Below are positions 1 to 64,000 of a stretch of DNA of 64,000 nucleotides, one piece after another (within the stretch, counting starts at the first letter, position 1; every line of letters begins with the position of its first letter). The stretch is from Escherichia phage Ec_YwIITB1, in the sequence record PQ356294.1; one strand, 5' to 3'. The position numbers and the translations under genes are program-made. The notes under the pieces were generated by a model that was not told the DNA's origin, searched no databases, and saw only the letters and a program-made list of their open reading frames with translations.

Positions 1-14
1 TTTTGAAATAAAAA

Positions 15-34
15 GGGAGAGCCTCGGCTCTCCC
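15..34 (-). terminator. intrinsic terminator-like hairpin downstream of gene 52
   Basis: GGGAGAGC-CGAG-GCTCTCCC stem-loop followed by U-run on the minus-strand transcript. Confidence 0.6.
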
Positions 35-185
35 TAAAATTACTGCATGACTGTGATAACTATCATGATAACACGTTGAATTCCGAACGCAAGAAGACCT
101 CCTGCTACAGCAGGAACAACACCTAAACCAGCCAGTAAAATGCTACCAGATACTAACGCAGCGCTTGTAATACCTATGAATGGAC

Positions 186-1514
186 TCATTTGATTTCCTC
201 TAAATCTTTGGTGTATTCTGTAACTACATCAGTAGTTTTCCAATATTCGTTTTCTTCTTTTTTGGCTTTAGCTTCTTCAGCAAGTTTCTTTGCTTCGTCA
301 GAAGTCATATGAAAAATATTCATTCCAACTAGTTTATCAACATAAGAAGAATACATATCAATTTTAGAAAGTTCTTCTGTTAGCTCTTTACGAGTTTTAC
401 CTTGTACAACAATTTCACCTGAAATTACTTTCTTAATGAAATGCGCCTTGGCAAAAGCTAAACGAAATGCTGATTCAGTTTCTTTTATTTTGTTATCAAT
501 TCGTTTTTGGACATAAGTTTTACGAACTTCAACGAAGTCTTTGATTAAATCAACTACGTTATCGTAAACTTGCAGCTTTCCTTTCTCATTAATGACGGTA
601 ATATTCTGGGAACGACGCTCAATCAACCCGAAGTCTTTCATAATTTTTGCATGGCGTTCTTCTTCGTTATCGCTTAAGGAATATTCTTTACGGAATTTAA
701 CTTTGAAGCCAAAACCATGCTCACCACAAGCATCATCCCATGTAATGAAGCCTTTATCTTCAAGCGGGTCTAAGATTTTACTCACATAAGTTTCACGATC
801 ATACTTATACGGAATCTCGGTGATATTCATTTGAGTTCGCGAAGTAAACTTGTACGTTCCACGAATTTCATATTGACCGTCAATTTCAACGACTTCACCG
901 CGAAATTCTGGGAATTCTACCTTCGGTTTAGTTACTTTCTTTCCTTGAAGAGCCTGTAGTACAGCTTTCTTGACAGAAGAAACGCTATGAGGAAGAATGT
1001 AAGTTGCATAACCAGTTGCAATACCGGAAACACCATTAAGAAGAACAGTAGGAATAATAGGCAAATAGAAAGCAGGCGGAATGTGTTCTTTATCTTGATG
1101 TACCGGAGCATATTCAGTATCTTTATATACGTTATAGAAATTTTTACTTACACGAGCAAAAATATAACGACTTGCCGCTGCTTTTTGAACGGTACGAGAA
1201 CCAAAGTTTCCTTGACCATCTAACAGAGGAAAGTTATTATTCCAAGTATTAGCCATCAAAGCCCCAGCATCTTGTGCAGAGATTTCACCATGATGATATC
1301 CAAGGTCTGCTACACCACCTGCGATAGATGCGAGTTTGTGAAACTTATCTTTATTTCCTCGTGCCAAATCAAGAGCTCGAGCAATAACAAATCGTTGAAC
1401 TGGCTTAAATCCATCAATCATATTTGGGATAGCACGATTTTCAACCGTGTACATAGCATAAGCCAATGCTTCATTATCAATGATACTTTTTAAATCGCGA
1501 TTATTCAGTTGCAT
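186..1514 (-). CDS. 52: DNA topoisomerase II medium subunit (gp52)
   Basis: 442-aa ORF with GyrA-like type IIA topoisomerase character; length and N-terminus (MQLNNRDLKSIIDNEALAYAMYT) match T4 gp52 as recalled. Confidence 0.92.
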   Translation of the reverse strand: MQLNNRDLKSIIDNEALAYAMYTVENRAIPNMIDGFKPVQRFVIARALDLARGNKDKFHKLASIAGGVADLGYHHGEISAQDAGALMANTWNNNFPLLDGQGNFGSRTVQKAAASRYIFARVSKNFYNVYKDTEYAPVHQDKEHIPPAFYLPIIPTVLLNGVSGIATGYATYILPHSVSSVKKAVLQALQGKKVTKPKVEFPEFRGEVVEIDGQYEIRGTYKFTSRTQMNITEIPYKYDRETYVSKILDPLEDKGFITWDDACGEHGFGFKVKFRKEYSLSDNEEERHAKIMKDFGLIERRSQNITVINEKGKLQVYDNVVDLIKDFVEVRKTYVQKRIDNKIKETESAFRLAFAKAHFIKKVISGEIVVQGKTRKELTEELSKIDMYSSYVDKLVGMNIFHMTSDEAKKLAEEAKAKKEENEYWKTTDVVTEYTKDLEEIK

Positions 1515-1820
1515 AAATTTACCATACTAGTGAATGTAGTGCCATAATAACATCAGAAATGAAAAGCACGACTTGAATTAATCCGAACATTACTCCATAA
1601 TATAGTGCTACCAATAAAGTAGCAAGGGCTAATGAATAGCCCAAGATTTTCTTAATCATTAGTAGATAACAACACAAATGTTAAATATGCACACATACCC
1701 TGAGATAAAGCTTGTGAAAACACGCTGTTAGCATCGTGCAGATAGTTAAAACACATGCTACTATCCAACAAATAAATGAAATAACTCCTAATAATTTTGC
1801 GATATTCATAATATTCTCCT

Positions 1821-1976
1821 CAACTATTTTTAGAACCAATGTACGCGAATAATGATAAAATCGCTAATACACCCTGAGCTGATGCTTGCAAAAATACTGA
1901 AGTTTCTCCGGTTATTACTGTTCCGATGCATAAAAAGAACCAACAGAAAAAGGCTATACCGTGAACAAATTTCATA
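1821..1976 (-). CDS. ac: small hydrophobic membrane protein (51 aa), ac-like
   Basis: ATG at 1976 preceded by GAGGAAAA SD; 51-codon hydrophobic ORF (MKFVHGIAFFCWFFLCIGTV...), not in the track because under 60 aa; position between 52 and stp as in T4. Confidence 0.45.
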
Positions 1977-1982
1977 TTTTCC

Positions 1983-2063
1983 TCACTGGCGTCCGAAGAC
2001 GCCTTTGGTTTTAAGATTGTTACGATAGAACTGCATCACATGTTCGTTATGGAAATTACTCAT
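1983..2063 (-). CDS. stp: Stp peptide (26 aa) coding segment, in frame with the C-terminus of the ndd ORF
   Basis: Last 26 codons encode [26 protein letters not shown], which matches T4 Stp as recalled; internal ATG at 2063. Confidence 0.6.
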
Positions 2064-2534
2064 ACACACCACACATTTTGCATAATATACCTGCAAAACA
2101 AATTTAAAGTTATCAGCCAACATACGGTTCATTTCTTCAAGTGTTTGATACTCAGAATGATGATTACGAGTAAACGCTAAAGCTAACTGACCTTTTCCAA
2201 ATCCAGTCGTTAGAGGTTTCATCTTAGAAGCAGGCAAATAAAACACTGCGTATGGAACATTATTATTTGCAATAGTGCGCGCGAGCTGAGACCGACGTTG
2301 ACGAATATGACTTAGAACTGCACTGAACCCTTGTTTAGAACGCTGATTACCTACATAAAATCGTGCAGATACGCATGAACCATATGAACCATCGAATTCG
2401 CTTACTAAAAAGTAAAATCCAGGGTTAGATAAAATATCTTTGTGCGGAGTTCCCAAAAACCATTCACCGCCCTTGATTGTACCAATAACAGTTGCGCCTG
2501 CATTATTCAAATCAGTAACAGTCATATATTTCAT
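1983..2534 (-). CDS. ndd: Ndd-like nucleoid disruption protein ORF (183 aa as read, continuous with stp)
   Basis: ORF starting [26 protein letters not shown] in the ndd position between stp and denB; SD upstream. Confidence 0.6.
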
Positions 2535-2593
2535 GTTAATTTCCTCTAATTATTTTCTACTCCAAGGCCGCATGAATACACACGGCCGATAAA

Positions 2594-2809
2594 TTAATCG
2601 TCGCAGTCGACGCTCAATTCCCAAAACTCTTCTACGGTATAAGTTTCAGTATCATTTTCAATACAGAAACGTTCATTGCTGTTATTTGCTAAAGTAGCGT
2701 TAACTGTCATTTTCTCGCTAGTGCTCTTAAGAGGTGAAATACGAATTAACTGATCACCATTATCTAAACAAAAAATTTCACCAACTTTTACATCTTTAAA
2801 AATTTTCAT
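2594..2809 (-). CDS. hypothetical protein (71 aa, ndd.x-like)
   Basis: Minus-strand ORF in the T4 ndd-denB small-ORF cluster; GAGG SD upstream. Confidence 0.55.
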   Translation of the reverse strand: MKIFKDVKVGEIFCLDNGDQLIRISPLKSTSEKMTVNATLANNSNERFCIENDTETYTVEEFWELSVDCDD

Positions 2810-2924
2810 AATTCACCTCAAGGAGTATAAAATCCGAATGCAGTTGTTGACCATCCCATCCAATACGGAAAATTTGCACCGACGTAAAACACGAGAATAT
2901 AAAACCAACCACTCAACAAATTTA

Positions 2925-3143
2925 TCATTTTACACCATTCCAAATTGTTTCAACCACAGATTTTAAGCCATTTTGATGAATGTCCATTCCGACAACTGCC
3001 ATCAAATAAATTCCAACTACAACTGAACCTAAGGCGAAAATCAGCATGAAAATGAATAAAGCTGGAAAAATATTATCAAAAAACCATTCAACAAATGTAA
3101 AAGCACTACGTTTACGCTTCATATTTTCCTCACATAAATCCAA
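2925..3143 (-). CDS. hypothetical small membrane protein (72 aa)
   Basis: Hydrophobic ORF (FIFMLIFALGSVVVGIYLMAVVG) on the transcribed strand. Confidence 0.5.
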   Translation of the reverse strand: MDLCEENMKRKRSAFTFVEWFFDNIFPALFIFMLIFALGSVVVGIYLMAVVGMDIHQNGLKSVVETIWNGVK

Positions 3144-3240
3144 AGTAAGCGTTTAATACATCAATCATTAAAACGATTGGGAATATACTCAAAACTACTA
3201 GTATTATAACTACATTCCATATAGCTTTAACAATCTTTTT
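3130..3240 (-). CDS. hypothetical small membrane protein (36 aa); track ORF 3130..3378 is over-extended
   Basis: ATG (MKKIVKAIWNVVIILVVLSIFPIV...) sits just downstream of an early promoter module and GGAGG SD; the upstream part of the track ORF is translated promoter sequence. Confidence 0.4.
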   Translation of the reverse strand, partial: KKIVKAIWNVVIILVVLSIFPIVLMIDVLNAYFGFM

Positions 3241-3270
3241 CATTTTCTGTTCCTCCGTAGTTGATAGTTG

Positions 3271-3301
3271 TATAGTACCACAGAGGAACAGTCTTGTAAA
3301 C
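3271..3301 (-). promoter_or_regulatory. T4-type early promoter module (-35 GTTTAC, -10 TACTAT)
   Basis: Minus-strand GTTTACaagactgttcctctgtggTACTATAC followed by GGAGG SD; module repeated at 54857 and elsewhere. Confidence 0.6.
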
Positions 3302-3486
3302 AACTTTTTTAAAAATATTCGTAATAAATGTGAATACCAACTACTACCGCTGAAACTTGCGCAACCCACCATGCACAAGCAATAAGTACAGAATTCAAAA
3401 TTTTCATAATAACCTCATTACAAAAGTAAATGTTAAACAAATTAGTGGAATACTAATTAACCAAATAAAACACCACCATAATGAAC

Positions 3487-3750
3487 TCATAGTTCAATCT
3501 CAGCGATTTTCATTTCATTACTATTAATAGCCGCTTTAAGACTATCTGAAAGAATTACACTCCAGTGGTCATTCATATGGCCATTAACTAAGCGTGTAAT
3601 TTCTTCGGGAGTTGAAAAATAAGGCGTATCAGACTCCCAATGCGATAGTCCCAAGCGAGTATAAATCATGCCTTCATCATCGCTAGAATATTCAACCGAC
3701 ACAAACTCATCAGTTATTTTATGTTTAGCGTAATAAAATTTAAATTTCAT
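3487..3750 (-). CDS. hypothetical protein (87 aa); start re-set to ATG after SD
   Basis: ATG at 3750 (MKFKFYYAKHKITDEF...) preceded by GGAGGAG SD; track start at 3810 lies inside the promoter. Confidence 0.5.
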   Translation of the reverse strand: MKFKFYYAKHKITDEFVSVEYSSDDEGMIYTRLGLSHWESDTPYFSTPEEITRLVNGHMNDHWSVILSDSLKAAINSNEMKIAEIEL

Positions 3751-3777
3751 TTTTACTCCTCCGTAGCTGATAGTTGT

Positions 3778-3807
3778 ATAATACCACAGTCCTTGCGGTA
3801 TGTAAAC
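3778..3807 (-). promoter_or_regulatory. T4-type early promoter
   Basis: Minus-strand GTTTAC...(18 nt)...TATTAT then GGAGGAG SD. Confidence 0.6.
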
Positions 3808-3823
3808 CATTTTGTGAAATTTT

Positions 3824-4381
3824 TTAAATGGAAAGATACCATCCGTTGTAGTTGCTTTTTCTTACAACCTTACGAAGGTCTTCTCTATCACCGATGAACT
3901 TCGGAGTGTACTGGATGACACCTGGATGAATTTCTTTAGTGTTGAATATAATTATACAGTCAGCGACCTGATGATTCAGAATGGGCCCTAGATTTATTCC
4001 AGAACCGTATGGATACTCTCCGCTGCATCCTGTTGTTACAGAAATCCAACGTGAGTCAGTTTGATGTGTCTTAACTTCTACACGAAGCCCGCAGTATCTT
4101 GGATGCGCCAATACATCCCATGCGTATGTATACGGGTCATTAACATCCTCTTGGCCTTTGTTAACATACCCGCTTAGCCAATCTGCTACAAAAAACTCTG
4201 CGTACACCGCGATACGGCATCTTTCAATGACTTCTGCTTTATCCTGATTAGGATTTTGTTTTAAAGAGTATCTTGCTGTATCAGCAATTTTGACCTTCAT
4301 TTCACTAGTCAAGTCACTGTTCGATAGGGTAAATGTCGGAATCTGAAATAGTCTCTGTAAACCCGGATTCGTTTTCTGCAT
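3824..4381 (-). CDS. denB: endonuclease IV (DenB)-like protein
   Basis: 185-aa ORF in the denB position upstream of rIIB; length equals T4 DenB as recalled. Confidence 0.65.
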   Translation of the reverse strand: MQKTNPGLQRLFQIPTFTLSNSDLTSEMKVKIADTARYSLKQNPNQDKAEVIERCRIAVYAEFFVADWLSGYVNKGQEDVNDPYTYAWDVLAHPRYCGLRVEVKTHQTDSRWISVTTGCSGEYPYGSGINLGPILNHQVADCIIIFNTKEIHPGVIQYTPKFIGDREDLRKVVRKSNYNGWYLSI

Positions 4382-4643
4382 TTAGACTTTCCTTTTTACC
4401 GCTGAGATAAGCGTTATATACTTTAAGAGTGCCGTAATAAATTCGGTCATTTTCATCTAAAGACTCACGGTCAAGTTCATCGAGTTCCTTTTTATCCATG
4501 ACTATAACATCATTGCAGTAAAGAAACCCAAGTTTTTCGTGACCAAACTCAAATTTATTGCAGTACACAATATTAGCGTGATGATTTCCGTGTAGATTAA
4601 TCTCTTTTATGTCGGAATCACCGATATTCATACAATAAATCAT
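4314..4643 (-). CDS. hypothetical protein (109 aa, denB.1-like)
   Basis: ORF with AAGGGAAA SD downstream of a hairpin; overlaps denB 5' end. Confidence 0.5.
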   Translation of the reverse strand: MIYCMNIGDSDIKEINLHGNHHANIVYCNKFEFGHEKLGFLYCNDVIVMDKKELDELDRESLDENDRIYYGTLKVYNAYLSGKKESLNAENESGFTETISDSDIYPIEQ

Positions 4644-4662
4644 AATTTCCCTTAAAACAAAA

Positions 4663-4676
4663 AGGGCCGAAGCCCT
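4663..4676 (-). terminator. UUCG-loop hairpin with U-run
   Basis: Minus-strand GGGCUUCGGCCC followed by UUUUUGUUUU. Confidence 0.5.
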
Positions 4677-4870
4677 TATTTAAATTGTGCAATTCTTTTT
4701 TCTAAACAATCTGCATAAGATTTCATTGAGATGAGCTGCGAAAGCATCAGTTCTTGCTCAACTTCATTAACTGATAGAAACTTTGTGCTTTCTAAAAATT
4801 TGCTCAGTGCATTAATTTTGAGCATTAATTGATCGTATTCTTCTTTTACTCGTGCTTGATAACCTAACAT
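4676..4870 (-). CDS. hypothetical protein (64 aa)
   Basis: ORF with AAGGAAAA SD directly downstream of rIIB and a UUCG hairpin. Confidence 0.5.
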   Translation of the reverse strand: MLGYQARVKEEYDQLMLKINALSKFLESTKFLSVNEVEQELMLSQLISMKSYADCLEKRIAQFK

Positions 4871-4884
4871 AATTTTCCTTAGTT

Positions 4885-4900
4885 AAGGGCCGAAGCCCTT
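4885..4900 (-). terminator. UUCG-loop RNA hairpin immediately 3' of rIIB (structural; weak terminator)
   Basis: GGGCUUCGGCCC directly after the rIIB stop; no strong U-run. Confidence 0.4.
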
Positions 4901-5837
4901 ATTTAAATTGTTCAGTAACGTCTTCAACTACTTCGTATTGGCAGGTACGCATTTTAGCATCGTTGTAATCAATCGGAATTGATACTACATCACGCGGATG
5001 CACTTTAACTTTTACAACTCGACTGGTTGAACTGCCAAAGTGACGAATATAAGATTTAGAACACACATGCAGACCACGAGAACAAGTTTGTGTATCATCG
5101 TCATTCACGCGAGTACGTGGCATTTTAACTACTTTACCGGGACTGTTGTCAAAAGTATTTGAATGGCAGTCAAAGTAATTGCTGCGAACTACTTTCCAAG
5201 CATAGAAGTAGCCATCTTCTGTAATTTCAATATCGTTTGCTACCAAGAAATCAAAGAGTCGAGATACCGCTTTTTGGCTTGGGTTTTCCAACAGATTTTC
5301 CAAGAACGGAAAATAAAATTCAAAGTTTTCGCCTTTTTCCATCGAATCGAGAATACGATCAACTAAACCAGACCGCAATTCAATATTTTGATAGAACAAG
5401 CTTCCACCTTCAATTCGAACATCACCGGAAATATATTTTTCAACAGCACGACGAACGTTAATTTTTTGCGCCGCTTCTTCCAATTTATCTGCAACAAGCA
5501 GATTAAGAATTTCCTGGAAGTTTGAATGAGTATTAGGAGTTGCGTTATAAGTTACACCGTCAACAGTAATTGAAATGAATTTTTTAGATGCATTCCAAAT
5601 AATGTCAGATTTAGCAACTGGAGCAATAACTGCATCGCTATTAACTTTAACTGTAATATCACCGCTAATAGTAACTTTGGGACGTTTAGCTTCTTCAGCA
5701 TTTTTCAAAACACGACGGATTGTGTCAACCGATACACCTTGCCAATCAGCCAATTCCTGCTGGGTATAATTGCCGCTTGAATACAGTTTGACGATTTCAG
5801 CTTGTTCGTTTTTGGTCAGGCATTTAATATTGTACAT
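4899..5837 (-). CDS. rIIB: rIIB protein
   Basis: 312-aa ORF (T4 rIIB length) immediately downstream of rIIA; N-terminus MYNIKCLTKNEQAEIVKLYSSGNYTQQELA. Confidence 0.9.
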   Translation of the reverse strand: MYNIKCLTKNEQAEIVKLYSSGNYTQQELADWQGVSVDTIRRVLKNAEEAKRPKVTISGDITVKVNSDAVIAPVAKSDIIWNASKKFISITVDGVTYNATPNTHSNFQEILNLLVADKLEEAAQKINVRRAVEKYISGDVRIEGGSLFYQNIELRSGLVDRILDSMEKGENFEFYFPFLENLLENPSQKAVSRLFDFLVANDIEITEDGYFYAWKVVRSNYFDCHSNTFDNSPGKVVKMPRTRVNDDDTQTCSRGLHVCSKSYIRHFGSSTSRVVKVKVHPRDVVSIPIDYNDAKMRTCQYEVVEDVTEQFK

Positions 5838-5848
5838 AATTTTCCTTA

Positions 5849-8026
5849 TTAGGCCGCAAGGGCCTTCATAGTTTTAGCGATTTGGGAAACTTCATCATCA
5901 CTTAAAGAGTTGCGATAACCGATGAAGTCGGAAACAATACGGAATTTCTTGGTAAACTCAGCAACCATTTTATCACTGTTTTTTGAAGCATTATATGATA
6001 GTGTTTCAAAAAGATTAGTTACTGTCCAGATGTCATGACCGATGGTATCTTTTCCACCGTTGAAATATATCCCCCGCAATGAACTAACCATATTACCGAG
6101 TCGTGTATATTCTTCGGAAACTTCATCTGTACTGAAGTACTTCATCATAAAATCTAATTCAGGATACTTGATAATTTTATCAATATATCGTTGAGCTGAA
6201 CTTGAATAACCTACGTACTTATCATAATCTACATCATCAAAAGCATCTACATATAAATCACGCAGAGTTTCAAAAATACATTGGCACTGACCAAGTTCTT
6301 TTACCTTTTTCTGCAAAAGCGGACGAATAACATAAAATTCATTAATGCCAATAAGATTAGCCATACGAGTCAAAATACTTGTAGATGGATTACAAAGCGA
6401 TGTAGTACCATCCATAGAGAAAATATCAGAACGATGCATATATGCTACGTAACCAGTAATTTCATCTGCTTCTGATGTGAGTGTAAACAGTTCCTCTTTT
6501 TCCCAGCGTCCGTCTTTAATTTCAAACTTAAATGCAGTAGCAGCTTTAGGACGAGGAGCTTTACTTTTAACTACCTTTGGAATATAACTTTTAACTAAAG
6601 CTTCAATTTCTGACAAATAATGAATGTTAACTTCATCACTTTCAAACATTGCCATAATATCAGGGAGTAAATCAATCTGTGATTCTACTTCCGGATTAAT
6701 AAACAGAAGACGCTCATTATGATGAATATTCAAAGTGTTGTTAAATTCTTTATCATCTAATGCATGCGCTAATCCACGGACAATATTAACACGATTTTTA
6801 ATATTATCAATAACAATATTAATTTTTGTTGTATTAATACCAAACAGACGATAACTTGATGCAATGGCCGAAGTTTCATGACTTTGCTTAATGCGTTTCA
6901 GTCGAGGGTCAAGATTTACTTCATACACAACTCCTGCATTACATAACTTACTGTCAGGTTCAAACATGCTTTGCATCTTTTTATATGACAGATTTTTAGT
7001 CGTAAATTTGACTGAATTACTAATCATATAATCTCGAGCAGAATATCCCATCTTCATCAATTCACGGTATGTATGACGAGGAGATGTAGATTCTTTAAAT
7101 CGTTTTACATCTTCATTGAATGCCTTCTCACTAAGCTCTTTAACACGCTCAATAATATTTTTACGAGTACGATCATCCAATGAAAGAGCTTCGCGTGATG
7201 GAGCAATATCCAGTGAACCCATTGGAAACTTAATGTAATTCACTTCATTGCGGATGCTTAACCAGTTACGGTCTCTAATAACACCATCAATAGGATAAAC
7301 AATACCACCATAGATAGCATATAATCCACCGCGATCTAGCCAATATCTTTCTGGATTTACACCGTAATAGTCATCAAAATCCGGAAAATAATCAATTTCG
7401 CGGTCAAGACCATTAATGATAGCCAAATCTTTGAATGGTCGCATGATATAAGAAACTTCATAAGCAAAGTTTCTAAAGTCCTTTTCTTCAACTGGAACTA
7501 CGATTTCAATACCAGTTTTATCATTTGGACCCATTTCTTTTACGAATGTAGGTTTAATTTGCGGACCATCACCATCCATGTAAGCTACATAACCGCGAAT
7601 TTCACCTTTATGATACGAAGTAATACTAAATGTATCAGTATAGCTAAACGGAGATTTAGAACCTAAACCAAATCCGCCAATGAAATCGTTAGATTCAGCC
7701 TTAGATGAACTGAAGTATGAATTATACAGCCCAGGAGAATTATCATCACCCTGAATATCAAAATCGCTCATACCCGGACCAAAATCTCGGCAAACAAATC
7801 GCGGATCTAATCGTCCTGGAACTTGAATGATAAATTTTTCATGATTTCCATTGAGAGCATGGGCGTCAATCATGTTGGTAATCAATTCACGGACTACTGC
7901 GCGAATCTTGTTTGTATACAAATCAGATGATAGAATTTTAAATACTTTAGGATTTGCTGCGATGCTAAATGCTTTTGATTTAGAACCATTACCAAGAATT
8001 GTTTCTTTTTCAGTGGTGATAATCAT
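5849..8026 (-). CDS. rIIA: rIIA protein
   Basis: 725-aa ORF (T4 rIIA length) with GHKL-ATPase-like N-terminal region; classic rIIA-rIIB adjacency. Confidence 0.92.
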
Positions 8027-8036
8027 AATTTCCTCA

Positions 8037-8240
8037 TTAATTCATATTGCGTTTAATAACTTCAGCAACTTCTAGTAGTTCATCTTTAGTTGCAGTATCG
8101 GATTGAATTTTATCTCTAATATCCTTAAAGCGGTTTTTAAACTCTTCGGCTTCTCCAATATCGAAAAAGCGTTGAATGATTCTATATTCTCGATGAACTG
8201 CTTTATCAAAAAGTTCTAAATTTACTCTGTATGATTTCAT
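8037..8240 (-). CDS. rIIA.1: rIIA.1-like small protein
   Basis: 67-aa ORF directly upstream of rIIA, downstream of an early promoter with GAGG SD. Confidence 0.65.
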
Positions 8241-8265
8241 TTCAATATCCTCATTTGCCCAATTA

Positions 8266-8295
8266 ATTATACCACATCCTTGTGGTAAAGTAAAC
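8266..8295 (-). promoter_or_regulatory. early promoter upstream of rIIA.1/rIIA
   Basis: Minus-strand GTTTACtttaccacaaggatgtggTATAAT. Confidence 0.65.
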
Positions 8296-10115
8296 TACTG
8301 GCTCATCCATTCTTTACGAAGGTCAGCATTATCTCCCATGAGCATTTCAAAAAGCTCTTTCCAATTCTCAGGAAGTTTAACAACATCATATACTGGGTTT
8401 TGAATCATCTCACGATATTCAGATTTTTCCAAAGAGCCAAGTCCCTTAATATAACGGATGCTATGTTTAGGTAGAGCATCTTTGGCACTCTCATATTCAG
8501 CGACTGTATAAAACCATTCTTGTTTTTTACCGACCTGAGCGATGATTACAGGAGTTTTGACGAAACGAATTCTTCCTTGTTCAAACAGTTCTGGCCAATT
8601 GCTAAAAAATCCGAGCAGAGAAGGATAAATGCTTCCTAGACCATCATGGTCGGCATCGGTCATAATTGCAATATTGTGATAATTCAAGTTTTCAGCCTTT
8701 TCACCAAGAACTAATCCGGTGATTGCGCAAATATCAAACAGTTCTTTATTTTTAAGCATATCAGCATATGACATACCCCAACTGTTGAGAACTTTACCAC
8801 GTAATGGATAACCACCATGAAGTTCTTTATCACGAACATCAATGAGATATCCAATAGCCGAATCGCCTTCAGTCAAGAAAAGAGTAGTATCAGCATCTTT
8901 ACCACAAAGATTCGCTTTAATGTGTTTATGAACCTTAGCTTTAGAGGCCTTTTTAGCTGCTTTAGTTTCTGCTGCCTTTTCTGCCGCCAATTTACGAGCC
9001 AAAGCAGCTTCAATAATTGGCATTAAAATTGCTTCATTATTTAAAATAGCGCGTGAAATCTTTTTAGCATCAAGCTGAATATGACTACGAATTTCACCAA
9101 ATGGAGAAGTCAAACGCTCTTTAGTTTGAGAATCAAATCGCATGTTTTTCATATCACGAACAAACATGACGATAGTCAAACATTCTTTAACACGTGCTTT
9201 AGTTACATCAATTTTGAACTTACGTTTGATTTGTGGAATAAGGTCTTCACAAATATCATCCATAACGCAGTCAATATGATGGCCACCATTCTTAGTATGA
9301 ATGTTATTGACGTATGTTAATTGACGAAAACCATCTGGTGAACGACCGACCGCAATAGAACAATTTTCTTGTTCTTGAACAATAGCATGCTCATCATATT
9401 GGCGTGCATATTTCTTAAAATTGCCCTGAACCTTTTTACCGTTAAAGGTAAATTGAATATCAGGATAAACTACTGCAAGTGTCTGGAGGCGATCCAATGT
9501 AATGTCAAGATAAACCTGAGACAGCTCATTAGTTTCAAATGACATAAAATCAGGAATGAAAGTAACGCGTGTTCCTTTCCATTTTCCAGGAATATCTTCC
9601 CATGATTTATTTTCCATGCCATTTGAACAACGAACTACAATATTATTTTGACCGTCGCCAGTTTCACCGACAAACATCACAGAAAAAATGTTAGTTAAAC
9701 TAGAACCAACACCGTTCATACCGCCAGTGACGCGTTCTTTGTCATCACCAAAGTTACCACCTGCTTTTGGAATAGTCCAGGCAGCAACGGGACCAGGAAT
9801 TTCTTCACCGGTAGGTGTTTTAACCATCGCTTGTGGAATACCGCGACCATTATCTTCAACTGTTACTTGGTTGTTTTTAATAGTAACATTAATTTTATTC
9901 GCGAATTTAAACTTAGTACGAATACCTTCATCTACTGAGTTATCGATAATTTCATCAATAAGCTTAACAAGACCAGGTACATACTGAACACTTTCCCATT
10001 TACCAAACAGAAAACGCTCATGCATTTCATTAGCGGAAGAGCCAATATACATGCCACTACGCTTTTTGATATGTTCAATATCGCTCAGAATTTTAATTTC
10101 ATTCTTAATCATCAC
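8295..10115 (-). CDS. 39: DNA topoisomerase II large subunit (gp39, contiguous 39+60 type)
   Basis: 606-aa ORF with GyrB-like ATPase and TOPRIM regions; single uninterrupted frame. Confidence 0.93.
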   Translation of the reverse strand: MMIKNEIKILSDIEHIKKRSGMYIGSSANEMHERFLFGKWESVQYVPGLVKLIDEIIDNSVDEGIRTKFKFANKINVTIKNNQVTVEDNGRGIPQAMVKTPTGEEIPGPVAAWTIPKAGGNFGDDKERVTGGMNGVGSSLTNIFSVMFVGETGDGQNNIVVRCSNGMENKSWEDIPGKWKGTRVTFIPDFMSFETNELSQVYLDITLDRLQTLAVVYPDIQFTFNGKKVQGNFKKYARQYDEHAIVQEQENCSIAVGRSPDGFRQLTYVNNIHTKNGGHHIDCVMDDICEDLIPQIKRKFKIDVTKARVKECLTIVMFVRDMKNMRFDSQTKERLTSPFGEIRSHIQLDAKKISRAILNNEAILMPIIEAALARKLAAEKAAETKAAKKASKAKVHKHIKANLCGKDADTTLFLTEGDSAIGYLIDVRDKELHGGYPLRGKVLNSWGMSYADMLKNKELFDICAITGLVLGEKAENLNYHNIAIMTDADHDGLGSIYPSLLGFFSNWPELFEQGRIRFVKTPVIIAQVGKKQEWFYTVAEYESAKDALPKHSIRYIKGLGSLEKSEYREMIQNPVYDVVKLPENWKELFEMLMGDNADLRKEWMSQ

Positions 10116-10139
10116 TTATCCTCGTTTGGTTTCGGGAAT

Positions 10140-10176
10140 ATTATACTCCGGTAATCATAAAGCTAAAGGCCCGAAG
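10140..10176 (-). promoter_or_regulatory. candidate MotA-dependent middle promoter upstream of gene 39
   Basis: Minus-strand TTTAGCTTTA (MotA-box-like, about 12 nt upstream of -10) ...ccggag TATAAT. Confidence 0.45.
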
Positions 10177-10181
10177 GCCTT
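10166..10181 (-). terminator. hairpin 3' of the 39.1-like gene
   Basis: AAGGCCUUCGGGCCUU stem-loop adjacent to the stop codon. Confidence 0.45.
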
Positions 10182-10451
10182 TTATTTAAAACGGATAGTT
10201 GAATCCTTGAAGAATAGACCAGAACACACAGTTCCTTCTACTTTCTGCCCAGTAGGTCCAATAGCACGAAATCCAGTATGTTGAAAATCATTTTCAGAGC
10301 AACCGAACCAATTGTATCCAGTGATTTCAATATTAGTAAAACCGCTTGAAGATAAAACTTTGGTTGCATTATCAGCATCAGTACATCCTGCTAAAGACAC
10401 TGCTAATACTAATGCTGCGATAGAACGATTAACATATTTCATAGTTTTCAC
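10182..10451 (-). CDS. predicted lipoprotein (39.1-like)
   Basis: Signal peptide with lipobox (LAVSLAGC) at N-terminus. Confidence 0.6.
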   Translation of the reverse strand: MKTMKYVNRSIAALVLAVSLAGCTDADNATKVLSSSGFTNIEITGYNWFGCSENDFQHTGFRAIGPTGQKVEGTVCSGLFFKDSTIRFK

Positions 10452-10819
10452 TTAAATTTAATGGCTTGAAGGAGACTAATAATTCTCAAGCGACTTCTTT
10501 CATCTTTAACTGTAAAAGAAAGAGGGTCGCCAGATTTCATAGTGATGGTACATCCAAAATCAAAATCTTCAGGAACTTCTTCGAAGAAGTCAAATTCTTC
10601 ATCATAAATTAAAACATTACTCTGAAAACTGTGAAGAATTTTTCCGTCATTTCCAGATGCTGTACTAATCATTGTAACATTATGGCCTTTCATATCTTCA
10701 ACGATAAATTCGCTTGTAGATATTACGGCATTAATAGAACCATTCCTATAAATAGCAGAAAATAGATATTTCTTTTCTTCACCTTCGCGAATGCGATATT
10801 TCTTACCGATTTTAAACAT
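10448..10819 (-). CDS. hypothetical protein (39.2-like)
   Basis: ORF with ATG at 10819 (track start 10825 appears to be GTG). Confidence 0.55.
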   Translation of the reverse strand: MFKIGKKYRIREGEEKKYLFSAIYRNGSINAVISTSEFIVEDMKGHNVTMISTASGNDGKILHSFQSNVLIYDEEFDFFEEVPEDFDFGCTITMKSGDPLSFTVKDERSRLRIISLLQAIKFK

Positions 10820-10821
10820 AA

Positions 10822-10998
10822 TCACCCTTTAAGTAAGTCGTAAAATCCACCATTCACATGCTTAGGAGCGGAAACTAACCGAATAGCAACCCGATGACAA
10901 TCAGGACATACATCAGTATCCCTTTCAGAAATTTTCTTGATTTTTTCGTATTCTTTTTCGCAGTCTTTGGATTGACATTTATAATCATAAAGCGGCAT
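10822..10998 (-). CDS. small zinc-ribbon protein (58 aa)
   Basis: ORF MPLYDYKCQSKDCEKEYE...DVCPDCH with two CxxC pairs; under 60 aa so absent from the track. Confidence 0.45.
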   Translation of the reverse strand: MPLYDYKCQSKDCEKEYEKIKKISERDTDVCPDCHRVAIRLVSAPKHVNGGFYDLLKG

Positions 10999-11000
10999 AA

Positions 11001-11414
11001 TTATTCCTTAAAGTGAGCTTTCAACATCTGATACAATGACCATGCCTGTATATTATTTTCAATAGTAATGTTCATAACCGGGAATTCAGATGGATCAGTT
11101 ATTGTTGCAGATTCTTCCTGCTCTTCAGCTGCCTGGTATGGATTTTCAACTTCATTAAAGAATTCAGCTTCATTCGATGAAAGCCAAATAAAATCTTCAT
11201 CCAAAATATCTTTACCAGAAGATAGTACTAAATTTCCAGCAAATGACATAATTTTAATAGGACGCCCAAGAGCATCCACATCTAAAATTTTAAAAGGATG
11301 CATACCTAAACGGCGTGCATAGATTCCGTTATCAGTATGGTCTTTAATAAAAGCTTCTTGAGCTTGTTTATTTTTAAATTGATACCATTTATTAACTTCA
11401 AATTTAATAGCCAT
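11001..11414 (-). CDS. hypothetical protein (137 aa; goF-region)
   Basis: Minus-strand ORF, acidic C-terminal half; occupies the goF/cef region of the T4 order. Confidence 0.55.
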
Positions 11415-11629
11415 TAATAAATTTCCTTCCAGTAAGTTGTGCCATCTTCAGTAATTTCGCGAAATACACCGTAAATCGGTTGTTTATCCCCAACCTTTTC
11501 ATACACATAAACCGAAGTCAAGTGAGTAAACTTAACAGTATGTTCCTTTTGAACTACTACCAAATCTGGATCGAATAACACATCTTCAAATTCGTCATTA
11601 GTGCAGTTCTGAACAATTTTACGTTTCAT
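11414..11629 (-). CDS. hypothetical protein (71 aa; cef-region)
   Basis: Stop/start overlap with the downstream gene. Confidence 0.5.
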
Positions 11630-11642
11630 TACAATTTCCTCG

Positions 11643-11924
11643 TTAATTGAACAGTGGAGCGATGCGTTTCAGAAGAGTAGCAGCACCTTTGGCAAATTTT
11701 ACATCATGAAAAACAGTTTCTTCTTCCGTTACAACACGAACTTTAATGTTTTCACAATCCCAATTTTTGCGAACAATCTTCAAAAGCTGCAGTAAATCTT
11801 TACATTCAGCAATATCGATAACACATCCACGAGAATCTTCCATTATCGCACGATAACCATAAGCCATACCATAATCGTTGAAAGATTGTTCGATGATAAT
11901 TAAGTTTTCCATTTTATTCTCCAA
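11643..11924 (-). CDS. hypothetical protein (93 aa)
   Basis: Minus-strand ORF with SD upstream. Confidence 0.5.
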   Translation of the reverse strand: MENKMENLIIIEQSFNDYGMAYGYRAIMEDSRGCVIDIAECKDLLQLLKIVRKNWDCENIKVRVVTEEETVFHDVKFAKGAATLLKRIAPLFN

Positions 11925-12009
11925 GTTATTTTCTGTATCAGTAGTTGATATTGATATAGTACCATAATCAACTACTGATGTATATAGTTTTATGAAAAAA
12001 TTTTAAACT

Positions 12010-12507
12010 TTATGCATAGCGAGCTTTGCTATAGTGTTTAATCCAACTTTCAGGAATGACTTTGTATGTTCCTAAAAATACCGCGTTGTACAACTTAACG
12101 CCATCTTCTACCCACTGATCGGTAATGTATGCGCACATAGCACGAGTACGACGTTTTTGAACAACCACTTCTTCATCTTCAGTAAATTCGAATTCATAAG
12201 GAGCGACGAACTTAATAGCTTGACCGAGTTTCCACTTAAAGTCTACACCTACGTGCGAAGTGTCAATCGTTTCAATTCCTTTGGCAGGAACAGCTTTCAA
12301 AAACGCAGATTCAAGAAATTTCGCGCGAACATAGCCAAACTGGGGTTTAGACTTTCCATCTTTAGGAATGATACGCACTTTTACTTCAGAATCTTCATCT
12401 TTAACGCCGTGTTTAAGCTGAATGCTTACAACTTCAACCAATTTTCCTGCTGCTTTAGAACGGGATTTATCAGATACACGAGCAATTTCGCCAATATTAA
12501 TAATCAT
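12010..12507 (-). CDS. motB: MotB-family protein (165 aa)
   Basis: ORF in the motB position upstream of dexA; shares a C-terminal motif (ITDQWVEDGVKLYNAVF) with the neighbouring paralog. Confidence 0.55.
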   Translation of the reverse strand: MIINIGEIARVSDKSRSKAAGKLVEVVSIQLKHGVKDEDSEVKVRIIPKDGKSKPQFGYVRAKFLESAFLKAVPAKGIETIDTSHVGVDFKWKLGQAIKFVAPYEFEFTEDEEVVVQKRRTRAMCAYITDQWVEDGVKLYNAVFLGTYKVIPESWIKHYSKARYA

Positions 12508-12552
12508 AGTTATCTCTCACTTGTTAAAAAGATTTTATACTCCACAGGACCA

Positions 12553-12581
12553 TTATACTCTGGTCCCAAGAGTTTGTAAAC
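12553..12581 (-). promoter_or_regulatory. early promoter upstream of motB
   Basis: Minus-strand GTTTACaaactcttgggaccagagTATAAT. Confidence 0.6.
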
Positions 12582-12583
12582 TA

Positions 12584-13123
12584 TTAATTCAAAATAGCTA
12601 CCACTGCACTACGAGGTACTACACTAAAATCACCTGCATGAACAACGTTCAGGAGTTCAACACCATCTTCAATCCACTGGTCTGTTACCCAACCACAGAC
12701 CGAAATAAATGGAGTCTTGATAGCTACAGCACGAGTTAGAAGGTCAGTAGGATCGCATTCTTGGAAGAGGATAATCTCTGCTTCAAAGACTATAGTTTTA
12801 ATTACTTCATCATTATCTAAGCGTTGTGCTCGAATCACATAAGCTTTATTCTTATCATGCCAATTACTTTTTGAAAAACTTTTAACCACAAACTCGCCTT
12901 CACCAAAAACACTAGTCAATGCTTTATAACCCAAATCTAGTTCAGTAGTTTTAATTTCAGTTTCAACCAGTTTGTAGATTTTGCCGATTTCAATAGCGGT
13001 AGTCATAGTAGGTTCCTTAATTTCCAGTGGTTTAACAGGGCATACATAAGTGCTTACAACATCAAAATCAATCAGTTTAGCTACCGGATTTGGTGTGTAT
13101 TCAGGATTATAATTAAATTTCAT
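12584..13123 (-). CDS. MotB-family paralog (179 aa)
   Basis: C-terminal motif VTDQWIEDGVELLNVVH paralogous to 12010..12507. Confidence 0.55.
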   Translation of the reverse strand: MKFNYNPEYTPNPVAKLIDFDVVSTYVCPVKPLEIKEPTMTTAIEIGKIYKLVETEIKTTELDLGYKALTSVFGEGEFVVKSFSKSNWHDKNKAYVIRAQRLDNDEVIKTIVFEAEIILFQECDPTDLLTRAVAIKTPFISVCGWVTDQWIEDGVELLNVVHAGDFSVVPRSAVVAILN

Positions 13124-13125
13124 AA

Positions 13126-13626
13126 TTATCTCATTTCAATAAAATCTATAAGTTCAGCATGGGATTTACGGAACATTACTTGATGTCCGCCAATGATAAC
13201 TTGGTCATCTGGCACTTCGTATACAGCAAGATAAAATCCTTTAGAAGATAATTCTTCACGCTCTTCTCGTGTGAACCATCTCATCATATCATATTCACTA
13301 GCGAAAGCAAAATGATAAAGAGCTATAAACCATCCTGGAATATGATATTCTACTCCAACATAATCTTTCTTGAACTTAGTATTAATTACTATATTAGCGT
13401 TTTTAACTAATAGTTTATCTTCATGTGGTACAGGAATTCTTTTATTATCATCGCTATGATGCATAAAATTAGGTCTACTATAACCTACACGTAATAGCCA
13501 CTCTTCGCTCCATGAATCTATTATACTCCTGTACGGCGTTATTTGAACGCAAAGATTTCGACGTATTGTTATAGCATCTTCATGATCAAGAATACTAAAC
13601 GATGATTCAACACGATAAATTTTCAT
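13126..13626 (-). CDS. hypothetical protein (166 aa; track start over-extended)
   Basis: ATG at 13626 (MKIYRVESSF...) after GAGGA SD; track start at 13665 lies in the promoter. Confidence 0.5.
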   Translation of the reverse strand: MKIYRVESSFSILDHEDAITIRRNLCVQITPYRSIIDSWSEEWLLRVGYSRPNFMHHSDDNKRIPVPHEDKLLVKNANIVINTKFKKDYVGVEYHIPGWFIALYHFAFASEYDMMRWFTREEREELSSKGFYLAVYEVPDDQVIIGGHQVMFRKSHAELIDFIEMR

Positions 13627-13652
13627 TTTATTATCCTCAGTAGCTATGGTGT

Positions 13653-13683
13653 TATAATACCACAACTAACCGAGGAAGTAAAC
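13653..13683 (-). promoter_or_regulatory. early promoter
   Basis: Minus-strand GTTTAC...TATTAT followed by GAGGA SD. Confidence 0.55.
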
Positions 13684-13689
13684 AACTTT

Positions 13690-14373
13690 TTATCGTTTTG
13701 TTGGAAGAGATAGAGGATCGTACTCTTCCTCTGACGGAGCATCTTCAAGACCCATAGCATATCGCAAAGCATACTTCATCATTAGGATGTCTTTCGCACA
13801 GTCATGAATAGAATCATGTGCAACGAATCCGTCTAAAGTTCCCTTTGGAAGAGGACATGTGGTCATATCACGAACAAGCAGAAGTGCTTCAATTCTGGTA
13901 CGAATATCACGCTGATTCCAGAATTTACATGGTTCTAACTTAAATGTATCAAGCTCATTCTCAGAAACGCCGTTAAAACGCTGAATATCACGAATAAGAT
14001 CAACTAAAATTGGAAAATCAAACGACATTCCACGGCACCAGCCCTGAGATTTCCAAGGATCGATATTATGCGCATTGATGTAATCATTAAATTTTGCAAT
14101 ACCATCGATAGTGCTTACATCTTCATCTGATGGCGCAATATTTTTTCGAGCTTCAGGAGACTGATTTTTCCACCATTCGATAGTGCTTTTAGTAAAAAGA
14201 CGATGTCCTTTTTGGCTTTTTAAATCAAACTTGATTTTAATGCCGCGTGAAACTAATTCATCAAATGTTTCAACTACTTCTGGGTTAGGGTCAAAGGCAA
14301 TAACAGCCAAATCAATAACAGCTGCCTTTTCACCGCTTCCCATTGTTTCAAAATCTATAATAAAATCAAACAT
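13690..14373 (-). CDS. dexA: exonuclease A (DexA)
   Basis: 227-aa ORF, N-terminus MFDFIIDFETMGSGEKAAVIDLAVIAFD (DEDD exonuclease acidic motif); matches T4 DexA as recalled. Confidence 0.9.
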   Translation of the reverse strand: MFDFIIDFETMGSGEKAAVIDLAVIAFDPNPEVVETFDELVSRGIKIKFDLKSQKGHRLFTKSTIEWWKNQSPEARKNIAPSDEDVSTIDGIAKFNDYINAHNIDPWKSQGWCRGMSFDFPILVDLIRDIQRFNGVSENELDTFKLEPCKFWNQRDIRTRIEALLLVRDMTTCPLPKGTLDGFVAHDSIHDCAKDILMMKYALRYAMGLEDAPSEEEYDPLSLPTKR

Positions 14374-14648
14374 TAAATTTTCCTTGCTAAATCGCGAATT
14401 TGACCTATAGTATAATCTTGGATATAAACTTTATTAATGGGCTCATCAATAAATTTTGCCATAGATTCAATATCTTTTTGTATTTCTTCAAGACTGTATA
14501 CTATCTTTAAAGCTTTTTCACGAATAGTAACATTATCAGGTCCTGGATTTTCTTGAATGACAGCTTTAACATTTGCCATAAGAGATTTAAACTGATGCAA
14601 ACTTAATTCAATCATTAATAACCGCCTTATAAAGATGGCTAATTTCAC
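14373..14648 (-). CDS. hypothetical protein (dexA.1-like, 91 aa)
   Basis: Shares LEEIxxD...DYxxGxI motif with the adjacent ORF. Confidence 0.5.
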   Translation of the reverse strand: MKLAIFIRRLLMIELSLHQFKSLMANVKAVIQENPGPDNVTIREKALKIVYSLEEIQKDIESMAKFIDEPINKVYIQDYTIGQIRDLARKI

Positions 14649-14868
14649 CTAAAACATAATCACTGATTGTAACAGTTTTCACTTCACCGCAAAAGAATTC
14701 TAATGCAATCAAATCTCGTTCAATTTCTTCCAATTGAAACATTAACTTGCCTGATTCAATTTTTACATTTGTACGATTTTTACTATAAGCTATTTCATAA
14801 ATTTCGCTCACTTTATCTTGAAGCAGATAAAACTGGTCTTTAGTTATTTCCACGAATAGCTTCCTCAA
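14608..14868 (-). CDS. hypothetical protein (dexA.2-like, 86 aa)
   Basis: Paralog of 14373..14648. Confidence 0.5.
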   Translation of the reverse strand: MRKLFVEITKDQFYLLQDKVSEIYEIAYSKNRTNVKIESGKLMFQLEEIERDLIALEFFCGEVKTVTISDYVLGEISHLYKAVIND

Positions 14869-15100
14869 ATTTAATTAGTAATTTACAGACACTTTCATCT
14901 AGCGTAATTACCGTATCTATATTACTGTGATATGATTGTTTTTCAATTCGTTTAATTGCTAGTATAGTATCACTTATAAGATTAAGCTTATAAAGGAGCT
15001 CAGCTCCTGTTACCATAACACTGAGGTTATCTTGCTTATCAGTGTGCTTCTTTATACCATCTATTAGACGATTTAAATATTTTGAATTGATGTTAATCAT
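14840..15100 (-). CDS. hypothetical protein (86 aa)
   Basis: Minus-strand ORF between the dexA cluster and dda. Confidence 0.5.
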   Translation of the reverse strand: MININSKYLNRLIDGIKKHTDKQDNLSVMVTGAELLYKLNLISDTILAIKRIEKQSYHSNIDTVITLDESVCKLLIKFEEAIRGNN

Positions 15101-15106
15101 ATATCC

Positions 15107-16426
15107 TCACACATAAAACACATCATAACGACCACGAGTAACACCAACATAAAGAAGCTGCTGAGCTAGTTCAGCGTCTGCATAATGAATACAAGGCGTA
15201 TAAATGAAAGCACGGTCTACAGACATACCCTGCGCTTTGTGGAACGTTGATGCAGGAAGTGCTTTCACTTTACTAAACTGTGATTTAGCATCCCAAAAAT
15301 CACTCCACGGAGCTTTTCCACCTTTATTCCAATTTTTATACGTTTCTGCCGTTTTACCTAAAAATAGGTTAAACTTATACAGCTCTTCATCAGATGAAAT
15401 TATTTTAATCTTTTCACGATAATATTCATCATCGCCGTAAGTTTCTACTGTTAAATCCCAATGACGAATTAGATATTCTCCAGGAACACCACGAGCTTTA
15501 ACAAATGTTGATGTATACTCTGCTTCTATAATACGAACTAATTGTCCGTTATTAAAAATAATTTCTGACACAGGCTTTCCATCAATTTTATATGTTTTAA
15601 TTAATGGTTCCTGCATTACAATAATTTCACCGACGATAAAATCTTTATCAGTTTCAAAAATCTTTTTGCGAATAATACTATTTAACTTGTCGACGGATTT
15701 ATTCGTAAATGCCATGACGCGATTTTCAAACAAATCGTCTAGTGATTTTACGATTGAAAAATAATTTACCATAAAATCGCGTAAAGCGGTATCACCAGTA
15801 AATCCACGTACTCCATGGCCGTCAACAACTTTATCATAAATCCACTTACCGTTGCGAACATCAGTAGCTACATCAATAATAGGAGCATTACTGCGTTTAA
15901 CTTCAGTGAGTTCACACTGATAAAAGTCTTTGTGTGTAAAGAACGGACTAATATAAGCAGTGTTTTCTCCTGGGTCAACAGGTCTAATTTGCTTATTATC
16001 GCCTATTCCAATTATAGTACACCACGGCGGGATAGTTGAAAGCAGAATTTTGAATAGCTTTCTATCATACATTGACGCTTCGTCGCAGATTAATACCCTA
16101 CATTTAGCCAAATCCGGTACTTCTTTTTGCTCAAAAAGAACGTTTTCTTCGTATGTTACTGGGTTGATTTTAAGAATACTGTGAATAGTACTTGCTTCTT
16201 TCCCTGACAGTTTTGAAAGAATCTTTTTAGCTGCATGTGTAGGAGCTGCTAAAATAATGCCAGTTTCGCCTGTAGATATTAAGGCTTCAATGATGAACTT
16301 GGTAAGAGTAGTCTTACCAGTACCGGCAGGTCCATTAATAGTCACATGATGTTTCTTTTCTTTAATAGCCATCATAACGATGTTAAAGGCATTTTTCTGG
16401 CCTTCGGTCAAATCATCAAATGTCAT
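15107..16426 (-). CDS. dda: Dda DNA helicase (SF1B)
   Basis: 439-aa ORF with Walker A GPAGTGKT and helicase motifs; near-identical to T4 Dda as recalled. Confidence 0.95.
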   Translation of the reverse strand: MTFDDLTEGQKNAFNIVMMAIKEKKHHVTINGPAGTGKTTLTKFIIEALISTGETGIILAAPTHAAKKILSKLSGKEASTIHSILKINPVTYEENVLFEQKEVPDLAKCRVLICDEASMYDRKLFKILLSTIPPWCTIIGIGDNKQIRPVDPGENTAYISPFFTHKDFYQCELTEVKRSNAPIIDVATDVRNGKWIYDKVVDGHGVRGFTGDTALRDFMVNYFSIVKSLDDLFENRVMAFTNKSVDKLNSIIRKKIFETDKDFIVGEIIVMQEPLIKTYKIDGKPVSEIIFNNGQLVRIIEAEYTSTFVKARGVPGEYLIRHWDLTVETYGDDEYYREKIKIISSDEELYKFNLFLGKTAETYKNWNKGGKAPWSDFWDAKSQFSKVKALPASTFHKAQGMSVDRAFIYTPCIHYADAELAQQLLYVGVTRGRYDVFYV

Positions 16427-16734
16427 CGTAAATTCCCTGCAATTGGTATACTAACAATACGCCCAGTATCTAAAATTCGCCGATATAATCTTTGTGTGTC
16501 TACATCAGGCTTAACACGTTTAACTTCTATTTTATTAAACCAAAACTTGCGTGGAGTCTCAACTAATCTCGGAATTCCCATACCTAAAGCTAGCCGATAC
16601 TGCTCTTTAAGAGTAGTAAATACTTTATCAGCAATCTCCCTTTCAAAAAATACAGCAGGGCGATGTTCATCAAGAGGAACAGGCGCCGTAAATCCATCTT
16701 TATCTCTATAAACTATCGCATATACATAAAACAT
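16423..16734 (-). CDS. dda.1-like hypothetical protein
   Basis: 103-aa ORF with ATGA stop/start overlap onto dda. Confidence 0.6.
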   Translation of the reverse strand: MFYVYAIVYRDKDGFTAPVPLDEHRPAVFFEREIADKVFTTLKEQYRLALGMGIPRLVETPRKFWFNKIEVKRVKPDVDTQRLYRRILDTGRIVSIPIAGNLR

Positions 16735-16735
16735 A

Positions 16736-17482
16736 TTATCCTCGGATAAGTTTAAAAATTGAACAATTTAGCGGGTATCCTCTTTTCAGTTTAAGTTTAT
16801 CAATAAAAGACAAGTTTTGATACCGCTCTACACCTTGAATAATTTTATCACACATATCATATTGCATTTCTGCTTCTGACAACTTTTTCACAGTTTTCCA
16901 ATCCGAGCCTTTAAGAAGAACGTTCAATTTAACAACTTCAGCTCCTTCTGCTATACGAGAACCATCAATACGAGCTTTGAGTGCTACAATCGTTAGCTTA
17001 ATATCAGAGGTCTGTTTTGATTTAGAAAGCTGAGAAATGTGCTCAATTCGGTTTTCACGTTTTTTCTGTATAGCTTTAATTTGATTATAAGTCTTTTTGA
17101 TTTTAGCCCATTTCTTTTCATCTAAATTTAGTTTATGAACTTTTTTCGCAGATGAACGACCAATTCGCAAAGCAAATAAATCACGCTTTTCAATCAACTC
17201 TTCTAAAGTATAATCAGAACGAAATGTATTGTACTTTTTCTTTACTGCAATAACATTCCCTTTAATGTATCCAACGTTATTATCAAAACGTTCTAATGAT
17301 AATTTCTCTCCTTCAATACGATTATCAAAAGGTTCTCCCGAGTAAGCGCAAACTTTCTGATCTAAAATGTTCTTAATGTAATTGAAGTCTAAGTTAAAAT
17401 CTTTAGAACGTCTTTTAGCAGATGCCTGAGTGTGCTCTAGACGACGTGTAATTTTACGAATTTGATTTTTAGACAGTTTCAT
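16736..17482 (-). CDS. srd: Srd-like protein
   Basis: 248-aa basic ORF between dda and modA, as in T4. Confidence 0.7.
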   Translation of the reverse strand: MKLSKNQIRKITRRLEHTQASAKRRSKDFNLDFNYIKNILDQKVCAYSGEPFDNRIEGEKLSLERFDNNVGYIKGNVIAVKKKYNTFRSDYTLEELIEKRDLFALRIGRSSAKKVHKLNLDEKKWAKIKKTYNQIKAIQKKRENRIEHISQLSKSKQTSDIKLTIVALKARIDGSRIAEGAEVVKLNVLLKGSDWKTVKKLSEAEMQYDMCDKIIQGVERYQNLSFIDKLKLKRGYPLNCSIFKLIRG

Positions 17483-17511
17483 ATTTTTCTCACGGACGGG
17501 TTAACTACTTA

Positions 17512-17542
17512 TACTATAACATTTTTACTTCAGTTTGTAAAC
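17512..17542 (-). promoter_or_regulatory. early promoter upstream of srd
   Basis: Minus-strand GTTTAC with A/T-rich upstream element (aaagttgtttac). Confidence 0.5.
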
Positions 17543-17598
17543 AACTTTATGAAAAATGCTTTAAAACTTTCGTGGTATAATGAATCTAAGTCCTTCCA

Positions 17599-18201
17599 TT
17601 ATAGATTAAATCCTTCAAAATCAAGAGTATAGATAGTGTATGTTGAATACTTTTTATACTCGTATCTATCCGCAATTCTAAATACACTTCCAGCTGGTAT
17701 CATTACTTCTTGTTCATCTGAAACTAATTCCATATTACGATAACGATGGCTATCCGGAAATTTAAAACTCGGGCTATATTCTTTACAACGTAAAGCTTTT
17801 ATAGCATACTCCTGGAAATTAAACACCATAGGAGCTTTGAATTCAAAAATAACTTGTGTATTGTATTCTAATCCAGAAGCAAAATGTAGAGCTATATTTT
17901 TATCATATGAAGCTGATACTACTTTATCAAATGTAATAATATCAATTCCTTGATTTAACACCTGCTTAGTCTCAACTGGAACACCTCTCCAAAGAGGTTT
18001 ATCGTTTGGTTCCAAACGAGATTTGATTATTTCATTTAACCAAGAATGATCGTCTGGCTTATTAGTAATACAATGAATTAAAAGTTCAATTTCAGATAAA
18101 TTAAATCCTTCGGAAAGTAATTCTTCACGAATAGAAGCACGCACGGATGCATCCATTGATTTTATTTTAAAATCTTTTAATTGCATTGCTGAATATTTCA
18201 T
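17599..18201 (-). CDS. modA: ADP-ribosyltransferase ModA
   Basis: 200-aa ORF, adjacent paralog of the next gene; T4 order srd-modA-modB. Confidence 0.8.
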   Translation of the reverse strand: MKYSAMQLKDFKIKSMDASVRASIREELLSEGFNLSEIELLIHCITNKPDDHSWLNEIIKSRLEPNDKPLWRGVPVETKQVLNQGIDIITFDKVVSASYDKNIALHFASGLEYNTQVIFEFKAPMVFNFQEYAIKALRCKEYSPSFKFPDSHRYRNMELVSDEQEVMIPAGSVFRIADRYEYKKYSTYTIYTLDFEGFNL

Positions 18202-18821
18202 TCAACTACCTCAATATCATACACTTTAAATGTTCCAAATGAATCGTGTAATTTTTCTTTTGAAATAGAAGTTATTTTATACTTTCCAATTGGAATCATC
18301 CATTCTTGTTCACGTACAATCATCATTAAGTTATCAGTACGTTCTGAATCTAATCCATCAGTATCTTCATATGTATACTTAAACTCAGTATTAGGAGAAG
18401 AAAGTATAATATCACTGATATGGTCAGAATAATTAAAAGCTTTATCAGTTTTTAAGCGAAATATTATTTCAGTGGAATATTCAACATAAGAAAAACCACA
18501 TGCTGTGTGCAAACTAGTAGTAAATGAATCTACTCTGTTCGTTGAAAACACTTCTCCGATTTGTAAATCTTTAATGAGTTCTTTTGTCGATTTTGATATA
18601 CCACGATATAGCTGATAAGGCGATTTAGTTAAATGCTTTTTAACGATTTTATTCAACTGCTGATGAAGAGCTTCATTCTTTTTGGCTTCCATACATTGCC
18701 AAAGAATTGACTGTTCAAAGTCAGTAAATTTTTCACAGACCTTTTTATACATATCATATTGAAAATCGACACTTTCAGCTTTTATAGATAACTGTTCAAC
18801 ATCTGCAAGATTAATAATCAT
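18198..18821 (-). CDS. modB: ADP-ribosyltransferase ModB
   Basis: 207-aa paralog of ModA with ATGA overlap. Confidence 0.8.
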   Translation of the reverse strand: MIINLADVEQLSIKAESVDFQYDMYKKVCEKFTDFEQSILWQCMEAKKNEALHQQLNKIVKKHLTKSPYQLYRGISKSTKELIKDLQIGEVFSTNRVDSFTTSLHTACGFSYVEYSTEIIFRLKTDKAFNYSDHISDIILSSPNTEFKYTYEDTDGLDSERTDNLMMIVREQEWMIPIGKYKITSISKEKLHDSFGTFKVYDIEVVE

Positions 18822-18834
18822 GATAGCCTCCGTA

Positions 18835-18867
18835 TACTTCAGAAGCTATCATATCATTGTTAGGAAG
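18835..18867 (-). promoter_or_regulatory. early promoter upstream of modB
   Basis: Minus-strand aaaagttGTTTAC element. Confidence 0.45.
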
Positions 18868-18888
18868 GAAAGTAAACAACTTTTTGAA

Positions 18889-19071
18889 TTATTTTGCCCA
18901 GGGAGCCCAAGGCGGAGGGTCAAGATGGTATGAAGCTAGTTCTTCTAGAAGAGCATCTGGGGCTTCAATTCCATAATTCTGTAATACTATACGGTACTCT
19001 TTCTTATAATCACTAGAATCATTCTGGATATTCGTAGAATGATTATCTTCTAACATCTCAAATAAATCCAT
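18889..19071 (-). CDS. hypothetical protein (60 aa)
   Basis: Minus-strand small ORF. Confidence 0.45.
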   Translation of the reverse strand: MDLFEMLEDNHSTNIQNDSSDYKKEYRIVLQNYGIEAPDALLEELASYHLDPPPWAPWAK

Positions 19072-19097
19072 ATTAATTCCTAGCGATAAAAACCAAA

Positions 19098-19550
19098 TTA
19101 ACGATTAGCTTCAATAATCTTTCTTTCTTCTTCAGATATTCTCCAGCGTAGTCCAACATCAAAATGAGCCCAGACCATCTTAACAAATGCATTTATATCT
19201 TTAATATCTTCAATAATGAATGTTTTACTTTTAGAAGGTTGACTAACTAATTTAACTTTATCGTCTTCAAACAGGTCAAAAAGACCATATTCATGAGCTC
19301 TTTTATAGCCTTTAATAGTTAAAGCTTCAGAAGAAGAAAACGGTGAATCAGTATTCTGCAAAATATCTTCAGTATGCTTTATAATTAGAATAACATTTTC
19401 TGGATATTTTCTTTCTTTTATATCTTTAATTAAAATATCCGGATTTTCTGCTAAAGGAATAATTAATGAGCACTTTTTATCAAGTGTATTTACTGATTTA
19501 CCTTCTTTAGACATAAATTCTATTGAATAATGTTTTGCTACTTCAATCAT
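19098..19550 (-). CDS. hypothetical protein (150 aa)
   Basis: Minus-strand ORF; the upstream small ORF ends with an overlapping stop. Confidence 0.55.
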
Positions 19551-19707
19551 GTGATTTCCTCTTGCCTACTAATGGGCCGTCAGGAATTTTGTTTTCCTGG
19601 ATATATTTCTCATTTTCTTCCATCATTTTACTGCCAATTTTAAGAAGCAAATCCATTGCTTCATTTGCTTTAGCTTTAGCCTCTTCTAGCGTCATATCTC
19701 TGTTCAT
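19551..19707 (-). CDS. hypothetical small protein (52 aa)
   Basis: ATG with GGGGAT SD; stop overlaps the start of 19098..19550; under 60 aa so not in the track. Confidence 0.4.
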
Positions 19708-19907
19708 GATTTATCCCCATAGATGTCTCTCATCAATTTAAGCGCTGAGCGTTCTAATTTCTTTTCTTTCTCAGCACTAATCATTGATTTCATCCATTCT
19801 TCCGATTCGTTCTGCATTTCTTTATTTACCTGTTCAACCCAACCATCATCAATGTACATTGAGTTTGGTCTATTGAACCATTCAAGCATCTTCTTCAGAA
19901 CTTTCAC
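19704..19907 (-). CDS. hypothetical protein (67 aa)
   Basis: Minus-strand ORF with ATGA coupling to the next ORF. Confidence 0.5.
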
Positions 19908-20379
19908 TTGTTTTACCTAAAACAATAGTAGGAGCATCGTCAAATTCATGAATTTTTAGCAATTTTGGATTTAAATTATTCCATACACAATAAATGAAGT
20001 ATGATAACGCATCTTCACTCGCAATTATAAATTTATTTCCTTTATCTATTTTCCAGTCATATAGTGAATCATATGAATATAATGGCAAAGGGTTATTGTT
20101 ATAATATGATTCAGCAACATCAATATAGTTTGATTTAGTAAATGCTTGAATTGACATAAATGGAGAATTTCGTACAGTTTCAATAATTCCGATCTTTTTA
20201 AGTTTTATTTCAACATCTTCTGGAACTGGCATTGAAATGAAATCTTCTACTAGATACATGTTATTATCATATCTTTTATCAATTATTACTGCTACTGTAA
20301 TTGGAATATCTTTAGCAAACGCCATGCTATCACTGCTGATATACATTTCAAACAAAATTGCTTCCATAATTTTCCTCAA
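19882..20379 (-). CDS. hypothetical protein (165 aa; mrh-region)
   Basis: Minus-strand ORF in the modB-soc interval. Confidence 0.55.
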
Positions 20380-20714
20380 TCACAAGATGTAGATGAACAA
20401 CTAAAATCACAAGAACTTCCACACGAATCACCCGTCCACACATGAACAGGAACATTAGTATCATATGAATCAGAACTAGACTGTGTATTCTGCGTATTAG
20501 ATGATGTAGGTGTTGACCAACGCCAAGGATTTTTATAATATTCTTGGGCTTCTTCATAAGTCATAGTAACTGCTTCTACTGTTCCATCTCCCATATAAAC
20601 ATATTCAACTACAGTTAAAGAAAGGTAGTCATTTGAAATAGGAACTACACCTTCTCCGGGAGTCGTAGAGAAAAAATCCGTAAAGAAACTTTTAAACCAA
20701 TTAAAGATAAACAT
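20376..20714 (-). CDS. hypothetical protein with Cys/Ser-rich C-terminus (112 aa)
   Basis: ORF ending ...[18 protein letters not shown]. Confidence 0.5.
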
Positions 20715-20926
20715 TACAAAAAGCCTCTTTGAAATTCGACTCTTTGAAATCCACCCCAGTCAGTGTATCGCATTTCAGCATTGAACTCGACTGAACCATC
20801 TGCATGCATCATGAATGAATGCGTGACGATATCACAATCCCAGCTTTTCATACCCCATTTATCAGAGATAGCTTTATCAAGAACCTTCTGGAGGTCTTCA
20901 TTTGGTTTAATCCAGCGATTTAACAT
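20714..20926 (-). CDS. hypothetical protein (70 aa)
   Basis: First ORF downstream of the early promoter at about 20953..20983. Confidence 0.5.
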   Translation of the reverse strand: MLNRWIKPNEDLQKVLDKAISDKWGMKSWDCDIVTHSFMMHADGSVEFNAEMRYTDWGGFQRVEFQRGFL

Positions 20927-20952
20927 AGTGCTCTCCTCTATAAGATAATTTT

Positions 20953-20983
20953 ATTATACCATACTCATTTTGGAAAGTAAACC
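20953..20983 (-). promoter_or_regulatory. early promoter
   Basis: Minus-strand GTTTACtttccaaaatgagtatggTATAAT. Confidence 0.6.
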
Positions 20984-20998
20984 GGTAAAATGAAAAAA

Positions 20999-21016
20999 GG
21001 ACTCCCGAAGGAGTCC
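20999..21016 (-). terminator. intrinsic terminator downstream of soc
   Basis: GGACUCCUUCGGGAGUCC followed by UUUUUU. Confidence 0.7.
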
Positions 21017-21027
21017 TTGAATTATTA

Positions 21028-21264
21028 ACCACCTATTTCTGTAGGCGTAAACATTGCAGCATTCTTAGTTTTCCAATCAGCTGCATCAGAAACTACGGTA
21101 GAATATGCTGCCTTTTCAGAAGGAAAGATTTGATAATGAGAATCTGCGATACGATGCTCGTTAGAATAAATTTCAAACGGAACAGAAACTTCCATACCTT
21201 TAACTTCTTTGCCTTCACCTGCTGGATGAGTAAAGGTCTTGATGTTAACGAAACCACCATAATA
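21028..21264 (-). pseudogene. soc: soc (small outer capsid protein) with start codon out of frame
   Basis: Frame encodes Soc-like ...GGFVNIKTF...HYQIFPSEKAAYSTV...AAMFTPTEIGG but lacks an in-frame start; the SD-proximal ATG at 21260 is offset by one base after a G-run. Confidence 0.6.
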
Positions 21265-21302
21265 AACTCCTTTATTGTTTAATTACAGGTGTATTTATAT
21301 CA

Positions 21303-21821
21303 TCAATAACCTCGGTCTTGACGAGCGAAGTTTTCAGCATTTTTCAAATAATAAAGTTTAAAGATTTCTTCAGCCGTAAGACCGAGACCTTGGAACATGT
21401 TTAGAACGAAATGAAGAATATCAATCATTTCGAATTTAATTTCCAACTGGTCTTGTGGAGACAAATCAGTAATTAAAGTTTCACGTCGTTCACCATGCTG
21501 AGCTTTCCAAGGTTTCCATACAGCAGATGCATCTTTTTCACCATTGCTCATACCACCAAGAGAAGTCAATAGTTCGCGGAATTCATCATCAATATAATCT
21601 TTTTGATTACGCAGCCAATCAACAACTTCGCCTGCGGTAGCCAAATCATCAGGATGACGGTTATATTCAGGTTTATCTTTAGCTAAACGAACCTGCAAAG
21701 ATTTCTGCATATCAAGCATAACCTGCAGCGGGTCTTTTTCATCACCGAGAATATCCCAGTATTCATTTTGAGCTTTATCAGCGCCTTCGATCAGTTGTGA
21801 ACATTCATTAAAGTAAGCCAT
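21303..21821 (-). CDS. 56: dCTPase/dCTP pyrophosphatase (gp56)
   Basis: 172-aa ORF from ATG at 21821 (MAYFNECSQLIEG...), AAAGGAAA SD; matches T4 gp56 as recalled; track start 21914 is a GTG extension. Confidence 0.88.
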   Translation of the reverse strand: MAYFNECSQLIEGADKAQNEYWDILGDEKDPLQVMLDMQKSLQVRLAKDKPEYNRHPDDLATAGEVVDWLRNQKDYIDDEFRELLTSLGGMSNGEKDASAVWKPWKAQHGERRETLITDLSPQDQLEIKFEMIDILHFVLNMFQGLGLTAEEIFKLYYLKNAENFARQDRGY

Positions 21822-21892
21822 TATTTTTCCTTTCAATTCATGGGTTAGTAGATTAATTATACAATAAATATATAAAGCAATAAGGAGGATAT

Positions 21893-22093
21893 ATGGCACA
21901 AAAATTAATGGCACTTGTTAATGCCATAAAAGGTAATAAAAAACGTATAGCTTTTACTATTTCTGCTATGGTAGGAATTTTACTCTGGAACTTTATTTTA
22001 TCGCCAATTGCAATTGCGCATGGCGTTAATATTCCAGTAGTTACTCTTGATACATTCGTAGATCTAGCATTTGCTTTAGTTGGGTTAATTTAA
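21893..22093 (+). CDS. small hydrophobic protein (66 aa) on the opposite strand
   Basis: Plus-strand ORF with strong AAGGAGG SD 6 nt upstream of ATG; predicted transmembrane segments. Confidence 0.45.
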   Translation: MAQKLMALVNAIKGNKKRIAFTISAMVGILLWNFILSPIAIAHGVNIPVVTLDTFVDLAFALVGLI

Positions 22094-23118
22094 ATCTTGG
22101 AATATTTAGATAACCGCATTTTAGCCATCAACCCCTGGGCAATATTATTTTTCATATATTCCATAATTTGTTCAGGGGTTGCACCTTCCTTTCTAATCAT
22201 ATCATTGACATCTTTTGATTTCCAGGGAGATTTATCCCAAAACATAACCCTTTCTCCTGCATCAACTAATTTAGTCATTCGTTTAATAGTGTCAGGATGA
22301 CGAGGTTCATTATCTAAAACCCACACACGTCTATCTTTAAATGGAACAATTTCTAGGTCTAATTGACCACCCGTAATAGCTATACCATTTTCAATAAAAA
22401 GTGAATCTATAGGTCCTTCTAGAACATATACATCACCATCTTTGACTCGTTCGACTCCATATATTTTTGTTGCCTCAGGATAAGCTTTGATAGTGATATA
22501 TTTTTGAGGAGCATCTTTCTTTAATGCACGTCCTTGAAAGGACTCAGCTTTTCCGTTAGCATTATAAATTGGAATAACAAGACGAGGCTCGGGCGTTTCC
22601 TTTTTATATGTTCCTGGAGCTATACTATTAACTAATTTAGGCCATTCGGTTGTAAACCAAAGATATTTCCATTTATCCTTTGGAATACAACGAGCTTTTA
22701 CATATTTTATAATTGGATGGTCTTCCGCCAGTTTATCTAATCTAACACATGACGGAAGAGCTTTAATTATTTTCTTCTCAGGATGTTTAGGAAGTTCTTT
22801 AGGTTTTTCTACTGGACGACTTTTACCTTTTTCTTTTCTTATTTCAAAGATATACTCACGATATAAATCAGGTTCAAACTCCTTTAAATATATTCCAATT
22901 GGCGCATGATAGCTGCAGTTATAACAATGAATATTTCCTTCATTATTATCACCATAATACCATCCACGCGCTTTATTTTGGTCGGTTTTTGAATCTCCAC
23001 AAACTGGGCATCTAAACCGTAATTTAAAAGTTGAACTATTATTTACTTGTGTGAATTTAGGTAAATGAGCTAATGCACGATATGCAAACTCATTATCAAT
23101 CCAAGCTATTGATGACAT
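22090..23118 (-). CDS. 61: DNA primase (gp61)
   Basis: 342-aa ORF with zinc-ribbon (CPVCGD...CYNC) and TOPRIM-like region; T4 gp61 length. Confidence 0.9.
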   Translation of the reverse strand: MSSIAWIDNEFAYRALAHLPKFTQVNNSSTFKLRFRCPVCGDSKTDQNKARGWYYGDNNEGNIHCYNCSYHAPIGIYLKEFEPDLYREYIFEIRKEKGKSRPVEKPKELPKHPEKKIIKALPSCVRLDKLAEDHPIIKYVKARCIPKDKWKYLWFTTEWPKLVNSIAPGTYKKETPEPRLVIPIYNANGKAESFQGRALKKDAPQKYITIKAYPEATKIYGVERVKDGDVYVLEGPIDSLFIENGIAITGGQLDLEIVPFKDRRVWVLDNEPRHPDTIKRMTKLVDAGERVMFWDKSPWKSKDVNDMIRKEGATPEQIMEYMKNNIAQGLMAKMRLSKYSKI

Positions 23119-23121
23119 TCT

Positions 23122-23286
23122 TTACTCTTCTTTTTCTTTAGATTCCTCTTTTTTCTTTTTAGGAATCTGTTCAGGACCTTTATTTACTACAGCACCTGAT
23201 GTTGTTCCAGTAGAGATATTTTCAGGATTACCACCTGAATCTCCAGCAACCATATCTTCTTTAATAAATTCTTTATATGTTTTCAT
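23122..23286 (-). CDS. hypothetical small protein (54 aa, 61.1-like)
   Basis: ATG at 23286 (MKTYKEFIKEDMVAGD...); under 60 aa, not in track. Confidence 0.4.
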   Translation of the reverse strand: MKTYKEFIKEDMVAGDSGGNPENISTGTTSGAVVNKGPEQIPKKKKEESKEKEE

Positions 23287-23287
23287 A

Positions 23288-23644
23288 TTAACCTCTATTC
23301 ATAAAAGCATTAAAAATTTGGTCATCAATCGATGGAATAGCAACCTTTTCGGCATCATTTAGCAAATCATTAATTTCATCAGATAGCATAACACATGTGC
23401 CTTTATTTCCTGTAATTGTTACTGCACAATTACGAACGTTTTCTTTATTAAATTTTAGGTTAATATTTTCGTAATGAAAATCCTTTAATGCTGAATATAT
23501 TTTTAAAATAAAATTGTCTTTTACTACAATAAATCCAACCTCACTATTAAAACGCGGTTCATGGAAGCTGTAATAAATCTTTTCATCTATGAAATCATAT
23601 GAAATTTTTTCCATTTTTAAATATGAAAATTCAGAACTGTACAT
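23288..23644 (-). CDS. 61.2: hypothetical protein (118 aa), 61.2-position
   Basis: Minus-strand ORF immediately downstream of sp in the 61.x cluster. Confidence 0.5.
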   Translation of the reverse strand: MYSSEFSYLKMEKISYDFIDEKIYYSFHEPRFNSEVGFIVVKDNFILKIYSALKDFHYENINLKFNKENVRNCAVTITGNKGTCVMLSDEINDLLNDAEKVAIPSIDDQIFNAFMNRG

Positions 23645-23656
23645 ACTAACCTCTAA

Positions 23657-23950
23657 TTACTCACCTACCACTTCAGCGATGATATTTTTATTATTAAAGT
23701 TTTTATCGCAATACAGAACATAATTATATTGCATTACACCACCAGATTTAAGCTGTTTTTGCACTTCAGCTTTCATTTCAGGACGATCACGTTCAACGAT
23801 ATTCATAATATCCGCTTCAATTTGAATTTCAACTTCAGTCTGATCTGCAGTCATAGACCATTCGCACAAATCTTTGTCATAACCCGCCATAGCAGGCTGA
23901 GCAGTGCAAGAAGCCAAAGCAAAAATTGCAGCAAAGATAAATTTTTTCAT
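23657..23950 (-). CDS. sp: Spackle (Sp) periplasmic protein
   Basis: 97-aa ORF with signal peptide MKKFIFAAIFALASCTAQPAMA; matches T4 Sp as recalled. Confidence 0.8.
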   Translation of the reverse strand: MKKFIFAAIFALASCTAQPAMAGYDKDLCEWSMTADQTEVEIQIEADIMNIVERDRPEMKAEVQKQLKSGGVMQYNYVLYCDKNFNNKNIIAEVVGE

Positions 23951-23976
23951 GATAATCTCCTCAGTAGTTTATGTTT

Positions 23977-24008
23977 ATATAATATCTCAATTTCCAATAA
24001 AAGTAAAC
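23977..24008 (-). promoter_or_regulatory. early promoter upstream of sp
   Basis: Minus-strand GTTTAC...TATTATATAAAC. Confidence 0.55.
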
Positions 24009-24010
24009 AG

Positions 24011-24310
24011 TTATTTTAAAACTTCTGCATAATCACATGTTACAAACTGTTTCTCTAGTTTAGTAATTTTACGAAAGTATCTTTTGCATTGACGAATCTG
24101 CCGCTTTGTAGGGCGCACAGCAAACTTAATAAATTCCACTCGACCAAATGGAGGGCTTTCTTCTGCTGGAATATCTAACACCAATTCCCACGTATCTGCG
24201 ATAAGTGCTTTGAATTGAGTATTTTTCCTGACATTATACGGTGTAGGTTTAAATAAAACGATATGCATATTATCCTCGGCAATCCACTTCACATACCTTC
24301 TTATCATCAA
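24011..24310 (-). CDS. hypothetical protein (99 aa, 61.4-like)
   Basis: Basic ORF downstream of dmd. Confidence 0.5.
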   Translation of the reverse strand: MMIRRYVKWIAEDNMHIVLFKPTPYNVRKNTQFKALIADTWELVLDIPAEESPPFGRVEFIKFAVRPTKRQIRQCKRYFRKITKLEKQFVTCDYAEVLK

Positions 24311-24452
24311 TAAAAGCTTTAACTAGCGCTTTATTAACTTCAGCATATTGAGTAGTAGCCCATTGAACGTCATCTTTCATCATTGTGATCTCTTTAGTAA
24401 ACATGCTTTCGTTCTTAAACCACCCCATAAAAACTACCTTTACCAATTCCAT
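24270..24452 (-). CDS. dmd: Dmd (discriminator of mRNA degradation; antitoxin-like)
   Basis: 60-aa ORF MELVKVVFMGWFKNE... at the position and length of T4 Dmd. Confidence 0.75.
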   Translation of the reverse strand: MELVKVVFMGWFKNESMFTKEITMMKDDVQWATTQYAEVNKALVKAFIDDKKVCEVDCRG

Positions 24453-24483
24453 AACAATCTCCTCATTTAACCAACAAGACTAC

Positions 24484-24512
24484 TATACCATAGTCTTGTC
24501 GGCTTGTAAACT
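24484..24512 (-). promoter_or_regulatory. early promoter upstream of dmd
   Basis: Minus-strand GTTTACaagccgacaagactatggTATAGT. Confidence 0.55.
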
Positions 24513-25938
24513 AAAATTTTAATTCATTCGCCAAAGCATCTAACTGGGCTCGGGCAGATTCGTTTCTTTGATAGCGATTCTGTTCAGCCTGAATTTGCTG
24601 TGAACCTGCTACTTCGTTCACTTCAGTTGGAGTAGAATCTTGTTCAATTTCTACCCATTTCTGATTTCCTTTTTGAACACCCATCAAAAACTTATTCCAT
24701 TTATTCTTATCACCGTATCGTGATTTGATTTGCTTAATGAGTTGTTGTTCAGCAGCTGCTAGCTCCTCGGTTTCAATGACCGCAAGCATAAAATCAGCTG
24801 TTGCTGGAAGACCGGCAGATTCTGCAATATCGCTCATGTTAACATCAGAAGAATCCCAAGCTTGCTTACCAACCTGTGCTGCGGTCCAAAGAACAGTTTC
24901 AGTTTCAACAGCAAGAGCACGCAATTCTTCTGCAATGGCTTTAACAGTTGTGTAACTATTTTCTGAATAAACTCTGATGCGGCAAGATTTACAAATACCT
25001 AGATAGTCAACAATAATGATTGTTGGAACAAAATTCTTCTTGAGCTTTAATTCATTTAAAAGCGACCGAAATGTGTTAGCGTCTGCTCCACCAGTAGGAT
25101 ACTGTTTAACGATTAAACGACCGAGAGTAGATTTCTCACGCCATTTTTCCATTTTTCCTTTATACTCAGCGTAAGAAATATGCCCATCATCAATGTCATC
25201 AAGAGAAACATCAAGCATATTAGCATCAATACGTTTAGCACAGACTTCTTCTGCCATTTCCATGGAAATGTAAAGAACATTATGTCCGAGCTGCAAATAA
25301 TCTGCTGCTAATGAACACAGACCTAATGACTTACCGACGTTAACACCAGCCATTAAAACATTCAGTGTTCCAGTTTCAGCTCCGCCTTTAGTAATTTTAT
25401 TTAGAATTTTGAGTTTAAATGGAACCTTACGAGCTTTATTCATATAAGATAGCCAACGTGCTTCGTAGTCATCCATCCAATCATGACCAACATAACTATC
25501 AAATGAAATTGATAATGCTTGGCGCATGATGTCAGGAATAGCACCTACATCTGGCATTTTCTTATTTCGTTTTTCTGGAGGAAGCTCAGCATTGGTTTGA
25601 ATTTCAATTATTTTAGACGTAGCATTAAACATCGCCCTTTGCTGAACATATTTTTCTGTTTCTTTTACTAACCAGCTATGGTCTTCTGGAGAATCGGCTA
25701 GTTTCGAAATAAGTGTTTTTACACCAGAATATTCTGTTTCAGTAAATGAACTATTTTCTAATGCAACATTTAACGCATTAATAGATGGAACGCTATGGTA
25801 CTCATTAACATGAGATTTAATTAATTTGAATGTATTTTTAGCTGGACCACTTTCAAAATATTCTGAATCCATATATGGCCAAACTTTTGAAAAATAAGCT
25901 TGATCAAATATGAGATGAGAAAGAATAATTTCTACCAC
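24511..25938 (-). CDS. 41: replicative DNA helicase (gp41)
   Basis: 475-aa DnaB-family ORF with Walker A (GVNVGKS); T4 gp41 length. Confidence 0.93.
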   Translation of the reverse strand: MVEIILSHLIFDQAYFSKVWPYMDSEYFESGPAKNTFKLIKSHVNEYHSVPSINALNVALENSSFTETEYSGVKTLISKLADSPEDHSWLVKETEKYVQQRAMFNATSKIIEIQTNAELPPEKRNKKMPDVGAIPDIMRQALSISFDSYVGHDWMDDYEARWLSYMNKARKVPFKLKILNKITKGGAETGTLNVLMAGVNVGKSLGLCSLAADYLQLGHNVLYISMEMAEEVCAKRIDANMLDVSLDDIDDGHISYAEYKGKMEKWREKSTLGRLIVKQYPTGGADANTFRSLLNELKLKKNFVPTIIIVDYLGICKSCRIRVYSENSYTTVKAIAEELRALAVETETVLWTAAQVGKQAWDSSDVNMSDIAESAGLPATADFMLAVIETEELAAAEQQLIKQIKSRYGDKNKWNKFLMGVQKGNQKWVEIEQDSTPTEVNEVAGSQQIQAEQNRYQRNESARAQLDALANELKF

Positions 25939-25947
25939 ACTTACTCC

Positions 25948-26304
25948 TTAAAAGAATTTAAATTTTTTCTTTGACCTTTTATTAAATGCATCTTGTAGTT
26001 GCATTGTAATACATTTTTCTACATGAGGAGCTAACTCAGCTTTTCTTTCTTGGTCAAGAACAGCAAAGTCCATTACGACTTTTCCATCAACCCAATCTAA
26101 TTTTGTCACATACACAATGTGTGTAGAACCATCTTCTAGTTTAATGACAATCTCCTGGATAACATTTTCCATGGCAGATTTAATTATCTTAAGAGATTCA
26201 TTAAAAAGACGTTCTTTTCTTTCTTCTTCCCCCTCCGAAGAGGGGGATTCATCGATAATTTCTAAATCTAAATCATCTTTATTCATTAAATTCTTCCATA
26301 TCAC
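25948..26304 (-). CDS. 40: gp40-like protein
   Basis: 118-aa ORF between uvsX and 41, as in T4. Confidence 0.6.
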   Translation of the reverse strand: MIWKNLMNKDDLDLEIIDESPSSEGEEERKERLFNESLKIIKSAMENVIQEIVIKLEDGSTHIVYVTKLDWVDGKVVMDFAVLDQERKAELAPHVEKCITMQLQDAFNKRSKKKFKFF

Positions 26305-27460
26305 TTAACTGATCTAGGTCAGTTTCTAAATCAGCTGCTGATTTACTTTTACTTTCTGGAGATTTAAATTTTTCAACCTTTGAGTTAATCAATTCATCAA
26401 CTTCAGCTTCAACAATTTCATTACTATCAATAGCACCTAACTGATAAGCACGTTTAATAGCATCTCGGAATGGCTGATGCTTGAATAAAGGACCCCAGAA
26501 TGTAGTGCAATTGGTATCTTTTGCACGCCAAGATTTTTCTTCGCGAATCATCTCACCAGTTTCTTCGTCAAGAAATTCACGAGCATACCAGCCATTTTTA
26601 GGTTTTACCACAAATCCTAATTCAAGAGCCATATCTAACAATCCAGAATAAGGATCGATGCCACCGTCAAATTTAACATCAATAAAGAATTTACTTTTTT
26701 CTTTAACGGTACGAGATTTTTCTACATTTAGAACAAATTGATACCCCTGAAGATCAGAACCATCTTTAATCTGGCGCTTACCGATAATGAATACAGTATC
26801 AGCCGAATACATTACGCCTGTACCACCTGTCATCACGGTTTTACTAAACATTTCAATTGTTTCAATTGTATGGTTAACCGCAACACATGGAATGTTTTTA
26901 ATACTAAAATAAGGAGTAACAATACGGAATAATGACTTCAGTGATTTAGCACGAGTCATATCTGCCACAGATTTTTCATTCAAGGCATCTTCCGTTTCTT
27001 TCTTAGAAGCCATATTACCAATTGAGTCAATGAATACAATAACTTTTTCACCACGCTCAATAGCTTCAAGTTGATTCACCATATCAATTTTCAGCTGTTC
27101 AACTGACTGGATTGGTGTGTGAATTACTCGTTCCGGGTCAACTCCCATGGATCGCAAATAAGCAGGAGTAATACCAAATTCGCTATCATAGAATAGACAT
27201 ACCGCGTCAGGATATTTGTTCAAATACGCCGCAACCATAGTCAAAGACATATTTGATTTAAAGTGTTTAGAAGGACCTGCAAAAATGGTTAAACCAGACT
27301 GCATACCACCATCAATTGCACCTGAAATAGCGATATTAAGCATTGGGATTTTTGTACGAATTACATCCTTTTCATTAAAGAATTTAGATGTAGTCAGTTC
27401 AGCAGTCATTTTAGAAGTGGAAGCTTTAATCAAACGGGATTTTAAATCTGCAATAGACAT
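26279..27460 (-). CDS. uvsX: UvsX recombinase (RecA-like)
   Basis: 393-aa ORF with RecA fold motifs (GPSKHFKS Walker A); close to T4 UvsX as recalled. Confidence 0.93.
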   Translation of the reverse strand: MSIADLKSRLIKASTSKMTAELTTSKFFNEKDVIRTKIPMLNIAISGAIDGGMQSGLTIFAGPSKHFKSNMSLTMVAAYLNKYPDAVCLFYDSEFGITPAYLRSMGVDPERVIHTPIQSVEQLKIDMVNQLEAIERGEKVIVFIDSIGNMASKKETEDALNEKSVADMTRAKSLKSLFRIVTPYFSIKNIPCVAVNHTIETIEMFSKTVMTGGTGVMYSADTVFIIGKRQIKDGSDLQGYQFVLNVEKSRTVKEKSKFFIDVKFDGGIDPYSGLLDMALELGFVVKPKNGWYAREFLDEETGEMIREEKSWRAKDTNCTTFWGPLFKHQPFRDAIKRAYQLGAIDSNEIVEAEVDELINSKVEKFKSPESKSKSAADLETDLDQLSDMEEFNE

Positions 27461-27537
27461 TCATTTTTTCCATAGGCATCATTATATTTTCCTCACTGGT
27501 TAAAGATAAAGTAATTATAACACAATAAATTTAGGCA

Positions 27538-28386
27538 TTAATCAACTGCTATTGGATGAATAGCATTAAACTTATGAAACGCTTCTGATTTTTCTTTGCG
27601 CGAAACACACATGCGAAGAACCTTTAATGGCTCGTCTTCTTCACCTAATGATTTTCGTTTTTCAATATTAGAAGTTTTCCAACGAGCTTGCTCTGGAAAC
27701 TCTCTATTGATTTGCTCAAGCGCTCTATTATGTTTAGAATTACTACGAATTGAGCTACATCCGCCAGGAGCTTGCGCTTTTCCAGATACAACCAGATATT
27801 TGAACAAGGCCAAATGCGGATAACCTTGATTAATTAAATTGAGAAATGCATACATATCTTCGCATAAATCAATTTTTCCATACCCAATTTGTTCTGTTGT
27901 AAGTTTCCCGAGGTCATACCAAGTATTCGTGAATCCATATGAATTTTCACGATAATTACCCCAAGATGAAGTAATTTTAAAAATTGGTAAACGAGCATGA
28001 CCATGATAATACCCGCAATCCATTGCATCTTCAACGTATTGAATCAATTCATAGAACTGTTCACGAGTTAATTGATTAATTTTATCTACGCAGCGACGAT
28101 CATCTTTCTTTCGCATTGAACTCATACGAATAGTAGTATCATCATCAATCATCCAAATTCGTTGACCTGCATACATATCAGTAATCGCTTTACGAGTACC
28201 AGCAATTCCATTAACATCATCAGGAATAGTTATAATTTTAGCTCTAGACCCGTAAGCGTCATAATAAGCTTTTTCTTCATGTTCACGTACTACAATATGT
28301 GGTTCATAATCAGTCGGAAACATATCAAGGGCAGAAACTGCCCCTACACGTTGATAGCTTGGAATTACGAATTGAATCATTTCCAC
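27538..28386 (-). CDS. putative DNA glycosyltransferase (GT-A-like, DDD motif) in the beta-gt locus
   Basis: 282-aa ORF between uvsX and gene 42 with IWMIDDDTTI (DxD-type) motif; not the 351-aa T4 beta-gt as recalled. Confidence 0.6.
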   Translation of the reverse strand: MEMIQFVIPSYQRVGAVSALDMFPTDYEPHIVVREHEEKAYYDAYGSRAKIITIPDDVNGIAGTRKAITDMYAGQRIWMIDDDTTIRMSSMRKKDDRRCVDKINQLTREQFYELIQYVEDAMDCGYYHGHARLPIFKITSSWGNYRENSYGFTNTWYDLGKLTTEQIGYGKIDLCEDMYAFLNLINQGYPHLALFKYLVVSGKAQAPGGCSSIRSNSKHNRALEQINREFPEQARWKTSNIEKRKSLGEEDEPLKVLRMCVSRKEKSEAFHKFNAIHPIAVD

Positions 28387-29117
28387 TCACCATTATAATC
28401 TTTTTTCGCAATATGAGTTTCACCAGTTTTCCACCAATGGTCAACCAAATAAAAATGACGGGAATACACATGAAGGCTCCCGACATTCCATATAATGGAA
28501 CCTGCTTTATACTGGCGAGTTGAATCGCCTGCATTCAAGTCAGATACTAATTTATCTAATACATATTTTTGCCATGCATAATCATTACGGAATCCGAAGA
28601 CAACGTCATTTGAACGCATGCTCACTACTGCATTGACTTTCTTATCACGAATCAGGTATTGTACTGTATTCGTACACATGAAATCTGACATACCATCTTT
28701 ATTGTAGTCAAATTGCATGGATGGACGAGTATAAATCATGATACCGCGTCGAGAATCAGGATTTTGACCAAGTTCAGCTAAACACATATCATACTGGGCA
28801 TAGTTATCTTCTGACCAGATGGCCCAACCATAATTCGAGTTAATTTCGCCTTTAGAAGATGCTACCTGTTGCCAAATCTTCGGCGTTTCACCCGGAATAT
28901 CTTTAACAAACAAACTTTTAGATTTATACCATTCAAGTTCACGCTGAATGTATTCATCATTAAGAGCGCCAAAAATAAAAGGTTCATCTGCTACAAATGA
29001 TGCACCAATAATTTCAATAGTTTTAACGCCAGTTTTATCAATTACGAAATCTTTTTCCTTTAACGCAATTCCCAAATCAAGACGAGTTTCTTCAACTGTC
29101 AAATAATCGTTAATCAT
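28377..29117 (-). CDS. 42: dCMP hydroxymethylase (gp42)
   Basis: 246-aa ORF with thymidylate-synthase-like fold; T4 gp42 length. Confidence 0.9.
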   Translation of the reverse strand: MINDYLTVEETRLDLGIALKEKDFVIDKTGVKTIEIIGASFVADEPFIFGALNDEYIQRELEWYKSKSLFVKDIPGETPKIWQQVASSKGEINSNYGWAIWSEDNYAQYDMCLAELGQNPDSRRGIMIYTRPSMQFDYNKDGMSDFMCTNTVQYLIRDKKVNAVVSMRSNDVVFGFRNDYAWQKYVLDKLVSDLNAGDSTRQYKAGSIIWNVGSLHVYSRHFYLVDHWWKTGETHIAKKDYNGEWK

Positions 29118-29270
29118 TTAAACCTCAATTGATGCATTCATATTTAACTTGTAACAGTAATAAACTCCACCCTATAATAAGCGTTGGAATCATACAAGGA
29201 ACCGTTACGCTATAGTATATACTTATTATAATCATCAAGATTAAAAGCAATACTGTTAAAATTTTGCTTT

Positions 29271-29522
29271 TCATTCCTTCTCTCTGATGATAATTACTTG
29301 ATTTGGTTGTGCGGATTTTTTAGTTTCACCTGCAATTGACCAAATAAATGTAATAAACCAACCAATAATTGACCAGTTAAACAGTAAAGATGTGAAAAAG
29401 ATTCCTACTGTCGATTTTGACCCACGCATCAAGGCGATGAACCACGGAAGCATGTATATAATAATAGCCAACACGCCTGAAACTAAAACCATAAAAATTG
29501 AACCCGCTACTAAAGTTTCCAT
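29271..29522 (-). CDS. imm: Imm immunity (superinfection exclusion) membrane protein
   Basis: 83-aa two-TM ORF METLVAGSIFMVLVSGVLAIIIYMLPWF; T4 Imm length. Confidence 0.85.
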   Translation of the reverse strand: METLVAGSIFMVLVSGVLAIIIYMLPWFIALMRGSKSTVGIFFTSLLFNWSIIGWFITFIWSIAGETKKSAQPNQVIIIREKE

Positions 29523-29529
29523 GTTTTCC

Positions 29530-29910
29530 TCACTTAGTCAAATTTTTTACGCATGAATTATAAGAATTCACTACATACTCCATTGGAGCATTTTTACCCG
29601 TACGCCATTGGTAATTATTAGCCCAATTTGCCCAAAGTTCAGCGCAATAGTTTTCAATTTTTTCTTCGCGTGTAATTACATCCGAATTACGATATGCTTG
29701 GGCAGATTCATCTGGACGAATAGCTTCATCAAAATTCGCCTGCATTTGTTCTACTGTCTGTTTTGGAGCTTCTTTATAACACTTGACGTTAGGATTATAA
29801 AATTTGCTTGAACAGTTTACAATTTTTCCTACATCAGACTGATTTACTACCGGTCCTTGAGCTACACATCCAGTAAGACCCAATGCAATAACCAAAATAG
29901 CGATTTTCAT
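29530..29910 (-). CDS. predicted lipoprotein (imm.1-like, 126 aa); track ORF over-extended
   Basis: ATG at 29910 with GGAGAA SD gives MKIAILVIALGLTGC lipobox; upstream track extension is translated promoter repeat. Confidence 0.6.
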   Translation of the reverse strand: MKIAILVIALGLTGCVAQGPVVNQSDVGKIVNCSSKFYNPNVKCYKEAPKQTVEQMQANFDEAIRPDESAQAYRNSDVITREEKIENYCAELWANWANNYQWRTGKNAPMEYVVNSYNSCVKNLTK

Positions 29911-29943
29911 TTCATTCTCCAAATCCGTATCAGTTGATAGTTG

Positions 29944-29973
29944 TATAGTACCACGGAAGAACAGGGATGTAAA
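29944..29973 (-). promoter_or_regulatory. early promoter module upstream of the imm.1 lipoprotein
   Basis: Minus-strand ATTTAC...TACTATAC; same module as 3271..3301. Confidence 0.55.
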
Positions 29974-30062
29974 TAGTTTTGTGAAAAAATTTTTAATGAA
30001 TTTACAGGACCTAGAATCATCTATTTTTCTTAAGTATAGATTTATATTACTTGTATGAAAAA

Positions 30063-30078
30063 GGGACCCGGAGGTCCC
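30063..30078 (-). terminator. intrinsic terminator downstream of gene 43
   Basis: GGGACCUCCGGGUCCC followed by UUUUU. Confidence 0.7.
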
Positions 30079-30091
30079 TAGATTTATTCTA

Positions 30092-32788
30092 TCAGCCAAA
30101 CAGGAAGTCTAACGAAGCTTTTTCTTCATAGTCCATACCCGCCGATTCACACATGCCCGCAAGCGGTTTAACAAACGATTTTTGGAACAAAGTTGAGTAG
30201 TCAATCCAAGACAGTACGTCAGAACGAATTTCTTTTGGAAGTTCTGTGCCTGATGGCCAAGCAATGCACTTGTCACCAAATGGATTTCCTTCACGTAATG
30301 GAAGAACCATTACCTTATTTCCATCCAAAATTGGAGCTACACCTAAACCACTAACAGCTCGACGATAAGTTAGTACGCCACGAATATGGAACGGGCATTT
30401 AAATCCTGGCCAACCTTTATCATCATATTTCGCTATATCGTTCGCAGTTTTTACTTCAGCAATAACTTTATAGTCAAGTTGACGATATTCTTTCTCAAAG
30501 TTCTTGTAGTATTCTTGGACAGACTCTTCACCTTCCTGAAGAATACGACGAATACTTTCTTCGAGAGCTTCTTGCACTGCTTTTGGTGTTGAGCTCTGTT
30601 GAGTTTCCATACCCATAATTTTTAGATGCGGTTCAGCAAATCGCTTATCTTCCATATCATAAACGTTCAGAGCATAACGTTTTTTCGCTTTCCAAAATCC
30701 ACCAACACCCTTTGAACCAAGCGGAGGGCAAGAAATAGCTTCACGGTCCATATGCATCAGATGCTCGCGATTATTCATATAGTCACATAACTCACGATAT
30801 GCAACATCAATCATAGGTTCCATCTTTTTCTTACCAAACTGATTCATGAATTCAACTAAATCATTTTGTTCTTTAAAGCGATCAAGACCTACTTTTTCAA
30901 TAACTTTATCTACACAAACATATACCGAATCAGTATCACCTGCTGCGATGAAATCTTCACCATTAGTTCCACATACTTTATTCAGATATTCATTAATTTT
31001 GCGAGCAATCCATTGAATACCGACTTGACCGAAAATTGTGATAGCAGTAGCATTTCGCAAATCATAGTAGCGGAAATGAATATTACCAAGAGCACCATAA
31101 AGACTGTTAATAAGAATTTTACGGTTCAGCTGATTTGTGTTAGCAAGTGTAGCAGCTTTTTCACATTCTTCAATCAGACTGTTAAGAACAGATTCGGTGT
31201 AATTCGATAATTCGTTTAAGAAATCATCATTGAACTTAACATATCGTTCAACTTCCGGTTTAGTTGAACAAGACCCTACACCTTTCATAATAATCTTTTT
31301 AATAGCTTCGGCATTCATTTCTTCAGCGAACATTTTCTTTTTCCAATCTTTACGCTGGAAAAATACTTTAGCGATTTCCTTTGGAATGATACCTTCTTGA
31401 TGCTTATCATACATCCATCCATTCGGAGAACAAGAATATTCATCACTTGGCTTAGGAGCTGTTCCTGCGATATATTCATGAATTGGATAAACTTTAAATT
31501 GCCCGCGAATAGTCTCAGGACTAATGTTAACCTGACGAATAATGCTAGGATACAGAGACGTCAAGTCAAAACTCATAATGTATCGACGAGCAATTGGTTT
31601 AGGTTCAAATACAAATGCACCCGGAAAACTCTGTTTAACGTGCGAACCTTGTTGAGGAATAACCTTATGTTCACCTTTCAGTGAGTTAAAAATAATAGCA
31701 TCCCAAGTTTTAATAGGACTCATTACACCAGAAAAAGGCATTTTAGCGTAATAAGACATACTTAAAACTAGATCGATAAACCCACGAATTTTATCAATTG
31801 CTTGAACTGATTCTACGTCAATGATGTTATAACTAATGTATCGCTGATGATTAGTCTCACGAAGTTTATTAATAGGACCATCGTACGGCAATTTACCTTT
31901 TTTGGTTTCATGTTGAGCAACTGATTCCAACGAGAACGATGGCAAATTAGTAAATGCGAACTTCTTGTATAAATCTAAATAATCAAGAATAGATACGCCA
32001 TCAATAGAATAAATTTCTTTACTACCGTACATATTTTGAATTAGTTTAGATTTTACTCGACCGATTGGAGAGAAACGTTTCATACTACGTTCACCGAGAA
32101 CCATTTTAACGCGATTCATGATATACGGAACGTCAAATCCCTCAATATTCCAACCAGTAAAAATAGCAGGTCGTTTCTGTTCCCAAAGATTAATATATTC
32201 CATGAGCATATCACGCTCATTATCAAATGGCATATAAATTACTCGGTCAAGAATTTCTTGAGGAACTTCATCACCACCTTCACAGTCAAGCTTAGCAGCT
32301 AACTTTGCGTCCCATTTTGATACTGAACCGTACATTGAATTCAACAAATCAAAGACGTAAAAACGATCGTCAATTGAATCATAATGAGTGATAGCATCAA
32401 TTTCATATTCTGCTTTCATTGGGTCAGGAAATTTATCACCAGTAACCTCAATGTCACAGTTAGCTACACGAACAAATTTTCGGTCATAAACAATTTCTGA
32501 ACCATATGTATCACTGATATAAGCGAGTTTAAAATCGTTCATACCGAGAGCTTCGAGACCAATGTCTTCCATTCGTTTCATCCAGTCTCGTGCATCTTTC
32601 ATTGATGGAAATTTTTGAGGAGCACAATTTTTACCATAAATGTCTTTGTATTTTGACTCTTCCTTACAATGCCTAAACATAGTCGGAAGATATTCTACTT
32701 CGCGAGTACGTTCCTTTCCACTTTCATCAATATAACGCTCAACAATATTATTTCCGACTGTTTCGATAGAGATATAAAATTCTTTCAT
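30092..32788 (-). CDS. 43: DNA polymerase (gp43), family B
   Basis: 898-aa ORF with exonuclease and polymerase motifs (YGDTDS); T4 gp43 length. Confidence 0.95.
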   Translation of the reverse strand: MKEFYISIETVGNNIVERYIDESGKERTREVEYLPTMFRHCKEESKYKDIYGKNCAPQKFPSMKDARDWMKRMEDIGLEALGMNDFKLAYISDTYGSEIVYDRKFVRVANCDIEVTGDKFPDPMKAEYEIDAITHYDSIDDRFYVFDLLNSMYGSVSKWDAKLAAKLDCEGGDEVPQEILDRVIYMPFDNERDMLMEYINLWEQKRPAIFTGWNIEGFDVPYIMNRVKMVLGERSMKRFSPIGRVKSKLIQNMYGSKEIYSIDGVSILDYLDLYKKFAFTNLPSFSLESVAQHETKKGKLPYDGPINKLRETNHQRYISYNIIDVESVQAIDKIRGFIDLVLSMSYYAKMPFSGVMSPIKTWDAIIFNSLKGEHKVIPQQGSHVKQSFPGAFVFEPKPIARRYIMSFDLTSLYPSIIRQVNISPETIRGQFKVYPIHEYIAGTAPKPSDEYSCSPNGWMYDKHQEGIIPKEIAKVFFQRKDWKKKMFAEEMNAEAIKKIIMKGVGSCSTKPEVERYVKFNDDFLNELSNYTESVLNSLIEECEKAATLANTNQLNRKILINSLYGALGNIHFRYYDLRNATAITIFGQVGIQWIARKINEYLNKVCGTNGEDFIAAGDTDSVYVCVDKVIEKVGLDRFKEQNDLVEFMNQFGKKKMEPMIDVAYRELCDYMNNREHLMHMDREAISCPPLGSKGVGGFWKAKKRYALNVYDMEDKRFAEPHLKIMGMETQQSSTPKAVQEALEESIRRILQEGEESVQEYYKNFEKEYRQLDYKVIAEVKTANDIAKYDDKGWPGFKCPFHIRGVLTYRRAVSGLGVAPILDGNKVMVLPLREGNPFGDKCIAWPSGTELPKEIRSDVLSWIDYSTLFQKSFVKPLAGMCESAGMDYEEKASLDFLFG

Positions 32789-32795
32789 AGATATT

Positions 32796-32825
32796 CCTTA
32801 GTTTATAGCCCGAGTTATTAGGCTC
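32796..32825 (-). promoter_or_regulatory. gp43 autogenous translational operator (RNA hairpin plus SD)
   Basis: mRNA-sense GAGCCUAAUAACUCGGGCUAUAAACUAAGGAAUAUCUAUG: 5-bp stem with 8-nt loop just upstream of the gene 43 SD, matching the known T4 operator architecture. Confidence 0.65.
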
Positions 32826-32846
32826 TTGATATATTATACTCCAAAT

Positions 32847-32864
32847 AAGGGGCCGAAGCCCCTT
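32847..32864 (-). terminator. hairpin downstream of regA
   Basis: GGGGCUUCGGCCCC followed by UUAUUU. Confidence 0.55.
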
Positions 32865-32866
32865 GC

Positions 32867-33235
32867 TTAATTGCCAATCGTATATTTTGGAACGAGTTTC
32901 CATTCGTGTTTTTGTTTAAAAGAAATAACTCGGAAGTTATTAGTTAAATCTTTCATAAAAGTTCTTTGACCAGGAACGATTTCAATCAGTCCCCAATCTT
33001 CTAACAGCCATGCAATCGAATCACGACGAACTTCATCTTCTTCTGTCATTTCAACCTGACGGCCATCCATACGAAGCATTTCTTTAAAATGGACGATATA
33101 GTATAGTCCTTTTTTCTGAAGAATGTGGCAGGACTGATACAGAACTTTATCTTTATTATTAGCAATTCCCATACGAGTCAAGGTTTCTTTTACTTTCAGA
33201 AAATCTTCAGGTTTTTTAAGAGTAATTTCAATCAT
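32867..33235 (-). CDS. regA: RegA translational repressor
   Basis: 122-aa ORF immediately upstream of gene 62, T4 RegA length and position. Confidence 0.88.
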   Translation of the reverse strand: MIEITLKKPEDFLKVKETLTRMGIANNKDKVLYQSCHILQKKGLYYIVHFKEMLRMDGRQVEMTEEDEVRRDSIAWLLEDWGLIEIVPGQRTFMKDLTNNFRVISFKQKHEWKLVPKYTIGN

Positions 33236-33236
33236 T

Positions 33237-33800
33237 TTACCATTCCAATGCTAGTTTTTTGAGTTGTTTCTGTTCTTTTACATTCTTAGTCACTTCTTTT
33301 AAAAAATCATCCGTGACTAAACCTTTTAGTTCTTTTAATACTAAAGGAAGTTTTCCATTTTTAGCAAGAATTGATTTATAGTTAATTGCATCATTTGTAT
33401 TAACTTGATACCGCTTAGCAAGTAACTTAATAATCAATACTTCGGTAGAATCTTCGACAAGTTTTGCCCATTTACCGTATCTTTTGCCCCGAGGAACAGC
33501 AGCCATCAGATAATTAAAATGGGCTTCATCGCTTAAACCTGATCCAATTAAATTCATAGCATACACAGCTGGCATGCATTCAGGAAATTGTGATAATGCA
33601 TTCTCAACCATGTATTTTGAATAATCTTTTTGAGCAATAGAGCATTTAGTTTTATTATTAATAGCTCCAATTATTTCAAAAAATTCATTTTCAGCTTTTT
33701 CCTTAAAAGAATCAGCAGCAGATTGGACAGCTGTCCAATCTTTTGAATACCAAGCAACTTGATGCTCGTTTAATTGAATATCATCTTCAAATAAGCTCAT
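33237..33800 (-). CDS. 62: clamp loader small subunit (gp62)
   Basis: 187-aa ORF between regA and 44. Confidence 0.88.
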
Positions 33801-33801
33801 A

Positions 33802-34761
33802 TCACTTCCACTGCATTTCGCATGCTAATTGAATGAAAAGATATGCTAAATGTAATTCAGTATTAGCCGCAATTCCATGATACTGGTTATTTTCACCAAC
33901 AATTTCATACATACGAATAATACTTTGCGGAGTTACACGTGTATAGATTTCTTCGGCAAGTTTACCTACGAACCACGAATAATCAGCTGCATATTTTGGC
34001 GCTAAAGCTCTGAGCTGTTTAACATCTTTATTTTTGAGAGACTCAAGAACATCATCAATAGCACCACGATCGTTAGTAACCAGTGATAAAATACCAGCAT
34101 CCAAAACACCTTTAGATGAATAACTATCGAGCTCACCAATAGTTTTACGAAAATCCGGAAAATTCTTTTTAACCAAAGCTGCTACAACTTTCATATCAGC
34201 TATAGCAATTCCTTCATGCTTGCAGATTTCAGTCAATCGACGAATCATCTGCTTCATCATTTCAATTTTATCTTCATCAGTCGGTTGACCGAACGTAATA
34301 ACTCGGCAGCGTGACTGAAGCGGTTTAATAATACCATCAATATTGTTAGCAGTAATAATAATACTGCAGTTTGAACTATAAGCTTCCATAAAGGAACGAA
34401 GATGTCGTTGAGACTCTGCTAGCCCTGAACGGTCAAATTCATCAATAACGATTACTTTTTGACGACCATCAAATGAAGCTGCACTAGCAAAATTAGTCAA
34501 AGGACCACGAACGAAATCAATTTTACAGTCTGATCCATTCACAAACATCATATCAGCATTTACATCATGACACAATGCTTTTGCTACAGTTGTTTTACCT
34601 GTTCCTGGAGAAGGAGAATGAAGAATAATATGTGGAATCTTACCTTTACTTGTAATAGATTTAAAGGTTTCTTTATCAAAGGCGGGAAGAATACATTCAT
34701 CGATAGTAGATGGACGATATTTCTGTTCAAGAATGTGTTCTTTTTCATTTACAGTAATCAT
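33802..34761 (-). CDS. 44: clamp loader large subunit (gp44, AAA+)
   Basis: 319-aa ORF from MITVNEKEH with Walker A SPGTGKT; track start 34776 is a short extension. Confidence 0.9.
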
Positions 34762-34792
34762 AATTTCCTCATTCAAGTTTTAGTGTAAATTT

Positions 34793-34808
34793 AAGGGCCG
34801 AAGCCCTT
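34793..34808 (-). terminator. UUCG hairpin between genes 45 and 44
   Basis: AAGGGCUUCGGCCCUU directly after the gene 45 stop. Confidence 0.45.
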
Positions 34809-34810
34809 TA

Positions 34811-35497
34811 TTAAAAGTCGTGGGTAGAATCAGCTTCAAGAGCTACTACATAATTCGCGTGTTCACCTTCAAATTTAGCAGCGCCTTGTTTGCCTTTTGC
34901 CCAAAGCAGAAGTTTATAATTTCCTGGTTGCATTTTCATATTTGCCATATTGATAATGAAATTAAATGTATTTTCACCGTCATAATCACCAAGAGTCAAA
35001 GAATATTTAACACGGGTCAAAGCAGAATCTTCTACTTTATTAAAACCGTTAATTACGATTTTACCTTCTTTTACTGTGATAGCAATTGTATCAATCTGCA
35101 GACCACGAGATACACGCAACAGTTGTTGAAGGTCTTCAGCTTTAATTTCAGTAACAACAGATGCTACCGGGAATGGAATTGGTTTATTAGGAGCCACTAC
35201 TGTGCTCGGATCAGCTGCTGGCCAAAAAATTGTTGAACGAGCATCAGCGATTTTAATATTTCCATCTTCTGACTGGGAAATTTCTGCATCGTCATTAACT
35301 AAGGACAGAATACCGAGAAAACCGTTCAAATCGTAAATTGCTACATCAAAATCAATAGTGTCAGAAATATTTGCTTCCGCATAAGTTGTACCATTAACTG
35401 CGCGAGTCATAATAAATTGACCAGATTTAAGCATAATGCCAGAGTTAATAGTAGCGAAATTTTTAAGCAGAGCAGTAGTATCTTTAGACAGTTTCAT
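34811..35497 (-). CDS. 45: sliding clamp (gp45)
   Basis: 228-aa ORF; T4 gp45 length and position. Confidence 0.9.
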   Translation of the reverse strand: MKLSKDTTALLKNFATINSGIMLKSGQFIMTRAVNGTTYAEANISDTIDFDVAIYDLNGFLGILSLVNDDAEISQSEDGNIKIADARSTIFWPAADPSTVVAPNKPIPFPVASVVTEIKAEDLQQLLRVSRGLQIDTIAITVKEGKIVINGFNKVEDSALTRVKYSLTLGDYDGENTFNFIINMANMKMQPGNYKLLLWAKGKQGAAKFEGEHANYVVALEADSTHDF

Positions 35498-35552
35498 GTA
35501 ATTTCCTTCAATTCAAGTGAGATTTAATTTTATAACTAATTTAATAAAGCAA

Positions 35553-35942
35553 TTAACGATTAAAATCGGCAGCAATTGTTTCCGCAACAAGTTGAGCAGC
35601 GACAATTAGGCGTTCATCTGCATTACCGCAATAATCGTCTTCAAGGCGCTCACCGCATGAAGTCATAATAAATTTAGCACCAGCATTTAAAGATTCTGTC
35701 GTATGTTTGCGCATTAGTTCAATCCATTTATTGCTTACTTCGCGATCGATAGCTTCATAATACGCATGACGAGCAGGTGCAGATTTAATTTTATTCTGAA
35801 TAACTTCCATTGCGTTATCAGAAAGAGACAAAACCCATGCTCGACGAATTTTATTTTGGTTTTGTGGATTTGAATCAGAACGCACATGTTTTGGCTGAAT
35901 ATCTTTTACATCAACAGTATAATTCACAGTAATTTTAGTCAT
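35553..35942 (-). CDS. rpbA: RNA polymerase binding protein RpbA
   Basis: 129-aa ORF upstream of 45. Confidence 0.75.
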
Positions 35943-35951
35943 AATACACCT

Positions 35952-36140
35952 TTAGTCATAATAATCAGTAACAGTCCAAGCTTCATTTCTGTTGGACATT
36001 ATTTTCGTATATTCTGCTTTAAATGCATTCTTAAGCATAGATTCAGTAACTATATGCTCTTCATTAGAAAAATTATTTCTCAGAATATATCGTTTTATTT
36101 CAGGAATAGTTAATAGATGCTGTCCAGTTGAATATTCCAT
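35952..36140 (-). CDS. hypothetical protein (45.2-like, 62 aa)
   Basis: Small ORF between 46 and rpbA. Confidence 0.5.
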   Translation of the reverse strand: MEYSTGQHLLTIPEIKRYILRNNFSNEEHIVTESMLKNAFKAEYTKIMSNRNEAWTVTDYYD

Positions 36141-36195
36141 GTTTTTCCTCCATAGAGATTATACTCTAATAAATTAAAGCATAATCTCTTATAAA

Positions 36196-37878
36196 TTAAA
36201 CCATTACAGTAAATCGACCAACTTTCTTCATTTGAAGATGCTGACCATATTCTTGTGGGTCATGATCTTTATGTGAAATTATAAAAACATTAGTATTTTT
36301 TAAACTATCTAAAATAGTTGAAATAGCTTTTACACCTTCAACATCAGTTGCTGAATCAAAAACTTCATCGAGAATTAGTGTGTTTATTTTAACACCTGAA
36401 ACTTTTTCAGCAATATCACGCCAAGTAAATAAAAGAGCAATATCAATTCGTGCTTTTTCACCTTCACTAAATGAAGCATAACTAAAATCTTCACGACCAC
36501 GGGATTTAATTGTCTCATTAAATTCTTCATCTAATGTAAACACATAATCCGCTTCCATTATTTTAAGATAATGGTTAATCTGCTTATTAAATAATGGAAT
36601 GTACTTTTTAATAATAGCACCTTTAATACCAGAATCTTTGAGCATATCAGTCAAAATTCCTCTGTGGTATTTTTCCATTACCAAATTAGTTTTTGTCTTA
36701 ACAATTTTATCAAGTTCTTCTTGAAGCAGTGCTATTTCATCAGCATGGTCAATAAACTCAGATGATGCTTTTTCTATAGCTGCTTTAACTTTTTTAGCTT
36801 TATCTACAGTCGTGATTAGAGATTGCTTTTTATTGCGAATATCATTTGCCAACGTCTGCTGGGTTTTAATATTATCTCGGTATTCATCAACAAGAACTTT
36901 TAAATTATCACGATGTGTTGAAAGCTGTTCAAACGAATGTGTGCATTCAGAAACTTTATCTTTAATTTTAGAAACAACTTTATCACCGGAACTTAATTGT
37001 GACAAACAGGTTGGACATAATCCACCTTCGTGATACATATTAATGACTTTATTATACGAGTCAATTTTTGATTTAATTAAAAATGCTTCTTGACCGATTT
37101 TATTAAATGCATCAGTCGGGTCTTCATCCAAAACAATATTAACTAATCTTTCATTAGCTTCTTCTATTTCCGATTTTAGCGTTCTGGCTTCTTTTGCCAA
37201 ATCATCATACATATTCTGTAGACGAGTGAGGTTATCACCAGTTAATTTTTTCTGGCGTTCAACGTTATCATTATATATTTTAATTTGCTGGATAATACTA
37301 TCTTTTTTAACATCAAGCACTTGGTTTTGTGAATTTAATTCACGTATTAGTGCTTTATTGAGCTTATCCATTTCAGCTAATGTTCCTACTTCGAGCAGGT
37401 CTTCGACAAGCTTTCTTCTTGCAGGAGTGGATAGGCCCATAAAAGGGGTATATCCAGCCGTGCCGAGTACGACGATCTGTTTGAAACTGGCGTATGACAT
37501 TCCGATAAGCTGTTCAAATTCTGCTTGGAAATCTTTACTGCTGGCAGATTCATTAAGACGTGTACCGTTAACGGTGATTTCGAAAACATTCGGTTTTTGT
37601 CCTCTTTTGATGTAGTACTTTTTTTCATCATATTCCATCCACAGTTCAACTAAAAGTTCTTTCTTATTTGTGCTGTTTATTAATTGACCTTTCTTTACAT
37701 CACGAAATGGCTTGCCAAAAAGCCCAAATGTGATGGCTTCTAACATAGTAGACTTACCACCGCCATTTCGCCCGGTAATAAGAGTTTTTTGAACCTTATC
37801 TAGTTGAATGTCAATAGGATTTCCACCTACTGACATTATATTTTGATACCTAACTCGGTTTAATTTAAAATTCTTCAC
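36196..37878 (-). CDS. 46: recombination nuclease subunit gp46 (Rad50/SbcC-like ATPase)
   Basis: 560-aa ORF with N-terminal Walker A (GRNGGGKST), coiled coil and CxxC zinc hook. Confidence 0.92.
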   Translation of the reverse strand: MKNFKLNRVRYQNIMSVGGNPIDIQLDKVQKTLITGRNGGGKSTMLEAITFGLFGKPFRDVKKGQLINSTNKKELLVELWMEYDEKKYYIKRGQKPNVFEITVNGTRLNESASSKDFQAEFEQLIGMSYASFKQIVVLGTAGYTPFMGLSTPARRKLVEDLLEVGTLAEMDKLNKALIRELNSQNQVLDVKKDSIIQQIKIYNDNVERQKKLTGDNLTRLQNMYDDLAKEARTLKSEIEEANERLVNIVLDEDPTDAFNKIGQEAFLIKSKIDSYNKVINMYHEGGLCPTCLSQLSSGDKVVSKIKDKVSECTHSFEQLSTHRDNLKVLVDEYRDNIKTQQTLANDIRNKKQSLITTVDKAKKVKAAIEKASSEFIDHADEIALLQEELDKIVKTKTNLVMEKYHRGILTDMLKDSGIKGAIIKKYIPLFNKQINHYLKIMEADYVFTLDEEFNETIKSRGREDFSYASFSEGEKARIDIALLFTWRDIAEKVSGVKINTLILDEVFDSATDVEGVKAISTILDSLKNTNVFIISHKDHDPQEYGQHLQMKKVGRFTVMV

Positions 37879-38138
37879 AAAAGATTCCTTTTAATGTATC
37901 TTTTAGACCATTCTATCATATCATCATAATCTAAAAAGTATTCATCAAATTCAGCCATGCAAACAACACCTTTCGCTGCTTTTGATGTGATATAAATTAT
38001 TCCAACATATCTAGAATCTTCTTCGGTGTAATCAATATTTGCTATGAATTCATCGTTAATGTCAAATGTCGAAAACTTCACAGTATGCATCCTTAATACA
38101 AGATACAGCCATATCTTGTAATGATTTAGGTGTGTCAT
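37875..38138 (-). CDS. hypothetical protein (46.1-like)
   Basis: 87-aa ORF with ATGA overlap onto gene 46. Confidence 0.5.
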   Translation of the reverse strand: MTHLNHYKIWLYLVLRMHTVKFSTFDINDEFIANIDYTEEDSRYVGIIYITSKAAKGVVCMAEFDEYFLDYDDMIEWSKRYIKRNLL

Positions 38139-38325
38139 TATCTAAAATGTTGAAGTTAAAAGATACAGCCCAATCAGTGCAGACCGTAACCTTTTTAATA
38201 CAATTATCTTCAATCTCTAGCGGTTCAAACCAATATTCAATAATTTCTTTATGCCCAATATCATCTTTTACTTCGCATTCAAAATGCTGACTCATCATAA
38301 CATTTTTAAATTCATCAAAAGTCAT
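38062..38325 (-). CDS. hypothetical protein (46.2-like)
   Basis: 87-aa ORF between 47 and 46. Confidence 0.5.
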   Translation of the reverse strand: MTFDEFKNVMMSQHFECEVKDDIGHKEIIEYWFEPLEIEDNCIKKVTVCTDWAVSFNFNILDNDTPKSLQDMAVSCIKDAYCEVFDI

Positions 38326-39341
38326 TGTGTTGCCTCTACATATAACTGATTTGCATATTGAATAAGTGCTTCGCGGTCAGAATCAGTGATGTCTGGAATT
38401 GCATTAATGTATTCTTCCATTAACGTCTGAAGAGATTGAACTTCAACTTCTTCGCTATCATCTGACTCGACAGAGTTATCAATCTTTGACACAACTCGTA
38501 ATGAATGCACAACTTTTTCTAGTTCAGATTCGAACTTCGTCAGATTTTTGTCTACTTCAGTTACTATAACACGTACTGATAGATTTGTAAAATCTTTATA
38601 GTCAATTTTTCCCTTAAATGGATATTGAATTCGACGATGCCAGGTAGTGCTGTTTGGAATAAATTCCATTCGTTCTGTTTCTGTATCAAACATCCAGAAC
38701 CCGCGAGGGTCATTCTCGTCACCTGCAGTTAGTGTCCATGGTGTCCCAATATATCTGACGTTAGCAGCCTCAGAGATAGTATGGAAGTGACCAGACCACA
38801 CCTCTTTATAAGTCTTAAGGAAATCAGGTTCAAGACCGTGAGATTTCATTCCTTTATAAAAATAAAATCCATTCAGCTCCCAGTGACCAACACAAAAAGA
38901 AGCAGATGAAGTTTTGATGTGCTCAAGAATTTCACCAGTATTTTCTTCACACATCCAAGGAATTAAATCAATCAAACATCCGTCAAAATCTACTGTAGTA
39001 GGCTTATCATATACTTTAACATTAGGATATTTAGCCAAAAGCTCAGTAGAAGCATTTGGATGCATTACATTTTTGTAGTGGAGATCGTGATTTCCTACAA
39101 TAGTATGTAATGTGATTCCAGCATCATCAAGCATTTGAACTATTTCACGAGCGAACTCCATAGTTTTATGTGTGATTGCTTTTCGCACATCAAAAATATC
39201 GCCGTATTGAATCCATACAGTAATTCCGTTTTTCTTAGAATATTCTATTGCTTGTTTAATTCCATCAATTTGAATACCGCGAATCCACTCATCATCAGCT
39301 TTAACGCCTAAATGCCAATCACCCAAGTTTAGTATTTTCAT
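38322..39341 (-). CDS. 47: recombination nuclease subunit gp47 (Mre11/SbcD-like)
   Basis: 339-aa ORF with metallophosphoesterase motifs (GDWH, GNHD). Confidence 0.92.
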   Translation of the reverse strand: MKILNLGDWHLGVKADDEWIRGIQIDGIKQAIEYSKKNGITVWIQYGDIFDVRKAITHKTMEFAREIVQMLDDAGITLHTIVGNHDLHYKNVMHPNASTELLAKYPNVKVYDKPTTVDFDGCLIDLIPWMCEENTGEILEHIKTSSASFCVGHWELNGFYFYKGMKSHGLEPDFLKTYKEVWSGHFHTISEAANVRYIGTPWTLTAGDENDPRGFWMFDTETERMEFIPNSTTWHRRIQYPFKGKIDYKDFTNLSVRVIVTEVDKNLTKFESELEKVVHSLRVVSKIDNSVESDDSEEVEVQSLQTLMEEYINAIPDITDSDREALIQYANQLYVEATQ

Positions 39342-39478
39342 ATATCAAGAACCGTCATTGAAATGCAAAATAAAATTATTGAAATAAATCCATCTGGAGT
39401 GCTAAAGAACCCAATCCAGCATGCTCTAGTGAATAGATAAAACGCGAGAAAAAGTACCACATATCCAAGAAATATCAT
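39338..39478 (-). CDS. small membrane protein (46 aa, 47.1-like)
   Basis: Hydrophobic ORF whose TGA overlaps the ATG of gene 47 (ATGA); under 60 aa. Confidence 0.4.
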   Translation of the reverse strand: MIFLGYVVLFLAFYLFTRACWIGFFSTPDGFISIILFCISMTVLDI

Positions 39479-39502
39479 TATATCAAACTCCGTATAAAGC
39501 TA

Positions 39503-39518
39503 AAGGGCCGAAGCCCTT
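39503..39518 (-). terminator. UUCG hairpin 3' of alpha-gt
   Basis: AAGGGCUUCGGCCCUU adjacent to the stop codon. Confidence 0.45.
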
Positions 39519-40720
39519 TATTTTGTAATAATGTCAAACTGTTCTTTAAAGCAGAAGCTTGAATCTTGATGCTGATACAAAAATTCATAAGCTTTTTCGC
39601 GTTCACGGTCATAAAGATTTCGGTCAGATGACAGTTCTTTAATACGCTCAAATGTTGATTCCATGTCATTTTCATCAAACCAAACGATACCGCTATCATG
39701 AGAAATTAACGGAGTATTATCAACACGGAATTTTAAATTTTCACCAGTAGATTTCCAAAATACTGGAATTGTTCCGCATGCACCAAGCTCGAGATGAGTA
39801 TATTCTAAAGAACGCTGTAGATATTTTTTATCCAACTTACTCAGCTGATAACCAAATCCGGATTTACTCATGCGTTCAAGCATTTCGCTATTTACATAAC
39901 GGTCAAGAATTTGCGTTGGCAAATTAGGAGCAATTTTAATTTGGTCTACTTGATGAAGACGATAATACTCGTATGGAATTCCTTTTTCTTTAATAGGAAT
40001 GAACGCTGGAGAACGTTCCAGACCTTCCATAATAGTACTTAATCCCGCAGGTTTAAGATGTTTTTCGTGAAAATCAAACATCTGATAAAAACCTTTCCAT
40101 GTAGTCGTACGACCGATCCAACGGTTGACATTCACATTAATTTCAGAAACATCTTTCCAGTAGGTTGATCGAACCTTCGCAATATCCATAGGAGGCTGAA
40201 AGTTGTATACGGTCGGTGCTTCTTCAATATCATCAAATAGAGAAACTGTTTCTGGATACCATTCTTTCATCAGAACTTTATTAAAATCACCATTATCAGA
40301 ATGACTAAAAATAACATCAGCTCGACGAACAGTTTCTTCTAATCCCAAATTTCGGCGCAAAGAAAGAGAAGAATGGTCATGTTGATAAACTACAACACGA
40401 ACCGAAGGTTTAATGTTATCAATAATTTTTTTATAGTTATTAATAGTGTCTTCTTCTACTGAAGTAGCAGGAACTGAATTGATAATTAGAATATCACAAT
40501 CATTTACCAGCTTAAGTGTTTTATCGTATTCTTTTGCCAATAAAACCGGAATTGAAAATGATTTATAATCATGCGCGCAATTACGGGTAAATGATTTATC
40601 TTTAGCATAAACCAAAGTTACTTCATGACCATTTTTAATAAACCAATCACGCTGCTCGAGAGAAAATTTAGTTACGCCGCAACCTTCAAGACCTCGAGCC
40701 ATAAAAATGCATACTTTCAT
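39518..40720 (-). CDS. agt: DNA alpha-glucosyltransferase (alpha-gt)
   Basis: 400-aa ORF at the alpha-gt position downstream of gene 55; T4 alpha-gt length. Confidence 0.85.
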   Translation of the reverse strand: MKVCIFMARGLEGCGVTKFSLEQRDWFIKNGHEVTLVYAKDKSFTRNCAHDYKSFSIPVLLAKEYDKTLKLVNDCDILIINSVPATSVEEDTINNYKKIIDNIKPSVRVVVYQHDHSSLSLRRNLGLEETVRRADVIFSHSDNGDFNKVLMKEWYPETVSLFDDIEEAPTVYNFQPPMDIAKVRSTYWKDVSEINVNVNRWIGRTTTWKGFYQMFDFHEKHLKPAGLSTIMEGLERSPAFIPIKEKGIPYEYYRLHQVDQIKIAPNLPTQILDRYVNSEMLERMSKSGFGYQLSKLDKKYLQRSLEYTHLELGACGTIPVFWKSTGENLKFRVDNTPLISHDSGIVWFDENDMESTFERIKELSSDRNLYDREREKAYEFLYQHQDSSFCFKEQFDIITK

Positions 40721-40786
40721 TTAATATCCTCATTGTTTTGGTTTATTTTACCAAAAATTTATAAAGCAATATAGGGGCCGAAGCTC

Positions 40787-40978
40787 CTATCCGCATAATA
40801 CACCATACAGAGGCTCATTAGAGCTTCTAAATTTTATACGCTTATATGTTATAGTTCCTTCTGCTTTAGCTTTATCATGAGACTCTTTAAAGAGTCTCAT
40901 CATTTCTGCTTTAGAGGAACGAATTTTATTATAATCTATTTCAGAAGTCTGGTGTTCATCTTTCACAGTTGCCACCAT
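40787..40978 (-). CDS. hypothetical protein (63 aa)
   Basis: Small ORF in the 55 to alpha-gt interval. Confidence 0.45.
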   Translation of the reverse strand: MVATVKDEHQTSEIDYNKIRSSKAEMMRLFKESHDKAKAEGTITYKRIKFRSSNEPLYGVLCG

Positions 40979-41169
40979 TTTTTGACTTGATAGGAATCAA
41001 CCCACACTTTCATATTAGGGTCTGCTCTTACAATAGGAGGATTAACTTCTTTAATTGAACTATCATGGTATTCTTTTTCAGAAATTTTCACACAAAGATG
41101 ACCGTTCAAAGATTCAGTAAATCCTGCATTAATTTTAAGACGCTTGAATTTTACGTTTGTAAGCATCAA
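40963..41169 (-). CDS. hypothetical protein (68 aa)
   Basis: Small ORF in the 55 to alpha-gt interval. Confidence 0.45.
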   Translation of the reverse strand: MMLTNVKFKRLKINAGFTESLNGHLCVKISEKEYHDSSIKEVNPPIVRADPNMKVWVDSYQVKKWWQL

Positions 41170-41452
41170 TCATATCCTCAATCTGCGATCTAGTAGTCTT
41201 CCAAAGAATACTAATGAGTTCATCGTTATATGGCTGTTTTAGAATATCCCGACTTTTCTTGATAGCATATTCGTATTGAGCAAAATTATTGTTTTCAGCT
41301 GCAATCTGAGCGTGCTTATAAAGACGGTTCAGTTCGCGTTTATTTTTAGACAATAACTTATTTGCTTTTCTTTCTGCTTCAAGACGGTTCTTTTCTTCAA
41401 TAGAAGAAATAAGCTTTTCCACTTCATCATTAATTTCGGGTTTATCAGTCAT
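41135..41452 (-). CDS. hypothetical protein (105 aa)
   Basis: Minus-strand ORF. Confidence 0.5.
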   Translation of the reverse strand: MTDKPEINDEVEKLISSIEEKNRLEAERKANKLLSKNKRELNRLYKHAQIAAENNNFAQYEYAIKKSRDILKQPYNDELISILWKTTRSQIEDMIDAYKRKIQAS

Positions 41453-41453
41453 A

Positions 41454-41672
41454 TTATTTCTCTAATATAAAATAAAAATCATCATCTGTTAAATGATACC
41501 GATAGTTTAATTCTACACCATTAGATTTAAAAGCGGTATCGTACGGATTTTCTGGATCAATATCAATGTCAAGAGCTAAAACTTCCCTGAGATACATTTT
41601 AAGTAAATAGGGAATAGCTTCAACTTCAGGTATTTCTTCCAAGAATCCGGAGAGGTTAATCGTTAGCCTCAT
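41454..41672 (-). CDS. hypothetical protein (72 aa)
   Basis: Minus-strand ORF immediately downstream of gene 55. Confidence 0.5.
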
Positions 41673-42213
41673 ATAAAAAATCCAAACTAGGAGAATCGTC
41701 TACAACACTTTTCTTTTCAGCCCCCGGTGTTCTATAGGTTGATTCTTCGTAATGCGTCATTTTATCGTAGATGTCTTGAATAAAAGTTTCATCCACTAAC
41801 GCAACCATATCGTCGTCACGACTGTCATAGACATTGTGAACGAAGTAACTGTATTTCTTTGCAACTTCCTTACGTTCTTTTTTAATACGTTGGACGAATG
41901 CATTAAAACAAGCTTGAGTTATATATGCATGCGGGTTTTTATATTTCGTTTCATCAAAATTATGAAGCCCCTTAATAGAAGCTTCTATACCATCTGCAAT
42001 CATTTCTTGTTTCCAGGATTGGGTGTATCCTGAAAAGTTGAAACGTTTAGATAAGCCTTCTGCAATAAGCATAATGGCTAATCCGATAGTATCATTCTGA
42101 CGAACTACTTTATTTGGGTCTTTATTATTTGCTAATTCTGTTTTCCAATCAATAATAGCTTGTAAAAGCTCTTTATTGTTTACGTAATTATATTTAGGCT
42201 TAGTTTCTGACAT
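41656..42213 (-). CDS. 55: late sigma factor gp55
   Basis: 185-aa ORF from [24 protein letters not shown]; matches T4 gp55 as recalled. Confidence 0.92.
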
Positions 42214-42291
42214 TTTCACCTCTTAGCTCAATTCATAGATCTATTATATCATAATATTTGAAGATCTATCTTAAAGCATAGAGGATATCAA

Positions 42292-42561
42292 TTATCTAAG
42301 TAAGCAGTATGCCTGGAATACTTTTTCCATCATCTTTTTAAATTCATGAATATCTATATAATGACTAGTTAAATCAGCATGATATAAAAAGTCTAAAAAC
42401 TTTTCATGCGTGCTAGCATATTCGCTTTCATTTAATTCAGAAACATGACTTTCCCAATATCCAACACCAGTCTTATTTGGGAAAAATGAAATTTTCATGT
42501 ATTGATCAACATAGAAAATGCCATAATTTTCAATAGTAATAGAAATATTAATAAATTTCAT
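42292..42561 (-). CDS. hypothetical protein (89 aa, 55.x-like)
   Basis: Minus-strand ORF. Confidence 0.5.
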   Translation of the reverse strand: MKFINISITIENYGIFYVDQYMKISFFPNKTGVGYWESHVSELNESEYASTHEKFLDFLYHADLTSHYIDIHEFKKMMEKVFQAYCLLR

Positions 42562-42779
42562 GCATTCATCAACTTAGCCGCTTCAAGAGCTGCATCTAGT
42601 GAATCAAACTGGTCAACGTATTCAATCAATTCGCCATAATTAGCGTATAACCACCATTGGCTAAATTCATACTCAAGGATAAATCCATTTCCTTCAATTT
42701 GAGTTAAACCAATGCCATTTGTATTTACTTCATATCCGGCAAGACGTAAATCGTTAATAAGAGCTTCGTTCATATTCAT
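42558..42779 (-). CDS. hypothetical protein (73 aa)
   Basis: ATGA-coupled ORF. Confidence 0.5.
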   Translation of the reverse strand: MNMNEALINDLRLAGYEVNTNGIGLTQIEGNGFILEYEFSQWWLYANYGELIEYVDQFDSLDAALEAAKLMNA

Positions 42780-43102
42780 ACCTTAGCAATTTTCAGGTCA
42801 GCAAATTTTTTCTTGCGTTGATTTTTCATACGACGAATAGTTTTATCGGAAATTTCATGCTTTTGATAAGCTTTAGATTCTACACCAAAAGCTTTAACAT
42901 CAAATTCTGACAAGATATATTGAACCAACAATTCGCGGACAGTATTGCGTCCAATCTTCTGATCGTTTTGTTTCATCGTCTGATGAAGCTCTTTTTCCCA
43001 TTTATCCAAAATTTGAGGAGTTACAATATCTCCTTTTTCTAGCAAAGAAACCACTTTATCATATGCATAAGAATTGATGGCGTTTTTAATTTGAATAGTC
43101 AT
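42776..43102 (-). CDS. hypothetical protein (108 aa)
   Basis: ATGA-coupled ORF. Confidence 0.5.
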   Translation of the reverse strand: MTIQIKNAINSYAYDKVVSLLEKGDIVTPQILDKWEKELHQTMKQNDQKIGRNTVRELLVQYILSEFDVKAFGVESKAYQKHEISDKTIRRMKNQRKKKFADLKIAKV

Positions 43103-43140
43103 ACATTATCCTCAATTGCGTTAAAATTTTATTATCCAAA

Positions 43141-43156
43141 AAGGGCCGAAGCCCTT
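43141..43156 (-). terminator. UUCG hairpin with U-run
   Basis: GGGCUUCGGCCC followed by UUUUUGG. Confidence 0.5.
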
Positions 43157-43355
43157 AGCTAAACTGTTTGGCGCCCTTCCAGCCTTCGTACATCATTGCG
43201 GCTGATATTAATATTGCTCCTGCGCATTTTGAATATTTGTGATTCCAAAACCAGTTTAGAAAAACTTCGTCATCAATACCTTGAGCTATCATATTTTCAA
43301 AGAACTGACGACGAGCTTCAGCAATTCGTTGCGATAATTTAGATTCGGGATTCAT
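43155..43355 (-). CDS. hypothetical protein (66 aa)
   Basis: Minus-strand ORF followed by a hairpin. Confidence 0.5.
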   Translation of the reverse strand: MNPESKLSQRIAEARRQFFENMIAQGIDDEVFLNWFWNHKYSKCAGAILISAAMMYEGWKGAKQFS

Positions 43356-43487
43356 TTAAATTTTCCAGTTACCATTTTCATCAATAAATTTAATCCAGTC
43401 ATTTACTGACCACTTGGTCGTATCGCCTTTTGGAGTAACATTTAAAGTGTATAATCCTTGTTTAAAAAGCGTGCGTTTGATATTCAT
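43356..43487 (-). CDS. hypothetical small protein (43 aa; track ORF over-extended)
   Basis: Internal ATG (MNIKRTLFKQG...) is the likely start; the track N-terminus overlaps the upstream gene. Confidence 0.35.
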   Translation of the reverse strand: MNIKRTLFKQGLYTLNVTPKGDTTKWSVNDWIKFIDENGNWKI

Positions 43488-43494
43488 ATTTTCC

Positions 43495-43809
43495 TCAGCT
43501 GTAACGATAACACTCGTTTGATTTGCGCTTAGCAACTCGTTGAGAAGTATTATAATCAAAATCATCATCAATGTAAACTGATTTTTTCAACTTTCTTACT
43601 TCACCGCGTAATTGACGATTTAGCTCATCTTTAACTTCTGAATCGATGCCTTTCATTCTACGCCATTTATCAGAGCGAAAAATGTTTTCGACCATATCTT
43701 TATGACTTACACCATCAGGAGCTTTACGCTTTCCAAAATAGTCATAATCACGCACTTTTAAATCTTTACGACGATACGTTTTACCCATGGAGTTTAATTT
43801 CCTTAGCAA
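43495..43809 (-). CDS. hypothetical basic protein (104 aa)
   Basis: Lys/Arg-rich ORF downstream of an early promoter. Confidence 0.5.
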   Translation of the reverse strand: MLRKLNSMGKTYRRKDLKVRDYDYFGKRKAPDGVSHKDMVENIFRSDKWRRMKGIDSEVKDELNRQLRGEVRKLKKSVYIDDDFDYNTSQRVAKRKSNECYRYS

Positions 43810-43981
43810 CTAAACTAAATACGGCACGATCGCAAATCAAGCGTTTATTCCATTTAAGTAAGGATAGTGAACCTCTAGATCATCTACTGCTGTAACAATA
43901 ACAATATGTCCGTTCAATAATACTGATCTCTTTTAATCTCTTTATCAACCATATCAAATCCTCAAAGGCAATTCATATGTT

Positions 43982-44012
43982 AATAATACCACAGTTTGAA
44001 CTTGTTGTAAAC
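43982..44012 (-). promoter_or_regulatory. early promoter
   Basis: Minus-strand GTTTACaacaagttcaaactgtggTATTAT. Confidence 0.5.
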
Positions 44013-44093
44013 AACTTTGTGAAAATTATTTTAGGGAACGATAAGAAGGGAACGATAGCTTAGAATGGTAATATACAGAATGTGAGAAAGAAA

Positions 44094-44106
44094 GGCCCAG
44101 AGGGCC
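44094..44106 (-). terminator. terminator-like hairpin downstream of nrdH
   Basis: GGGCCCUCUGGGCC followed by UUUCUUUCU. Confidence 0.5.
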
Positions 44107-44110
44107 CGTC

Positions 44111-44419
44111 TTAATCTTCTATGATATCTCTATCATATCCAAGTGAAATGAGAGTTTCTTTGAAGTGTTTAATGTTCTTTTGTCTAGAATCATTGATGAA
44201 AATGACTGGATAACGAATGTTAAGAGATGTGAATCCAGCGCGTTTAGCAAGAGATACAATCAGTGGACGATCATACTCAATCTTACCATTATTTGTAAGA
44301 ACTTTATAGAAAGTAAAAGGAGCATTAAGCTCCTTTAGAAGTTTTGTAACTGATTGACATCCAGGACAACGACCAACTTCATCTGGAATTCCATAGACTT
44401 CAATCTTGTTCTGTTTCAC
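44111..44419 (-). CDS. nrdH: glutaredoxin-like protein NrdH
   Basis: 102-aa ORF with CPGC redox motif. Confidence 0.85.
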   Translation of the reverse strand: MKQNKIEVYGIPDEVGRCPGCQSVTKLLKELNAPFTFYKVLTNNGKIEYDRPLIVSLAKRAGFTSLNIRYPVIFINDSRQKNIKHFKETLISLGYDRDIIED

Positions 44420-44421
44420 AA

Positions 44422-44658
44422 CTATTCCTTACTAAGAGCAGCATTCAGCTTATTAGTAATTTTATCCAGACGCTCATTGAACTCACTAGAAGATAGTCCT
44501 TTTTCTGGAGAAATTAAGCTAATCACGAAAAATATAACAATAAAAGGAATAAGGAAAATAGCACCAACTGCCATAAACAGAAAGAACGTTACGGTTGTAA
44601 GAAAATCAGCTAAACCTTTGCGAAATTTATACATATTTACCCTTAATTGATTAACCAA
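44422..44658 (-). CDS. hypothetical membrane protein (78 aa)
   Basis: Hydrophobic ORF between nrdG and nrdH. Confidence 0.5.
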   Translation of the reverse strand: MVNQLRVNMYKFRKGLADFLTTVTFFLFMAVGAIFLIPFIVIFFVISLISPEKGLSSSEFNERLDKITNKLNAALSKE

Positions 44659-44748
44659 GCATTGATAAGCACTAAACTATATTGTGAATAAAATTCTGGA
44701 CCAAAATGAAAAATCATATCATTTATAGTATCCATAATGTAATTCAAT

Positions 44749-45219
44749 TTAATCATGTTTCCACACCCCATCGGTATTTGACCAAAGTCGCTGATTATCT
44801 GATCCTCGCCACAGCTTTTTGGTCGGAAGATTTTTCTCATACTTCCCATCAATAATAACATCAACATATTTAAGCATTTCTAGTTGTTTAATATCCTCAA
44901 ATTTATATCCTGTCCACAACCAAATGCTTTTATTTGGATAAAGATTTTTTACTGTTTGAACAATGCAATGAATAACATCTCTATTATCAGGATAGAGGGG
45001 GTCTCCCCCAGTTATAGTCAATCCTTCTGTATAATCATTATTCAAACATTCAATTAATTGTTCTAGTGTTTCACCGGTGAATGGAACACCATTTCTAGCG
45101 TTCCATGTTGATTTATTATAACACCCTTCGCATTTATGCAAACAACCTGTAACGAAAAGAACGACCCTGCATCCAGGGCCATTCACAAAATCGCAAGGAT
45201 AAAATCTATCATAATTCAT
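44749..45219 (-). CDS. nrdG: anaerobic ribonucleotide reductase activase NrdG (radical SAM)
   Basis: 156-aa ORF with CxxxCxxC cluster motif (CLHKCEGC). Confidence 0.9.
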   Translation of the reverse strand: MNYDRFYPCDFVNGPGCRVVLFVTGCLHKCEGCYNKSTWNARNGVPFTGETLEQLIECLNNDYTEGLTITGGDPLYPDNRDVIHCIVQTVKNLYPNKSIWLWTGYKFEDIKQLEMLKYVDVIIDGKYEKNLPTKKLWRGSDNQRLWSNTDGVWKHD

Positions 45220-47033
45220 TGGTGTTTAACCCTATGCATGATTTCTTTATTTTTGCCAAGATTAAATCCACGTTCATTCGGATTTCCCAAATAGCCACAA
45301 GTTCTTCTTATTGTGTTCATCTTTTTAGGATCAGTTTCTTCACAAATAGAACAAACAAACCCGTTTTCAGTAGGAGTCATTTCATGGGTACTTCCGCATG
45401 TAAAACATTTATCTACTGGCATGTTAACGCCAAAATAATCTAAATGTTGTGCAGCATAATCCCATACAGCCTCAAGACCTTTTAAGTTATTTTTCATATC
45501 AGGAAGTTCAACATAAGAAATGTGACCACCTGTCGCAATGAAATGATATGGTGCTTCTCGAGAAATCTTTTCAAACGGAGTGATATTTTCTTCTACTGAA
45601 ACATGGAAACTATTAGTGTACCAGCCTTTATCAGTAACATCTTTTACACTTCCATATTTCTCAGTATCAAGTTTACAGAAGCGATAGCACAGGTTTTCAG
45701 CAGGAGTAGAATATAAGCTAAAAGCAAAACCGGTTCTTTCAGTCCACTGCTTAAGACGAGCATTCATTTTAGTTAAAATTTCCTGTCCAATATCACGACC
45801 GACAAGAATATTCAATTCGTGAATACCAATGTATCCTAAGGACACTGAACTTCTACCGTTTTTAAATAACTCAATTATGTCATCATCAGGTTTAAGACGA
45901 ACCCCGAATGCACCTTCTTGATAAAGAATAGGAGCAACGGTCGCTTTAATTCCTTTTAAGGAACTAATTCTACACATCAAAGCTTCAAAACACAAATCCA
46001 TTCGTTCATTGAACAATTCGGCAAATTTCTGTTCATTGAATTGTGTTCCAATATAAGAATCTAACGCAATGCGAGGAAGATTCAGTGTTACAACGCCAAG
46101 ATTATTACGTCCATCAAGAATTTCATTACCAGTCGAATCTTTCCATACACTCAAGAAACTACGACAACCCATTGGAGAAACAGGAATAGATGAACCGGTG
46201 ATAACTTTATTGTTCTTAACTGAAATAATATCAGGATACATTCTTTTGCTTGCACATTCTAACGCAAGCTGCTTAATATCATAGTTTGGGTCGTCTTTAT
46301 AAAGATTAACGCCTTCTTCAACGAACATAACAAGCTTAGGGAAAATAGGAGTTATCCCATCGCGACCAAGACCTTTAATACGATTTTTCAGAATTGCCTT
46401 CTGAATCATTCGTTCAGTCCAGTCAGTTCCCGTACCGAATGTAATTGTTACAAAAGGTGTTTGTCCGTTTGAACTAAAGAGAGTATTTACTTCATATTCA
46501 TAAGCTTGGAATGCATCGTATACGTCTTTTTCTGTTTTAGATTGGGCATAATTCAACGCATCAGCGATTTGCCATTTTTCTGCATCTTCAATATGTTTTG
46601 CATAGGTGCGTTTAACATAAGGAGAAAGTATTTTATCTACATTAGCAAAAGTCGTTCCGCCATACTGATGTGAAGCGACTTGTGCAGTAATTTGTGCCAT
46701 AATTGCAGTAGCAACACCGATTGATTTAGGAGTTTCAATCTGTGCATTTCCAAGCTTAAATCCGTTCTCAAGCATTCCTTTTAAATCTACTAAACAGCAA
46801 TTAGTAAATGGAAGAGCAGGGGAATAATCAATATCATGGAAATGAATAATTCCGCTTTCATGTGCTTTCATAATAAAAGACGGGACCATATTTTTGGCAA
46901 TGTGTTTAGACACAATACCAGCCATAAGGTCCCGTTGAGTTGGAAAAACACGAGAATCTTTATTAGCATTCTCGTTTAAAAGGTCTTTATTAGTTTTATG
47001 AATCAATCCTTCAATTTCTTTTTCAATTGTCAT
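45216..47033 (-). CDS. nrdD: anaerobic ribonucleotide reductase NrdD (intron-less)
   Basis: 605-aa contiguous ORF with C-terminal glycyl-radical motif (RTCGYLG) and Zn-binding cysteines. Confidence 0.93.
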   Translation of the reverse strand: MTIEKEIEGLIHKTNKDLLNENANKDSRVFPTQRDLMAGIVSKHIAKNMVPSFIMKAHESGIIHFHDIDYSPALPFTNCCLVDLKGMLENGFKLGNAQIETPKSIGVATAIMAQITAQVASHQYGGTTFANVDKILSPYVKRTYAKHIEDAEKWQIADALNYAQSKTEKDVYDAFQAYEYEVNTLFSSNGQTPFVTITFGTGTDWTERMIQKAILKNRIKGLGRDGITPIFPKLVMFVEEGVNLYKDDPNYDIKQLALECASKRMYPDIISVKNNKVITGSSIPVSPMGCRSFLSVWKDSTGNEILDGRNNLGVVTLNLPRIALDSYIGTQFNEQKFAELFNERMDLCFEALMCRISSLKGIKATVAPILYQEGAFGVRLKPDDDIIELFKNGRSSVSLGYIGIHELNILVGRDIGQEILTKMNARLKQWTERTGFAFSLYSTPAENLCYRFCKLDTEKYGSVKDVTDKGWYTNSFHVSVEENITPFEKISREAPYHFIATGGHISYVELPDMKNNLKGLEAVWDYAAQHLDYFGVNMPVDKCFTCGSTHEMTPTENGFVCSICEETDPKKMNTIRRTCGYLGNPNERGFNLGKNKEIMHRVKHQ

Positions 47034-47503
47034 TTTAAACTCTTTCTAAGCTGCTTCTTAAATGAAGCTATTAATTGTGTTTTAGTGCCAGATTCATTAT
47101 ATTCAAATCCTCTTTGAAGCATCTCAGCCATCATTTCCTCTTTTCCCAAACGAGAAAATTCCTTTGATTTATCTCCAACGAAGTTAGGGTGAATATTATT
47201 TTGGGTGTAATCGGATTTTAAATAAGTAAGTAAATTTTCTAACCATTCAAGATAATCAACGCCTTGCCCCTTTAAGCCAGAACGATTAAATTTGTGCTTC
47301 ATTTGACCTTCCGCTGCATTGCAGAGATTACAGAGCAATCCACGCACCTTTCCTGCTTTTGGTCCATTTAATTCATGGTCATGGTCAAGGTGATTAGCTT
47401 GAACATCAGGATTTAGTTCTCGTTGGCAAATTAAGCATTTACCATTTTGTGCGTCATAAAATTTCTGTTTTTCTTCTTTATATAATTTGCCAGTCAATAA
47501 CAT
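47030..47503 (-). CDS. 49: endonuclease VII (gp49), Holliday junction resolvase
   Basis: 157-aa ORF with N-terminal Zn-binding cysteines and H-N-H-like core; T4 gp49 length. Confidence 0.88.
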   Translation of the reverse strand: MLLTGKLYKEEKQKFYDAQNGKCLICQRELNPDVQANHLDHDHELNGPKAGKVRGLLCNLCNAAEGQMKHKFNRSGLKGQGVDYLEWLENLLTYLKSDYTQNNIHPNFVGDKSKEFSRLGKEEMMAEMLQRGFEYNESGTKTQLIASFKKQLRKSLK

Positions 47504-47738
47504 AATAAACCCTTACCTTAAATAGATAAGGGTATTTATTATTTTCAAGTATTGTAAAACATTTGATGCAATCGCTTATATTGCCGAATCGTTTGGTCAG
47601 AAAAAGAATCTTTTTAGTAGGACGAGAATAAGTTCCTACACAAGTGGTCATATTAGAGTCGGTAGGACTTCCTTTAATAAAAAGTTTCCAAACCTTACCA
47701 CCATTTAACTTTTCAGTATAAATTAATTCGGTTTTCAT
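47478..47738 (-). CDS. hypothetical protein (86 aa, 49.1-like)
   Basis: Minus-strand ORF overlapping the gene 49 start. Confidence 0.45.
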   Translation of the reverse strand: MKTELIYTEKLNGGKVWKLFIKGSPTDSNMTTCVGTYSRPTKKILFLTKRFGNISDCIKCFTILENNKYPYLFKVRVYYVIDWQII

Positions 47739-48202
47739 TAAAACGCTCGGTCAGAAAAAGAATTTTGAGTTTCAAGCCATTCAATATATTCTGCTGCAGC
47801 TTGCATTAAATTACCTTCATAGCCATCATTATTTTCTTGTGCAGCTAATTTAGCTAATGCATATGAAATACGTTCACCTTGAAAATCAGCTTTAGGCTTA
47901 TGAAGAGCTTGATCAACTCTCTCTACAACTTCTTCAATTTCGCCATTTTCCACTGATTCAATATTCCACAAGCACCAATACGTAATTGGCTTATCATAGA
48001 TGTTAATAATCTTTCCATCAGAAAGTTCAATTTCAATAATTCCAGTATCAGGTTCTATATCATCTTCGCATTCTTTTGCAAGTTCACGAACTTTAAAGAC
48101 AGTACCTGCACTAAGTTCCGGCCAATAATTACACAGCCCTTTATCAGCACGATTAATTCTAAACCACTTATCTACTGTAATCATGTCCCATCTCCATATC
48201 AA
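47738..48202 (-). CDS. hypothetical protein (154 aa; pin-region)
   Basis: Minus-strand acidic ORF between nrdC and 49. Confidence 0.5.
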   Translation of the reverse strand: MIWRWDMITVDKWFRINRADKGLCNYWPELSAGTVFKVRELAKECEDDIEPDTGIIEIELSDGKIINIYDKPITYWCLWNIESVENGEIEEVVERVDQALHKPKADFQGERISYALAKLAAQENNDGYEGNLMQAAAEYIEWLETQNSFSDRAF

Positions 48203-48307
48203 TTAAGTCATTTATCGTTGGTTCATTATATACTGTTTCTTCATCAGTGTAAACCGGTTCTTCCGGCTCTGGCTCTACTGTTTCCCATCTAGCCGCCCAC
48301 CAAGGTT

Positions 48308-48628
48308 TTATAGCGTAATCCATTCTCGTATTGTCTGAGTTACTACACGTTCACGAGGCTCGACTAGTTCAACAGTCGGAACTGCATAATACCAGTCAGA
48401 ATGATAAGAACCTGAGCGAGTTTCATTTACAGACACATGAACGTTATGTTTTGGACTAAAATAAACACACTGACGATATTGGCATTTACCATCTTGCACC
48501 CAGTCTTCTATTTCGATAGGTTTAAGATAATCCGAAAAATCGAAATCATAATTTTCTGAAAATGCATCATGGTCTTCGATGATTTCGCTCAGAACTGCAT
48601 CAACATCTAATTTATTTTCAATAGTCAT
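48308..48628 (-). CDS. hypothetical protein (106 aa)
   Basis: Minus-strand ORF. Confidence 0.5.
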   Translation of the reverse strand: MTIENKLDVDAVLSEIIEDHDAFSENYDFDFSDYLKPIEIEDWVQDGKCQYRQCVYFSPKHNVHVSVNETRSGSYHSDWYYAVPTVELVEPRERVVTQTIREWITL

Positions 48629-48638
48629 TTTTCACCAA

Positions 48639-49028
48639 TTAATTTCGCAATTTATTAAGTTCTTCGTAATCAATCCAGGATTCTAGTCCTGATGGCAAAT
48701 CAGATTCAATTTCCCAAAGAAGCTCTTCAATTTTCTGAAGACGATCTAATTCTTCAGCAGGAATAGTAACCATTGACGGAGTTCTTGATACGCTAATATC
48801 GTAAATCATATTTACCCCCAGTTTGACCATACAATCGCCGTATTTCCATTTAGAAATAGACTTTTCACCATTAGAATAATAAACTTCGAGTTTAGCACGG
48901 TTATTTTTAATTTGAATAACCTTTGCTGTCATCAAAGTTCCATACCCATAGTAAACTGCGACTTCATCACCTACATATACCGCGCTTCCGCGGTAGTCAT
49001 GGATATAATCAGTTCCTTCGAGCATCAT
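48639..49028 (-). CDS. hypothetical protein (129 aa)
   Basis: ATGA-coupled to nrdC. Confidence 0.5.
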   Translation of the reverse strand: MMLEGTDYIHDYRGSAVYVGDEVAVYYGYGTLMTAKVIQIKNNRAKLEVYYSNGEKSISKWKYGDCMVKLGVNMIYDISVSRTPSMVTIPAEELDRLQKIEELLWEIESDLPSGLESWIDYEELNKLRN

Positions 49029-49288
49029 TTAAAGTATTCCCGCAATTGGTCAAATCCACCAATATGACTTCCATCAGGAGCAAATACTTGCGGCATTGTC
49101 AGACCAATTTGAGTATCACGACCTAGTTTCGTCAGAAGCTCAGCGATTTTCTCATCATCAAAAACACCTTTTTCTGGCATAATGTTGATAAATTCAAACG
49201 GATGTTTCTTTACGGTCAAAAGACGTTTTGCATTATCACAATACACGCATTTATGGATACTGCTATCATAACCATATACTTTAAACAT
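49025..49288 (-). CDS. nrdC: glutaredoxin/thioredoxin NrdC
   Basis: 87-aa ORF with CVYC active site; matches T4 NrdC as recalled. Confidence 0.9.
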   Translation of the reverse strand: MFKVYGYDSSIHKCVYCDNAKRLLTVKKHPFEFINIMPEKGVFDDEKIAELLTKLGRDTQIGLTMPQVFAPDGSHIGGFDQLREYFK

Positions 49289-49289
49289 A

Positions 49290-49589
49290 TTATTCCTTAA
49301 TTCCTAGTACTTGTTTAAAAGTCTCGTCGTAATCAAGACTTTGGCCAGTTTGTTCTTTATGTTTGTATATAATATCACTTACTTCTGATAGCATATTTTT
49401 ATATGAACGAGTTAAAGCAGATTTAAGCACGCTGTATCTATCAGGAAATTTACCATGTTCATTATAATACGCTATTGCTAATTCACGGACTGCCTTTTCA
49501 GCAGTCTCCATATATTCTTTACGCTTGGTCATTTTAATCCAAAATATTATTAGGCATTGGTTGAACACTCGCAAGTTCTTCTCGGTCAA
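49290..49589 (-). CDS. hypothetical protein (nrdC.1-like)
   Basis: Minus-strand ORF; true start may be an internal ATG. Confidence 0.45.
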
Positions 49590-49875
49590 ATCTGTGTTTA
49601 CAATGGCGACATTTATAACGAAGATTATTAGTCTGCCAATGGACTAATTGCACCTGTTCAGTTCCACACTCAGGGCAATTAGGAACGTTTTTAGAAGCCC
49701 TTTCGCGACGTTCAACCATGACCATTACGGAATCCCAATTAATAGGGCTGCTATAATCATCACAACCGTGAATCTTTCCACGCATTTCCAGATCGTCTTC
49801 TTCACCAGCCATAATAATTTTAATTAGACTAGAATTACTTGAAGTTGCAATGTCTTCTAATAGACGCTTTTTCAT
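49534..49875 (-). CDS. zinc-ribbon protein (113 aa)
   Basis: CPECG...CRHCKH four-cysteine motif. Confidence 0.5.
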
Positions 49876-50801
49876 TTCAATACCTCAATAGCATTACGTA
49901 AACCATTTGCTTTTGCATTAAGAGCTTTTAACAATTTGGTGTGTTCTGCAATTTGGGCTTCAACTTCAATTAAACGAGCATTGAGATATTCGCGTTCTTC
50001 GCTCAGGTTATCAACCTTTTCTACTTTAGGTTCTTTTACAGCTGTCTTATATGTATTAGGGTTCTTCAGTTTAATTAGAATGCGTGAACTGTATAACATT
50101 GAACCATTATCTTCGGTTTCATCATACATTTCTACTACGTCCATGATTTTTAACATCATGCGAAGTTTATAAGACAACGAACGAATAGTTTTGTTGTGCT
50201 TATTAATTTCTTTAGCGTTCATGGTGCCAAGATTACGTGAGTAATAATAAGGAACCTGGATATTAATTAGTACTGATGAACCACCTGGCTTATGTGTTAC
50301 TTCATCAGCAATAACCCAGTCCTTAACATGAACTGTATTTGTACGGTCATCGCCCATGGTAAACAGTTTGCGAGCATGCTTAAAAAGCATATTCACTTGG
50401 TCATTGAATTGACAAGCGAATTTATCAGCAAATTTAGTTTCAGGAATGGTAGATAACCAATCAGCCAAGTGGGTCTTTTTAACATCGTTAACAATAGTAA
50501 ATTCAACCAAATCGGTTATAGATGTTGCAGATTTAATGAAGCTTGGCTTCATAAAGTTTTTAATGTTCTCGTGAGCTACAGTAGAAGATAACATACGAGA
50601 ACGTTTAAACCATTCAAGCAAATTGCCCAACGAATGAGAATAAGCGTTCTGAGTATCTTTACAGATATGATTTTCCTGGCCAACATATTGAAGGAAATCA
50701 CGAAGAATATTATTGATTACTGCTCTGTGTCCGATATTATAATTACGATGTTTAGTAATAAGGCTGTCAAAATAATCAATATAATGTTTACGAGTTTTCA
50801 T
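49872..50801 (-). CDS. hypothetical protein (309 aa) with C-terminal coiled coil
   Basis: Long ORF in the nrdC.x region. Confidence 0.6.
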   Translation of the reverse strand: MKTRKHYIDYFDSLITKHRNYNIGHRAVINNILRDFLQYVGQENHICKDTQNAYSHSLGNLLEWFKRSRMLSSTVAHENIKNFMKPSFIKSATSITDLVEFTIVNDVKKTHLADWLSTIPETKFADKFACQFNDQVNMLFKHARKLFTMGDDRTNTVHVKDWVIADEVTHKPGGSSVLINIQVPYYYSRNLGTMNAKEINKHNKTIRSLSYKLRMMLKIMDVVEMYDETEDNGSMLYSSRILIKLKNPNTYKTAVKEPKVEKVDNLSEEREYLNARLIEVEAQIAEHTKLLKALNAKANGLRNAIEVLK

Positions 50802-50853
50802 GTTCTTCTCACTTGGTTAATGATTTATACTCCGAGCCATCCTTGGCTTTAAA

Positions 50854-51855
50854 TTACTTAATTAACTGTAAAGCTTGTTCTAGACGATCCAGATGATTAA
50901 CAGATTCTTCCCAAATCCTTTTAGCTTGCTCATATTCTTTCTGCGCTTTATTAGAAATTTCTAGAGCTTCTTTATAAGCTTTTTCTAGTGCAATAACTTC
51001 TGGACGAATTTCTACAGGTTCAGGCGAATCGTCAAGACATTCCATTAGTTCCTCAAGTGTAATTTCTTCTTTAGGAGTATTCACAATTTCATCACATTTT
51101 TGTTGATAAATTTCTTTATCAGTCGGTGAGTACGCACATTTCACTTCACGGAGACTAACTACAATTTTATATCCTTCCCAACCGCATATATTCTTAAAAG
51201 GATACGTATGAATATTTTCTACTGTTTCCATACAAAGTAATGCGGTTTCTAATTGACGAGTTATAGTGCTAGCAATTGAGAAAAATTTATTAATGTTCTT
51301 TTGGTTAGTTTCTGGTGTAAAAAATCCATAATTCACAAAAATAGATACTTTATTTTTATCAAGTTCATATTCTTTTATGATAATCATATCAGAAGCCAAA
51401 GGATGAATTTGACGATAATCGCCATAGCATAATTTAGAAGCTGATTTTAGAATTTGCTTTTTGAAAAGTCTGAAATTACTAATCCAACGACGAGTAAAAA
51501 TATTCTCAGGGTCTTCTTTATTATTAAGATGATATGAATTAACATCACCGAACCAATTATATCCTACTACATCTTTAGTTCGTTTAATTTCTTTCCCAAA
51601 TTTACCGAGAATATCTTGGTTAACTAAATATGAAAGAAGACGAGAACCTTTGAAGGTTTCCTTAATATCATCTTTATATTCGCGACTAGAAATTTTATGA
51701 ACTTCATGAATAAATTTGTTGGAAGAGACAATACTTGCATCAGTATTATTGAGCCATTGATTGATAATGGAAATAACACTATTCTGACTAGACACAGGTT
51801 TAACTTTATCATCAATAACGCTATTGAATGATTTGATATATTCGTTACGAGTCAT
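50854..51855 (-). CDS. hypothetical protein (333 aa); start re-set
   Basis: ATG at 51855 (MTRNEYIKSF...) after GAGGAGA SD; track start 51906 lies in the promoter. Confidence 0.55.
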   Translation of the reverse strand: MTRNEYIKSFNSVIDDKVKPVSSQNSVISIINQWLNNTDASIVSSNKFIHEVHKISSREYKDDIKETFKGSRLLSYLVNQDILGKFGKEIKRTKDVVGYNWFGDVNSYHLNNKEDPENIFTRRWISNFRLFKKQILKSASKLCYGDYRQIHPLASDMIIIKEYELDKNKVSIFVNYGFFTPETNQKNINKFFSIASTITRQLETALLCMETVENIHTYPFKNICGWEGYKIVVSLREVKCAYSPTDKEIYQQKCDEIVNTPKEEITLEELMECLDDSPEPVEIRPEVIALEKAYKEALEISNKAQKEYEQAKRIWEESVNHLDRLEQALQLIK

Positions 51856-51883
51856 ATTAATCTCCTCAGTAGAAAGTAAGAAC

Positions 51884-51913
51884 ATTATACCACATCCTTG
51901 TGGCAAAGTAAAC
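51884..51913 (-). promoter_or_regulatory. early promoter
   Basis: Minus-strand GTTTACtttgccacaaggatgtggTATAAT; near-duplicate of the rIIA.1 promoter. Confidence 0.6.
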
Positions 51914-52173
51914 TAGTTTAGTGCATTTAGTGCATTGTTCAGTTTAGAACGTTGCTTCGTAAGATTTTTGACTTTTTCTTGAGCTTTTTCTAGCATCTTT
52001 TCAGCTTCTAACACTTCATTAGTTGCTTTAACGAGTTCATCATCTACTGCCTTGATGGACTTCTCAATCGCATCCGCATGCCATTTTTCAACAGGTTTAA
52101 GACTCGGATTTTCAACAGGAAGAAAATTCGCTTTATTGAATTTCCATGCATCTTCATTACCTGAACTATACAT
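51913..52173 (-). CDS. hypothetical coiled-coil protein (86 aa)
   Basis: Minus-strand ORF; weak SD. Confidence 0.45.
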   Translation of the reverse strand: MYSSGNEDAWKFNKANFLPVENPSLKPVEKWHADAIEKSIKAVDDELVKATNEVLEAEKMLEKAQEKVKNLTKQRSKLNNALNALN

Positions 52174-52211
52174 CCAAAATTTAGGATCGTTTGATGAGTA
52201 ATTGGATAAAT

Positions 52212-52877
52212 TTAAGTTATCTTGTACTTCATGCTTTTTCTCTTGAACGGAACTTCATCCTTTCTCAAAAAATCGTATTTAAATGAAACGATCATATCAA
52301 GTTCATACGTTGTTGTATGTTCCCAATTTCGCTCAAAATGAGGTAAAATCTTAGACTGAACTGCGGCAACAACATCCATATACTTAAATGCTTCTGTCAA
52401 CTGTGATTTAAGGCATTCGCAAATTGAAAGAGAATTTTTTGTATTAGGTTTAAAGCTAATTCGCGCAGTTCTGCTATTTTCTTTTAATGGTCTTACTTCC
52501 ATCTGAAGAGTATAACCATCAAATTTCAGATTCTTTAAGTTAATATCAGAACCTTTTAATCGACTCGCAATTGATAAAATTTGTTTTAATTGTTTACGGA
52601 ATAGAGCAATAAATCTCCATTCAATACGATAATGATTTGGATTGAAAAATCCAGATGATAAATCGACCTTACTTTGGCCGACACCTTGAACAAATAGAGG
52701 ATTTTTATAATTAATGGTTTTACAGAAATCAGTGAGCTGCTCACGAGCAGTCATTTGTGTAATATATCCTGCTTGGTTAAAATTGCGCACCCATTCACTG
52801 CTGTTCAGATGTTTAAAGGCATGAATGGAACAATTAACTTTACCAAGGTCTAAATTATTTTGACACAAAAACGTCAT
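52212..52877 (-). CDS. hypothetical protein (221 aa)
   Basis: Minus-strand ORF; ATG overlaps the stop of a 21-codon upstream ORF (ATGA). Confidence 0.5.
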   Translation of the reverse strand: MTFLCQNNLDLGKVNCSIHAFKHLNSSEWVRNFNQAGYITQMTAREQLTDFCKTINYKNPLFVQGVGQSKVDLSSGFFNPNHYRIEWRFIALFRKQLKQILSIASRLKGSDINLKNLKFDGYTLQMEVRPLKENSRTARISFKPNTKNSLSICECLKSQLTEAFKYMDVVAAVQSKILPHFERNWEHTTTYELDMIVSFKYDFLRKDEVPFKRKSMKYKIT

Positions 52878-52947
52878 AGCATCACGAGTATAGCTGGCAT
52901 TACGAGAACCATATCTTCAATTTGAGAACGAGTTTTCATGGTATTCC

Positions 52948-53853
52948 TTAAGATTTAAGTAAATCGACAATTTTAATTAACTTTTCACGCTCAGATTTAG
53001 CTTTACTACTCAGTCCAGATAGTCTGAAAATTTCATCATCATATTGTTGAATAGAAATATTCAGCTCTTCAATCTGTTTATTAAAATAATCAATTTGTTC
53101 AGAATGTTTTTCGTTACTACGAACCGGTACAGGTTTTGTAGGCAATGTAGTTGAACTGGATTCATTCGGGCGATAAATTAAAATACAACTTGAACCAATA
53201 GGACATTTTGCCCCAGATGAATATTCTAATGTTCCAGCTTCTTTTAAAACTTCAAAAGCTAAACATAGATGATGGCCCATATTGACATAATCTGTAGAGT
53301 GAGCTCTGATGTAATAATCATCTCCACGAATACTAAATTTAAAGCATTTAAGGTCTTCTGTATTATTGGTCTTAAAAATCATTTGTTTATCTAGACCTTT
53401 AGCTAATCGAGCGCCTAATGCTAATAATCGGCGTTGATTTTCCCACAAATCCGTAATCATTTGATCGAATGATAATTTTGGCATTAGTCGACCATAAAGG
53501 TCATATCCTTTATTATAATTACGAAGGATTTCACTCGCGTTAATACGAGATAATGCTCCAATTTTATTAAGGGCTTTCATAATGCGATTAGATAAACTCA
53601 TTCCAGATCCGTTTGTTCGCTGCAAATGTTTTTCTAATCCAAATCCAATATCAACTTTAAACTTATCTAAAATTTCGGCATGAACATCTTTATCAATAAC
53701 ATCCAAATCCAGAGCTGAGTTAAATCTATGAAAAAATTTATCTGGCTCTGCACTGCGAAATACAGTCCATTCATTCATCATTTTTTTATTAACTAAAGAT
53801 TTAATTACTGCATTGACATTATTAATTACTACTGACATACTTTCCTCACTCAA
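52948..53853 (-). CDS. hypothetical protein (301 aa)
   Basis: Long ORF with C-terminal coiled coil. Confidence 0.6.
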   Translation of the reverse strand: MSEESMSVVINNVNAVIKSLVNKKMMNEWTVFRSAEPDKFFHRFNSALDLDVIDKDVHAEILDKFKVDIGFGLEKHLQRTNGSGMSLSNRIMKALNKIGALSRINASEILRNYNKGYDLYGRLMPKLSFDQMITDLWENQRRLLALGARLAKGLDKQMIFKTNNTEDLKCFKFSIRGDDYYIRAHSTDYVNMGHHLCLAFEVLKEAGTLEYSSGAKCPIGSSCILIYRPNESSSTTLPTKPVPVRSNEKHSEQIDYFNKQIEELNISIQQYDDEIFRLSGLSSKAKSEREKLIKIVDLLKS

Positions 53854-54277
53854 TTTTACTAAATATACAGAATAAGATGGAACAGACTATATAAGCACCA
53901 CACACAGATTGAACTAATACCATTCCAAAGAACCAAACAATATTATCAAACAATGTCTGTTTTACGTCGAAAGGACGTAAACTTACAGTAATATTATCAC
54001 CTTTTTCTATTGAAGAATACATCTCTGGGGAAATATATTCACTAAATCTATAACCGTCTTTGAGTTCATATACGGCAATAAACGATAAATTAGACCCTTT
54101 TCCTTGTGTTCCTGTAATGGTATTAACTACAGTAACACCATAATCTTTATAATGCATATAATCATTAATTGCGTAATAACCATATGCAATTACTACACAT
54201 AAACAACATATCAATAAATTCAATCTTTTAATTATCAACCGTTTCATAATAATCTCAATTAAAGGGCTTAGAACCAT
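53846..54277 (-). CDS. hypothetical membrane protein (143 aa)
   Basis: N- and C-terminal hydrophobic segments. Confidence 0.5.
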   Translation of the reverse strand: MVLSPLIEIIMKRLIIKRLNLLICCLCVVIAYGYYAINDYMHYKDYGVTVVNTITGTQGKGSNLSFIAVYELKDGYRFSEYISPEMYSSIEKGDNITVSLRPFDVKQTLFDNIVWFFGMVLVQSVCGAYIVCSILFCIFSKIE

Positions 54278-54301
54278 TATACCATCCTTGGTATAAAGCG
54301 G

Positions 54302-54829
54302 TTATGCGAGTACCGTCTTTAACCGTTCTTCAAACTTCCGAAGAGTATTTTGGCGTTCAGCTCTTTGCTTTTTGTAAGTTTCAATACGCTCTGAAATGAG
54401 AGTGTATCGTTCATTTACCGATTCTTTCATAAAATCAGGAATTTCACGAGAAGCTTTAATCTCGTCAAATTTATCAATAACAGCTTGCTCTTCAGCAATT
54501 AAATTATCATACATTAAAATATCTTTCTTGATGAACTCAATATCTTCTTGAGTTACACGAGATAATTTAGATGCTTTATCCTTTTTGTACTGTTTATTAG
54601 TATCACGAGACCAGTGCAATGTACGATTTTTATTCGTATTTTTGTAAATTTCTACAATACCGATCTCATCAATAATAACGATCCAATTCCAACGGGATTT
54701 GTAAATTTGTCCTCCATCAACAGTGATTTCACCTCCGATTGAGATGTCGTTAAAGAACTTGCTTTGTGCTTCAGATTTAAATTTACCATCGTTGTAATTT
54801 ACCAAGTTGAAAATATCTTTAGCGTTCAT
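54302..54829 (-). CDS. hypothetical protein (175 aa)
   Basis: First gene downstream of the early promoter at about 54857..54887. Confidence 0.55.
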   Translation of the reverse strand: MNAKDIFNLVNYNDGKFKSEAQSKFFNDISIGGEITVDGGQIYKSRWNWIVIIDEIGIVEIYKNTNKNRTLHWSRDTNKQYKKDKASKLSRVTQEDIEFIKKDILMYDNLIAEEQAVIDKFDEIKASREIPDFMKESVNERYTLISERIETYKKQRAERQNTLRKFEERLKTVLA

Positions 54830-54856
54830 TTTGTGTTCCTCCGTAGTTGATAGTTG

Positions 54857-54887
54857 TATAGTACCACAGAGGAACAGTCTTGTAAAC
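54857..54887 (-). promoter_or_regulatory. early promoter module
   Basis: Near-identical copy of the 3271..3301 module. Confidence 0.6.
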
Positions 54888-54889
54888 CA

Positions 54890-55204
54890 CTAAAAGAAAC
54901 TTCTTTCACAATTTTTTCCACTGAACCATGCACTTACCGCTTTCTTGGTCTCAGGAGCAGTGTTATCCATAAACCATTCAAAGGCAGCCTTTTTATGATT
55001 CTGGAGGGCTTCTCGGGCTTTAATCTGCTCACGGTCTATTAACACTAGCATGTGAGCCTTTCTTGTCACCATGGGCTTCTTATGATTTTTTGAATACTCC
55101 CAGTCATTTGTCCATCGCATTGTTGTTGCGAACTGAAATACTGCTTCTTTAATTTTAGTTTCGTAAATTTCACGAGCCTTTGAGTATAACATCATTACCT
55201 CCAT
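54890..55204 (-). CDS. hypothetical protein (104 aa)
   Basis: Minus-strand ORF. Confidence 0.5.
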   Translation of the reverse strand: MEVMMLYSKAREIYETKIKEAVFQFATTMRWTNDWEYSKNHKKPMVTRKAHMLVLIDREQIKAREALQNHKKAAFEWFMDNTAPETKKAVSAWFSGKNCERSFF

Positions 55205-55293
55205 TCACCGGTTTAATTCTAGTCATCTTTTTAATGGCAGTCCATATAATCTATTTCTGAACTGCCTTTTTGTCATAGAAGTCCTCTTATGAA

Positions 55294-56274
55294 TTATTTC
55301 AGAAGAGTAACCTCAGCGATTTCTTCCCAACCGTTTTTGTCGGTCATAATAAAGTCAGCAAGATAAAGAGCAGTACGCAGTGAAACATTGCGCAAACGGT
55401 TAACATTAACTTTCATCCATGATAATGCTTTATAAGTTTCTTCATCAGAAAGACCGCGCTTTTGCATCATGTCAGTTGAAAGAATAACATCTTCAACCCT
55501 GACCATAATTTCTTCATTAGTGTGAACACCCAAATCCAAATAAACCGAGCGGGACACTAATGCTTGTAAGTGTGGAGCAAGTTTAGTACCACGGTCTAAT
55601 TCGCGGTCAATGTCAACGTTTGTGATAAAAACAATCGTTCCTTTAAATTCAAACTCACGCTCAATGCCTTTTTCTTCTAAGAAAGAAGATGCAGTGCTCC
55701 AGCAGACTTTACGGGTCTCTCCAGTGTCCAGAGCGGCTTTTAGAAGATTAAGAATATCCATATCAGAGAAAACATCCACATCATCAATCAAAAGGACAGA
55801 ATTCTCTTCACGATTATTCCAAAGCTGCTCATAAAGACCAATACCAGAGATTTTACCATTAATACTTTTATATTCAATGTATCCAATATCATTTGCTTTA
55901 TTCAAAGCTTTATCTAAAGAATACGTTTTACCAATACCTGCTGCGCCAGAGATAATCAATGAACGAATATTTCCATTAATAATACCATTCGTCATCATTC
56001 CCATAACATTAAATCTTTTATTAATGCGGGTTTTCATATCTTCATATGATTCTTTAACTTCTTCAACTTTTACACCATCATATGAAATATCTGATTTGTA
56101 AACCCAAACACCGCGGCGCTTACCGTCAATTTCAACAAAAACTTTACCATCTCCTTGTGCATCTACCGGAGCATTATCTGGGAACCATTCGCCTAAAAGC
56201 TCAAAAGTTCCAGAGATTTCTTTACCGAAGTAGATACCCTTATTGATAGTTACAGTTTTCATTTTATTCCCCAA
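55294..56274 (-). CDS. P-loop ATPase (nrdC.10-like)
   Basis: 326-aa ORF with Walker A GAAGIGKT and Walker B LLIDDVD. Confidence 0.65.
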   Translation of the reverse strand: MGNKMKTVTINKGIYFGKEISGTFELLGEWFPDNAPVDAQGDGKVFVEIDGKRRGVWVYKSDISYDGVKVEEVKESYEDMKTRINKRFNVMGMMTNGIINGNIRSLIISGAAGIGKTYSLDKALNKANDIGYIEYKSINGKISGIGLYEQLWNNREENSVLLIDDVDVFSDMDILNLLKAALDTGETRKVCWSTASSFLEEKGIEREFEFKGTIVFITNVDIDRELDRGTKLAPHLQALVSRSVYLDLGVHTNEEIMVRVEDVILSTDMMQKRGLSDEETYKALSWMKVNVNRLRNVSLRTALYLADFIMTDKNGWEEIAEVTLLK

Positions 56275-56295
56275 ATCCGTATCAGTTGATAGTTG

Positions 56296-56326
56296 TATAG
56301 TACAATAAAGCTTTATGCTTGTAAAC
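56296..56326 (-). promoter_or_regulatory. early promoter module upstream of the P-loop ATPase gene
   Basis: Minus-strand GTTTAC...TACTATAC and GGGGA SD. Confidence 0.55.
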
Positions 56327-56356
56327 CGTTTTGCGAAAAATTTTTAAAATAAAAAA

Positions 56357-56374
56357 GGGAGCCCGAAGGCTCCC
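56357..56374 (-). terminator. intrinsic terminator downstream of the nucleotidyltransferase-like gene
   Basis: GGGAGCCUUCGGGCUCCC followed by UUUUUUAUUUU. Confidence 0.7.
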
Positions 56375-56376
56375 TA

Positions 56377-57390
56377 TCATTTATAATAACTTCGGTGGTT
56401 TTCAAGATAAACCCTCTCAAGGAAGTCATCCCAGAAACCCATGTCTACTTTTTGCTGCATACCGTTCTTAGAAGCTTCAATGGATGCTGCTTCTACTTGA
56501 TCGACCACATCTTCCAAAAACTCTTGAACAGTTTTAAATGGATGTTTACCCAACTTCACGTCGAGAATAAATGGAGCGTCTTGAAGTGGATAGACTAGGT
56601 CACCAGTTTTGTAAATTTCCAATAGTTGGAGTCCACCACGACAAGCATGACTCAGAGCTTTCCAGTCAATGCCCTCATTAGCTTCGGCCTTACGAGCGCG
56701 TTCGCCATATTCAGCATCTAATTTATTCAGTGACTGCTTAAGCTCAATAAGAGAAAGTGTTGTTTGATATTTACGACCCAACACGGTGTAGAACGTTTGT
56801 GGACCTGTTTTCTCATGATTATGGAATACCCATTCACAGAATTCGTTCTCTGGAAGACGATGCTTAATATCTTCAACTTTAGTTCGACGTTGCTTAATGG
56901 AACCGTCTTCTTGGTAATCAACCCATTGCTCAGGGATTTGATTAACTACTTTCAATACATCACGTAATGCGGCCAAACGAGAACCCTTAACACCATATTT
57001 AGAAGCTTGCTTGCGAACATATCCTAAATAGGATTTCATGTTAGTCGTATAAAAACGAGAACGATTGTCTTGAATAAACTTCCATACATCAGGCAAATCA
57101 GATTTAACTACCAGTTCAGGTGGAGTGTGGAGCATATCCAATGCTACAGTTTCACCATCTGCTGCTAATTTAAAGAAATACTTAAGACTGTATAGTTCAT
57201 GGTCAATATCATCTTTAGTGTTTTTAGATGATGTGCTGTTAGTGTTTTTACTCATATGCTCTTTAACATTTCCGATAAGAATATCACGAGCAGGAGGAAC
57301 AAAGATTTCTTTAAAATCTACATCAGATTCTGGAGTAGAAGTTCCATAAAGATGACTACCAAAATAGCTTTTCATTACTGTTTTCATCAT
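56377..57390 (-). CDS. nucleotidyltransferase-fold protein (nrdC.11-like)
   Basis: 337-aa ORF with N-terminal GS...DVD motif typical of pol-beta-superfamily nucleotidyltransferases. Confidence 0.55.
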   Translation of the reverse strand: MMKTVMKSYFGSHLYGTSTPESDVDFKEIFVPPARDILIGNVKEHMSKNTNSTSSKNTKDDIDHELYSLKYFFKLAADGETVALDMLHTPPELVVKSDLPDVWKFIQDNRSRFYTTNMKSYLGYVRKQASKYGVKGSRLAALRDVLKVVNQIPEQWVDYQEDGSIKQRRTKVEDIKHRLPENEFCEWVFHNHEKTGPQTFYTVLGRKYQTTLSLIELKQSLNKLDAEYGERARKAEANEGIDWKALSHACRGGLQLLEIYKTGDLVYPLQDAPFILDVKLGKHPFKTVQEFLEDVVDQVEAASIEASKNGMQQKVDMGFWDDFLERVYLENHRSYYK

Positions 57391-57848
57391 TCAGCCTTAT
57401 ATTCAATAACAGGACATACTTTAGCTTTACGCGCTTTTAAAAATTCGACGATAATAGATTTCTTGGGTTGAATAGGAGGTAAACCTTTATACGCTCTATC
57501 AATATTTTCTACATGTAAAGCATAATCCTTTTTCCATTTATAATCTTTATATTTTTCATGCAGTTGTGCAGGAATAACAAATGAACCAATAATAAGTAAA
57601 ACAAGCAAAATGGCAAGTATAAATGCTGATGGAATAAGAGTCCATAAACTACCAAAAATAAGCCATTTCTGTATGATTTCTGCGCAGATGATAGTTAGAC
57701 CTGCGAGCATAGTACATCCGAATAAAGAAACGAAAAATGTAGGGATAACAATAGACCAAAAATACGCGCACAGTGTCTTAGGTCGTTTCCATTCGTCGTT
57801 AAACATTTTGAATAATTTATAATGCCAAGAGTTTTCATTAATAACCAT
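57387..57848 (-). CDS. hypothetical multi-pass membrane protein (153 aa)
   Basis: Several hydrophobic segments; ATGA-coupled. Confidence 0.5.
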   Translation of the reverse strand: MVINENSWHYKLFKMFNDEWKRPKTLCAYFWSIVIPTFFVSLFGCTMLAGLTIICAEIIQKWLIFGSLWTLIPSAFILAILLVLLIIGSFVIPAQLHEKYKDYKWKKDYALHVENIDRAYKGLPPIQPKKSIIVEFLKARKAKVCPVIEYKAE

Positions 57849-57850
57849 AA

Positions 57851-58372
57851 TTATCCTTTCATTGAAGGTGTAACAGTTGTTAAATACTTAATCATAGCTT
57901 CAGCTTCTGATTTTGATAATGAAATTTCTCCATTGTTTTGACGAATAGAAATAAAATCCGGATGACGGTCACCACCAGCTTTTAAAATACACATATAAGT
58001 ATCAGTTTCATCTTCAATATCTGAAATAATTGAAGCAGTTCCACATGAATGTGGTTTTTGATAAATCAATGCAGCTTTTCTTCCACCGTTTGACTGTTCA
58101 TAAACTTTTAACACATCAAACAAATCGCTTCTTTTATCAATAGCTAAGATGTTGTTTTCATCTTCAATATTAAATCCTTCGGATACTTCATAAAGTGTCA
58201 CCCATAAATCACCTATATCGATAGTAGCATTTCCTTTTCCACGACTTTCAAGAATATGACAAATTTTCTTGATTTCGTCATAACTCATTTTAATAATATC
58301 ATCTCCTTGAATAAGGAAGATGTCATTTTTAAATTCAACACGAATTAAACCACTTCCACTTGAAATAAACAT
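57851..58372 (-). CDS. hypothetical protein (173 aa), paralog A
   Basis: C-terminal motif EAEAMIKYLTTVTPSM shared with the next ORF. Confidence 0.5.
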   Translation of the reverse strand: MFISSGSGLIRVEFKNDIFLIQGDDIIKMSYDEIKKICHILESRGKGNATIDIGDLWVTLYEVSEGFNIEDENNILAIDKRSDLFDVLKVYEQSNGGRKAALIYQKPHSCGTASIISDIEDETDTYMCILKAGGDRHPDFISIRQNNGEISLSKSEAEAMIKYLTTVTPSMKG

Positions 58373-58378
58373 ATTTCC

Positions 58379-58933
58379 TCACTTTGAAATCATAGTTGGA
58401 ATGACAGAATCGAGATAAGTCTTTAGCGCAATAGCTTCGTCTTTGGTAAATGTGACAATATGCGATCGAAAATCATCAATTTGACGAATAGTTAAGACAT
58501 CACCATCTTCATAGCATTTTGATATGTTTAAAACAGTTTCATCATTCTGATTGCAAGCGTTAGTAATAATAGCATTGCAATTTTTGAGCCATTTTAAACT
58601 ATGTTTTCTTTCATTAGAATAATAAAAATATTTAATCTTATCTATAAAACTATCCCAATGAATAACTGATAGGCATATTGACTCACTTTTAATATTAAAT
58701 CCTGGGCATGAAGAATAAAAATGAATTTTGTGCTCATCATTGATGCTTACTATTTTATCAGTATAAGGATATTCAATTTGGGTTAAATGAATGATTTCAC
58801 TAGGCGTAAAATATAGCATATCGTCTTCTTGCGTCAAACGATACATATTATTTACTTTTTCTATAGCTAATTCACCAAAAAGCGGACTAACTTCTAATAC
58901 TAATCGTTTCATATTAATCCTTTTTATTGGCAT
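58379..58933 (-). CDS. hypothetical protein (184 aa), paralog B
   Basis: C-terminal motif EAIALKTYLDSVIPTM. Confidence 0.5.
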   Translation of the reverse strand: MPIKRINMKRLVLEVSPLFGELAIEKVNNMYRLTQEDDMLYFTPSEIIHLTQIEYPYTDKIVSINDEHKIHFYSSCPGFNIKSESICLSVIHWDSFIDKIKYFYYSNERKHSLKWLKNCNAIITNACNQNDETVLNISKCYEDGDVLTIRQIDDFRSHIVTFTKDEAIALKTYLDSVIPTMISK

Positions 58934-59192
58934 GAATTTGTTTTAAAATTTTAGAGTATTCCTTTGTATCAGATTTACGTACAATCGATACACTATAAGG
59001 CATACTATCTGTGTCTTTTATAAAACGTTCCAAATGACACTCTAACAAAATTTCTGGATTATAAATCGTGTACATCAAATTACCTGTTGCTCCACGATAT
59101 TGGCAGATTTCTACTGATTGAGCATCATTCCACAATTTTGTTAAGACTAAATCACCTACTTCTAATTTCGGAAAGCTCACATTATTCACCAA
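58914..59192 (-). CDS. hypothetical protein (92 aa)
   Basis: Minus-strand ORF. Confidence 0.45.
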   Translation of the reverse strand: MVNNVSFPKLEVGDLVLTKLWNDAQSVEICQYRGATGNLMYTIYNPEILLECHLERFIKDTDSMPYSVSIVRKSDTKEYSKILKQIHANKKD

Positions 59193-59367
59193 TTAAAGTT
59201 TCAATATAAGAATCAAGATTTACTTTAGCTTCTTCCATAAGAGTTTTGTATTTAATCTTGTTAGCATATCCAGAGAAAGCTGATTCATCAATAACTGTTG
59301 ATGTATGAACAGCTTTACTATACATCTCAATTAATTCTCTTAATTTAAAAGCCTGCTCACTTGTCAT
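59182..59367 (-). CDS. small helical protein (61 aa), member of a approx. 60-aa paralog family
   Basis: N-terminal SxEQ...L and C-terminal ...YIETL motifs. Confidence 0.5.
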   Translation of the reverse strand: MTSEQAFKLRELIEMYSKAVHTSTVIDESAFSGYANKIKYKTLMEEAKVNLDSYIETLIGE

Positions 59368-59499
59368 TACATACTCCTTTGAATAATATCAATAATGTTG
59401 TTCACCAGATTATAAGTAAACATTGGATAATTATATTGAATCATCACATACACAACAAACAAAACTTTCATTCTCTTCTCCTTGACAGTTGACAAGATT

Positions 59500-59529
59500 A
59501 CTATACCATAACCTTGCCAACTTGTAAAC
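59500..59529 (-). promoter_or_regulatory. early promoter
   Basis: Minus-strand GTTTACaagttggcaaggttatggTATAGT. Confidence 0.5.
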
Positions 59530-59694
59530 CATTAAATGACGTTTTCAATAAAATTCTGAAGCTTTGTGTGAGCATCAACCATGATTTTCATTTCTTCCTT
59601 TGCGAAAGCTGTACCTCTTTCCCGAGCAGAATACTCATAATCAGAAACTGCATTAGCATATTCTTCAATTAGCTTCATTAAAAACATCTGCTTT

Positions 59695-59889
59695 TCAGTT
59701 TTCATTATTCCACCTAATCATTTCAAGATATTGAACTAACTTAGCTTTGGATTTATCCAAATCCTTTTTAGCTGCTTCTATACCATCGTATGAATATCCT
59801 TCACAATGCTCAACTGCCAATTGGTATGAATCTATTTCAATATCACGTGCTAATTTAATGATTTTTTCAAACTGTTCACGTGTTAGCAT
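59695..59889 (-). CDS. small helical protein (64 aa), paralog family member
   Basis: MLTREQFEKIIKLA...LVQYLEMI. Confidence 0.5.
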   Translation of the reverse strand: MLTREQFEKIIKLARDIEIDSYQLAVEHCEGYSYDGIEAAKKDLDKSKAKLVQYLEMIRWNNEN

Positions 59890-59891
59890 AC

Positions 59892-60131
59892 TTAAACTCT
59901 CGTATTATGATCGATAATTTCATCAAGAAACATATCTAAAGCTTCTACAGCATTATCAACTTTAGCTTCAAGTTCTTCAGCACCTTTATTTGCAATGCCC
60001 GACGAAAACCAAGCAAAGTCACTAAGTTCCTCATCTGCTTTGCGAATTAAAGCTACCAATTCTTTAATTTTATCTGCTTGTTCAATGCTAATCATTATTC
60101 CACCACATATGAAAGAGAGAATATTGCACAC
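59892..60131 (-). CDS. small helical protein (79 aa), paralog family member
   Basis: ...[14 protein letters not shown]...[11 protein letters not shown]. Confidence 0.5.
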
Positions 60132-60280
60132 GCCATATGAGTTGCAGCTTCATCACACATATCATAACGTTTCTTAAGAAGTTCTACAAGTTCTTCACTA
60201 GTAACTTCATCCATGTCGACGAAAAAATCACCATTAATGATGACGTAGATATTTCCTTCTTGATTGAGTGCTTCAATTTT
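60095..60280 (-). CDS. hypothetical small protein (61 aa); start re-set
   Basis: ATG at 60280 ([10 protein letters not shown]...) after GAGGAGA SD; track start lies in the promoter. Confidence 0.45.
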
Positions 60281-60310
60281 CATGATGTTCTCCTCTTTAT
60301 CCGATGGTTG

Positions 60311-60341
60311 TATAGTATCACAGCTCAAATTGAAAGTAAAC
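60311..60341 (-). promoter_or_regulatory. early promoter
   Basis: Minus-strand GTTTAC...TACTATAC then GAGGAGA SD. Confidence 0.55.
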
Positions 60342-60356
60342 CGGTAAAATGAAAAA

Positions 60357-60374
60357 AGTCTCCCGAAGGAGACT
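60357..60374 (-). terminator. intrinsic terminator downstream of the rI operon
   Basis: AGUCUCCUUCGGGAGACU followed by UUUUUU. Confidence 0.7.
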
Positions 60375-60378
60375 AATG

Positions 60379-60765
60379 TTATTCGAGTGAAAGAAGATAT
60401 TTGCTCTGGTAAAACATCCCAGTGATATCATCTATCGTGCTTTGAATGGCTGGAGGCATTTCTTTATAAATGCTGTTAGATTGATCTAGTATGTGATCAA
60501 TCATTTTAATTGTATCGGTAGGAAGTTTACTGGCGTCTGGAATAGAAGGCGTGTATTTTCTACCAGAATACCCTAAATATTGCTCACCAAATTTATCAAT
60601 CAAATCTGGCAATTCAGAGAAAATAAAATCGTATGCTTTGTGTCTAGCATAACTTTTAGTTTCAAAATGTGCAGAATGAAAATAAGCTTGTGCAGCCATT
60701 AATAAACCTAAGTATTCATCTGCCTTTGAAGGTTTTCCACTTTGTGAAAAGTCGCTGAATTTCAT
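60379..60765 (-). CDS. rI.-1: rI.-1-like protein
   Basis: 128-aa ORF immediately downstream of rI. Confidence 0.55.
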
Positions 60766-61055
60766 TCAGTCTCCAATTTAATGTTCATAATTCTAGCGTA
60801 TGATTGTGCCATCTCCGCGCCTCGCTCTATACATTCAAAATCGGAAGAGCACGGGTCATTTTTATAAGTCGTTCGCATAAAACTATAGAACTGTTCAGAT
60901 GATTCTACGCTTTTATTTTCAAAAAGCATATAAACGTGTCTAATACCAGATTCCATAAATTTATCAAAATGAAGATCGACATTCGCTTCAATTGGTGGAG
61001 ATAAAGCAAATGCTAATCCTAGCATGGCAAATAGTGCCGTTGCTTTTAAGGCCAT
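60762..61055 (-). CDS. rI: lysis inhibition regulator rI
   Basis: 97-aa ORF MALKATALFAMLGLAFALSPPIEA... with signal-anchor; matches T4 RI as recalled. Confidence 0.88.
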   Translation of the reverse strand: MALKATALFAMLGLAFALSPPIEANVDLHFDKFMESGIRHVYMLFENKSVESSEQFYSFMRTTYKNDPCSSDFECIERGAEMAQSYARIMNIKLETE

Positions 61056-61067
61056 AAAGGCCTCCTA

Positions 61068-61280
61068 TCATTTTTGTCCTGTATTTACTTTATGCCGATG
61101 CACGGCCTTAACTTTATCAAGGTATTTTTCAAAATTTCGCAATCTAGTATAGTCTGCCGGAGATTGGTTGAGTGATACTTCTCGACGCAAAGCTGAAATG
61201 ATATTTCCAACTTCCCTACGAATTTCATCTAATTGAAGAACAGTAAGATTGCGAAGTTGCTTTTCAGTTAATTGTAGCAT
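61068..61280 (-). CDS. rI.1: rI.1-like protein
   Basis: 70-aa ORF between tk and rI. Confidence 0.55.
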
Positions 61281-61322
61281 ATATACCCCTTTAGTTAGAT
61301 AAACCTATTTATAACTTTTGCA

Positions 61323-61904
61323 CTAACCAAGCTTTTTAGTTAATTCATTCCAATGTTTTCTACACAAAGAAACATAAATTTCATCACCAATACAGATTTG
61401 ATTACCTTCTTTAACTGGCGTTCCATCTTCCATTAATCGAGCTGTCATAATAGCTTTTTTACCACAATGACAAACTGCTTTTAGTTCAATAAGTTTATCT
61501 GCAATCGCCAAAAGTTCTTTAGAACCTTCAAATAATTTTCCAGCGAAATCAGTCCTTAGTCCATAAGCCATAACAGGAACATTATATGTATCGACAATTC
61601 GGCTTAATTGATGCACCTGTTCAGTTTTTAAAAACTGGGCTTCATCTACAAATACACAATGAATATCTTTTTGTGCTTCAGCCCATTTATAGAACTCAAA
61701 AATATCCATATCATCCGTAATAATATTCGCTTCCTGCTTAATTCCAATGCGAGAAACGACTTCACAGACAGAATCACGAGTATCAATAGCAGGCTTAAGA
61801 ACTAATACACCCATTCCGCGTTCTTTATAATTATGCGCAGCAGTCAAAAGAGAAGCAGATTTTCCAGCATTCATTGCTGCGTAAGTAAAAATTAAACTCG
61901 CCAT
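61323..61904 (-). CDS. tk: thymidine kinase
   Basis: 193-aa ORF with P-loop (AAMNAGKS) and C-terminal Zn-binding CxxC pairs; T4 Tk length. Confidence 0.92.
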   Translation of the reverse strand: MASLIFTYAAMNAGKSASLLTAAHNYKERGMGVLVLKPAIDTRDSVCEVVSRIGIKQEANIITDDMDIFEFYKWAEAQKDIHCVFVDEAQFLKTEQVHQLSRIVDTYNVPVMAYGLRTDFAGKLFEGSKELLAIADKLIELKAVCHCGKKAIMTARLMEDGTPVKEGNQICIGDEIYVSLCRKHWNELTKKLG

Positions 61905-61905
61905 C

Positions 61906-62094
61906 TTAGTCCTTAGTTAAATTTTCTAAATATGTTTCTAAATCATTTTCAGCTTTATCGATAGATTTTACTAATTCGTAATATGTTTCGGCATCTCCGT
62001 ATTCAGAAGATATTTCAAAAGACAAATCCTTTTCTAAACTAATAATTTCACCAACTAAAAATAATATTTCGTTCTTTTGTTCGCGAGTAATCAT
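61906..62094 (-). CDS. small helical protein (62 aa), paralog family member
   Basis: MITREQKNEILFLV...LETYLENL. Confidence 0.5.
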   Translation of the reverse strand: MITREQKNEILFLVGEIISLEKDLSFEISSEYGDAETYYELVKSIDKAENDLETYLENLTKD

Positions 62095-62276
62095 AAGGAA
62101 TTTATATAATTAATAAGTTCTTGTTCTTTATCGTCGAAATCTTTACACAGTTCTTCGTATTCGTCGGTATTAAAAGGACCGCATTCATCACAAACTTTTT
62201 CCAATTCGCTATTTTTATCCATAACTTCGTGAATAAGAGAAAATAGTCTGTCTTTTTGTTCTTTGCTTAGGCTCAC
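62091..62276 (-). CDS. small helical protein (61 aa), paralog family member
   Basis: MSLSKEQKDRLFSLI...LINYINSL. Confidence 0.5.
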   Translation of the reverse strand: MSLSKEQKDRLFSLIHEVMDKNSELEKVCDECGPFNTDEYEELCKDFDDKEQELINYINSL

Positions 62277-62445
62277 AGTATGTCAATCCCCAAAAGTTTT
62301 AAAATGACTCGTTTCTGATTCATAACCGCTACGATTGAATGACCGTTGGGGTCTTTTTGACCTGATCCAATTATAAATCCTTTTTGTGCGGAAAGTTCAA
62401 TCAAAACATCAAGTTCACGTAATAATTGATATTTTAAATCATCGT

Positions 62446-62673
62446 TCATTTTGGTTTACCTTCTTTAACGAAATCGGGATAAGGATAAAATCCTGAATAA
62501 AATCCTTCACCTTTATGATTGATACATCCTTTATTAGAACAATAGCACCAATAATCGAAATCACAAGCCATTTCATCATTACATAAAGCAAAAACAACTG
62601 GCCATTTACACTTTTCGCAGTGGGCATTTTTAAGAATACTAGTTTGGCTCATAACCATGTAACCTTTAAACAA
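62446..62673 (-). CDS. small Cys-rich (zinc-binding) protein (75 aa)
   Basis: CEKC...C...C.C...C cysteine pattern. Confidence 0.5.
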   Translation of the reverse strand: MFKGYMVMSQTSILKNAHCEKCKWPVVFALCNDEMACDFDYWCYCSNKGCINHKGEGFYSGFYPYPDFVKEGKPK

Positions 62674-62861
62674 TATTCTTCTACGTGCTGTTTACGACCT
62701 TTCTTATCAATAAAGGTATATTCAACGAATGTTCCAATATAGTCTTTATCTACACCATGCGGACTATTAATTGGACATTTAGTACGGCAAATGCGTTCCC
62801 ATTGACGAATAATTTCCACTTTGTTTTTAGGATCAAACGGATGCGGGTAATGTACTTTCAT
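62649..62861 (-). CDS. hypothetical protein (70 aa)
   Basis: Minus-strand ORF. Confidence 0.45.
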   Translation of the reverse strand: MKVHYPHPFDPKNKVEIIRQWERICRTKCPINSPHGVDKDYIGTFVEYTFIDKKGRKQHVEEYCLKVTWL

Positions 62862-63312
62862 AATCCACCACTATTAAATCAATATCAGGAGTAAACATGT
62901 CGATTAATTTAGAAACCTTATCCCAATCGCCGCCTGCAATACCACAACCGATACGTGGAATGTAAATTACTGGTTTAAACAAAAGGGTTTCTGCCTGTAG
63001 ATTTAATTCTATCATGCAGTTTACTAAAGCACCATAATCAAGATTAGGACCCGGTTCGTATTGTGTATACAAATTATAGCACATACTAAATCCTGTAGGA
63101 TTATGTTTAAAAACAATAGACATATCACCTAATTTATCACGAGAACCGTACTCGGTAGTGGTTTTATCTATTTCTAAAATTTTGGGATAGGCTCTTGCTA
63201 ATTGACCTGCTACGCCAGAGCCCATTGTGTGGAAGCAATTACACCCGTGCGCAATAATATTACCTTGAAGAAATAGGGCGACAATATCGCCCTTGATATA
63301 TTTTACAATCAT
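62833..63312 (-). CDS. macrodomain-like protein (TARG1/DarG-type signature)
   Basis: 159-aa ORF with KGDIV near the N-terminus and IAHGCNCFHTMGSGVAGQLA, resembling the TARG1/DarG macrodomain signature (GDLF...LAHCIS.D..MGAGIA). Confidence 0.55.
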   Translation of the reverse strand: MIVKYIKGDIVALFLQGNIIAHGCNCFHTMGSGVAGQLARAYPKILEIDKTTTEYGSRDKLGDMSIVFKHNPTGFSMCYNLYTQYEPGPNLDYGALVNCMIELNLQAETLLFKPVIYIPRIGCGIAGGDWDKVSKLIDMFTPDIDLIVVDYESTLPASV

Positions 63313-63650
63313 CTAGTACTCAATCCTCGATTATAAGAATCTACTAAACGGTCAACCATTGAATGACAAGCGGCTTTATCTTTCTCCTCCGCAACTGAAC
63401 ATTCTAAGGTATTCCACTTTTTAGCATATCGTTTTAACAATGTATCATTTTTGTATCTGCTTGATTTATCTCTTTCTCCGTCTTTATATGCATATATTAA
63501 TTTCTGCGCAAATTCAGCTTGGCATGCTTTATTTTTCCCACAATAATCCGCGGCAGTACGGTTTACATACTCTCTAATTTCAGTATATGATGTATCTGCT
63601 AACGCAGAAAATGAAATTAATCCTATACATAAAACCAAAATTTTAGTCAT
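63309..63650 (-). CDS. secreted Cys-containing protein (113 aa)
   Basis: N-terminal signal peptide MTKILVLCIGLISFSALA and four cysteines. Confidence 0.5.
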   Translation of the reverse strand: MTKILVLCIGLISFSALADTSYTEIREYVNRTAADYCGKNKACQAEFAQKLIYAYKDGERDKSSRYKNDTLLKRYAKKWNTLECSVAEEKDKAACHSMVDRLVDSYNRGLSTR

Positions 63651-64000
63651 TTACTATTTCCAAAAGTTTATTGTTTTTAAGGTAATTAGCCTTTTCTAGG
63701 ACTTCAGAAGCATATTTAGAACCTGCTTTAACATTCCATCCCGAATTATAAGAGGATATCGCCTTTCTTATATCACCCTTATGTATATTTAACCAATAAG
63801 AAAGTTCAATGTACGCCCAGGAAGCTGAATTGGACCGTTTATTCAACATTCTTTTTATTTCAGCATCGGTCATATTATAACCAAGTTCCTTGACTCTCGC
63901 TCGCATAGTAGGCAAATAATTTTGGAACATTCCATAGGCATGATGCTTTGGTTTAGATTTTAAATTAACTCCGGCAGAGCTTTCTTGCCACAAAATAGCA
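63643..64000 (-). CDS. lytic transglycosylase (SLT-domain)-like protein, 5' end beyond window
   Basis: Contains ESSAGV...AYGMFQ, resembling the SLT catalytic E-S...GLMQ motif; ORF runs off the window edge. Confidence 0.5.
   Translation of the reverse strand, partial: AILWQESSAGVNLKSKPKHHAYGMFQNYLPTMRARVKELGYNMTDAEIKRMLNKRSNSASWAYIELSYWLNIHKGDIRKAISSYNSGWNVKAGSKYASEVLEKANYLKNNKLLEIVND

Follow-up and report, generated by a model that had tools for sequence, protein, structure and literature searches.

The window, a 64,000-nucleotide stretch of Escherichia phage Ec_YwIITB1 (PQ356294.1), is a Tequatrovirus (T4-like) genome, and our analysis suggests that one of its genes encodes a stand-alone macrodomain protein that probably acts as an anti-DarTG2 DNA ADP-ribosylglycohydrolase. 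Judged by sequence and synteny, the gene is tk.4, named adfM, for anti-DarT factor Macrodomain, in a preprint of November 2025 that used transposons to map which phage genes are essential (bioRxiv 10.1101/2025.11.20.689424). What the present analysis adds is a glutamine-type active site, the finding that the protein qualifies neither as a DarG nor as a TARG1, its distinction from the AdfM of phage PhiKZ, and a sharply bounded allele replacement.

The tk.4 locus and its macrodomain

The open reading frame (ORF) list contains a 159-residue frame, ATG to stop, on the minus strand. A first-pass annotation had described this frame without its strand, together with a KGDIV motif near the N-terminus and a longer motif after it; both are present, KGDIV as residues 7-11 and IAHGCNCFHTMGSGVAGQLA as residues 20-39. 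The neighbourhood consists of rI, tk, small tk.x ORFs, vs, the SLT-domain gene vs.1 and regB, and the position between tk.3 and vs is the same in T4 and in Escherichia phage Ec_MI-02. From tk to vs.1 the window shares 97.9% identity with Shigella phage pSs-1 and with Ec_MI-02, and 763 phage records match this stretch. The gene and its overlaps with both neighbours are as follows.

62833..63312, minus strand: tk.4 / adfM coding sequence, stand-alone macrodomain protein, 159 aa (ORF, Pfam Macro, phrog_335, identity to T4 Tk.4, synteny)
63309..63312, minus strand: ATGA overlap of the vs stop codon and the tk.4 start codon (ORF coordinates and sequence)
62833..62861, minus strand: 29-nt overlap of the tk.4 3' end with the start of tk.3, a DUF7202 gene at 62649..62861 (ORF coordinates, Pfam)

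Because the vs stop and the tk.4 start overlap, translational coupling of tk.4 to vs and co-transcription of the two genes are suggested. A promoter scan of 61200-64000 returned seven sigma-70-like sites against 13.0 in shuffled sequences, none of them convincingly upstream of tk.4. The overlap with tk.3 measures 29 nt in the window and 4 nt in T4. Between tk.2 and tk.3 lies a 369-bp insertion relative to T4 (62277..62645) with two small ORFs that Ec_MI-02 has as well, one at 62273..62449 (58 aa, phrog_3452), the other at 62446..62673 (75 aa, Pfam PF23895 'Phage zinc binding domain', E=3e-29).

The product matches phrog_335 (E=4e-71) and is 58% identical to T4 Tk.4 (NP_049723) in a gapless alignment over 155 aa (E=8e-71). 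The two proteins, encoded at the same locus, are identical in their first 14 residues and share the motifs HGCNCFHTMGSGVAGQL, NLYTQ and PGPN, with PRIG(C/A)GI nearly shared, but 42% of the residues differ and the window protein, with 159 aa instead of 155, is four residues longer at the C-terminus. The T4 record, in which tk.4 likewise separates tk.3 from vs, describes tk.4 as 'phosphatase; contains A1pp phosphatase motif', an assignment that goes back to at least 2006 (PMC1524935), and other phage records label the gene 'macro domain protein' or 'Poa1p-like'. The first-pass annotation had named no characterised macrodomain enzyme at this locus in T4; this needs correcting, since tk.4 has carried the A1pp label for about 20 years and was assigned a function in 2025.

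That the protein is a macrodomain resembling those of TARG1 and DarG, as the first-pass annotation had claimed, is borne out well beyond chance by Pfam, phmmer and a family profile. The match to Pfam Macro (PF01661) spans model positions 2-117 of 118 and, at 33.8 bits (E=3.7e-8), clears the gathering score of 22. A single-sequence phmmer search of the PDB finds BT1257 (1e-10), Poa1p (2e-9), SCO6735 (8e-8), M. tuberculosis DarG (2.5e-5) and TARG1 (0.01). With a family profile, based on an alignment of the window protein and 59 database homologues of 40-79% identity (60 sequences), the E-values become 4e-19 for BT1257, 4e-17 for TARG1 (aligned over the full length), 8e-15 for SCO6735 and 5e-12 for M. 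tuberculosis DarG. The confident AlphaFold2 model computed from the same alignment (pLDDT 94.1, pTM 0.89) has an alpha/beta macro fold, and a Foldseek comparison with the PDB, which the first-pass annotation had proposed, ranks human TARG1/OARD1 (PDB 4J5R/4J5S; E=1e-9, TM 0.72-0.82) at the top, followed by Poa1p, T. aquaticus DarG, BT1257 and M. tuberculosis DarG, with E-values of 1e-9 to 1e-7 and TM scores of 0.67-0.78 given for these top ranks together. On the strength of this ranking, the predicted structure places the window protein in the ALC1-like class of macrodomains (TARG1, DarG, Poa1p, SCO6735/BT1257); its nearest structure and sequence neighbours are of this class, and there is a clear gap to MacroD-type macrodomains.

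Glutamine at the position of the catalytic lysine

Both glycine-rich loops of the fold are present, MGSGVA at residues 30-35 and PRIGCGIAGG at residues 119-128. The predicted loops and the codon of greatest interest map to the following positions.

63205..63255, minus strand: first predicted ADP-ribose-binding loop, residues 20-36, IAHGCNCFHTMGSGVAG (alignment, per-column counts)
62923..62958, minus strand: second predicted loop, diphosphate-binding, residues 119-130, PRIGCGIAGGDW (alignment, per-column counts)
63061..63063, minus strand: CAA codon of Gln84, at the catalytic-lysine position of TARG1 (K84) and DarG (K80) (profile alignment)

Invariant throughout the 60-sequence family are H22, G23, N25, C26, G33 and A35 in the first loop, P119, G122, G124 and W130 in the second, and G8, D49, N80 and Y82 elsewhere. 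The first loop aligns to LAHCISEDCRMGAGIA of TARG1 and IHSCNCNGSWGGGIA of Poa1p. H22 and T29 fall opposite H23 and S30 of Poa1p, which we take to be the residues underlying its Appr1p phosphatase activity. Judged by eye, N25 corresponds to N23 of PhiKZ AdfM (ITVNVVGVMGAGLA), the hhalign alignment starting one column later.

Conservation of the TARG1 catalytic Lys/Asp pair had been named as a check in the first-pass annotation, and the pair is not kept. In the alignment of the family profile with TARG1, which is gapless over the catalytic loop, Gln84 stands opposite Lys84 and Ala126 opposite Asp125; the glutamine is found in 60 of 60 family members and the alanine in 55, with glycine in the remainder. 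Gln84 also aligns with the glutamine of the BT1257 motif 'NMIGQH'. K80 of DarG, K84 of TARG1 and Gln85 of SCO6735 occupy equivalent positions, and SCO6735, which lacks both the TARG1 dyad and the DarG lysine, efficiently strips ADP-ribose from DNA thymidine and rescues cells from DarT, the Q85A variant being inactive on ADPr-thymidine DNA (PMC9411070). The shared glutamine points to a catalytic centre of the SCO6735 type, not the lysine of DarG and TARG1, in the whole Tk.4 family.

The likeness to SCO6735 and BT1257, both stand-alone ALC1-like proteins (PDB 5E3B and 2FG1/2AFC), has limits. Tk.4 is phage-encoded, and it lacks their 'mobile loop', which is 5-6 residues longer (a 6-residue insertion in BT1257 relative to the Tk.4 profile) and carries Lys89 and Lys93, residues to which the DNA-directed activity of SCO6735 has in part been ascribed (PMC9411070). 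In the window allele the corresponding loop after Gln84, YEPGPNLDY, has the length of the TARG1 loop and contains neither lysine nor arginine; in some members of the family, positions 89-91 do include an Arg or Lys. The window protein as a whole is acidic (pI 5.0).

DarG of DarTG2 systems (T. aquaticus and M. tuberculosis; PDB 5M31 and 5M3I) differs from Tk.4 in having the catalytic Lys80 where Tk.4 has glutamine. Against the NCBIfam DarG equivalog NF048014 the window protein scores 28.9 bits, the cutoff being 250, over model positions 2-142 of 338; against the PADLOC DarG model (PDLC02990) it scores 28.1 bits over positions 3-144 of 329, compared with 36 bits for T4 Tk.4 and 132.9 bits for PhiKZ gp104. 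By both models, the C-terminal DarT-binding domain of DarG (about 330 aa) is absent from the 159-residue protein, and no darT adjoins tk.4 in the window, where the neighbours are tk.3 and vs. As far as sequence can tell, Tk.4 would function like DarG yet is not a member of the DarG family. For an orphan antitoxin recently captured from a DarTG2 operon we found no sign in relatives on long contigs: three of three (one on a Pelagimonas chromosome, the others in phage-like surroundings, accompanied by UvsY and RNA ligase in one case and by Acb5 and RNR in the other) have no DarT neighbour. This three-relative sample neither favours nor excludes an ancient DarG origin of tk.4.

PhiKZ gp104, also called AdfM, is likewise a stand-alone phage macrodomain that counters DarTG2, with Asn23 as the apparent counterpart of N25. 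It is nevertheless remote from Tk.4 (BLASTP E=0.001 over 33 residues, hhalign 96.5%) and retains a lysine of the DarG type, in 'PTKDNW', where Tk.4 has glutamine; it enters the phage nucleus by import, and its activity has been proven biochemically (PMC13309987). The remote relationship and the DarG-type lysine suggest that the name AdfM now spans two separate macrodomain lineages.

Allele replacement at tk.4 and divergence at a second anti-DarT locus

Divergence from T4 is confined to a segment that nearly coincides with the gene.

About 62820..63276, no strand assigned: segment diverged from T4, about 63% nucleotide identity, with flanks at 97-100% (pairwise DNA alignment, 30-nt sliding identity)

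At the DNA level, tk (96.9%), tk.1 (99.5%), vs (97.3%) and vs.1 (96.6%) are close to T4. Within tk.4, identity is complete (100%) over the first 12 codons and falls to 62.6% over codons 13-159, a level at which synonymous sites are saturated. We read this as a gene-sized allele replacement whose recombination boundaries lie in tk.3 on one side and in the conserved start of tk.4 on the other. Where T4 identity resumes, in tk.4 codons 7-13, the sequence contains a perfect 7-bp inverted repeat (63275..63293, AGGGCGA-tattg-TCGCCCT) that scored as terminator-like in both orientations. Compared with shuffled sequences, the 111 nt around it show no better folding (z=-1.16), so the hairpin was discarded; the conserved KGDIVAL codons explain it most simply.

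Among the 103 minus-strand ORFs of the window that have a T4 homologue (median identity 96.6%), tk.4 is the fourth most diverged. Other strongly diverged ORFs, all on the minus strand, are a soc-like ORF (21025..21195, 47%), mrh.2 (20714..20926, 57%) and nrdC.3 (49872..50801, 60%). A further minus-strand ORF, 48639..49028 (129 aa), is without a homologue in T4 1-70 kb; it matches DUF7205 (E=1e-10) and, weakly and below threshold, the T7 gp5.9 RecBCD-inhibitor family (E=0.0026, 18.1 bits against a cutoff of 24.5).

In the phage collection, the window allele occurs at a protein identity of at least 95% in 274 records and the T4 allele, by the same measure, in 221; a third type, 80-90% identical to T4, is found in 159 records. 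The AlbertHofmann-type allele is 84.5% identical to that of T4. BASEL phages carry the window type too, among them Paracelsus (MZ501096.1, 96.9% nucleotide identity to the window allele) and FriedrichMiescher (MZ501066.1, 94.2%), as does a Dhakavirus. As all conserved active-site positions are kept in the window allele, as they are in that of T4, the window copy is very probably functional. In one T4 record (OL964745.1, 53148..53544), tk.4 is matched in two pieces annotated as two 'macro domain-containing protein' genes, which may reflect a frameshift in a laboratory stock, and a Ser36Gly polymorphism in tk.4 separates T4 sublines (PMC8573959). Both observations fit with tk.4 being dispensable on laboratory hosts.

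The TNTC motif of DarT2 puts glucosyl-hmC beside the modified thymidine, and for this reason we considered that tk.4 alleles might track the type of hmC glucosylation. The idea was rejected. An 843-nt beta-glucosyl-HMC-alpha-glucosyltransferase gene was found in the window, in five of five sampled genomes with a window-type allele and equally in three Tequatroviruses with other tk.4 alleles (RB32, G8 and Lutter); b-gt was seen only in T4, and Mosigvirus KP869111 was uninformative for this comparison. In the window the gene (27538..28380, minus strand) encodes a 280-aa glycosyltransferase between uvsX and gene 42, the site of b-gt in T4; it matches TAGT PF20691 (E=1e-9), and relatives annotate their counterparts as beta-glucosyl-HMC-alpha-glucosyltransferase (T2/T6 type). 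With a T2/T6-type gene in place of b-gt, the DNA sugar modification of the window phage should differ from that of T4.

A second anti-DarT locus is also strongly diverged. The minus-strand ORF at 23288..23644 (118 aa) matches Pfam PF23813, 'Anti-DarT factor A', with 34.3 bits (cutoff 27) over model positions 114-211 only, and its 34% identity to the C-terminal 100 residues of T4 gp61.2 makes it the most diverged of the 103 shared ORFs. Full-length 61.2, which has 208 aa in T4, is absent from the window. The short paralogue occurs alone in ime09 and together with full-length 61.2 in RB32, G4507, JLBYU31 and OQ721910, and full-length 61.2 occurs alone in KRT47 and G8. The histidine near position 165 of T4 gp61.2, presumably equivalent to H164 of AdfA, aligns to Cys73 of the window ORF. 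Since the two anti-DarT loci, tk.4 (58%) and the AdfA-like ORF (34% and truncated), both rank within the top four of the 103 ORFs by divergence, in a backbone of about 97% identity, one may speculate that the anti-DarT genes of T-even phages are exchangeable allele cassettes under arms-race selection, a reading that we put forward tentatively and consider rather doubtful.

Probable protection against DarTG2 and alternative functions

T4 lacking both adfA and adfN stays resistant to DarTG2, from which a further anti-DarTG2 factor had been predicted (PMC11825919). In the preprint, growing a T4 mutant library on DarTG2-expressing cells singled out tk.4 as the one significant gene, and T4 from which tk.4 had been cleanly deleted proved sensitive to DarTG2, the conditions of the study being M9-glucose and 30 C. 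The predicted structure of T4 Tk.4 resembled the macrodomain of M. tuberculosis DarG, and enzymatic removal of ADP-ribose from DNA 'seems likely' to the authors (bioRxiv 10.1101/2025.11.20.689424). PhiKZ gp104 removes DarT2-installed ADP-ribose from an oligonucleotide in vitro, with gel shift as the readout, and its N23A variant is impaired (PMC13309987). The main hypothesis of the first-pass annotation, that the gene counters DarT-type DNA ADP-ribosylation, is supported by the T4 deletion and, in view of the T4 and PhiKZ publications, was correct but already in the literature. For the window protein itself, macro fold, class, synteny with T4 tk.4 and active-site conservation are established, and published genetics show that T4 needs its own allele against DarTG2.

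We infer that the window allele does the same job as its T4 counterpart, and by enzymatic removal of the modification from DNA. The tk.4 product would be made early in infection along with its neighbours vs and tk.3. When host DarTG2 releases the DarT2 toxin, which places ADP-ribose on thymidines of single-stranded phage DNA and so blocks replication, the two conserved loops of the macrodomain (HGCNC...MGSGVA and PRIGCGIAGG) would hold the ADP-ribose while the enzyme hydrolyses the thymidine-ADP-ribose bond, restoring replicable DNA. Catalysis would probably be of the SCO6735 type, with Gln84 positioning the substrate for attack by an activated water, and not dependent on a catalytic lysine as in DarG and TARG1. 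Several points count against this DNA-eraser reading: the T4 allele is the one tested and is only 58% identical; the loop after Gln84 of this acidic protein has no basic residue to match Lys89 and Lys93 of SCO6735; the catalytic lysine of DarG and TARG1 is absent from Tk.4; and Poa1p, which is an ADP-ribose-1''-phosphate phosphatase, resembles Tk.4 in sequence as closely as the DNA erasers do. Moreover, the T4 evidence for adfM function is a preprint, and biochemical proof of DNA de-ADP-ribosylation comes only from distant relatives (PhiKZ AdfM, SCO6735, DarG, TARG1).

The strategy itself has a precedent in AdfN of T4 (gp30.3), likewise an orphan, antitoxin-like eraser that T-even phages direct against DarTG. 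AdfN differs in having the unrelated NADAR fold and in acting on guanine-linked ADP-ribose from DarT1, and it gives no protection against DarTG2 (PMC11825919).

Protection might instead be achieved mainly or partly by direct binding and inhibition of DarT2, with tk.4 alleles matched to DarT2 variants. Catalytically dead SCO6735 (Q85A), DarG (K80A) and TARG1 (K84A) all inhibit DarT in vitro, SCO6735 most strongly (PMC9411070), and the exchange of tk.4 as a gene-sized, highly diverged cassette is a pattern expected for binders; AdfA, a binder, is strongly diverged in the window as well, and a pure eraser should be indifferent to the structure of the toxin, as has been argued for AdfN (PMC11825919). 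Yet Tk.4 has no counterpart of the DarT-binding domain of DarG, and active-site residues that never vary within the family speak for selection on catalysis. We regard inhibition by binding as unlikely.

It is also quite improbable that Tk.4 is a broader or different eraser, acting on RNA, phosphate ends or Glu/Asp-linked proteins against other ADP-ribosyltransferase toxins, with DarT2 reversal as one activity among others or, for the window allele, not the principal one. SCO6735 acts on proteins too and, according to the authors, covers the functional range of TARG1 (PMC9411070), anti-DarT factors have been suggested to detoxify other DNA- or RNA-ADP-ribosylating defences (PMC11825919), and the acidic substrate-side loop is not obviously suited to DNA. 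Against this stands DarTG2 as the only reported conditional phenotype of T4 tk.4.

The old 'A1pp phosphatase' annotation would make Tk.4 a metabolic enzyme that takes the phosphate off ADP-ribose-1''-phosphate or the acetyl group off O-acetyl-ADP-ribose, for which the likeness to Poa1p offers some support. We consider this very unlikely, because it leaves the DarTG2-specific phenotype of T4 unexplained and because Appr1p activity in vitro is a side reaction of many macrodomains. Nor was a KptA/Tpt1 or another source of Appr1p noticed among the genes of the 64-kb window.

Finally, the first-pass annotation had rightly placed ModA and ModB at 17599..18821, since phrog_832 'RNA polymerase ADP-ribosylase' is matched by both ORFs, 17599..18201 (E 2e-33) and 18198..18821 (E 1e-41), and these are syntenic with T4 modA/modB; it had also proposed that the macrodomain might tune the ADP-ribosylation carried out by the two enzymes. 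Arginine-linked ADP-ribose is cleaved by ARH/DraG-type enzymes and, to our knowledge, by no macrodomain. Although the same phage encodes both enzymes, reversal of its own Alt/ModA/ModB modification of host proteins is therefore most improbable, as these enzymes modify arginine (Arg265 of RNA polymerase alpha; PMC8120803), tk.4 lies unlinked about 44 kb away, and the gene is reported as conditionally essential only on a DarTG2 host.

Removal of ADP-ribose from DNA remains our preferred function for Tk.4. Within one phage genus, tk.4 exists as sharply bounded, highly diverged alleles. Should these differ functionally, the 'enzymatic eraser' would not be toxin-independent, contrary to current assumption, and the alleles could differ in the variants of DarT2 or of other ADP-ribosyltransferases that they neutralise, or in their recognition by host sensors. 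In that case, a glutamine-type site combined with a short acidic loop would constitute a third mechanistic variant of DNA de-ADP-ribosylation. DarTG halts phage replication through DNA ADP-ribosylation, and knowing which phages carry an eraser helps to predict host range, for example in phage therapy.
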